Assembly (NCBI GenBank): GCA_002269645.1
Contig: NIVC01004394.1
Location: forward strand, 1-47,345
Length of the DNA stretch: 47,345 nucleotides
Direction of reading: 5' to 3'
Origin: Macrostomum lignano
Taxonomy: Eukaryota
The translations under genes and the position numbers were made by a program. The stretch's first letter is position 1; each line of letters begins with the position of its first letter. The notes beneath the pieces were generated by a model. The model saw nothing but the letters and a program-made list of their open reading frames with translations, searched no databases and was not told where the DNA came from. Positions 1 to 47,345 of this stretch are shown here, one piece after another.

Positions 1-339
1 CATTTTCAGATTTGCCTTTGCTCCGAGCGACTTCATTATTTTATTTCAGGTGACGGATAGACAACTCTGCCGACGCGTCGAGTCCGCACACAAGGTGGCA
101 GCAACCCTACCAAGTTAAGGCTAACGTTTTAGGTTCAATTTCAGGCAAATCGATAGGTAGTACAACGGTGCTATCTAGCTACTTCCGGAGCAGCGAGTTC
201 TATTTCTAGGAACATCATCAAGAACTCGGAAGGAGCAACACAAAGTCATTGTTCCTTATTTACTCGAGAAACTGAACTTTCGACTGCCCCAGTCGCTGTA
301 CTGAAACCGAATTGGCGAATATTTTTTGTTGACCTGGCA

Positions 340-690
340 CTAACACGAGGTCTTTCCGGTGGCCTCTGATCGATCAAGTCTATGATTGTCCGTCTTGGTA
401 CATTCTTGACCCACCAGCTTGTTAGTCGCCTGTTGCAGATCATCGGCGTTCCATGGTAGTGTTGGCCGGATGCAGATACGATTTCTCCGTAGTATTAGGC
501 CACTAGCTAGCTTGATCAGGTAGTCGCGGTGTTTGCCTACCTCCACCACCACATCCCTCCGTTGCCACAGCTTTGTTGTCGGGTATTGTAGAACCAAAGT
601 CGAGCCAATTCTGATTCGGTCCAGACTTTTCTTGACTTGTCGTACTGCTGCATCACTGTCTTGTTAGTTTCAGATGCGGTCTGCTCCGCA
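340..690 (-). mobile_element. Ty3/Gypsy-like LTR retrotransposon remnant, integrase C-terminal region (frameshifted)
   Basis: Joining two minus frames near 630 gives QQYDKSRKSLDRIRIGSTLVLQYPTTKLWQRRDVVVEVGKHRDYLIKLASGLILRRNRICIRP, which fits the YD..A..L..L..G..V..Q...TK.W....V......R.Y.V....G....RNR..LR pattern of Gypsy integrase C-termini. No LTR identified. Confidence 0.65.
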
Positions 691-699
691 TCTGAAGCG

Positions 700-2229
700 G
701 AGGCGGAGGCGGTTGAGAGAGGCCACGACGGGCGGGCGACCATACAGCTGCAACTGGACCACGATAGGCAGATGATCGGAGCCGAGATCCTCCCCGACTG
801 ACCAGTCGGCGCAGTTGCCATCCGGGGATGAGCAATGTTCACGTCCAGGGAGCTGAGCCCGCCGGTGTTGCGGTTGACGTGGGTCGCCGCGCCGTCGTTG
901 CAGGTGGTCATGTTGTTGTGCAGGAGCCACTCTTCGGGGGCGTCAGGTGGCTGCACAGGTCCCACAGGGGGGAGTGGGCGTTAAAGGCGCCGTAGATTAG
1001 CCAGCCCGCTGGCTGCCGCTGGCAGCAGCCGCCAGGTGGGCTCTGGCTCGTCGGCGGCAGCCAGTGTCGACAAAGACCGATTGGACTTCCAGGGCGTTAC
1101 TGGCGCCGGCGGGTGGCAATGACGAGAAAGGTATCCGGTGGTTAATGAGCGTGAGGGGCCCGCCGGCCCGCGCCCATCGCTGCGGTCCAGGCGGACAGCG
1201 GCAAAGCCATGTGGCGGTTTGAAGTTGTCCTGGGGCCGAAGTTTAGTTTCTTGGTGACAGCTACGTCAATGTCCAGATTGGCCAGCGCTGCGCCGAGTTT
1301 GGAGAGCTTAGTCCGAATGCCGTCCGCGTTCCATTAAAGGATGCGGAGTTGTCCAGCTGCTGGCGGCGGGGCGGCTGGGGTAGCCGGGGCCGCAGCAGGA
1401 GGGGCCGCGGAACCCGCGCAGCTTTTGCAATGCCAATTCCGAGCCTCAGGGTTGTTGGCTTTGATCGGTGGAGCCCGGCGCACGCTTTGTGGGCGGTACG
1501 ACTGCAGGTGACACAGCGGAGGGGCACGGTGTTGGACCGGATGCGTTTGTGCAAAGACAGCAGTTGGTGGGGGTGCCGGCAGGGGCGGCCGTCAAGACAG
1601 GCCGCGGGCGGTCCGTGAAGGATGTCCGGGTCGCGGCCACCCGGAGACGGGCCCCGCAAAAAGCGTCGCACCGGTACCGCGAGGACTCGCTGCAAGCGCA
1701 GTGACAGGCCGCGCTCCAGCCGTCAGTTGTACAGTGGAGGTGGCTCCCCCTGCGGAGTTGGCCGCCGCAATGGGAGCAGGAAGTGCACTGGCAACGATCC
1801 CAGTAGGTTCGGCCGAGAGCGGGGGTTCGACGATGGTCCGGTGCAGGTGGCAGACGACTGAGCACGCTGGATTCTGCTGCAGGAGGTTGACAGTGGCAGC
1901 TGTTATTGCAGTGAGGGGCAGCGCAAGTCAGACCGGAGGCCCGGAGCGCAGAGCCCGCGCGCAGAGGGCGCAGCGCGGCAGAGGCGGCGGCAGGGCGCGC
2001 GGCCTGGGTTGCTCTCTATGTCCCCGGAGCGGCTGAGGCGCCAGCTGCAGATGTTGACAATGGCAGGCACTGGCTGAGGTTGGAACGAGGCACTCCACGG
2101 CCACCACTGTCGTCGGGCCGGGTCCGAGACCCGAGACCGGTGTGGGGGCCTGTACGGGTAGCATTCGTGTCCCATCGAAGAGAATGGATGAGACATGGGT
2201 CGCCGCGAAGAGGCTGCTACCACAACCAC
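700..2229 (-). mobile_element. 5' portion of an I-group (Ingi/Vingi-like) non-LTR retrotransposon: HDV-like ribozyme, 2A-like motif, 3 PHD-like modules, AP endonuclease; disrupted, RT absent
   Basis: Minus-strand translation across frameshifts: LSRSGDIESNPG (2002-2037); Cys/His modules (CALCARAL..TCAAPHCNNSCH; CSHCGGQLRRGSHLHC..CHCAC; CLC..RIRSNTVPLRCVTCSRTAHKAC); APE motifs LRIL*WNADGIRTKL (~1310-1350), NDGAATHVNRNTGGLSSLDV and GSDHLPIVVQL (~755-790). Confidence 0.8.
2157..2229 (-). ncRNA. HDV-like self-cleaving ribozyme fold at the retrotransposon 5' end (possibly degenerate)
   Basis: Minus strand: P2 GGTAGCA/TGCTACC (7 bp), P3 GCC/GGC, L3 TCTTCGC, P4 TCTCATC/GATGGGA, J4/2 CGAA, P1 GTGG-TT/GACCCAT (one bulge). 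The element order matches HDV ribozyme topology. Confidence 0.7.
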
Positions 2230-2845
2230 GGGCTGCTGTTGCTGCCCTTCTCGACATCAGCTTTATCAACGACGAATAGGCGCGCGACCTTTACCCTGAA
2301 AGACCGCCGGATCAATCTCATCTGTGTGTACGCACCGACTAGCCCGCAAAAGAGTGAAGACAGCGAGACCACCGTCGATCTTTACAGAACTCTGAGACAG
2401 ATCTGCAGCTCTTTACCGGACCGCGACGCTAGCTCTCTTCATTATGGAAGATTTCAATGCTCCCCTTGCGGTTGACGGCGAGCTGGTTAAGAACCAATGT
2501 GGACGTTTGAATGCCAACTCTCCTTTCCTGACCGACTTCATCACCTCGGAGTAGCTGATTCTTCTTGATGGCTACTTTCGGCAGCGTTCTGCTAAAGCTG
2601 CCCATCTTTTAAGGTATCAACGGCGTGTCACTCGCCTTGACTGGCTGCTTTGTCCGAAGCACATAAAGCACATGGCAAAGGTGATCAATATTAGGTCCAA
2701 GTGCCTTCCGTCCGACCACTCTGTGGACGCCTGTGACGTCGACTTTCGCTGGCACACCAACAAAATTAGCAACCGCCCTTTTCCTCTCTGGGCTGATCTC
2801 CGCAACCCAGATACGAGGACCAATTTTGTTCAAAAGCCTCCTAAA
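2230..2845 (+). mobile_element. Second non-LTR retrotransposon (RTE-like) AP endonuclease fragment, pseudogenised
   Basis: GLLLLP..RATF..INLICVYAPT, then after a frameshift LFIMEDFNAPL, TRLDWLLC and PSDHS. These are APE motifs, with one in-frame TAG near 2550. Confidence 0.75.
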
Positions 2846-3077
2846 TTCTGACCCGCTACCGGAGAATTACATGTATTATTCACATAAATCAGTGGATAAA
2901 TGGTATATTCCCGCAAGCTGTACTGCAGCAGCACAGTGTGGGAACTGTGGATAGAATATTCATTTAAACGGGCCCTGAGATTCTTTATGATTCTTCGAAT
3001 TTCTTGCCCTGGTGGTTCTACGAGCTATGTACATGAGTTGTATTTGAGTATAATAATTCAACTTTTCTATGGGGTCA

Positions 3078-3270
3078 CCGACTTTTGACTGCCAGATTTG
3101 ACTGCCAGTGACTTTTGACTGCCAGAAGTTTGACTACCCACAATTTGACTGCCAAAAATCCCCCACAATTTGACTGCCACTTTCGACTGCCAGAGACTTT
3201 TGATTGCCAGCGACTTTTGAGCTGCCAGCGACTTTTGAGACTGCCAGCAAATTTTGACTGCCAGACTTTT
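3078..3270. repeat. Degenerate short tandem repeat, core TTTGACTGCCA(G)
   Basis: About 10 imperfect copies of tttgactgcca with variable spacers. Confidence 0.85.
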
Positions 3271-5175
3271 GAAATAAGTGTGAGTGGTTAGTATTAAATC
3301 AAACATCAAGATTCAATTTACTCGCAAATATAATATTTTGAAATCGTAATGTACAATAGTCAGACAGAGTGTGCTTTGTTATCTTTATAATGTTTAAACA
3401 AAAATATACGGACATATTCGAAGACAATCCCTTAACTTCGTGACTTTTGTGCCCAATTTATTGTGTTTTATAAATCTTTACCTTCAAAATTTGTTTCAAA
3501 TGCTGACTTAAAAATTGAAAACCTTAGCTTTTAAAACTTATTGTTTGATTATTACGGAAACTCTCAACTTTTCAAAAACATAATACACTATCTACATATC
3601 ACGCGCTTTCAAATACTGCATATCTTTACAAAAAGTCGCCTATTATTGAAAGAAATCCTTATACTCGATGTTTGCTATATTGACAGAATAATATTACACT
3701 ACCTTTGTTGAATCGCATTTAGATGAATCGTTAAATTGCATCTATCTGTTTTTTATTATTCCCAACTTAAAATCTTGTCGTTATGTTTTTTGTCGTTAGT
3801 CGTTCGAAAAAACCGTAAAAATTCCAGACGATCTTTCAAATGCCTTCGTAACTCATATAATTTACATCGCGATCTTGTAAAAATAATCAACCTTTTGAAC
3901 AAATGTTTAATACATCGAATCATATTGGCAAAACAGGCTCTTTGCCTGAGCCAAACTTACTACTACTACTACTACTATACCATCAGCAGAACCATCTGAC
4001 CAGTGGATAGGCCTACGGAGAAGAAAGACGAAGAGGAAAATAAATAGGCCTGCTCCAGTTATAGTCAAATATAATTATCCTTTAAATTGTTTTTTAATGG
4101 TCGTAACGTAACTCAATTATGGGTTTCTATTTACTGTATTTAATTCGAGTAGATACTATATAGACCTATTTATTTTATTTTATTTTAGGGCTAGGCCTTC
4201 ACCACTAAATATAGGCCTAGCAACTATAATAATAACCTAGGCCTATAACTATAAGTATATGTGGCATAGGCCTAGTCTAGTTAAAGATAATTTATAGTGC
4301 ATAGTTTCTATATAGTAACTGACTAGGTGGCCCTGACCTTGCCACCCAGTCTCACAGTCTGCTTTGGTCTCATCTTCCAAGTTTAAAAAATAAAATTTCA
4401 AAATTCTATCCTACTAAAAATGCTTGTGGCCTACTAGCAGCTGCCAACCATAACCAACCCAATGGCTGCAATTGAGCCTTATATTGAAGTGTTACACAAT
4501 TGGAAAGCAGCCTATAAGTGGCAAGCCAAAAATTACACTTATAGTATGACTAGGCTTACCAACCAATGATTAATGAAGTGCCACTAATGTGTATTTAACT
4601 TGATATATGTACATTTGTACCAGATTCCAGATAGTATACAAAAAAGGATTTGGCATTACTATTAGCATATAGTAGGGCTAGGGCCTGACAATTAGTATAC
4701 CCTTTGGTATATAAGTAGGGCATACAAAGATGGCTAAAATAGCAAGTAAAGTAAAGTCTAAGTCTCAACTAGGCCTAATACATGCCCAACTTCAAAATTT
4801 CACCTACCCAGGCCCCAGTGCAACTTAGTTTTTCCAGATTTGTGACTTAGTTCATCCCAATTATGATTTAGTTCCTCTCAATTGCAACTTAGTTCCCCCA
4901 ATTACAATTTAACTTTCATTTTATATGACTTTTCTTGCTGTTTTCTCTTTTTTTCTCTTTCCTCTTTCTCTTCTCTTTCTTCACCTTCTTTTCTTTTCCT
5001 TTACTCTTCTTCTCCTTTCTTTCTTCCCCAATTTTTTTGTTTTTGCTTTTTTCAATTTTGTGACTTACGTTGGCCGATGGCCATTTGACCTATCTAGTTA
5101 GGACAGGTTAGATGGGTATTGGGCATATGGTCCCAACCAGTGAACAAAAGTTGGTATACAAAAATGACCAAGTCA

Positions 5176-5654
5176 CCATAGTCTGGATCATGGTAGGGTA
5201 TACGCCAAACTAAAACTTGATGGATCCACAGTTTGTATGCCAATGTACGCCAAATTTTTTCTGCCTTCCCCTAACTGTACGCCAAAAATGGAGCATATCG
5301 CAATTTAAATACAGTTACACCTATGTTATATATATCCCTGTTATCCTGCAAGCAAGTAAAATATATATTATTCCTCTAGCAGCAGGTTTTATTAGAATAT
5401 TAAAATTATTCAATAGAACAATAGATGGGAATATATTTTGTTAAAGTGAATGTATTTCTAGTATAAATTCCATTTTTTAAATTATCGTGCAAATTCCTAA
5501 AAAATACCAATGTTTATGTACATTACATTGTAAGTTGCAATAACAGCAGCGTGTATGCCACTCACGCCAATAGGTAGGTCCCAATTTTTTGGTTGTATGC
5601 CAATGTACGCCAATAGGGTTAGGCCTAGTGTACAGGCCATGATCTGGACTATGG
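5176..5654. mobile_element. Non-autonomous TIR element (MITE), 18-bp imperfect TIR, 8-bp TSD CCAAGTCA
   Basis: Left end CCATAGTCTGGATCATGG (5176-5193) versus reverse complement of the right end CCATAGTCCAGATCATGG (5637-5654), 16/18 identical. CCAAGTCA at 5168-5175 and 5655-5662. Internal repeats of ACGCCAA and TTGTATGCCAATGTACGCCAA. Confidence 0.8.
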
Positions 5655-6335
5655 CCAAGTCAATGTTTGGCATAGTCTTCATCTCTATATACATAGATAA
5701 AAAAGCTAAATTTAGATCAAAAGTTATATAGTTTTCAAAAGTTACCAAAATAAAATTAAAAATTATATCCAATTTATTAAGAAATTAAAAATGAAAATAA
5801 AATTGAAAAAAACATATGTTGGTAGAGTCGCTCGCTTGGCGAGAAGAATAAATAGAAAGCTTAATATCAACATTTGAATATGATTGCAATTTCTAACAAC
5901 TTCAACGCATTTTGCACGCCATGGTGCATTGTCAGGATTTTATTAGAACAATTTGAGAAAGTGAGATTGAAAACAATTGATTAAATATTAGTTTTTGCAA
6001 TGTACACAGGTAAGGAGGGTAAGATTGAAAACAATTGATTACAACTTGGCTTTAACAACATACATAGGTAGGTAGGAGAGAAAATTATAGATTGAGATTG
6101 AAAATTAAACCAAATGTACACAATTCTTGTCCAGTGGTCAAAAGGCAGAATCAGGGGCGGTAGCTTAAGACAAGCTTCTAACAAGTTAGTTGTTAGAAAT
6201 TGCAATCATATTCAAATGTTGATATTAAGCTTTCTAAAAAAACATAGTTTAGTAAAATATAAGACAAGTTTTTATTTAATTTTTTGCAAAGATTAAAAAT
6301 ATTTGCAAGTCTAAAATATTAAAATATATAGCTTG

Positions 6336-7474
6336 TAGTGTTCCGCCGTAATTACGGCTACGGCTACGGCAAATTATGGCTACGACACTTTTGAAGCCGT
6401 ATTTTCATTACGGATTACGGTTACGGACATATTTTGAGCTTACAGTTACGGTTACGGATTACGGAGATTTTTCTAGACTTGCCATAATTGGTAGCCGTAA
6501 CAAAAAATATTTATTTTTAACTGTTTAGTGTTATAAAAGAATTTTTTTATATCAACTTCAACCAGTTTTCATTTTGTTTTACTAGTTATTATTATTTTTT
6601 TACATTTGTTAAGTTTCTAAATATCTACGAAACTTCTTGAAAATGAAAAACGAATTTTTTCACGAATTTTCTCATTAGGCATACGGCATAGCATAGCATA
6701 GCGATAGCATGATAGCAGCGAGACAGAGAGAGCCAGTCAAAGCCTACAAGAGACTAAGAATCTGGCATTCTTATTTCTTAGCCATATGTAGCATTTAGCT
6801 CCTTAGCATAAAAATAGGATATTAGATTTAGATTATGAGGATAAGGATGAAAGAATATTAATAAGGAAATACTAAATAAATACTAATAGGATAAGAATAT
6901 GAATTATGATTGAAAATTGATTGAAACCAAAGAAGACAATACAATAGACAATGCAATAAAATTAAAATGAAAAATGTAACATGCAATTTCTTAGTCATCG
7001 GAAATTTTGAAGCAGTTTTATTTGAACAAATTCATATATTTATTTAATGATATTAAACATACACATTGACCTTGGCACGTCAGTCATATATTCATATTGT
7101 AGCGAAACAAAACAGAATCACGACACAGAAAACTGAAAAAGGCACCAAGCATACAATTGCATACAACAATGCTATAGAATACTTCGATAAAGATATTATA
7201 TTTACGAAAAAATAAATGAATATTAATGCATGAACGAACAACAAGTAGGTTTTATTGCTATCCTTTTATCCTTTTTATCTGTCCTTTTCTGTCTGCCCTA
7301 CTTTTCATGCAAAAATATCAATTTTTGTTATACATTACGGCTACGGTTACGGCAAATTACGGTTATGGACTTTTTTAGCCCGTAATGACGGCAAAATTCG
7401 GCTACGGAAGTTGCTTCTTTCTTACAGCTACGGTTACAGTTACGGAGGTCAAAACTCGCGGCGGCGGAACACTA
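6336..7474. mobile_element. Non-autonomous hAT-like element, 13-bp TIR TAGTGTTCCGCCG, 8-bp TSD ATAGCTTG
   Basis: Perfect TIR at 6336-6348 and 7462-7474. Perfect TSD at 6328-6335 and 7475-7482. Clusters of TACGG subterminal repeats at both ends; no coding capacity seen. Confidence 0.9.
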
Positions 7475-7742
7475 ATAGCTTGTCTTATTTATTTCTATCT
7501 TAGGCCTAGGCCTAGTATATTTTTGTATGCAATTTTGTATGCAATTAGTTTATTTCCGTATATTGGCTTAGTTAAGGAAGCAAATTTTGTTCTGGTATAT
7601 ATTAGTATACAATCCTAATAGTAATATTAGCACTTATATGTTATCATTAAAGTATATTATAGAGTGGCAATTTTTTACTTTATTGTAATAAATTATTTTT
7701 GCATTTTTACAAACTCTTCACAAAGTCATATAAAGTAATTAG

Positions 7743-8010
7743 TCAATGGTAGTGCTTAACCCAATATAGGAAGTTCCCACACTTTTGGCTACAAGAAAAG
7801 ATAGTGCCTAGGTACTCATTGAGGTGGGTATCAAATAGGATGTTGCTAGTACTGTGAATTGCCTTGAAATAGGCCTTGACGCATACCCATGACCTCTCAA
7901 TAGTGTTTGTATGGATGCTCAGGTCATTGGGGTCTACAAAATGACATCGGTGATTGATAGCCACATGATTCTGCAAGCCATTATAGGCCTGCCATCCAGG
8001 CCTAAGCATA
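7743..8010 (-). mobile_element. Merlin / ISXO2-like (IS1595 family) DDE transposase remnant
   Basis: GWQAYNGLQNHVAINHRCHFVDPNDLSIHTNTIERSWVCVK matches the (D)GW.AY..L..H..VNH...FVDP....HTN.IE..W pattern of this family. No TIRs found. Confidence 0.65.
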
Positions 8011-8149
8011 GTGCTCTAGGCCTCCTAGCCATTTGTCAGTCATTAGATAGGCTGAAAAGTTTGGGAAAATGCAAGAATAATTTGTTGTAGTAAAGTAAAA
8101 GATTGCCCATGGAGTACACAGACAACAGAATTATATTAGGTTATTAATA

Positions 8150-9459
8150 CGAGGGTTGTTCGACAAGTTCGTGGATAAACTTATTTTTTTTCCAAATGAA
8201 AGACAGTTAAGTCACCATACTTCAGACCATAGACAGCACTTATGCCCCACAACTTTTAATGGTAGTGCGATCAAATATGCTTATGCTATTTTTTACAGCA
8301 GTCATTTTAAGTTACCCACTGTTTTTGGCACTATGGAAAAAAATGAAGAAGCCAAGCAAAGCATAATTTAGTTCTTATGGAAGGAAGGGAAGCGACAGGC
8401 CGACATTGTTCGCGAGTTGCATGCAGCATATGGTGAAGATGCCCCTTCAAAGTCGATGGTCAGCAAGTGGGTGCAGCGGTTTGAGGATGGCTGGGAGACA
8501 GTCGAAGATCTGCCATGCAGTGGAAGGCCAGCCACCACGGTCAACATGTTCAACATTGAGCGCGTGCGTCAGGCACTTGATGTCGACCACCGGATCATCG
8601 TGCGTGAACTGGCAGAGACTGTGGGTATATCACCCACAGCAGTTCACGAAATTCTCATGGCCAAGCTTGGGATGTCGCGAGTTGTTGCTCGTTGGGTCCC
8701 GAAGCTTCTGACAGATGATCAGCAGCGCGGGCAGGTCCGTGCATGTCAGCAGCTCCTGCAGGCCTACCACAACGACCCGAACTTTTTGGATCGAATTGTG
8801 ACTGGGGATGAGTCGTGGATTCATTACAGTGAGCCAGAGTCGAAGATGCAGAGCAGCGTCTGGAAGGCAGCTGGAGAACCCACCCCAGTGAAGGCCCTGG
8901 CTGCACCATCGGCTGGAAAGCAGATGGCCACCATCTTCTGGGACAAGGAGGGCATCCTGCTCATCGACTGGCTTCCACGTGGCACTACCATTACCAGTGC
9001 TTATTACATCCGAGTGCTGGAGAAGTTGCGCCAAGCAATCAAGACTGAGCACCGGGGCAAGCTGACCAGGGGGATCCTGCTGCAGCAGGACAACGCCAGG
9101 CCCCATACCAGCCAAGCAACAATGGCTGCCAAGAGCCTGGGCTTCGAGCTGCTGCCGCACCCACCCTACTCGCCAGACCTAGCACCGAGCGACTACTGGC
9201 TGTTTGGGCGGATGAAGGAGTCACTCCGGGGTCACCATTATGGCAGCATACAGGCCCTAGCCTCTGCCGTCAGCCAGTGGGTCAGAAGTACCCCCAAAGA
9301 ATTCTTTGCTGCAGGGATTAAAAAGCTACCAGAGCGCTGGCACAAGTATGTGTGCCTCAAGGGCACATACATTGAGAAGGTCGATGACTAAGGTTTTCAG
9401 TTTTGTTGCTTGTTTAACAATAGTTCATGTTTGTCCACAAACTTTCCGAACAACCCTCG
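8150..9459 (+). mobile_element. Full-length mariner element (irritans/Hsmar2-like TIR), TA TSD
   Basis: TIR CGAGGGTTGTTCGACAAGTTCGTGGATAAAC at 8150 versus reverse complement of the right end CGAGGGTTGTTCGGAAAGTTTGTGGACAAAC (4 mismatches), ending at 9459. Flanked by TA at 8148-8149 and 9460-9461; 1310 bp. Confidence 0.95.
8333..9391 (+). pseudogene. Mariner transposase with one early nonsense codon (TAG 8369-8371)
   Basis: ATG 8333 (MEKNEEAKQSII*FLWKEGK...) is in frame with the 8417-9391 ORF. Motifs WVPKLL, TGDESW, QDNARPH and YSPDLAPSD are present; spacing between the 2nd and 3rd catalytic D is 33 aa. Confidence 0.9.
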
Positions 9460-11441
9460 TATAAATATGTCTTGGTCCAATTAGGGTTAAAATAAAATTG
9501 AAATTTAGAAAATACTACTATAAAGTCAGGAAAACAAAAGATTTTTTTTCTAGAAACCTAATAAACTTTTCTTGAACTATCAAGCTATTTTTAAATGTAA
9601 CAATATAGAATATTTATTTAGACAAATTGCTCAACAAATAAGTTAGATAAAATGCCATTTATACAAAGCAAAGGTTTATATTAGGCCTAAATTAACAATG
9701 TATTCTAAATCAACATAAAATTAGACATGATAGTGTTATAATCTTATAACTGAAATCTTGGGGTAAAATGTCTAGTCAGATTTATAGGCTAGAAGATAAA
9801 ACATATCAGTCTTGCTAAATAAAAGAGTAGGCCTAGTTTAAGTGAAAAATATTAATATTGCTATTTTTGCTTGTGTCTATTTGTTCTCACTTGTCTGTTT
9901 GCTAAAAATAGTTACAAGTGACTGTAAAGCTGTAAAGTGACTGCAAATTATAGCAAGAGTGCAATAGCATATGCATATTATAACTCTAAAAGGCTATCAA
10001 GCTAGGTAGAAAGCTTTACTAGACAAACTAAATTGTGCATGGTTTGGCACAATCTACAGACTCACTTGGCTGTATCTATTGTCAACATGCATAACTTGCT
10101 ATTAGACAGAATAGTAGTCACGTAACTATTCTCAGCCAGAGCATATAAGCATTATCCTACTATAGAATCTGTCTAAATAATATCTTGTAAATCTTGGATA
10201 ATGGATATTAGGATTTGTATGTTTCTCTAGCTACAAAAATAGTAAGATTTATTATTTCTATATAGAATATCATTATAGATGCTTGGAACTATTGCAAGCA
10301 ACTCTAGCTAGTTATTGTTAGTTAGCCACTTAAAAATGATGGAAAAATAGAAGGTGGCTATGTTTATCTACTTATTGTCTAGCAGAGCTCAGATTTCCAG
10401 TTCATTGAGTGTGCATTGGGATTTGCTCAAGCAAACAGAAGTGGGTAGGCTGAGTAGGGTCACAAAGTGCAAACTGGATATCCCAACTTGCCTGCCTGCA
10501 TATGCTATAGGAACATTGCTTGGAAATCTTACCATTGGAATTTATGTTGTCAATTGGGTTCAAAGAACTCAAAGCAGCATTGAATTATTTGTTGTGATAA
10601 TTGAAAGCAAATTTGCTAAAATTTGATTTGCATGTAATTTAGAAATTCTCTTTAGCAATATCTGATTCTCACTGTCTCTTATCCTTAATTTGATTATATG
10701 CATGGCGAATTGACTAAAATTGTAGTTTAATTGTTATGTTATGAAGTCAATGTGTTGACAAATAAAGAATATATATGGTAGTTATATTATTTATTTTTAT
10801 TATTCCACATTATATTAATTTAATTATATCATAAAATGAATATGTATATGTATGATAATTAGTAAGTCTATTTAGTATATGGATGGGGCTATCATATACC
10901 TTATAAATATATGTTTCTACGCATTAGTGCAATTATATATGTGCTTAGGAGTTAGCCAGATTGATACGAGAACTGCCTTATTTTAAGATGGTGTTGCTAA
11001 CTACATTGTGCCATGTTGCCCATAATCATCCTACTATAGAATCTTTAATAAATACAGAAAATGGTGCAATAAAACAAAGAAAAATATGCAATAGTCAAAG
11101 TTATAGCCTAAAAACTAGCATAGTAAAACCATTTTTTGTCAATTAAAAAGTGAGTTTTTAAACAAGCAGCTTAGTGCCATTTTAACTAATCTTTTAAAAT
11201 GAATGTAGCTTGTGGAAGTTATTCCATAAATTTACCTATGTCTTTCTAATCTATTCATTTGAATAACTCAAAGTGCAGAGTTTTTGCTCTGGTATATTTA
11301 AACAATTTTTAGCAATAGAATCTCTTCTTCTCAGTAGCTCATGCTAGATTTTGGCAACTGATTGGCAAGCTGATTGGCAGTGTCAATTGGGCTAAACGTA
11401 CACAATAAACAGATTATCATAAATCATAATTGACTGCAGAT

Positions 11442-14400
11442 ATGTCCGCTTCGTTACCTGACCAAGCCACACCAGCTGTTAGTGGCGGAGTCAGCAGCGA
11501 CGGAGGCGGAGGGACTTGTGGCAGCATATTCGACACTCTGGTTGACGATTTGCAGTCGGAAGTCACTAGCGATGGAAAGTCTAGAATTTCTCAGGTACAT
11601 CGATTGTGATCTGTCAATAATATATATTATGTTTTGTTCTATAAATTTGTTCGCTTTTGCAAGCTCGAAACCTCACAAGCTCAAAACCCCAATCTCGAAC
11701 CTCATCAAGCTCAAAACCTCAATCTCGAACCTCACAAGCTCAAAACCTCAATCTCGAACCTCACAAGCTCGAAACCTCATCAATCTGGAACCTCATAAGC
11801 TCAAAACCTCAATCTCGAACCTCACAAGCTCGAAACCCCATCAATCTGGAACCTCATAAGCTCAAAACCTCAATCTCGAACCTCACAAGCTCAAAAATTC
11901 AATCTCGAACCTCACAAGCTCAAAACCTCAATCTCGAACCTCACAAGCTCAAAAATTCAATCTCGAACCTCACAAGCTCAAAACCTCAATCTTGAACCTC
12001 ATAAGCTCAAAAACTCAATCTGGAACCTCACAAGCTCAAAAACTCAATCTGGAACCTCACAAGCTCAAAACCTCAATCTGGAACCTCATAAGCTCAAAAA
12101 CTCAATCTGGAACCTCATAAGCTCAAAACCTCAATCTCGAACCTCACAAGCTCAAAAATTCAATCTCGAACCTCACAAGCTCAAAACCTCAATCTCGAAC
12201 CTCACAAGCTCAAAAATTCAATCTCGAACCTCATCAAGCTCGAAACCTCAATCTCGAACCTCACAAGCTCAAAAATTCAATCTCGAACCTCACAAGCTCA
12301 AAACCTCAATCTCGAACCTCACAAGCTCAAAACCTCAATCTGGAACCTCATAAGCTCAAAAACTCAATCTGGAACCTCACAAGCTCAAAACCTCAATCTG
12401 GAACCTCATAAGCTCAAAAACTCAATCTGGAACCTCACAAGCTCAAAAACTCAATCTCGAACCTCACAAGCTCAAAACCTCAATCTCGAACCTCACAAGC
12501 TCAAAAATTCAATCTCGAACCTCACAAGCTCAAAACCTCAATCTCGAACCTCACAAGCTCAAAAACTCAATCTCGAACCTCACAAGCTCAAAACCTCGTC
12601 GCAAGCTCTAAACCTCAAGCTCTAAACCTTACAAGCTCATAACTTTAGGCCCTAAACCTCACAAGGTCGAAATTTCTCATTGTCGAAAAAATGGTTTTAG
12701 ATGTGAACTGGCGTTAGCGCCATGCTATTGGACAATTGTGCAATTTCGTCTGGATCCCTGTTGAGATTAAATCTGTTTAATTGCATTATTAATCAATTCG
12801 TCCCCAGGTTCAGGCAATAGTTGAGCGCATGAGCGATCTGGAGCGACTGCTGCTGTACCTGCAACTGCCGAATGGCTTTGCAGCAAATAACGCCGATGCC
12901 GCGGCTGTGCAAGTCAGCGGAGGCGCCCTGCAGCTTAGCAACCAGCTGGAGCAGTCGCAGGCTTTCACGTGGATTCAGTCGCATCTAGAAGAGGATGCTA
13001 GTATATGCTTGCGCAAAGATGAGGTTTATAGTGACTATCGGTGAGTTTCTCAATCATTTGGTCACTTGTTAGCATTCGTGATGCTCGCTCTAAAGTGCGT
13101 TTTCACTGCTGACAAAATGCTCTCCTATGAACTGATAACAGGTGCTACTGCGACAGCCACGGTCAGAAAGCTCTGAACACTGCCGACTTTGGCAAAGTAA
13201 TGAAGCGCGCTTTCCCCAATGTCAAACCGCGCCGCTTAGGCCAGCGTGGTCAATCGAAATATTGCTACGGAGGTCTGCGCAAGAAAACTGACCTGCCGCA
13301 TCCGATTATGCCGGATTTGACACTGGCTGAACTGGACTGTGCCAATGCGAATGCTGCCTCTAATACTGGTAAGCTTATAGCATTCAGTCCTGACTGCTCT
13401 GTCTGGCTGTCTAAGAGAGGACAGTGAATGCATACCTGACTGCTGGTTTGGAGCTTGATGTTTGTGAAATTAAATATTGTGATATTGAATATGGTGATTT
13501 TAGTTCTTAGTCTATGGTGAATTTGAACTCTGCTGGGGTTATAGCCTAGTAGTTAGAGCGTCGGGCCATGGACTTCTATACTTAGCATTCTATAGATGCT
13601 AAGTATAGAAGTCCATGGTCGGGCTCACGACTGAAAGGTCGGGGGTTCGAGTCTCCACCCACTCGGAACAATTTGTGTCCCCGAGTGTGACACTTCAGTT
13701 CATCCAGCTGTAAAATGGGTGCCAGCTTTAGCTGGGGTAATTAACGGTGTATGTGGCTACCCCCCTCCCTAGTCCTTGGACTTGACAACCGTACGCAGCC
13801 TTCAGATGCAATAGGCAAAAAGTATACGAGTAGTTTGCTACTTGCTAATTTGCGGTTCTGAAGCCTTAGAAAGAATAATCGTCGCAGTTGTCTGTGGTCC
13901 AGGTTGGGACTGTACTCAATGAAAAAAATCCCTAGGGTAATTCTCTAGGATGGGGCTTTATTATGTTGGGAATCGAACGCAGGGACTTTGACGATAAGCT
14001 AGATCTACGGCTATTATTTAACTTTGCTTGCTTAATACTTTTTATGATGCAGGCAATCTCAGCAGCTCCGGTGCGATTAGCGGCAGTGGAGGAGGCGGCA
14101 GTGGCTCAAGCGAAGACTCAATCTACAGCGAAATCATACTGGAATGGGCGCAGAAAATCATGGGCTGCCAGTTTTACAATTTGCGCCAATTGGCTGAACA
14201 CCTGGTCACGAATATGTACGTGAACTCGCGCTCTCCTGCTGCAATGACTCTGTTCTCTAGTCTGCAGTCCCGCAGTCAGCAGCGCTTGTCTGTTTCGCAT
14301 CTGATTGGGCTGAGAGCTGCCGCGGCTGCTGCCGCTGCGGCCGCTGCTGCCACCTCTAACGACAGCGTCAAGGTTGAGGGAACTGGAACTTCGATGGCAT

Positions 14401-16475
14401 CAACGTCCACAACTGCAACAGCTGCTGGACGAGCCAGTGTTGGCCACTCAATGTCGCTGGCCGGAACCTGCTGGAGTCCGGACAGCTTGAATTCGTCTGG
14501 CGGTGGCCCTCTGGACAGTAGCGGCATTGGCTTTGCTGCCAGTCCAGCTTCAGTAGCTTCATCATCTGCCGCCTCTGGAGTGCCGCCATCTAGGCCGCAT
14601 CTGATGCCGCTGCCTCATCAGATTACTAAGAAGAATTTTCGCAGTCCTCTACCGCAGCATCAGCAGCAGCAGGCTCAGCCTCCACCTCCGCCTATGCTGT
14701 ACCATCATCCACAGCAGCAGCAGCATCACCGTTCGAGTCATCATCATTCAGCTGTTGGTTCTTCATCTTCTGCGACATCGGCTGCTCCAGTTTCCAATAT
14801 CGTGCCGTCTCCGTCATCAACAACTACGGCATCTAAAAAGTCCAGCACCTCGTTGAACCCCAGCCCGGGCAAGAAGGTCTGCTCCGAGCGCCGATTTCAA
14901 CCACTGGGTGTTCCATTGAATGCCCAGTTATTGGAACAGGTCAGTTATTTATTCATATTTTACTTTGTTTATTTTTGACAAAGATTTCTGATGTCTCTTC
15001 AGTTCATCTGCCTGCCCGAAATCTTTCCGCTTACACAGATTTCTCTCTGTCTAGTTGTTTTCAGTTTACACACGAAAGATCACAGACAACGAGAATTACT
15101 GAAACCGAAACTACTGTGGGCCGTGTGCTTTAGTTATTTTATGTTAATGCAAATCATGCAATTAAATGACCGCGTTTTTAAGCCGCTTGAGCTGAAGGGG
15201 GGCCGCACTAGATTGATAGTGAACCACCTAAAAGGCATGAGCCCCAGAAATTGGCACCCTCCCGTTGAAAATGCAACCGTGAAAATTATCGCTAAGAGTC
15301 ATTGCAAACAACTCTGGGCGCGATTCTTGTGACTCTTTAAATACTCAAACGACTGTAATGCGATACTGTTAAATCACAAGCGCATCACGTGAGCTGCAGA
15401 ATCGTAAAAGTCGCGAAAGGGTCGTCCAAGAGTCGTTGTGTTAGCGCTTAACTTTGTACAAGCTCAGTGACGCAACTCAGTGATTCTACAGCGAATCAGT
15501 TACGACTCTACGGCCCCAGAGTTAAATTTTACCTGTGCTACATGCAACGACTCCGGGACGACAAGTTACTACTCTAGACTCGAAGGCTTCTTGGCCTAGT
15601 TATCGTTTTCATCGGGCCTGCCTGCCAATGTGACCCACTTGGAATTTTGGAACCCTGGGCCTAGGAGATGTGTTCAGCGCTTGGGTGACTGACTCTCATC
15701 TGGATCACGAGGGTGTAATCAAGTTTCAAGTGTTGGCACACAGTTTAGATTCGTTTTCTGCTCCGCTTGCTGGGTAGTTTTGCACCTGCGCTTCGATGTG
15801 ACCGCGGGATTAACGGAGTCGTGCAAATAATAAAGGGCATCGCAGTTGGGACACCCAGCCCCACAAGGGCACTCCACGGATTTATACCATTTATTCTGGT
15901 GGCCCCAGCTTGTCTCCTGGCGTACCCAATCTACACTTAACGGCAACGTGCCATGTCATTTGTTTAATTTTTTCGTGAAAACCCAAATTTCTCAGGAGGT
16001 GAGCTCAACAGATCAGCATTGCATTCCGCTGATGTCGCCAATGTCTTCGCATCGCGGAGGCTGCAGTCCAGCACCGCATTGGGGCCCTCCTGCGGCCGTT
16101 TCGCCCCATCCGTCCGGGCCGCCGCCTCCGCCCCAGTCGCAGCAGCAGCAGCAAAGCCAGCAATCGGCCTCTCAGTCTTATGGCATGGGAACAGCCGAGC
16201 CAATCTCGCTACCGCCCGCTTTCGATCGCCGATCTCCTAGTCCGCAGTTTCCGCCCGTATCGCCTGAGCAATACCTGCCGGCTCTGCCCAGGATCGGCAC
16301 CAGTCCCCTGCCTAGCAGCCTGGCCCGTCCGCTGCCCAACCGCCGGTCCCCAATGCCAGCTGCTGCCGCCTCTGGAGGCTCTGCCGGAGTTGACGATAGT
16401 CCAGCTGGACGGTCCACTGTGTCTTCGTCTTCTTCACCGCAGCAGCAGGGACAGCAGTTGCTGCTTCTTCGGTGA
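11442..16475 (+). CDS. RFX7: RFX5/RFX7-like winged-helix transcription factor; exons 11442-11594, 12808-13040, 13142-13368, 14053-14939, 15996-16475 (659 aa; terminal exons less certain)
   Basis: SDLERLLLYLQLP (RFX5/7 N-terminal motif); DNA-binding domain AFTWIQSHLEE..CLRKDEVYSDYRCYCD..ALNTADFGKVMKRAFPNVKPRRLGQRGQSKYCYGGLRKK; EWAQKIMG..LAEHLV..YVNSRS motif as in RFX7. All introns GT-AG with phases 0, 2, 1, 0 and total length divisible by 3. Confidence 0.85.
11660..12660. repeat. ~29-30 bp minisatellite (AAGCTCAAAACCTCAATCTCGAACCTCAC), ~33 copies, in RFX intron 1
   Basis: Directly visible tandem units with recurring variants; the ORFs here are repeat artefacts. Confidence 0.95.
13535..13847 (+). 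mobile_element. tRNA-derived SINE in RFX intron 3, interrupted by a palindromic insert
   Basis: A-box-like TAGCCTAGTAGTTAGAGC, B-box-like GGGTTCGAGTC, CORE-like segment TCAGTTCATCCAGCTGTAAAATGGG and a short TTGCTA tail. Confidence 0.7.
13566..13618. mobile_element. 53-bp palindromic mini-insertion with 5-bp TSD TCGGG
   Basis: CCATGGACTTCTATACTTAGCAT-tctatag-ATGCTAAGTATAGAAGTCCATGG: perfect 23-bp arms, with TCGGG at 13561-13565 and 13619-13623. Confidence 0.85.
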
Positions 16476-16612
16476 TTGCCTGGGGTTTCTTTTCTGTGCT
16501 CCTGGTTTGTTTGGCGTAATTTGCTTTTTTAAATAGTGACAGCCATAATATGCCTGTACATTTATAAAGAAATATTGTGTAGCCATTTCTTATGCAACCT
16601 GATCTATTTGAT

Positions 16613-17143
16613 AGGTCTCTTTGATCTGCCTTTGACAGGTCTCTTTGATCTGCCTTTGACAGGTCTCTTTGATCTGCCTTTGACAGGTCTCTTTGATCTG
16701 TATTTGACAGGTCTCTTTGATCTGCCTTTGACAGGTCTCTTTGATCTGCCTTTGACAGGTCTCTTTGATCTGCCTTTGACAGGTCTCTTTGATCTGCCTT
16801 TGACAGGTCTCTTTGATCTGCCTTTGACAGGTCTCTTTGATCTGCCTTTGACAGGTCTCTTTGATCTGCCTTTGACAGGTCTCTTTGATCTGCCTTTGAC
16901 AGGTCTCTTTGATCTGCCTTTGACAGGTCTCTTTGATCTGCCTTTGACAGGTCTCTTTGATCTGCCTTTGACAGGTCTCTTTGATCTGCCTTTGACAGGT
17001 CTCTTTGATCTGCCTTTGACAGGTCTCTTTGATCTGCCTTTGACAGGTCTCTTTGATCTGCCTTTGACAGGTCTCTTTGATCTGCCTTTGACAGGTCTCT
17101 TTGATCTGCCTTTCACAGGTCTCTTTGATCTGCCTTTGACAGG
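16613..17143. repeat. 24-bp minisatellite (AGGTCTCTTTGATCTGCCTTTGAC), ~22 near-identical copies
   Basis: Directly visible; only two variant units. It produces the artefactual LFDLPLTG ORFs. Confidence 0.97.
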
Positions 17144-20100
17144 TGGAATCACCTTTGGTTCGAAGAGCCAAATTGGTAACAAGGCTGGTGGTTTTCACAG
17201 TTTGATAAGAAAGCCAGTATTGGCTATCAGGATCCTCTTGACTTGCAGCTCAATTTTCACTGTTTTTGTTGGCCAACTCAAGTATTAATCACCTAAATTA
17301 TTTATATTATTTTTGTAATGCTTATCGCGTGTATAGTCAGCTACCTGTATCCATAATTTTCTCTACTAAACTCTACCGCATTTGCGTTCTGGCATATCCA
17401 TTAAACTGTTCCTGTTGTTCGACATGTCTTGTTTAGTAGCGTTTCTATAACTCTTAAATAAACTCAAAATTCATTCTTTTCTACTTGAAATGCAATCATA
17501 GGTCTCTTATTTAAAACCTGTATTTTGTATTTTATTCGGGTCGAAATTTATGCTAGTATTTTCATTTACTCACTTTTAGTATCAGCAAAAAGCATTTACC
17601 TTGCTAGTATTCCCTATTAATATTTGTTAGTCTGCTGTTGCTTGCATATCATGTCAACTTTCTAGTCTTGCGTTTAAAATTTAATAATCAGCGGCGTGAA
17701 AGTTTAAATAAAATAAATGTAATTTACTCTACGCTCTACTGTAGTAATATGATGATGCTCTGAGCGCAGTCTGTCATTGACCCAGTGTCTTGACCCAAAT
17801 TATTGGCATTTTGCGTTCACTTGTGTCTTTTCGTATGACACCAGTTGTGAGCAGCAATTTTCTTACTGTTTTCTGTGTATATCTTTTAATCTGCTCTGTA
17901 AGTTATTTTTCGGCGTATTTGTTTGACTGTCTACTCTCGGCAGACTTCCGTTAATTAATGTTCTAATATAACCTGCATATATTTAATTATACAAGACTTG
18001 CTACCCATAATAGCCGTTTTCGGCCCCTAATCAGTTGTCCAATTTTTTGTTTCAATTTTTGTATTGTATTTCTGATAGTGAATTTCTTTAATCAGGGAGG
18101 TCACAAACTCGTATCTGATATGGCACCCTGGCGTTAGGCTACAGTGGTGATTTATTCGAGAAAATTACTAACTGCGATTATTATAGACCACGTATTTTCA
18201 TCCAAGGTGTTGAAGAATGATTTTACTAAAAACGGGATTGTCTTCGAAAAGTAATTTCGAAAATTATAGTTTCGTTTCTCGTTTGCATTCTTACTTGCTA
18301 TCAGACATACGTATGTTACATATACACATACTATGGTTGTGGTTCAGCATCAACTATTCGAGATATAAGCTGCATGTACATGTATTGTCTCGCACTATAA
18401 AAGATTCCTAGGTTTACATGTAGGAACTAAAAAGAACGTGCTTTCTACTCTTCGTGTAATCTTGTAAAATATGTATTATGGCTTAATCAAGTCGAATCAA
18501 ATACCCAATCGATGGTATCATTTTTCGTAAAACAAGATCTACTGGACTGCAGTCAGAAACTAGGTTTTTACCATTCCGTAATGTAAGCCTTCAATAGAAA
18601 AAACCACATCGGAATAAAATTCAATTTGTAGCGATTTGTAGCGTAACTAGGACTTTTGGAACAGGTGAGAGCAAACTACTTTTGAGAATATGAGGCTTAA
18701 AATTTCGAGGGAAAAAAACAGGTTTCGATCTTTGTTAAATTTAATGCCTAACAAATTAAAATGCTTCCAAAAAGGGGAAGATACACTACAGTTACTCAAT
18801 AATACGAGCTCTATGGCTTGCATTTCGTTTTTGCTTGAATTCTTATGTCTACGGAATGTATAAAAAGCAGAATAATACATTATTATTTTTTTGAAGTTCT
18901 TTATACTACCTTTCAAAAGACAAGTATCTTTTCTGACGCGAATTTTTGTTAAAACAATTAAACTTTCAAATTGTTTTGTCTGTGATTCTCATGATCTTTT
19001 CATCAATTTCACGATCTGCATTTTTTTATGGGCTCGGACTGGCATTTTTGCTTTGCTGTATATCTGTAAAGTTAAATAATTGCTTTTTTTATCTTGTTGC
19101 TTGTTTATTTTGATTGAACGCAATTCTTAAATTCATTTTCAATGTTACCTAATAACCGAGGCTACTACCTTAAGTGAGCTAGGCCCCCCCTACTGAGCTT
19201 ATGACATGCCATGGCCATGCTGATGCTATGCCTGGCCACTGCCCACTGGCCTTTGGCTTTGCCCAGAAATCTTTATTTATAGTATGTGAATTCTATCTTT
19301 CAAATTTAGGTCTGACTTGGGCATAGGCTGAGTGGAAGCGTATATAAAATCTTTAGGCCCTAGTTTAAAAAGTTTGTGGCTAGTAGGCCTACTATTGGTA
19401 TTGGTCTGCTTAGTTGGTTAGAAAAAATTTGACCTAGGCCTATCAGTGGACAGTATCACTATTGAGTGCAGATCTAGAACATTTTGGCATATCTATGGTT
19501 TTGTTTTTATATTATTTTATTTTAAAAAGCTACAAGTTAGAGATTATGATAAACCGTACTCAGAGAAGTTCAAATTAGAGTTCAAAGTCATGAGAAAGAT
19601 AATTAGAGGGGATAACACTAGAATGTGACACCCAGTAGAGAAAGTTACCAAACATATTCCGTGGATATAGATGGCACCATAGAAATTCCTGCAAATGAGT
19701 TTTGAATAGACCATCACTTGTCCCTTAAATGTTGCGAAACTTCGCCTTGCAATGCGCCCATGAAGTCTAGTTGGCATAGCTCTGCAGGCGGATGCTAATT
19801 GCCAGAATGATTGTTATAGGAGCCGGTGGTTGTCCAGCCATTTCTTCGTGCGCTGGAACAAATTTGAAACAAGAAATAATATAACGAATGAAACCATAGT
19901 TATGCCAACATTTTAAATAAGGGTACAAATTACTAAGATATCTTTGCATTTGATTATTTATCTATATAAAAATAATATACTAGAAAGCAAACTCAAAGGG
20001 GTATATATGCATGCCTTTTCTGCCCCCCCCCCCTAAATCTACTAGGCCTACTAAAGATCTAGTTTCTATAGCCATAGGCCTAATAAAAAAGGTAAAACAA

Positions 20101-21079
20101 TTTAAAGAAATAGGTAAATAATTAAATAGTGAAAGTATGCATTAAGGTAAATAGTTAAAAGATGATATGACTCATGAGTGCAAACAAAAATAAAAAAATC
20201 AATTGAATACAATAATTATATTTAAAAGAATTTAGATACCAAAAATATAAAAATATTATTTTTGTTTGATTGTAATTTATTTTAAAGAGTAATAAATAGA
20301 TAAGCTAAAACACTTTTTGTTATAATATATACATGCAAATATCAAATGTAATAATGGTATAATCCAATATTTTAGGTCAAAAGAAATTTTAAGCATATAT
20401 TATATTTTTTTTAAAATTCCAAAAAATTTAACTTCAGTATATACTTCTTAATTTCTTCTAATTTTAATATTATATCTAGGGGCTTAAGGCATGTTAACTT
20501 TTCCTATGGGAATAAGTTTTAGAAACCCATTGGCATGCAACAACAATGAAAAAATATAGCTTAAATGCATGACACATAAGACAAAAGTATGAAAAAAGCA
20601 CAATTTGACACAAAAAATTACAAGCATGGTAGAAAAGGACAGATAACAACCAATATAAAACCCCCAGAAAATGGTGTAAACATTGTAAAACTCTATACTC
20701 AAAGTCTTTAAGGACAACTACATAACTCCTATGGTGTTACATATATGCCATGCTTCTAGTGCTGCCACCCATTGACTGCAATGCACTATGACTGTGACAT
20801 GCAATATTGACCTCCACTGCAACGCAACACTAGCTACCTTTCTTGAATCTGCAATGTAACACTAGAAAATGTTGAAAATGCATATCTCATATCAGATGTA
20901 TAATTTATAGTAGTAAGGTAATAATTTGTCTTTTGTATTATAGACCTATTTCTCTTTTATTATGTTGACAAAATCTATAGCTAGGGATATCTCTTACCAT
21001 TTCTTATTTCTATTCCCACCATCTATTCCAACAGCCTCTAGCTTTTTGTTGAGCTCTGAAATTTTTTTAGGTTTACCTT

Positions 21080-21377
21080 CATACATGCGCAACAGTCGGC
21101 CAAGTCGGCCGATCTGGCCGACCGATTTGGCGGCCAACCAAGAAAGTCGCAAAAATGCCCACCCAAAAAAACACCCAAGTAATAGTACTAAGTAGCTGAC
21201 GAGGCATTTTAGCTTACTAAGACAGTCATAGTTACTCCTGCCGTTTACCCAAAGTTGCGTTAATTTTGCTTTAGGGTTTTTTTACATGTAAGTCGCATTT
21301 TTGGCCAAAAACTACGTCGCATTTTTGTTAAAACTAAGTCGCACGGCCGACCGAATTTTGGAGGTTGCGCATGTATG
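21080..21377. mobile_element. hAT-like MITE, 14-bp TIR CATACATGCGCAAC, 8-bp TSD TTTACCTT, ~200 bp upstream of RPS3A ATG
   Basis: Perfect TIR at 21080-21093 and 21364-21377. Perfect TSD at 21072-21079 and 21378-21385. GGCCGA subterminal motifs. Confidence 0.9.
21191..21250 (-). pseudogene. ~60-bp LSU (28S) rRNA-derived fragment (helix 69 region) inside the MITE
   Basis: Reverse complement GGGTAAACGGCAGGAGTAACTATGACTGTCTTAGTAAGCTAAAATGCCTCGTCAGCT versus recalled conserved eukaryotic 28S GGGTAAACGGCGGGAGTAACTATGACTCTCTTAAGGTAGCCAAATGCCTCGTCATCT; 31 of the first 33 nt identical. Confidence 0.8.
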
Positions 21378-21576
21378 TTTACCTTATTTAGAAGAATAAA
21401 GTGTCACAATTCTCTTTTTTATTAATTTCATTGAACTTTAAATTTAGATTTTCTGCATTACCATATATCTAAAACTAATTTATTGTATAGCTTTTCTAAT
21501 TTCAATTTATCTCAAAATCTACCTAATTAAATAACTGTTCAACAACGCATCTGTTTCAGAGAGCTGAAATTTCAAC

Positions 21577-22998
21577 ATGGCATATGGAAAGCAAAAGAAG
21601 ACAGGTGGAAAGAAAGGTGGAAAGAAGACAACGTAAGTCTTGAATATAGAAATCTCTACCTTTATTTTGTAGTTTTATTCGAACAAAAGTTATAGATGTA
21701 CTTGTATAAATATTACATTAGCTATTAATGAGCTTTAGGCACTGTCAATATCAAACCACCGTTCCCTATGCAGGGTGGATCCTTTCCTCAAGAAAGAATG
21801 GTACGACATCAAGGCTCCGTTCATGTTTGAGAAGCGAACCTGCGGCAAAACGCTGGTGACCCGCAGTGCTGGCACCCGACTGGCTAGCGACTCGCTGAAA
21901 GGCCGCGTCCTTGAAATGTCTCTGGGCGACCTCAAGACCAACGACAGCGACTCGGCCTATAGGAAATTCAAACTGCAGGTTTGTATTCTAGGCTTATTGA
22001 AACTGGACCTCTGAGTCTGCAGTAGAGGTGTCTGACTGTTGCGCCACACCACTCATGGTTTGACTCAGTGAGCGGCCACATTAATTTGTCACAGAGAGTG
22101 TACATGCCTGAAGATTAGAAAGTCAGGGTCGCTGTACACCCTGTGTGAGCCTGTGTATGAGTTTTGTATGAGGGTTGACCGCAGCCCTCCTGAGAGTATA
22201 TAATTATTATTTTATTTATTCCATTAATTTCACAGGTCGAAGTGATCCAGGGCAAGCACTGCCTGACCAACTTCTACGGCATGAACCTGACCAGGGACAA
22301 GCTCTGCTCTCTGGTAAAGAAGTGGCAGTCCACCATCGAGGCCAACGTTGACGTGAAGACGTCCGACGGCTATGTGCTGCGCGTCTTTGTCATCGCCTTC
22401 ACTAAGAAGCGAATGAACCAGATCAAGAAGCACGCCTATGCCCAGTCTACCCAGGTATGCTCTTAGTGTTTGAAGTAGGACTTTCCTTTTGGTTATGAAA
22501 TTTGATTTTGAGTAGTGCTGAGTAGTGCGTTGTGAATGTTGCAAATATGTTTGTTTCAAAAATATGGTCATCTTCATTCGCTCAGGCTCAAGCTCTACCA
22601 ATAATTTATGTGATTATTTGAGTTGGTACAGATTTCAGCTAGGCTGACAGTGCTCACATCGTAGCTTGGTAACGCTGTAATTCCAGATTCGCCGCATCCG
22701 CCGCAAGATGCTGGACATAATCAACAAGGAGTGCTCCATCGAGCTGAAGGACGTAGTCAACAAGCTGATCCCGGACAGCATCGGCCGGGACATCGAGAAG
22801 GCCGCCAGTGGCATCTTCCCGCTGCACGACGTGCACGTTCGCAAAGTGAAGGTGCTTCGCAAGCCGAAGGCCGAGCTGGGCAAAATCATGGAGCTGCACG
22901 GCGAGACTCTTGGCTCCGGGCCCAGCGCCGCGGCTGCCGCTGGCGAGAAAGTCGACCGGCCTGACGGTTACGAGCCGCCGGTGCTCAAGTCTGTCTGA
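21577..22998 (+). CDS. RPS3A: 40S ribosomal protein S3a (eS1); exons 21577-21632, 21774-21978, 22236-22454, 22687-22998 (263 aa)
   Basis: [104 protein letters not shown] introns in consistent phase; AATAAA near 23098 and 23145. Confidence 0.97.
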
Positions 22999-24599
22999 GT
23001 AGACTTATCAGCAGTTTGCTGTTATGAGGACATGAGGACTGACTGATTGAATATTAGCAGAGTCTTTGCCTACCTGCGCTTGCGAATGGGGTAGCAAAAT
23101 AAAGTCGGTGACGCCAAAGCCGCGGTGTCTTCAGTGTTTCTTGGAATAAAAAAAATTTTTGAAATATGCTGTCTTTGTTATAACAGGTGCAGTCTTCGTT
23201 ATTTTTGTGCTTCCTAGCATTAGAGACTTGATAAAGTTTGAGGTTGTTTTGAACAGCTAGAAATTTTGAAGACTTGATGTTACTGGGCTAGCTACGACTT
23301 GAAGTGGAACAGTTCGTGCATGTATTTATTTACGATGAGCATGCGACCAACTTAAAAAAGTAAAGGAAATTTCATCCTACACTTTCATTATAGTCTCCAG
23401 ATTGATAGCTTTATTTGCAATCTCGTTAGGCGGTCAGTGGGTAAATTAAAGCTATAAATTAGCTCAAATTAGAGGCTAGGGTAATTCCGCAACTGTCAGT
23501 CTGAGAAGAGCAACAAAATGACATGTTAGCGGCGTTGAATTTGACTTCAGTGAATTGTCTAATCGATGCATTGACCGAGTTGATTTGAAAGTAGCTAAAG
23601 TGCGCGAAGATGATGGATTGCTTGGATGGAGAGCACAAGGAAAAGCTCGATTGAAGTGGCAATTATTAGTTTACCTAACAGGAATTTTTCAATTGAACGA
23701 ATCAATTCTTAAAAGAAAAAACTATGTGTACTTTATTTGTGCGATTTGTCGTGGGACATTATTTTACTGTGTGTACATGAATATCCCTTTACTGCATACA
23801 GGACTCATAGAAAGAGAAAAAACCAAAGTAATGGCCTGAAACCATGAATTATTTAGGTGCGGCAAGAGGCTTGACAATATTCAGTCTGCATATCTGGACA
23901 CTTACATGTATTTTAGTGCAACGCAACGTTTAAAAAGCCTATGTATACACGCACGAGCGATATGACTGAACATAGCTATGAAATACATCTACTGCGAGGC
24001 GTGAATGCTACACACTGGCATATAATTTCGTGTTTTACAAAAATAAAAAGACAAAAAAGAATCCGAATTAATAAACCAGTGCATGCCAGCTGGTACTGTA
24101 GGTGAGACACAGTTTCGCTGGCGGCAAGATCCTTTTGCAATTTTTTTTCGCAAAAAGCTACGTAAAATATGGAAAATTTGTATAAACGCCCGTTTTTGCG
24201 TGTATATCGATTACATCAAATAAGTCGATTCTGATATGGTCAGGACTTCATGCACTCACGATGGTACATATGTGCATGCGTTTCATCCGACGCATTTTCA
24301 CGCAGTTTCATATTCTACCAAAATTAGAACGCATGGCTTACTTTAGATACAAATTGGAATTAGTTAAGAAGACGAGAAAAAGTACTTTATACGAATAAAG
24401 TTATGAAAAATCAAGAACTTAATCTCGCTAGTGAATGAAGATGGGCTTTGAAATACGCCCCAGTTCGGGTGCAGCGCAAAACAATTTTCGAGGGGAAATC
24501 CACGGAAATTATGCAAATTACGTATATAAACCGTTGCTTTTACTACGTAAGTAGACGCTTCTTAAAATAAGCCATCCGGCTAAACAATTTTGTTTAAAT

Positions 24600-27500
24600 T
24601 CAAACGAATCTCAGATGCTTGTTCAGTGGACCTCTGTGCTGCTCAGCGCAGCCAGGTGGGCTCTGATTGAGAGCGTGGCCGTGCTCTCCGCTGCCTCCTC
24701 CAGAAGCTGCTTTAATGACACCGCACACTTCTCGATTCATCAGCTCCAGCTGGATTGGGGCCTGCTTGTTTTGCTTTCGCTGCTGCTGCTGCAGGTGTCT
24801 CTGCTGCTGTTGCTTCTGCAGCTGCTGCAGATGGTGCTGGTGAGGATGATGAGGAATCGCCACAGCCGCTGCAGCTGCCCGCTGCAGCATGAGGTGTTTG
24901 GTTCGGTCCGAGTCGGACGAGTCAAAGCGGATCACCCTGGCGGGTGGCTTCTTCCGTCTCCGGATGGCGTACATCATGTTGCGGCGAAAGTTTCTGCTCC
25001 ACACGCAGTAGATGAAGAAATTGATGGCAGAGTTGAACAGAGTGAGCAGGGAGCCGATGGAATAAAGGTACGAATTGAACCACGTCTGATCGTCGAAGCT
25101 GGTATCCAGGAGGATGTGCCATACAGCACCGGGGATTTCCGTGGTCACAAACACGGCTATGATGACCACCAGCATTTTTGTTTCCTCGGTGCGTCTCGTT
25201 GTCTCCCGAGTAATCGCCGCTCGAATTCTCGACGCGATGAGTAGGCTGCGAATCAGTAGTATGTTGAACGCTGTGAGTACTAGCATTGGACCAACGGTGA
25301 GGAACAAAATGTACATTATCTTCTTGTAGAGCAGCATGTACACGAAGCCCAGGCGCTTGGGGTTCGGCTGAAGGATTTGGAGCTGCAGGCACTGATGCAG
25401 CTCGGACTTGTACTCAAACAGCAGGGGAATATTGTAGACCAGTGCCGTGCAGGTCACAGCGACGCAGTAGATGCGCGACCGCTGCGGGTTGCTGCGCTGC
25501 GTCGAGTAGAACGGATTCTGCACCACCATGTAGCGGTCCAGGGCCACCAGCAGGATGACCCAGTTGCGGCCAGTCCGAGCCACGCTGCCAAAGTACCACA
25601 GCAGCGGCAGCAGCGGCTGCGCTCCGGTGGTCGCGTGCAGTCTCGTCTGCAAGGTGACGCCGTCCGAAAGCTTGACAACTGCGCCCAGGCCCATGTAGAC
25701 AACATAGTAGGGCGCCGAGATCAGGATGAAGATTAGATCGACTGCGGGATGAGCAGCAAAGAGCATTATGAGAAACACTAGCAAAGTAAGTAAACGATTT
25801 CTCGAAGAAGCACCGTGATCTCGCCATGAATAGAATAGAACTCAGAATCTGCATAAAAGCCGTATTTGAACCCAGTGCAAGGTAGCCCAAGGCCCAGAAC
25901 TGCTAGCTGGTCTATCAGATTATGTTCAGCTGCATTTACTAACCGTTGCCAGCCCTCCTTAACTTGCGGCGAGTGGCTGACCCACCTGACCCACCATGTT
26001 TGCCATCGCAGCTCCATTCAAGACAGCTTGGCTGACCTATATTTTGCTCACCTTCTGTGCACTTTTGTGCAACTTTGTACTGCAACCACTGCAGAAATTT
26101 TTGCAGCATACATGTACTTTTCGGGCTCGTTCAATAGACCCTGCAAGCTTTGTGGTAGTTATGTGGCGGGGCAAGGAATCGAACCATGGGCCGTGAGGCA
26201 AAATCAGAGAAATGACCAGGAGCACAAGGCTGACGTCATTAAACTCGGGATAAGGGGTGATTGACAGCAACAAAGCAACAGTGTTTGAAGCATTATGGAG
26301 CATTCGCGTTGTAAAACTTGAAGTAACTACGACGAGCCGTGTTTCTACATTAATTAGTCGAGGCAAAATGCAGCACCATAATATTTCGTATCTTGTCAAT
26401 TGTGAGTCACTCTATCACACTGTCATTTGAACGGATTTTGGCAATGTCATTAAAGAGAAATTTCAGTCCGAACTCGCGGGGTTGTAAATACTTACATGCA
26501 GCAGCATGATATATTCTACACAGCAGTTGGGCACCCTTCGGCTCAATCAAAGCTGCCGGAAAATGGCAAGGAAGCTTCGTGTGCCAAGAAAATATCGATT
26601 TTCCTCCCAGTGAATAGCCGGTCTGAGAGCAGAGACGCTGCACTGGGTCTCCCAGGCCTGTGCGGCCTCTCTCTGCACTGTTGGGGCCGCCACTGTGTTG
26701 TTAAAGTTTGCCCAGTGTTAGGTTGACAAACAGTTCCCAGCAGTGGACCAGGGAAAGAGAGATGCGAGAGAAATCAGTCAGCCTTAGGAGCAACATGTGG
26801 ACCGCTGCCCGCCAGGTCCAGAAACAGAACACATTGGGGAAGGCTGAGGATTTGAACGGTGAGGCTGGTTTAGAAATGAAGATGCCTAAAATACAATAAT
26901 CCCATACAGCTTATGACTCACTCACTCACTCATCACTCGCTCACTCACTCACTCACTCACTCACTCATCACTCACCCATCACTCACTCACTCACTCACTC
27001 ACTCACTCACTCACTCACTCACTCACTCACTCACTCATCACTCATCACTCATCACTCACCAACTCACTTCGGTCTCTGTCCTAACTCAATGCAGTGAGGA
27101 GTGGCCAAACTCTAGCAGCCTTACTCTTCTGAGATCGAATCCCAAATTCACTATTTCGACAATATAGCTTCGCTTTTCACAATCAGTTTTAGACTATTAT
27201 GGTTTTGAAAATCACGTCATCCCTTTTTAAGTCATCTTTTTTTATTTCCGCTCGTCTCTCGCGTCTTTCCGCCATACGGCAACTGTTGACGGATTTTCAG
27301 ATAATCTTCTTCATTCGAAGTCTTTCAGTCCCGGAAGCTCAGGGCAGGTGCTAAGCCTTCCATGCAAATGGTAGCTATTAGAGGGTGGCAATAAAATTCG
27401 AGCTGTGCAACCCGAAGACTCGTAGAGCAGGTGCGTGGGCAGTTCTATCGCTGCAAAAGACTGAAAACTGCAAGCTAAATATTAGTTCTAGGAATCTAAG

Positions 27501-30500
27501 CAAACCCAACCTTTGCCTGGCCACGCGTGCCGTCTACAGCCTCAGTTGCAGTAGAAATGGCCAATATTTCATGAGGCCAACAGTGGATAATTATAGGCGC
27601 CCCTGTGTGCCTGTCCTTGGGGTCAGTTTTGCTTGTATTGCCCAGGCAGGGCTGCCCCAGCCTGCAGGCCTCATTAATCTGATTAGTTAGGCAGAGGACA
27701 GGGCGAAGCAGTGCCAGTAAGAAAGGCGAAGGCAGCGCGAGGCTTTACAATTGGAATAATAAATGGGGTGGAGGTGCGCATGTGCAGCCGATAAAGTCTG
27801 TCGCTTTATTAAATTATTGAGTGAATCGCATTGAGCGGCCTGCTGGCTTGTAAAGGCTGCAAATTAATTAATGGCAATCGGATGGTAATTAATGGCAATT
27901 TAAGTTGTTTAACTTGCGCTGTAAAACTTATGGCAGCTGCAATAAGACCCAAAGCGAGCTGATCCGTCAATGAAAATTCAAGTGACGCCTTGGACAAAAA
28001 GGGGAGGGAAAGAGGTAATGAAAATGATCAATGTGCATAGGCATGTCATTGTGACTTTAATTGATATCTTACAGACCCCGAGATTAAAAATTACCTTTTT
28101 GAAAAAGTGAACTGCAGCTAAATATGTTTCCGTTGTATAAAAAATCAAATTTCTTCAAGTCCTATTCCTTTCCAACTTCTTTAAGTCAACAGCGTGCAAA
28201 TTTAACTTTAACTAACTACAAAAAAAATCAAAAAATTAAAATCTGTATGTTCTCCCATTCAAAAATTGATAGAATTCTCGTTACTTTTGAAACAGAATTT
28301 TGAGGCCAGAAAGGTGTATACTTTATACCTTATTTAATTATAGTTTGGTCTAAAAATAGTCTATGGTCGCACCCACATTCTTCCAGTCCTACACTGAATG
28401 CTGACTTCGACACAAATGTCTATGGTACAAAACCATAATACCCGTGTTAGAAGGATGCTATACGCCCCCCACACGCTTCAGCCCTCACCAATATTGGTAT
28501 TCGAATATATAATAACTTATCGTAGTATAGCTGCTATCTTACAACATAATTTACGAACTCGTAGCTATGTAGCCACAAGCAGCAATGCTTTAGTGCAGGT
28601 AGGATGACAGACACTAAGCTAAGCATCACCTGTATCAACTGGCTTATGGGAAAATTTAATTTCCGACTCCACCGAAGTACCATTTTTGTCATGCGAATAT
28701 GGCTCTTTTCACCGCTAGTGGGAACAAATATCAATTGGGGCCTCTGCCTTATCTATTTGCACGCAATAAACTTGTCATGCTTTCTCAGGGAGCTTCAGCT
28801 CCGTCTAATTTCCTTTCTCGCACATGCTTTAGCTCTCAGTAACTTCTGCTTCTCGGAGTGAAGAGAGCGGGAGGAGCAGAGGGCAGAGGAAATGAAGTGT
28901 GACATTGAGGAGGACATCGGCGAGAAAGTGTAGGGGCTCATATAAGCCGGCAGCTCAACCACAATTACGGAGAAGGGATAGATGAAGAGTCGGAAGAAGG
29001 AAGTAGAAGGAAGAAAAAATGACTTGAGCTATCAAGAGAGTGTGAAGTATCTGCTTAAGCTGGGTTAGGGCTCCAGCTTAGAGAGTAGTGAGGAATAAGT
29101 AAAACTCAGGCTTTCTCATTGATGGAAGAGTGATTGATTGGCTATGCGAGAGTATTTTAAACTATAATCCTATCAGTATACTCTGCACTTATCGGTGGAA
29201 AACCGAAACTTTTGCAAACAGACACCCAATTCAATGATTTCCAGTGAGCTTTGGGTACTTCAGAATGCCGCTCTCAGTAGTACATTGGTTAATAACCAAA
29301 CTTATGGAAAATTTATACTTCCTTTGATAGGGAATAATAAATACATAATAAATACAGTGTATCCAAGACAAAGAGGGGAATAGCGGTGACCCACTGAGGA
29401 ATAATAGCGGTGACCCACCAAAGGATCAGAGGGAGGGTAGCGGTGACCCACCAAAGGATCAGATGAAGGGTGGCGGTGACCCACCAAAGGATCAGAGGGA
29501 GGGTAGCGGTGACCCACTGAGGGATAATAGCGGTGACCCACCAAAGGATCAGATGGAGGGTGGCGGTGACCCACCAAAGGATCAGAGGGAGGGTAGCGGT
29601 GACCCACCAAAGGATCAGAGGGAGGGTAGCGGTGACCCACTGAGGGATAATAGCGGTGACCCACCAAATGATCAGAGGGAGGGTAGCGGTAACCCACCAA
29701 AGGATCAGAGGGAGGGCAGCGGTGACCCACCAAAGGATCAGATGAAGGGTGGCGGTGACCCACCAAAGGATCAGAGGGAGGGTAGCGGTGACCCACTGAG
29801 GGATAATAGCGGTGACCCACCAAAGGATCAGATGAAGGGTGGCGGTGACCCACCAAAGGATCAGAGGGAGGGTAGCGGTGACCCACAAAAGGATCAGAGG
29901 GAGGGTAGCGGTGACCCACTGAGGGATAATAGCGGTGACCCACCAAAGGATCAGAGGGAGGGTAGCGGTGACCCACCAAAGGATCAGAGGGGGGGTAGCG
30001 GTGACCCACTGAGGGGTAATAGCGGTGACCCACTGAGGGGTAATAGCGGTGACCCACCAAAGGATCAGAGGGAGGGTAGCGGTGACCCACTGAGGGATAA
30101 TAGCAGTGACCCACCAAAGGATCAGAGGGAGGGATAATAGCGGTGACCCATCAAAGGATCAGAGGGAGGGTAGCAGTGACCCACCAAAGAATCAGAGGGA
30201 GGGTAGCGGTGACCCACTGAGGGATAATAGCGGTGACCCACCAAAGGATCAGAGGGAGGGTAGCAGTGACCCACCAAAGAATCAGAGGGAGGGTAGCGGT
30301 GACCCACTGAGGGATAATAGCGGTGACCCACCAAAGGATCAGAGGGAGGGTACCGGTGACCCACCAAAGGATCAGAGGAAGGGCAGCGGTGACCCACTGA
30401 GGGATAATAGCGGTGACCCACCAAAGGATCAGAGGGAGGGTAGCGGTGACCCACTGAGGGATAATAGCGGTGACCCACCAAAGGATCAGAGGGAAAGTAG

Positions 30501-31224
30501 CGGTGACCCACCAAAGGATCAGAGGGAGGGTAGTGGTGACCCACCAAAGGATCACAGGGAGGGTAGCGGTGACCCACCAAAGGATCAGAGGGAGGGTAGC
30601 GGTGACCCACCAAAGGATCAGAGGGAGGGTAGCGGTGACCCACTGAGGGATAATAGCGGTGACCCACCAAAGGATCAGAGGGAGGGTAGCGGTGACCCAC
30701 CAAAGGATCAGAGGGAGGGTAGCGGTGACCCACCAAAGGATCAGAGGGAGGGTAGCGGTGACCCACTGAGGGATAATAGCGGTGACCCACTGAGGGATAA
30801 TAGCGGTGACCCACTGAGGGATAATAGCGGTGACCCACCAAATGAACAGAGGAAGGGTAGTGGTGACCCACCAAATGAACAGAGGGAGGGTAGTGGTGAC
30901 CCACCAAATGAACAGAGGGAGGGTAGTGGTGACCCACCAAAGGATCAGAGGGAGGTTGACCTATTAAAGAATGTAAAAACGTTGAATGCAGCAGCGATGG
31001 TGGAACTCACAGACAGACAGAGCCATCAGCAGTACGCTCATTGAGGACCTTCGGACATCTCTCTGCAGTACCAGAATGGACAGAGCATTGAGCACCAGGC
31101 CCATGGTGAAGATCACAGATGACAAGCCAACGTCAGTCACCAGTATAAACTGGCGCTCCGAATCAGTAAAATGAATCTTCGGCGGACAATGCGTGCCATT
31201 TTCAACTGTCTCATTTGCCGACAT
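24600..31224 (-). CDS. Class A 7TM GPCR, FMRFamide/peptide-receptor-like; exons 31224-31011 and 25741-24600 (451 aa)
   Basis: Exon 1 MSANETVENG..LVLNALSILVL..MSVLLMALSV joins in phase 1 (GTGAGT donor at 31010, CAG acceptor at 25742) to give ALSVFDLIFIL. DRY in VALDRY; TM7 NSAINFFIYC; N-terminal N-glycosylation sequons; Q/H-rich C-tail. Confidence 0.9.
26916..27068. repeat. (TCAC)n microsatellite in the GPCR intron
   Basis: Directly visible, with a few TCA interruptions. Confidence 0.97.
29375..30955. repeat. Composite minisatellite of 33-bp (GCGGTGACCCACCAAAGGATCAGAGGGAGGGTA) and 24-bp (GCGGTGACCCACTGAGGGATAATA) units in the GPCR intron
   Basis: Both units share a GCGGTGACCCAC head and are interspersed irregularly; the long ORFs here are repeat translations. 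Confidence 0.95.
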
Positions 31225-32010
31225 GGCTTGGGAGTCGGATAGTTTTTCGGATCGTTGAATTTAAATGCAGAACAGTTTCGGTTCGAAGGTCACAAGGCGA
31301 GGTAAGGGATCGGGGCTTGGCGCTCTGACGATTGGGAAGGCAGGGAAAACTTATAGACCAAGCCTGCCCGTGTTGACTGAGGGCAGGAAAATTTGGGGTT
31401 GGCTGGAGACCACTGGCTTCCCAGCAAATCCCACTGGCTTTAGAATCCGATCATGCATATGGGAGGGGCAGGGAGAGGGCAAGTCTGGCTTATGGGGATA
31501 ACAAATTGTTAGCGTTGATCCTCGCCAGTTCGCTGTAGAAATGCACTTTGCAATCTCATCAGTTTTTGATTTCTGCTTTCATCTTTCAGATTTCTCACTA
31601 GGCTCTTCCATCTCCCCTCTTCTCCCTCTGCTGCAATCATTTTGTCCAGGAGCTTGAGAGACCCCGGTAGCTACTCAATGCTGGGAACTTATCGGTTGGG
31701 CTGAGACTCGCTCGCGCGGAACTTAAGCTAGCCAAAGTATAAAAAAGTATGTTCAAAGCAACTCTAACATCGTATACAGTGTGCCAAAGAAGAGTAATGC
31801 CAATTGAAATGACGAATGACATCGTTTGACCTCTTCTGTTTGGCGACTTGGGGTTTTTTTCATTGGAATCACAGAGCCATTTGGCATCACGGGCCTAATT
31901 AACCCAGATACGACCGTACAAAAATTAAAATCTTCAGTAGCATTACTAAAAATAGTTTCTCAGAGGGCAAGATCCAATTGACTATAAGCTTATTGCGACA
32001 GTGTAGCGCC

Positions 32011-33420
32011 GCAGGGCGACTCTAGCGCTACAGGTGAGTGGGGCAGGTGAGTCTCTGGTGCCGCAGGTGAGTCTCTGGTGCCGCAGGTGAGTCTTTAGTG
32101 GCGCAGGTGAGTCTCTGGTGCCGCAGGTGAGTCTTTAGTGGCGCAGGTGAGTCTCTGGTGCCGCAGGTGAGTCTTTAGTGGGGCAGGTGAGTCTCTGGTG
32201 CCGCAGGTGAGTCTTTAGTGGCGCAGGTGAGTCTCTGGTGCCGCAGGTGAGTCTTTAGTGGCGCAGGTGAGTCTCTGGTGCCGCAGGTGAGTCTTTAGTG
32301 GGGCAGGTGAGTCTCTGGTGCCGCAGGTGAGTCTTTAGTGGGGCAGATGAATCTCTGGTCCCGCAGGTGAGACTCTTGCGCTACAGGTGAGTCTCTAGTG
32401 CCGCAGGTGAGACTCTTGCGCTACAGGTGAGTCTCTAGTGCCGCAGGTGAGACTCTTGCGCTACAGGTGAGTCTCTAGTGCCGCAGGTGAGACTCTTGCG
32501 CTACAGGTGAGTCTCTAGTGCCGCAGGTGAGACTCTTGCGCTACAGGTGAGTCTCTAGTGCCGCAGGTGAGACTCTTGCGCTACATGTGAGTCTCTAGTG
32601 CCGCAGGTGAGTCTTTAGTGCCGCAGGTGAGTCTCTAGTGCCAAAGGCAAGACTCTTGCGCTACAGGTGAGTCTCTAGTGCCACAGGTGAGACTCTTGCG
32701 CTACATGTGAGTCTCTAGTGCCGCAGGTGAGTCTTTAGTGGCGCAGGTGAGTCTCTGGTGCCGCAGGTGAGTCTCTGGTGCCGCAGGTGAGTCTTTAGTG
32801 GCGCAGGTGAGTCTCTGGTGCCAAAGGCAAGACTCTTGCGCTACATGTGAGTCTCTAGTGCCACAGGTGAGTCTTTAGTGGCGCGGGTGAGTCTCTGGTG
32901 CCGCAGGTGAGTCTCTAGTGCCAAAAGCAAGACTCTTGCGCTACAGGTGAGTCTCTAGTGCCACAGGTGAGTCTCTAGTGCCAAAGGCAAGACTCTTGCG
33001 CTACATGTGAGTCTCTAGCGCTACAGGTGAGTCTTTAGTGGGGCAGGTGAGTCTCTGGTGCCGCAGGTGAGTCTCTGGTTCCGCAGGTGAGTCTCTGGTG
33101 CCGCAGGTGAGTCTTTAGTGGCGCAGGTGAGTCTCTAGTGCCAAAGGCAAGGCTCTTGCGCAACAGGTGAGTCTCTAGTGCCACAGGTGAGTCTCTAGTG
33201 CCACAGGTGAGTCTCTAGTGCCACAGGTGAGTCTCTAGTGCCACAGGTGAGTCTCTAGTGCCACAGGTGAGTCTTTAGTGGCGCGGGTGAGTCTCTAGTG
33301 CCACAGGTGAGTCTTTAGTGGCGCGGGTGAGTCTCTGGTGCCGCAGGTGAGTCTCTAGTGCCAAAGCAAGACTCTTGCGCTACATGTGAGTCTATAGTGC
33401 CGCAGGTGAGACTCCAGTGT
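32011..33420. repeat. 20-bp minisatellite (GCAGGTGAGTCTCTGGTGCC and variants), ~70 units with 40-bp higher-order dimers
   Basis: Blocks of alternating variant units (e.g. ..TCTCTGGTGCC / ..TCTTTAGTGGC; ..ACTCTTGCGCT / ..TCTCTAGTGCC). Confidence 0.95.
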
Positions 33421-35522
33421 CCCCAGGCAAGAATTTAGCATCCATCGGAAAAATCTTGTAGGTCCAAGTTTAGGATATGTCATGATCAAAGTCAAGGATA
33501 CCATGGCATCCGCATTTAGCATATACAAAAGCCCAGTTGGCAGCCCAAGAAAACTACCGCATAACCTAAAAGTATTTCTTTTAGTTAGAAAGAAAAGAAA
33601 ACGCAGAAAGAAAGATTTCTGTCTTCCAAGCTATATATATTTTCCTAGCGATTCAGCGCAAGGAATGGCAGCTAAGTATGGAAGCGCATGCGGTCGGACC
33701 TTCCAGACCCCAGCTAGCGCTTTGGCCCTCCGCGTCCACCCTTGACCGCGCTTGGCTTGGGGCTTGGGTTTCGGACAAACGTGTTCCAGAAAGTGCAAGC
33801 AGCACAGCCAGCTGCCCAGCAATTGTGGAAGAAGAAGCTGAGCTACTTCCCGCTTCTGAGTGGTCATATTTTTGCCTGATTTCATTTGCCCCACAAGCGC
33901 ATAAACTGCGCCGCCGCTTAGCCCAGCGCTATAATTTACAGCTGCGAGCAGGATTCCAGAGCAGAAAAGTCGAATAACGAGCCAACCGGATGTGAAAGTC
34001 GATCGCAGAAGCCCAGCGCATGCCATTGCCAATGCCACCGAGCTATATGTATACATGGGGAGGGGGTCGGAGCGGGATTAGAAAACTCTGGAGCTTATTC
34101 TTTTGCTGACGCGGGAGGGACTGGGGCTAGATTGCTTATTATATTTCTCAATATGCGTACATATATGTATATTCCGAGCATTGATTGAGAGCACTGCCAG
34201 AGGAATCGCAAATATGGCCGATGGAAGTCGCGCGATAAATTGGCATTAGGAATGCAAATTAATTTCACTGCCGGGACCTGACGCGTTCTATCGGCAGAAC
34301 GCTCCTCTAGTGGCCATTCGTATATACATATGCGCATTTTTGGCTTGTTTATTTTCCTAGTTTTGATTCTCCTCTTCTAGTAGATTCTCCCCATCCATGC
34401 CACCCTGACAGCATTGCTTTTGTCGATTCGGGTGGCTTTTTATCACTTGCAGGTGACGGGCAAGACGCAGCCAAGGCCCATCGCGTTCGGCATTATAGGA
34501 GCATTAGACACTATATCGTTAGCACGAGCACATTACATTACCTGAGCTGTTCAGCAGCTTCTAATGGGCTGCAGCTTCTTATTTTTGCATGTCAACAGCA
34601 AAGCCCTTCTAGAATGACATGCATCGCTTAGAGTGCTCTTCACGGTCCACTCTGCATTCGCGTGTGCGGGATACACGCGCTTATCCTCTTAGTTCCCCAA
34701 TTATGTGGTTCAATGAAGCCTTCACAATTAGTACATGTATAGCTTCTTTGGGAGCCCTGTGTTTTTTATCCGTATTCTGTTTGTTTAAGTAATTTTTTTT
34801 CGAAGAAATAGTAGTGCACACGAATTTATTTCTAACAGGCTGTTAAATATCCACTGAAACTAAAAATGAGTGGTCAGTAGCTAATGTAATCAGATTTTAC
34901 TATGCACTAATAATATTACTTAGCGAAATGTAAGGCTGCCAAAGTTCTGAATAAAAGGATAATTCGCATTTTTAAGACTGCATGTAAGACAGACAGTGAT
35001 GTCTGCTGGCCGTGATCAGAACCCTCTTATTGCAAAAATTCAATTTTAGACATTTTTATTCCTGCCACTGGTCTACTGGGGTTCCAGAAGTTCATTATAG
35101 AGCGTCGAGAACTCTCGGCTTCTCGAGCCGCAGCGCTGCACTTTTACAGGCGGCAGCGACTGCCAATAAGTTTGAGATTCAGCCTGGAATCTAATCAAAC
35201 CGTTTTGTTCATCAAGCCCGACTTGCTCACGACAAGCCCCGATTAGTTAGATTTTTTTGTCTGCACTGGCCTTCCCAAGTTGCAGACTCCTGTGAAGTGC
35301 ACTCAACAGTAAAGCCGATTCGTGCATGCATTATTACAGTGATCCCATGTAGCTGGCATATGTTCTAACTACTTTCTCATGCCAAGATGGTCTGCAGTAA
35401 AACCCTGCTTTGGGTCAATTTATTGAACACAACAGATCAAAGAATGGATTCAACAAACTTTGTACATGTAGATCAACCACAAAGCAAACACAACAGCTTT
35501 ATAGGCCTACGGCATGTGAACA

Positions 35523-35728
35523 AACAGGTGATGGGGTTGCCGTATTTGCTGCAGCTATCGTGCAGTGTTGGTGGCGAACAGGTGATGGGGTTGCCGTATT
35601 TGCTGCAGCTATCGTGCAGTGTTGGTGGCGAACAGGTGATGGGGTTGCCGTATTTGCTGCAGCTATCGTGCAGTGTTGGTGGCGAACAGGTGATGGGGTT
35701 GCCGTATTTGCTGCAGCTATCGTGCAGT
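35523..35728. repeat. 54-bp tandem repeat, ~3.8 identical copies
   Basis: AACAGGTGATGGGGTTGCCGTATTTGCTGCAGCTATCGTGCAGTGTTGGTGGCG repeated. Confidence 0.95.
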
Positions 35729-37042
35729 CTTGTTGGGGATTGGGGCGGCCGTACTTTTGCATAAATTTTCTGACAAGCCTTAGCTAAACTGAAGAAGAGA
35801 TCGATAGCATAAAATCCGTCTAAGCTTGTACTCAACAGAATTGCTACAAGCCTCACTTAGGCAACATTTGAGCGGAAAAGAATATTTCTGGGCCTGCTGC
35901 AAAAGATTTATGAAAATCTCTTCTAACCGGGTCTTCAGTCCTTCAGGAAACAGACAAGCCTCAGTCTAATGGGAAGCAATATAAAAGTGCATGCTTTTCG
36001 CAATTCGCAATTGCACCAGCTGGAAAAATAAGAAATTTAGCTTTGGAGCATTGCATGATTGTAGAGTCGGAATGTTTAACACCCTCCAATCAGGTTGCGT
36101 GCGAGAGCGCATGCTTCCTGTAAAGTGAGGATTCGGAATGGATTGTAGCAACTTGATAAAAGTCCATCTGTAAAAATAAACTCCATTTGAACAGAATGCA
36201 CACATTTGAAATTCGCAAGTCCATCTTTTGAACTTGTGCTCGCTACGAGAGAACTTTTTGAGATTTGAGATAAGCCAGCACATTTGCCTCTATGAACCGC
36301 CACTGCATGTGCTTGAGTAGTTTCAACTCAACTTGGTAAAAAAATATCCTGAACCGAGCCGAAAAGCTTAACATCAAGAACCCATTTGAACTCTCACTTG
36401 AGCAGTTTATAAATAACCGTAGCATGAAATTAAATTTCACGCACACCCGAGTATCACTCTTAACTCAGCCGACCAGCCAGCAAGTTACCTTAGATACCAA
36501 AATACGGGGATACTTCTATAATCGAACGATGAATGATAGGCTTCTCAGACGAGTGGTGTTTCAGTTGTTTATGCACCAGTGGCACAGGTTTGGGGCCACG
36601 CATCAAGGAAGCTGTGACCAGATCAAGAGGCGCATGAAATGGCGAATCCGTGAGCTCCTTGCTTTCCCCATACAGGTATTTATAGTTTCCTAAACTTTTT
36701 GAGCCGAAGCTTAGCTGTTGCAAGAAAAAGTTTCTGGACGGGCAAGGATCGGCTGAATATTCTAATCCCGGGATATTGTGGAATAATCTGGAATCAAATA
36801 TTCATTCGTGACTGTTACTAGATTAAGTTATGACTTCTGCCAGTTGCAGAGAGCAAATTTTAATATGGAAAAATGTCTTTGGATTTCAGATGAAAGGACA
36901 AAATAGGCAGAATACATGTGGAATAACTGCAGCTGCAGTAATTATTTATGAAGGTGTGACACAGGACATTAAATAAAGGTGGCTGTTCCATTAAGCCATG
37001 CGAATGCAGCAGCAATGAAACTCAATACTGTTGAACACTATG

Positions 37043-37949
37043 CCAGACATCAGCCTTAAATGACACTGGTAGACACTACCAGACATCAGCTTTAAATGAC
37101 ACTGGTAGACACTACCAGACATCAGCCTTGAATGACACTACCTGCCTGGACTTTGGTCCGGTTCTTTCGTCCGCTTACTTCTCTTAGTTCGTCCGATTGA
37201 TAATGCATTTTTTTCATAAGGAAAAATCGGGCGGAGCGGACGAAAAGTTACGAAATCGGACGAAAAATTCACCTCACGTGAGGTTCGTCCGCACGTTAGT
37301 CCGCTGTTTGATCCGATTTTTGATCTGCTACTTCGCCCGATTTACTTATAAATCGAATCGGACGAGCAGGCGGATTAAAAGCGGGTGAAATGCGGACGAA
37401 CTGCTTCAGTTGGCGAATCGGACGAACAGGCGGATTAAAAAAGCGGGTGAAATGCGGACGAACCACTTTAGTTGGCGTATCGGACGAACAGGCGGATTAA
37501 AAGCGGGTGAAATGCGGACGGACCACTTTAGTTGGCGAATCGGACGAGCAGGCGGATTAAAAGCGGGTGAAATGCGGACGAACCGCTTCAGTTGGCGAAA
37601 TGGACGAACAGGCGGATTAAAAGCGGGTGAAATGCGGACGAACCGCTTCAGTTGGCGTATCGGACGAGCAGGCGGATAAAAAGCGGGTGAAATGCGGACG
37701 AACCGCTTTAGTTGGCGTATCGGACACTGAAACTGGTAGACACTACCAGACATCAGCCGTAAATGACACTGGTAGACACTACCAGACATCAGCCGTAAAT
37801 GACACTGGTAGACACTACCAGACATCAGCCGTAAATGACACTGGTAGACACTACCAGACATCAGCCGTAAATGACACTGGTAGACACTACCAGACATCAG
37901 CCGTAAATGACACTGGTAGACACTACCAGACATCAGCCGTAAATGACAG
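37043..37949. repeat. 36-bp array (GACACTGGTAGACACTACCAGACATCAGCCGTAAAT) split by a ~590-bp insert that carries a 60-bp array (37342-37725)
   Basis: 36-mer at 37043-37140 and 37731-37949. The insert is rich in TTCGTCCG / CGGACGAA motifs and has ~6 copies of a 60-bp unit. Confidence 0.9.
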
Positions 37950-38611
37950 TACTAACTCTCAGCTTATGAAAGAATCCAAAACCAAAACAGTCTTAAGTGT
38001 TTTTCTTATCTAACGAATAGTGAAAATTGAGAAAATAGAAAAAACAGCGGGATAGAAGCAACACAAGTTTCGCCGCTATTAAATTCTATATTCATCGGGT
38101 TGGACAAACTGCCTTATATATTTTCCAGCTCAAAAACAAATCACTGACCTTCCGACGCGAGTGACCTGACATCATTTTCGATCGAATAACTAAACTGCGA
38201 TTTAATATGCAAATAAGTTAGCAACAAAATTAATTTTAACGCAAATGCTAAGTGTTTTGCAGATGCCACACTATTACACTTCTAATTCTCCTTATGTGTA
38301 AGTGCAATAAAAACCTCAATAATGGGCATCCCAGATTTAAGCTAACATAGCTAACTATAGTTAACACAAACACAAGAGATGGTAATTTTCAACTATAAAT
38401 TATTGAGAACAAAGTTACAGTAAAAAGCTGATTTACCGTAGATTAATTCTTATCACTGGTAGGCTGGATTTTGCTAACCTTTCTCACTGGCCAGCCTCTT
38501 AAATACACAAATTATACTACTAAAGAGACTGCTGTTTCTGACTCAGCTTTGGCCATAGACATCTTGCTTGACGGCCGCGGAGACATTCGAAATTTGGTAG
38601 ATTAGCACGCC

Positions 38612-38996
38612 AGCCATGGGTGAAGGAATAAAGGATCGCTCATCTGAAAGAGAGTCTATGGCCAAGACTTCCTAAAAATTGGGTGGGATATCCCCCCCCA
38701 TGAATTTCATTGGCTGCTGGAATTTAATAATAGTCCACCCTAAGCTCTTACTGGCTGAAGCTTGTACGCAGGGGAAATCCCCAAGTCACGATTTACGCGC
38801 ATGCTAGGCTGTAGTATAATGAACATAGATAGCCTTTTCTCTTGTTTTAAATTCTAACTACTTTCCATAAGCCGTCGTGGCCCAGAGGAAGAAAGGACTA
38901 TTATTAACTTCCAGCAGCCAATGAAATTCATGGGGGAGTCTTGACCATAGACTCGCTTTCAGATGGGCGATCCTTTCTATTCCTTCATCCATGACT
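38612..38996. repeat. Long inverted repeat (fold-back, MITE-like) just downstream of PHB1
   Basis: Arm 38612-38736 is the reverse complement of 38895-38996 over ~100 bp, with a few mismatches and one ~24-bp indel. Confidence 0.85.
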
Positions 38997-39084
38997 CCAG
39001 CCCAGTGCATTACAATTAGGCTACGGAAAAAACTAGGAAATGTCTGCAACCCTGTCATTTTGCTTTGAAAATATTCTGGTCAGT

Positions 39085-40528
39085 TCACTGCGGCAACTGC
39101 AGCAGAGTGGTCTGGCCAGTTGGCAAGTAGGCCACCCTGGGATTCTTGCCCAGCTGATAGGCCACATCTTCGGACGCTTCGATCCGACGCAACTCAATCA
39201 GGCCTTCGCCAACTTTGCCGAACGCCTCGGACAGAAGCTTAGCAGCCAGGGCGTCGCCTTCTGCCGACACGATGGCCGCTTTCTTGGTTTGCTCGGCTTT
39301 TTCAACAAGAAACCGAGCCCGCTCCGCCTCCTGCTGAGCCACCTGCTTGGCTTCTACCGCGTCAGAGAATTCCTTGCCGAATGTCAGATGCGTCAGCGCG
39401 ATGTCGTCGATCGTGATGCCGAAGCTGTAGGCGCGTTCCACTAGGCCTTCGCGGACCTGCAGTATTCAGCAGTTAGGAGAGAGGCTTAAGCACTGTACTT
39501 TTAGTGAGTTGCTGCTTGCACTTAGTACAATACAATATTCAGTGGGTCAGTGAGTCAGTGGGTGTGTTAGTGGGTCAATAGACACTGTCAGAGGGTCAAT
39601 TAATGAGTCAGTGGATCAGAGGGTCAGTCAGTGGGTGACTCAATGGGTCAGAGGGTCAATCAGTGGGTGAATCAATGGGTCAGAGAGTAAATCAGCGGAT
39701 GACTCAATGAGTCAGAGGGTCAATCAGTGGGTGACTCAATGGGTGAGAGGGTCAATCAGTAGGTGACTCAGTGGATCAGAGGATCAATCAGTGGGTGACT
39801 CAGTGGGTCAGAGGGTCAATCAGTGGGTGACTCAGTGGGTGAGAGGGTCAATCAGTGGGTGACTCAGTGGGTCAAGAGGGTCAATCAGTGGGTGACTCAG
39901 TGGGTCAGAGGATCAATCAGTGGGTGACTCAGTGGGTGAGAGGGTCAATCAGTGGGCGACTCAGTGGGTCAGAGGGTCAATCAGTGGGTGAATCAGTGGG
40001 TCAGAGGGTCAATCAGTGGGCGACTCAGTGGGTCAGAGGGTCAATCAGTGGGTGACTCAGTGGGTCAGTCAGCCAGTGGCGCACCTTCTGAGACACCACC
40101 TCTCGCTGGGTGATGAGCTCGGACGCGTCGAACTGAGCCACCACGGCCTTCAGCACCTCGTTAGTGATGGACGGCAGGACGCGTTCGTCATAGTCGGCGC
40201 CAAGATTGTTGAGTATCTGGGGCAGCTGCTCAGACTGAGGCCTGAACAGAATGCGCAGCGAGATGTTGACATTCTGCAGGTCCTTGCTGCCGGTCACGAC
40301 GGAGACCAGACGGGGGCGGCAGCGAATCTCGAAAATGGTCGGCCGCTGCAGCCAGGGAATGCGAAAGTGCGTGCCCTCGCTATAGACCTCCTGCTTGACG
40401 CCCGAGAATCTGTCAAAGATGACAGCCTGCTCGCCAGCGTCAACATTATAAACGGCCGCTTGAACAGCACTGCCAATGGCCGCGGCGCCGAGGCCAAGGA
40501 TGCCGAGCTTATTAAGTAGACTTTGCAT
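39085..40528 (-). CDS. PHB1: Prohibitin 1; exons 40528-40085 and 39456-39085 (271 aa)
   Basis: [24 protein letters not shown]-like [95 protein letters not shown]. Phase-0 GT-AG intron. Confidence 0.97.
39541..40075. repeat. 32-bp minisatellite (GACTCAGTGGGTCAGAGGGTCAATCAGTGGGT) filling most of the PHB1 intron
   Basis: About 15 units, decaying toward the acceptor end. Confidence 0.95.
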
Positions 40529-40571
40529 ATTGTTTGTCACCAACGCATCAGTGGTAATCAGTGCAATATGT

Positions 40572-41154
40572 AAAACTAACCCTAGTGAGGAAGCGACTCA
40601 ACACTGAAAATCCCAGCTCTTATGAACTCAAAACTAACCCTAGTGAGGAAGCGACTCAACACTGAAAATCCCAGCTCTTATGAACTCAAAACTAACCCTA
40701 GTGAGGAAGCGACTCAACACTGATAATCCCAGCTCTTATGAACTCAAAACTAACCCTAGTGAGGAAGCGACTCAACACTGATAATTCCAGCTCTTATGAA
40801 CTCAAAACTAACCCTAGTGAGGAAGCGACTCAACACTGATAATCCCAGCTCTTATGAACTCAAAACTAACCCTAGTGAGGAAGCGACTCAACACTGATAA
40901 TTCCAGCTCTTATGAACTCAAAACTAACCCTAGTGAGGAAGCGACTCAACACTGATAATCCCAGCTCTTATGAACTCAAAACTAACCCTAGTGAGGAAGC
41001 GACTTAACACTGATAATCCCAGCTCTTATGAACTCAAAACTAACCCTAGTGAGGAAGCGACTCAACACTGATAATCCCAGCTCTTATGAACTCAAAACTA
41101 ACCCTAGTGAGGAAGCAACTCAAAGCCACTGATTATCCCAGCTCTTATATGAAC
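40572..41154. repeat. 58-bp tandem repeat, 10 copies, immediately 5' of the PHB1 start codon
   Basis: Unit AAAACTAACCCTAGTGAGGAAGCGACTCAACACTGATAATCCCAGCTCTTATGAACTC starts every 58 bp from 40572 to 41094; last copy degenerate. No spacers, so not CRISPR. Confidence 0.97.
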
Positions 41155-42633
41155 CCAATGTAACTGAAGGAGACAAAGATTCAAAAATGAAACCGCAAAT
41201 AATAACAAAGGTAAGCTAGCAATCCAATTTATTTGATAAAAGTACAAGCGTATAGTAGCTAGATGACTCAGCATTAAGCAGCAGTGATCCCTCACAATGC
41301 CAATCACAGTGTGTGTAACTATAAAAGACCTGCGCAGGATTATACGAGTATTAGAAAGGTATAAAGGAGAGCAAGACAGTTGAGAGCAGGGACCGATAAG
41401 AATGGAGAATTTATATTAATAAGTGCATAAGAGACTACAGGTAACATTGTAAAAATCATTAACATCTGATCTATTCTCATGTACGTGTAGTATATACAGG
41501 TGTGAATGTGTGCGTAACAAACTTATATCATTTTTTTCCTTAGTAACAAATATTTATTCATAAGTAAAGCATTAATTATTAATTAAAGTTATCACAAAAT
41601 TGTAGAAATATTCAACATAAAAACACAATAACAATAAAACAGTAAGCATTGCATATTGTTAATGTGACTTAATAAAAAAAAACTATTATCGCACAACACC
41701 CAGAGTAGAGATTCAGGCAAATAGATAAAATATAAAAAAATGAAAAGTTAATAAGCTTGGTCTAAAGTTATGTAGAAAAGAATACTGCTTGCAGCATTGT
41801 GACTTTATAATTTTTCTCTTCATCAAAATAGGGCTAACTTCAGGGAATACGAAATTCCACGTTAGTCTGTGAAATTGAAATAAGCAGATAAGCTTAGACT
41901 TGCAGCTATTAATTAAATTGAGCCAAATTTATTAATTAGCAAGCTATATGATTATAGGCTGGATATAATCAAATTGATTGCGAGCTATGCTCATCTCCTT
42001 AACTCGTTATTTTTTAATAAGTAATTTGTTTTAGCAGAAAAAGCTTTTAATTAATGAGAAAATCAATTTAAAGCAGACACATTACCACGGATTGTTACAA
42101 CATGATCTTTTTGCCTGCCTACCTGTGCCCGTTAATAGCTATAGACCCATTGACGCCCGCTAATCGAGCGGTAGAGAAAGCACAAAAACTGGTTGATACA
42201 GCAAGCTGTCTATGGCCAAAACTCTATTAATCACCAGCAAATCGCGTAAACTTTTGAAGTTCATTTATTGAAAAAAATAGTCAATGGTAGTGAGTGGGTG
42301 GCGGCTCTGGTCGGACCGCCCCTGCACCTCTTTTTCAATTTAATGCTCTCCCTATATCCCTGTTTTGGCCATAGACAATCGTCGAAGCGTGGGTTGAATA
42401 TGGCTGGCCGAGTCCTTAATTTCAATGCTCGACTTCCAAGGACTGCTAGCAGGATTTTCGCTCCGACCATAAACAATTACATGTACGAGCTATTTAGGGC
42501 TGGATCACAGAGCTTGAATTACAAACATTGAAATTGGACTATATGTACTCGATAGATCCGATCTCTCGCATTATTGCTGAAGTTTTCTTTTAACGTAGGC
42601 TGTATCCTTATACCGGTATTGTAACCTTTAGCC

Positions 42634-42973
42634 CAAGGTTCGGCAAACTCCAGCCCGCAAAGCCTCTTTATCCAACCCTCTGGTCCTTTGAAACTTCACA
42701 ATAGAAATCTTGCCGCTCAGGGTTCTTAGCTCTTTTACCTTGTCTCTCCTATTATCTTCTTTCTATCATCTCTTTTCTGTTTTAATATCTCATCTCGTAT
42801 CTATCTTTTCATATTCTCTCTCTCGTCCCATATCCTCTATTGCATTTTCTCGCTTCTTTAATCTCTAATCCCCATATCTCCTTTATTCCCTTTTATTTCC
42901 TCTATTATCTGACCCACAGCCAAGAGCTGGTTTCTTGAACTTGTCTTGAGGTAAAATAGTTTGCCGACTTCTG
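42634..42973. mobile_element. hAT (Charlie-like) MITE, ~16-bp imperfect TIR, 8-bp TSD CT(T/A)TAGCC
   Basis: Left CAAGGTTCGGCAAACT versus reverse complement of the right end CAGAAGTCGGCAAACT. TSD CTTTAGCC (42626-42633) / CTATAGCC (42974-42981), 7/8 identical. Confidence 0.75.
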
Positions 42974-43026
42974 CTATAGCCCAATGAGCTCGCTAAATGC
43001 TATATTAGCCAAGCCTGAATAAAGAC

Positions 43027-44316
43027 TCAGTGCTTCTGGGACTGCTGCTGATGCTGCATATCGAATGAAATCTGAGAAGCTGACATAGAAGCCGGAGCTT
43101 GCGATGCCTTCTCACTGCCGCTGCCCATATAGATGCTAGTGATCAGAGGATCGTCAGGCACAAAGCACAGCTCTTCCAATGGCCCAATGCTGTCAGTCAT
43201 AATACTCTCGGGCAGGTCCTTCCACTTGCCCCTCAGGATGCCTAACCGGTTGTTAGCAGAGCTAGCAGCAGCGGCCGAGCTGCCGCCAGCTCGCGACGGG
43301 TTGGAGGCCGCCGAGGCGCCGATGATCTTGGCCGCGGCCACCTCCTCGGCTTGTTCGCACTCGAGGCGAGCCACGCGCTGGGCCAGATCAGCGCTGCGCT
43401 CCGTCTCTTTGAGGCGCCACAGCACCTGCGGGCGTGGGGAGACGCAGCTCAACAATAGCAACAGCTAAGTAGATCAAGATTTGAGGTCGGACGAAACGAG
43501 AGATGTTAAAGCTCCTGCGTATTCGCGCGAGAGCTGCCGGACAGCCTGGCTTAACGCCTTTGACAATTCTGCCCATTCCGCTGACTTCTGAGCACATACA
43601 AGCGCACCAATACTGTACACAGGCATGCACTAATGCACACGGCCACACAGGTGTACACAGTGGCTATCGCATGCTTTTACACCATTATAGATAGTGACAC
43701 CAACTTTGACTAATGTGTCATTGAATGTCAATGCATTTTTATAAACCTTTTATTTACAATAGCTAAAATTGAAAATATAAGTTTCACAACATATCGGTCA
43801 CTGACCTGCTCCTCCCGCCTAGCCGCCTCCGCTTGAGCCAGGCGCCGCTCGGCCTCTCGCAGCTCATTCCTCAGAGCTTTCTCTCTCTCCGCTGACTCAG
43901 CCAGCAGCTGCTCGGCCCGGTCCCGGCCTTGCCAGGCTCGGCTGAGTCGCCCAGCGCACAGCTGGTGCTCAGCCTCAGCCTGCATCAGCCGGTGACGCAG
44001 TTCTCGACACTGCGGACAAGATGATGCGCCTGAAGACTGCTGCTGCTGCTGCTGCTGAAGGTCTCGCAGGCGAAGCGAACCTTCGGCTTCGCGCATTTTA
44101 ATCGTCACCAGCTCCTCCTGTAGGCCAGCCAGCTCTTCGGCCAGCCTGACCGATTCAGCCTCCAGCTGGCGGCTGCGAGCCTCCGATTCGCGCTGCAGTG
44201 CTCGGGCGTCGCAGGCCTCCAGCTGGGCGGTCAGGAGGGCTCCATCCGGGTCAGCTGACTCTGAGCCCGCCGCCGCCCTAGGGGCGTCCCCGCACTTATC
44301 AGCTGGAGGCTTCTGG
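43027..44316 (-). CDS. EVI5: EVI5-like (TBC-family RabGAP) C-terminal coiled-coil exons, ~44316-43806 and 43425-43027; 5' exons outside the window
   Basis: LQEELVTIKMREAEGSLRLRDL..NELREAERRLAQAE..REEQ|VLWRLKETERSADLAQRVARLE resembles the EVI5 coiled coil (LQDELMTIRLREAE..QLSEAKRKQAEIE..EEVMAVRLREAD..AELRQHIAELE). Phase-0 intron 43426-43805; upstream acceptor ambiguous (44316 or 44312). TBC domain not in the window. Confidence 0.75.
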
Positions 44317-44429
44317 CTGGAGGATGACATGCAAGCAATGGAACAGTAAGACTATTAGAATGAATAACCTGCAAGCTCTTGACCTACCCACTCCCCATTG
44401 ATCTGGCCTATATGCTGGCCTCTATTGTC

Positions 44430-45110
44430 TACCTCACACTCTCCTCTCCTATCTACCCCACACTCTCCTCTCTTGTCTACTCCACACTCTCATCTCTTAT
44501 ACACCCCACACTCCCCTCTCCTGTCTACCCCATACTCCCCTCTCCTGTCTACCCCACACTCCCCTCTCCTGTCTACCTCACACTCCCTCTTCAGTCTACC
44601 TCATACTCCCCTCTCCAGTCTACCCCACACTCCCCTCTCCAGTCTACCCCACACTATCTCTCCTGTCTACCTCACACTATCTCTCCTGTCTACCTCACAC
44701 TATCTCTCCTGTCTACCTCACACTCCCCTCTATAGTCTACCTCATACTCCCCTCTCCAGTCTACCTCACACTCCCCTCTCCTGTCTACCTCATACTCCCT
44801 CTCCAGTCTACCCATACTCCCCTCTCTACGTCTCCAGTCTACCCCACACTTCCCTCTCCAGTCTACCCCACACTCCCCTCTCCAGTCTACCCCACACTCC
44901 CCTCTCCTGTCTACCTCATACTCCCCTCTCCAGTCTACCCCACACTCCCCTCTCCAGTCTACCCCACACTCCCCTCTCCAGTCTACCCCACACTCCCCTC
45001 TCCAGTCTACCCCACACTCCCCTCTCCAGTCTACCCCACACTCCCCTCTCCAGTCTAACCCAAACTCCCCTCTCCTGTCTACCCCATACGTATACTCCCC
45101 TCTATACCTG
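44430..45110. repeat. 24-bp minisatellite (CTCTCCAGTCTACCCCACACTCCC), ~27 degenerate copies
   Basis: Directly visible; G-rich on the minus strand. Confidence 0.95.
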
Positions 45111-45423
45111 ACACTATCAGCCGACAAAAACACAAATAAAGGTGCAAAATATCTGTAAAACATTAATTGGCACGCAATTTACGCAGCCGTATATTTGCAT
45201 TCCCAATCACAGGTTGCGGTAATGCAATCAGTTTAAAAATATTAAAGACAATGCATCATTGCTCCGGCTAGAGTAACAAAAAATGTTAATACAATTTACA
45301 ATTCTGCTGGCATCGGTCAATTGTTTATATTGATACGAGTACAAAAATACATAGGAATTCAATCATAAATTCGCGTAAAATTCAAAGATGATAAGATAAA
45401 CTTTACTTCATCATCATGAGACG

Positions 45424-47345
45424 ATCATGAGGGTGTTGGGGTCAAATGGGGATCATGAGGCGTGTTGCGGGTCAAATGGGGATCATGGGCGTGTTGGGGT
45501 CAAATGGGATCATGAGGCGTGTTGGGGTCAAATGGGGATCATGAGGCATGTTGGGTCAAATGGGGATCGTGAGGCGTGTTGGGGTCAAATGGGGATCATG
45601 AGGCGTGTTGGGTCAAATGGGGATCATGAGGCGTGTTGGGGTCAAAATGGGGATCATTGAGGCATGTGGGGTCAAATGGGGATCGTGAGGCGTGTTGGGG
45701 TCGATGGGATCATGAGGCGTGTTGGGGTCAAATGGGGATCATGAGGCGTGTTGGGGTCAAATGGGCGATCATGAGGCGTGTTGGGGTCAAATGGGGATCA
45801 TGAGGCGTGTTGGGGTCAAATGGGATCATGAGGCACGTGTTGGGGTCAAATGGGGATCGATGAGGCGTGTTGGGTCAAATGGGGATCATGAGGCGTGTTG
45901 GGGTCAAATGGGGATCATGAGGCATGTTGGGGTCAAATGGGATCGTGAGGCGTGTGGGTCAAATGGGGATCATGAGGCGTGTTGGGGTCAAATGGGGATC
46001 ATGAGCGCGTGTTGGGGTCAAATGGGGATCATGAGCATGCTGGGTCAAATGGGATCATGAGGCGTGTTGGGGTCAAATGGGGATCATGAGGCGTGTTGGG
46101 TCAAATGGGGATCATGAGGCGTGTTGGGGTCAAATGGGATCGTGAGGCGTGTTGGCGTCAAATGGGGATCAATGAGGCGTGTTAGGGTCAAATGGGGATC
46201 ATGAGGCGTGTTGGGGTCAAATGGGATCATGAGGCATGCTGGGGTCAAATGGGATCGTGAGGCGTGTTGGGGTCAATGCGGGATCATGAGGGCGTGTTGG
46301 GGTCAAATGGGGATCATGAGGCGTGTTGGGGTCAAAAGGGGATCATGAGGCGTGCTGGGGTCAAATGGGGATCATGAGGCGTGTTGGGGTCAATGGGGAT
46401 CATGAGGCGTGTTGGGGTCAAATGGGGATCATGAGGCGTGTTGGGGTCAAATGGGGATCATGAGGCGTGTTGGGGTCAAATGGGGATCATGAGGCATGTT
46501 GGGGTCAAATGGGGATCGTGAGGCGTGTTGGGGTCAAATGGGGATCATGAGGCGTGTTGGGGTCAAATGGGGATCATGAGGCGTGTTGGGGTCAAATGGG
46601 GATCATGAGGCATTGGGGTCAAATGGGGATCGTGAGGCGTGTTGGGGTCAAATGGGGATCATGAGGCGTGTTGGGGTCAAATGGGGATCATGAGGCGTGT
46701 TGGGGTCAAATGGGATCATGAGGGTGTTGGGGTCAAATGGGGATCATGAGGCGTGTTGGGGTCAATGGGGATCATGAGGCGTGTTGGGGTCAAATGGGGA
46801 TCATGAGGCGTGTTGGGGTCAAATGGGGATCATGAGGCGTGTTGGGGTCAAATGGGGATCATGAGGCATGTTGGGGTCAAATGGGGATCGTGAGGCGTGT
46901 TGGGGTCAAATGGGGATCATGAGGCGTGTTGGGGTCAAATGGGGATCATGAGGCGTGTTGGGGTCAAATGGGGATCATGAGGCATGCTGGGGTCAAATGG
47001 GGATCGTGAGGCGTGTTGGGGTCAAATGGGGATCATGAGGCGTGTTGGGGTCAAATGGGGATCATGAGGCGTGTTGGGGTCAATGGGGATCATGAGGCAT
47101 GCTGGGGTCAAATGGGGATCGTGAGGCGTTGGGGTCAAATGGGGATCATGAGGCTTGGGGTCAAATGGGGATCATGAGGCGTGTTGGGGTCAAATGGGGA
47201 TCATGAGGCATGCTGGGGTCAATGGGGATCGTGAGGCGTGTTGGGGTCAAATGGGATCGTGAGGCGTGTTGGGTCAAATGGGGATCATGAGCGTGTTGGG
47301 TCAAATGGGGATCGTGAGGCGTGTTGGGGTCAAATGGGGATCGTG
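45424..47345. repeat. 29-bp minisatellite (GAGGCGTGTTGGGGTCAAATGGGGATCAT), >60 copies, running off the window end
   Basis: Directly visible; frequent 1-bp homopolymer indels. Confidence 0.97.

Follow-up and report, generated by a model that had tools for sequence, protein, structure and literature searches.

The segment read from position 2229 to 2157 on the minus strand of the window, i.e., the entire 47,345-nucleotide stretch of Macrostomum lignano DNA analyzed here, is proposed, at a probability of roughly 0.7, to be the decayed remnant of a self-cleaving ribozyme with an HDV-like double pseudoknot, which makes up the initial ~70 nt of an Ingi-like LINE. Directly observed are the fold and the compensatory changes with which it is conserved, its location with respect to both a 2A motif and the 5' junction, and the order of the encoded domains; the annotation of 2157 to 2229 as a degenerate ribozyme copy draws on a helix table, a descriptor null, alignment to three related loci (L027, L033, and L034), and a covariance model. 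A sequence-only reading of this DNA had proposed that an Ingi/Vingi-like LINE starts with an HDV-like ribozyme here, a claim whose core is supported by homologous RNAs situated upstream of 2A motifs, by compensatory changes, and by sub-threshold Rfam matches to HDV-type families at the same coordinates.

Predicted fold of the window copy

Direct readout of the window gave the 73-nt minus-strand segment (2229 to 2157) as GTGGTTGTGGTAGCAGCCTCTTCGCGGCGACCCATGTCTCATCCATTCTCTTCGATGGGACACGAATGCTACC, precisely as it had been written in the sequence-only reading. Along this strand, the 5' strand of P1 (2229 to 2224, pairing with 2201 to 2195) is followed by J1/2 (2223 to 2222), the 5' strand of P2 (2221 to 2215, pairing with 2163 to 2157), P3 (2214 to 2212, pairing with P3' at 2204 to 2202), the 7-nt loop L3 (UCUUCGC, 2211 to 2205), P3' itself, P1' (2201 to 2195), a J1/4 consisting of a single G at 2194, the P4 hairpin (2193 to 2170), J4/2 (CACGAA, 2169 to 2164), and P2' (2163 to 2157). 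P2 comprises seven Watson-Crick pairs, P3 three G-C pairs (GCC/GGC), and P4 seven pairs, one being G.U; the pairing table confirmed that the 7-bp P2, P3, L3, the 7-bp P4, and the CGAA of J4/2 fall in HDV order, as previously described. The HDV succession of strands P1, P2, P3, P3', P1', P4, and P2', which constitutes a nested double pseudoknot, is shared by the window and five relatives. Furthermore, the window displays the L3 signature (a 3-bp G/C-rich P3 and a loop of ~7 nt with U first and G sixth) as well as the C-N-R-A signature of the catalytic cytosine in J4/2 before P2', here CGAA, the candidate catalytic C of which lies at 2167.

P1 consists of six pairs, with G at +1 and a G.U first pair, and is non-canonical as it stands because of a bulged C in its 3' strand. 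In P1.1, the lone G at 2194 could pair with either a C or a U of L3, an ambiguous register which affords at most one pair. The minimum-free-energy fold of the segment shows P2, P3, and P4, with a z-score of only -1.4. The bulged P1, the single P1.1 pair at most, and the fact that all Rfam matches fall below gathering thresholds are observations that count against a ribozyme.

Architecture of the element on the minus strand

An ORF of 108 codons (1903 to 2229, minus strand) runs through the ribozyme into a degenerate 2A-like ribosome-skipping motif, GDIESNPGR (1999 to 2025, minus strand), the sole such motif in the window, in which the last P of NPGP is replaced by R; the relatives carry GDVERNPGP, GDVESNPGP, or GDIELNPG at this position. 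The ORF contains a GTG at 2223 to 2221, where L034 has an in-frame ATG, and in-frame ATGs at 2196 to 2194 and 2175 to 2173, while start codons lie inside the ribozyme segment in both L027 (the start of P0023) and L034 (ATG at 986 to 988). An ATG at 2164 to 2162 was considered as a conserved start and dropped, its frame in the window differing from that of the 2A motif and TGA being the next codon in L033 and L034; the equivalent start codon is used by L027 only. Residues 26 to 86 of P0023 matched window positions 2091 to 1918 in a tblastn search (E, 5e-4).

The 2A motif is followed on the same strand by frameshifted Cys/His zinc-finger (PHD/C1-like) repeats (1349 to 1998), which returned weak C1_1/PHD_4 matches, and by an APE-type endonuclease extending from LRIL.WNADG to GSDHLPIV (745 to 1348), which is interrupted by several frameshifts. 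PF14529 and PF03372 exceeded their cut-offs on the frame-corrected APE translation, and a search with this domain recovered 22 homologues. The element is cut off below ~700. Judging from its frameshifts, the NPGR in place of NPGP, the truncated 3' part, and the bulged P1, the window copy is a dead relic and probably inactive.

In P0015, P0013, P0023, and P0025, zinc fingers occupy the same place, after the 2A motif and ahead of the endonuclease, and are intact, and the layout of the relatives reads ribozyme, 2A peptide, zinc fingers, APE, RT, and RNase H. Matches to RVT_1 and RNase_H were obtained in the relatives L026 and L030, the window retaining APE only. Vingi elements are said, in work by Kojima and coworkers from 2011, to lack RNase H. 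Because the relatives encode RT and RNase H, assignment to the Ingi or I group is plausible and assignment to Vingi is not, and of the earlier Ingi/Vingi label only the former half is retained. The 2A motif has been described for Ingi and also occurs in CR1, L2, Rex1, and Crack elements (PMC3708506).

Relatives carrying the same RNA

The comparative evidence carries the most weight. The comparison set comprised six sequences: the window, L027, L033, L034, L002, and L026. Sequence-level alignment with the window segment was obtained at L027 42 to 109, L033 494 to 560, and L034 981 to 1046 (all GCA_052426985.1). A covariance model built from these three and the window, with P1 left out, scored the window segment, itself a member of the model, at 75.5 bits. 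Across 152 kb, the next best matches to this model were L002 2109 to 2185 and L026 1875 to 1963 (17.6 and 17.5 bits, respectively; E, ~0.04), the same two sites that had been chosen earlier by descriptor scan or by eye and which represent more distant relatives than L027, L033, and L034. In each element, ~135 to 325 nt separate the ribozyme, which is on the sense strand, from the 2A motif that follows it.

In the HDV-like structure, 92% of cells pair, as opposed to 35 to 51% with slid partners, and four pairs are changed on both sides, i.e., are compensatory. The window, L027, L002, and L026 have a full-length P2, whereas that of L033 and that of L034 each contain one internal mismatch, and the sequence of P2 varies among the six (GGUAGCA/UGCUACC, CGAUUGCA/UGCAAUCG, UGGGCACA/UGUGUCCA, and GGGCAGA/UCUGCCC, among others). 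Every one of the six sequences has a P1, which is a clean 6-bp helix in L027, L033, and L002 (the last with a U-A to A-U swap), a 5-bp helix in L034, and a strand-swapped 7-bp helix in L026, where it contains one mismatch and starts with C at +1. In five of the six sequences, the first nucleotide of L3 is U and the sixth is G; the P3/L3 pattern of the window recurs in L027, L034, and L026, with one P3 pair missing in L033 and an L3 of 9 nt in L002. The J4/2 signature reads CGAA in the window, L033, and L026, CAAA in L027, and CCAA in L002, and in L034, a presumably dead copy, it reads UGAA, with U replacing the C.

Additional copies of the window's own family were sought without success: blastn, tblastx, and pattern searches yielded no second copy in the window; a protein search with the window's leader/zinc-finger translation gave no match; an exact 20-mer of the ribozyme core returned 23 loci from metagenome_contigs and genome_contigs, all of them chance occurrences in G+C-rich bacterial DNA without extension; and pattern and protein scans of viral_contigs produced nothing relevant. 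The contigs of P0015, P0024, P0002, P0001, P0007, and P0005 either are 5' truncated or begin only past the point where the ribozyme would lie. These results bear on the suggestion that P1 and P1.1 become canonical if one G is restored to each of two G runs. The loss of a G from P1 is plausible, the relatives reading GGGG, and is unproven because no second copy of the window's exact family was found in these searches. P1 pairing and covariation are seen in the relatives, but the GG expected at J1/4 is not, as they read GA after P1', and the repair of P1.1 is thus unsupported. Nor would a one-pair P1.1, as has been accepted for L1TcRz (PMC3185411), call for such a repair.

The search with HDV-type models that had been advocated gave sub-threshold matches in the relatives and none at gathering in the window. 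L027 41 to 108 matched RF02682 (HDV-F-prausnitzii) end to end with 30.8 bits (E, 1.5e-4 for the stretch), the best of all Rfam matches and under the gathering threshold of 44 bits, while L034 979 to 1047 matched three HDV-type families, RF00094, RF02682, and RF00622, below threshold. An alternative nested fold pairs equally well on the four close sequences and is strong only in L033 and L034; this fold, the U of L034 in place of the J4/2 cytosine, and the limitation of the set to six sequences are further observations that count against a ribozyme.

As the ribozyme region is also coding, part of its conservation could be protein driven. It is conceivable, albeit unlikely, that the segment is simply a conserved 5' leader, acting as coding sequence, as a Pr77-like internal promoter, or as a protein- or ribosome-binding structure, whose HDV likeness is not tied to catalysis. 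Such a leader would be consistent with the 2A frame being open across the whole segment, with the start codons of L027 and L034 falling inside it, with the equal score of the alternative fold on four sequences, and with the dual nature of the first 77 nt of L1Tc, which constitute both promoter and ribozyme (PMC3383444). It does not account for the P1/P2 pairing being kept in L002 and L026 despite a different primary sequence, and hence peptide, nor for the alignment of three separate HDV-type Rfam models at these sites or for L3 and the CNRA junction being situated where a catalytic core would have them; moreover, a promoter or translation role would come on top of that of a ribozyme, as it does in L1Tc, instead of displacing it.

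Position of the 5' end

On the plus strand, a run beginning at 2230, GLLLLPFSTSAL, is similar to the GGG-L-L strand found in LINE endonucleases. It opens an endonuclease fragment (2230 to 2800, plus strand; GLLLLPF..., INLICVYAPT, EDFNAP, SDHS) which adjoins the first base of the ribozyme and which is assigned to a different LINE family because tblastn of the relatives against it gave no match. Placing the junction at 2229/2230, give or take a few bases, is plausible and not proven, since Pfam support on the plus strand is weak and starts from 2311 only (Exo_endo_phos_2; 17 bits; E, 0.0056). In L034, the flank is RNase H coding sequence of another LINE, with a YTDGS motif, whose homology to L026 and L030 ends at the boundary between GGG and TTGGGTCA, ~3 nt from P1. 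It is therefore the approximate rather than the exact placement at 2229 that stands: the motif run starting at 2230 and the similar junction of L034 agree with it, and the 5' end of the element is plausibly fixed only to within ~3 nt of the P1 start in the window and L034.

The sequence CAACGCAC is found directly upstream of P1 in both L027 and L033, and the true 5' end could thus sit a few bases further upstream. A GTT preceding the G run is common to L033 and L034 and can lengthen P1 to 9 bp in L033, the flanks are all CAA/CAG-like, and L026 possesses a (CAA)n tail. Each of the first three features would also be compatible with a genuine ribozyme family in which cleavage does not occur at the exact 5' end, either because the element extends upstream or because the flank is cleaved, as in some R2 elements; cleavage upstream has reportedly been documented in a study of R2 across many species. 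This possibility is considered slightly less probable still than that of a conserved leader, given that the RNase H homology of the L034 flank reaches to ~3 nt from P1, that CAA/CAG flanks are explained by a tail of the L026 type, with copies lying in tandem or target sites resembling the tail, and that the insertion sites of L1Tc/ingi, too, are preceded by conserved sequence.

Descriptor and Rfam searches

A strict descriptor (P2 of at least 7 bp, a G/C-only P3, a 7-nt L3, a P4 hairpin, and CNRA preceding P2'), which was set up only after the candidate had been seen, identified 2229 as the sole pass in the real window and gave no matches in 1.02 Mb of shuffled sequence. A loose descriptor, at ~1 match per 15 kb, gave 7 matches in the window and 69 in 1.02 Mb of dinucleotide shuffles. 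No Rfam match was obtained at gathering thresholds across the whole window; in E-value mode, the top match on a 106-nt stretch was a weak partial one to RF02682 (10.7 bits; E, 6.4). The only match returned for positions 1900 to 2500 in this mode was to an sRNA and was judged spurious, and a covariance-model match at 14267 to 14368 (10.4 bits) was discarded (GCN-repeat sequence, with no 2A downstream). Curated family models miss divergent HDV-like ribozymes. Descriptors, too, can miss them (PMC4035085).

That G+C-rich repeat DNA matches a permissive structural pattern here by chance, a view to which the frequency of loose-descriptor matches, the modest z-score, and the lack of Rfam matches at gathering would lend themselves, is highly improbable, considering the strict-descriptor null in shuffles and the sequence-level homologues at the same place in related elements, where HDV-type Rfam matches also occur; in our view, the homologues already refute it.

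Proposed mode of action

Based on the HDV-like ribozyme reading, an intact member of the family would be transcribed from its own 5' region or within a longer read-through transcript, and the nascent RNA would fold in the order P1-P2-P3-P1'-P4-P2'. The J4/2 cytosine (the C of CGAA/CAAA) would catalyze scission directly 5' of P1, and it is therefore proposed that the released RNA would start at the first base of the element, with a 5'-OH. The start codon embedded in the ribozyme would give rise to a short leader of ~45 to 65 aa ending in the 2A StopGo motif, which would split this leader from the zinc-finger/APE/RT/RNase H polyprotein, and reverse transcription of the processed RNA would copy the ribozyme into every new full-length insertion. 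Self-cleavage, the exact bond cleaved, and any translational role are what we infer.

Comparison with known systems

HDV-like ribozymes elude sequence search, and their retrotransposon spread is incompletely mapped. The CPEB3 ribozyme (RF00622) of mammals, to which L034 shows a partial sub-threshold match (20.2 bits), adopts the same fold and has a CGAA in J4/2 directly before P2' and a single-pair P1.1; in contrast to the RNAs described here, it is intronic, single-copy, and not located at a retrotransposon terminus. The bacterial RF02682 family (drz-Fpra-1 of Faecalibacterium prausnitzii) aligns with L027 over all 74 positions and has in common with it a 7-bp P1, a short P4, and a P3/L3 core (CCUCU.CGUGG) that hardly differs, although this family has no retrotransposon link and is matched only partially by the window, at 10.7 bits.

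The use of a 5' HDV-like ribozyme by other LINE families is already known, and the precedents invoked earlier, R2 and L1Tc/ingi, are borne out by the literature (PMC6765202, PMC3185411, PMC4035085). L1TcRz/Pr77 of Trypanosoma cruzi L1Tc and ingi is likewise an HDV-like ribozyme in the first ~70 to 77 nt of an APE-type LINE with RT and RNase H (PMC3185411, PMC4035085, PMC3383444). Further likenesses include a 2A near the N terminus of a long ORF, a P1.1 that is minimal (1 to 2 bp) and here only a candidate, a P1 extendable by flanking bases, conserved sequence upstream of insertion sites, and tandem copies. The present host is, however, an animal rather than a kinetoplastid, zinc-finger repeats lie between 2A and APE, and the likeness to L1TcRz rests on architecture and fold, not on sequence comparison with Pr77. 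R2 similarly carries a 5' double-pseudoknot HDV-like ribozyme on a non-LTR retrotransposon, which processes the co-transcript and has been proposed to aid translation of the uncapped RNA (PMC3774820, PMC6765202), whereas R2 is site specific in rDNA, employs a restriction-like endonuclease, lacks 2A, and has a larger ribozyme (~184 nt), in which J1/2 and P4 contain long insertions.

An N-terminal 2A is found in L1Tc/ingi and in the metazoan Ingi-1_AC, and metazoan 2A LINEs (Ingi-1_AC, CR1, Crack, Rex1) place it 40 to 80 aa from the N terminus of the long ORF, some of them likewise with a PHD-type domain between 2A and APE (PMC3708506). Ribozymes go unmentioned in the account of 2A-bearing LINEs by Odon et al. 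2013 (PMC3708506). What is new here is the link of a 2A leader with a predicted upstream HDV-like ribozyme in animal LINEs: elements with an N-terminal 2A and RNase H carry a putative 5' ribozyme, an arrangement known from trypanosome L1Tc/ingi, and such a ribozyme-plus-2A front end suggests either an old origin or repeated transfer. We tentatively consider that the 5' module may represent an ancestral, clade-wide cassette of Ingi-type LINEs, common to kinetoplastids and animals, in which self-cleavage would be mechanistically coupled to cap-independent leader translation, since one and the same RNA would act as ribozyme, as coding sequence, and as the site where ribosomes land.

For the annotation of such elements, the ribozyme provides a ready marker of full-length 5' ends. 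A start codon and a reading frame lie within the putative catalytic fold, a testable case of the same bases serving both RNA structure and coding, and the relatives represent compact natural ribozyme variants for biochemistry, some with a minimal P4.

An HDV-like ribozyme fold at the 5′ end of an Ingi-like LINE

The minus-strand segment of the window at 2229 to 2157 (73 nt), proposed in the sequence-only reading to be an HDV-like ribozyme, was re-read base for base, and its sequence was as originally written. In an HDV-like layout, it comprises the P1 5′ strand GUGGUU (2229 to 2224), the J1/2 linker GU, the P2 5′ strand GGUAGCA (2221 to 2215), P3 GCC, L3 UCUUCGC and P3′ GGC, followed by P1′ GACCCAU (2201 to 2195), a single G (2194), P4 (UCUCAUC and GAUGGGA around a 10-nt loop, 2193 to 2170), J4/2 CACGAA (2169 to 2164) and P2′ UGCUACC (2163 to 2157). 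Pairing is perfect in P2, P3 and P4, while P1 as sequenced consists of six pairs and one bulged C. The minimum-free-energy fold recovered P2, P3 and P4, with an unremarkable energy (z = −1.4).

A loose descriptor for HDV-like folds yields approximately one match per 15 kb. When the descriptor was made as strict as the candidate, 2229 was the sole match in the window and none occurred in 1.02 Mb of dinucleotide-preserving shuffles of the local G+C-rich sequence, a result which is supportive rather than decisive, as the filter was set after the candidate had been seen. Rfam searches at gathering scores returned no match in the window, and this copy gave a weak, partial match to the HDV-type family RF02682, as its broken P1 and different P4 would lead one to expect. 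A further ribozyme-model match at 14267 to 14368 (minus strand; 10.4 bits, E = 1.9), located in a GCN repeat with no 2A motif downstream, was dismissed as noise.

Conservation of the fold among relatives

No second copy of the window's family was found in the window or in the contig collections scanned; the endonuclease and the 2A/zinc-finger region do have relatives, but these are more distant. All share the order 2A, zinc fingers and APE endonuclease, with reverse transcriptase (RT) as well as RNase H beyond APE where contigs are long enough. The sequence upstream of 2A is present in five of these contigs, and an HDV-like fold was identified on the sense strand in all five, some 135 to 325 nt upstream of 2A as computed from coordinates. 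The folds of L027 (42 to 109) and L002 (2118 to 2175, the only strict match in its contig) matched the strict descriptor, those of L033 (494 to 560) and L034 (981 to 1046) were located by sequence alignment, and that of L026 (1885 to 1953) was parsed by eye, its helices then being checked. The window segment aligns at the sequence level with L027, L033 and L034 (assembly GCA_052426985.1); L027 has almost the window's version of the core GCCUCU.CG.GGCGACCC, from which L033 and L034 depart slightly.

When the four alignable sequences are scored against the HDV-like structure with its P1 pseudoknot, 92% of cells are paired, compared with 35 to 51% in a slid-partner control, and four pairs have changed on both sides. 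A covariance model built from the same sequences, restricted to P2, P3 and P4, scored its own members at 75 to 98 bits; in a search of 152 kb on both strands, the distant relatives L002 and L026 ranked next (17.6 and 17.5 bits, E about 0.04), at precisely the positions that had been selected by independent means. Although P1 had been left out of the model, it was found in both, with a U-A to A-U swap in L002 and an exchange of the G-rich and C-rich character of the strands in L026. Among curated Rfam models, which agree on the fold, L027 41 to 108 matched the whole of RF02682 (30.8 bits, E = 1.5e-4 for the stretch searched; below the gathering score), and L034 979 to 1047 gave subthreshold matches to RF00094, RF02682 and RF00622.

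RNAalifold preferred another nested fold for the four close sequences, one that pairs equally well in them, but duplex energies indicate that it is strong only in L033 and L034. An alternative hairpin joins the P2 5′ strand to the P3′/P1′ segment (columns 22 to 30 with 37 to 45 of alignment A2; L033 501 to 524, L034 988 to 1011), reaching −13.9 kcal/mol in L034 and being weak outside these two. The window, L027, L002 and L026 retain P2/P2′ at full length, and L033 and L034 each have a single internal mismatch in it. The hairpin might represent a misfold or a regulatory alternative to the HDV-like fold, of the kind reported for L1TcRz.

Individual copies also vary. L034 carries U at 1035 (UGAA in place of CGAA), where the other copies have the J4/2 C, and its P1 run is one G short, for which reasons it is likely inactive. 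In L002 (2118 to 2175), L3 is 9 nt long and the P4 position holds no more than 9 nt; this copy would, if active, be a natural near-P4-less variant.

The 5′ boundary of the element

Upstream of its fold, L034 is flanked by sequence encoding the RNase H of another LINE (YTDGSATGGTTAG); the homology of this flank to RNase H from L026 and L030 breaks off between GGG and TTGGGTCA, no more than about 3 nt from P1. In the window, 2230 to 2800 (plus strand) holds part of an APE domain from a different LINE (INLICVYAPT, EDFNAP, SDHS), lacking its N-terminal half in the window and head-to-head with the ribozyme LINE. Its GLLLLPF strand starts at 2230, but Pfam support, which is weak, is limited to the sequence from 2311 onward. 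The break in L034 and the start of this endonuclease motif at 2230 are both compatible with a junction where P1 begins.

Alternatively, and less probably, the element may begin a few bases upstream of P1, as CAACGCAC lies just upstream of P1 in both L027 and L033. Flanks upstream of every ribozyme are CAA/CAG-repeat-like (L026 1821 to 1890, window 2230 to 2245, L027 25 to 41, L033 478 to 493), and in L026 two copies lie in tandem, the (CAA)9-rich 3′ tail of the first abutting the ribozyme of the second. Tail-like target sites or tandem insertion would thus best explain both these flanks and the shared CAACGCAC. L1Tc/ingi elements, too, are known to occur in tandem and to have conserved sequence on the upstream side of their insertions.

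Reading frame and proposed function

An open frame runs on the minus strand from 2229 through the ribozyme to the only 2A-like StopGo motif in the window, GDIESNPGR (2025 to 1999; last residue R, not P), 204 nt downstream from where the ribozyme begins. The called ORF start of L027 is an AUG at 101 to 103, spanning J4/2 and P2′, while alignment and frames place an in-frame AUG of L034 at 986 to 988, spanning J1/2 and P2. The corresponding codon in the window is GUG (2221 to 2223), and AUGs in the same frame occur at 2196 to 2194 and 2175 to 2173. Start codons of the 2A frame thus lie inside the ribozyme, their place varying by subfamily, and the ribozyme is therefore also coding sequence.

Self-cleavage, the bond cleaved and any role in translation are predicted as follows. 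By analogy with R2 and L1Tc (PMC6765202, PMC3185411), the ribozyme is expected to cut the nascent transcript at the 5′ edge of the fold, setting the 5′ end of the element RNA wherever transcription began. Translation would then yield a short leader, which the 2A motif is presumed to release from the zinc-finger/APE/RT/RNase H protein.

R2, L1Tc and other LINEs are already established carriers of HDV-like ribozymes at their 5′ ends (PMC7761336); a survey of animal LINEs with a 2A motif contains no mention of ribozymes (PMC3708506). Most similar is L1TcRz/Pr77 of trypanosome L1Tc/ingi, which shares the position and the association with a 2A peptide and has the minimal P1.1 and the sensitivity to P1 extension by flanking bases that are predicted for the present elements; the latter are set apart by their animal host and zinc-finger repeats. 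Of the proposed label Ingi/Vingi-like, the "Ingi-like" part agrees with the evidence from RNase H and 2A, on which it is based rather than on RT phylogeny, and the "Vingi" part does not fit.

State and surroundings of the window copy

Judged by its sequence, the window copy is a relic, given that frameshifts interrupt its zinc-finger and APE regions, that NPGR replaces NPGP, that RT is missing and that P1 is bulged. Restoring one G in P1, as had been suggested, is plausible because relatives have GGGG there, whereas a GG after P1′ is unsupported, relatives having GA. Downstream of the 2A motif, Cys/His zinc-finger-like repeats are followed by the APE endonuclease (minus strand; LRIL.WNADG at 1348 to GSDHLPIV at about 745), which contains several frameshifts and, once frame-corrected, exceeds Pfam cutoffs and has 22 homologues. 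The LINE ends below about 700, where an integrase C-terminus-like ORF of an LTR-type element (340 to 700, minus strand; …VVVEVGKHRDYLIKLASGLILRRNRICIRP) takes the place of the LINE downstream of APE; Pfam gave no match to this ORF. Elsewhere, 8417 to 9391 (plus strand) encodes an uninterrupted 324-aa mariner/Mos1-type transposase (Transposase_1, HTH_48), and 24600 to 25784 (minus strand) a 394-aa single-exon rhodopsin-family GPCR (7tm_1, Srw-like), which shows that the window DNA is animal.
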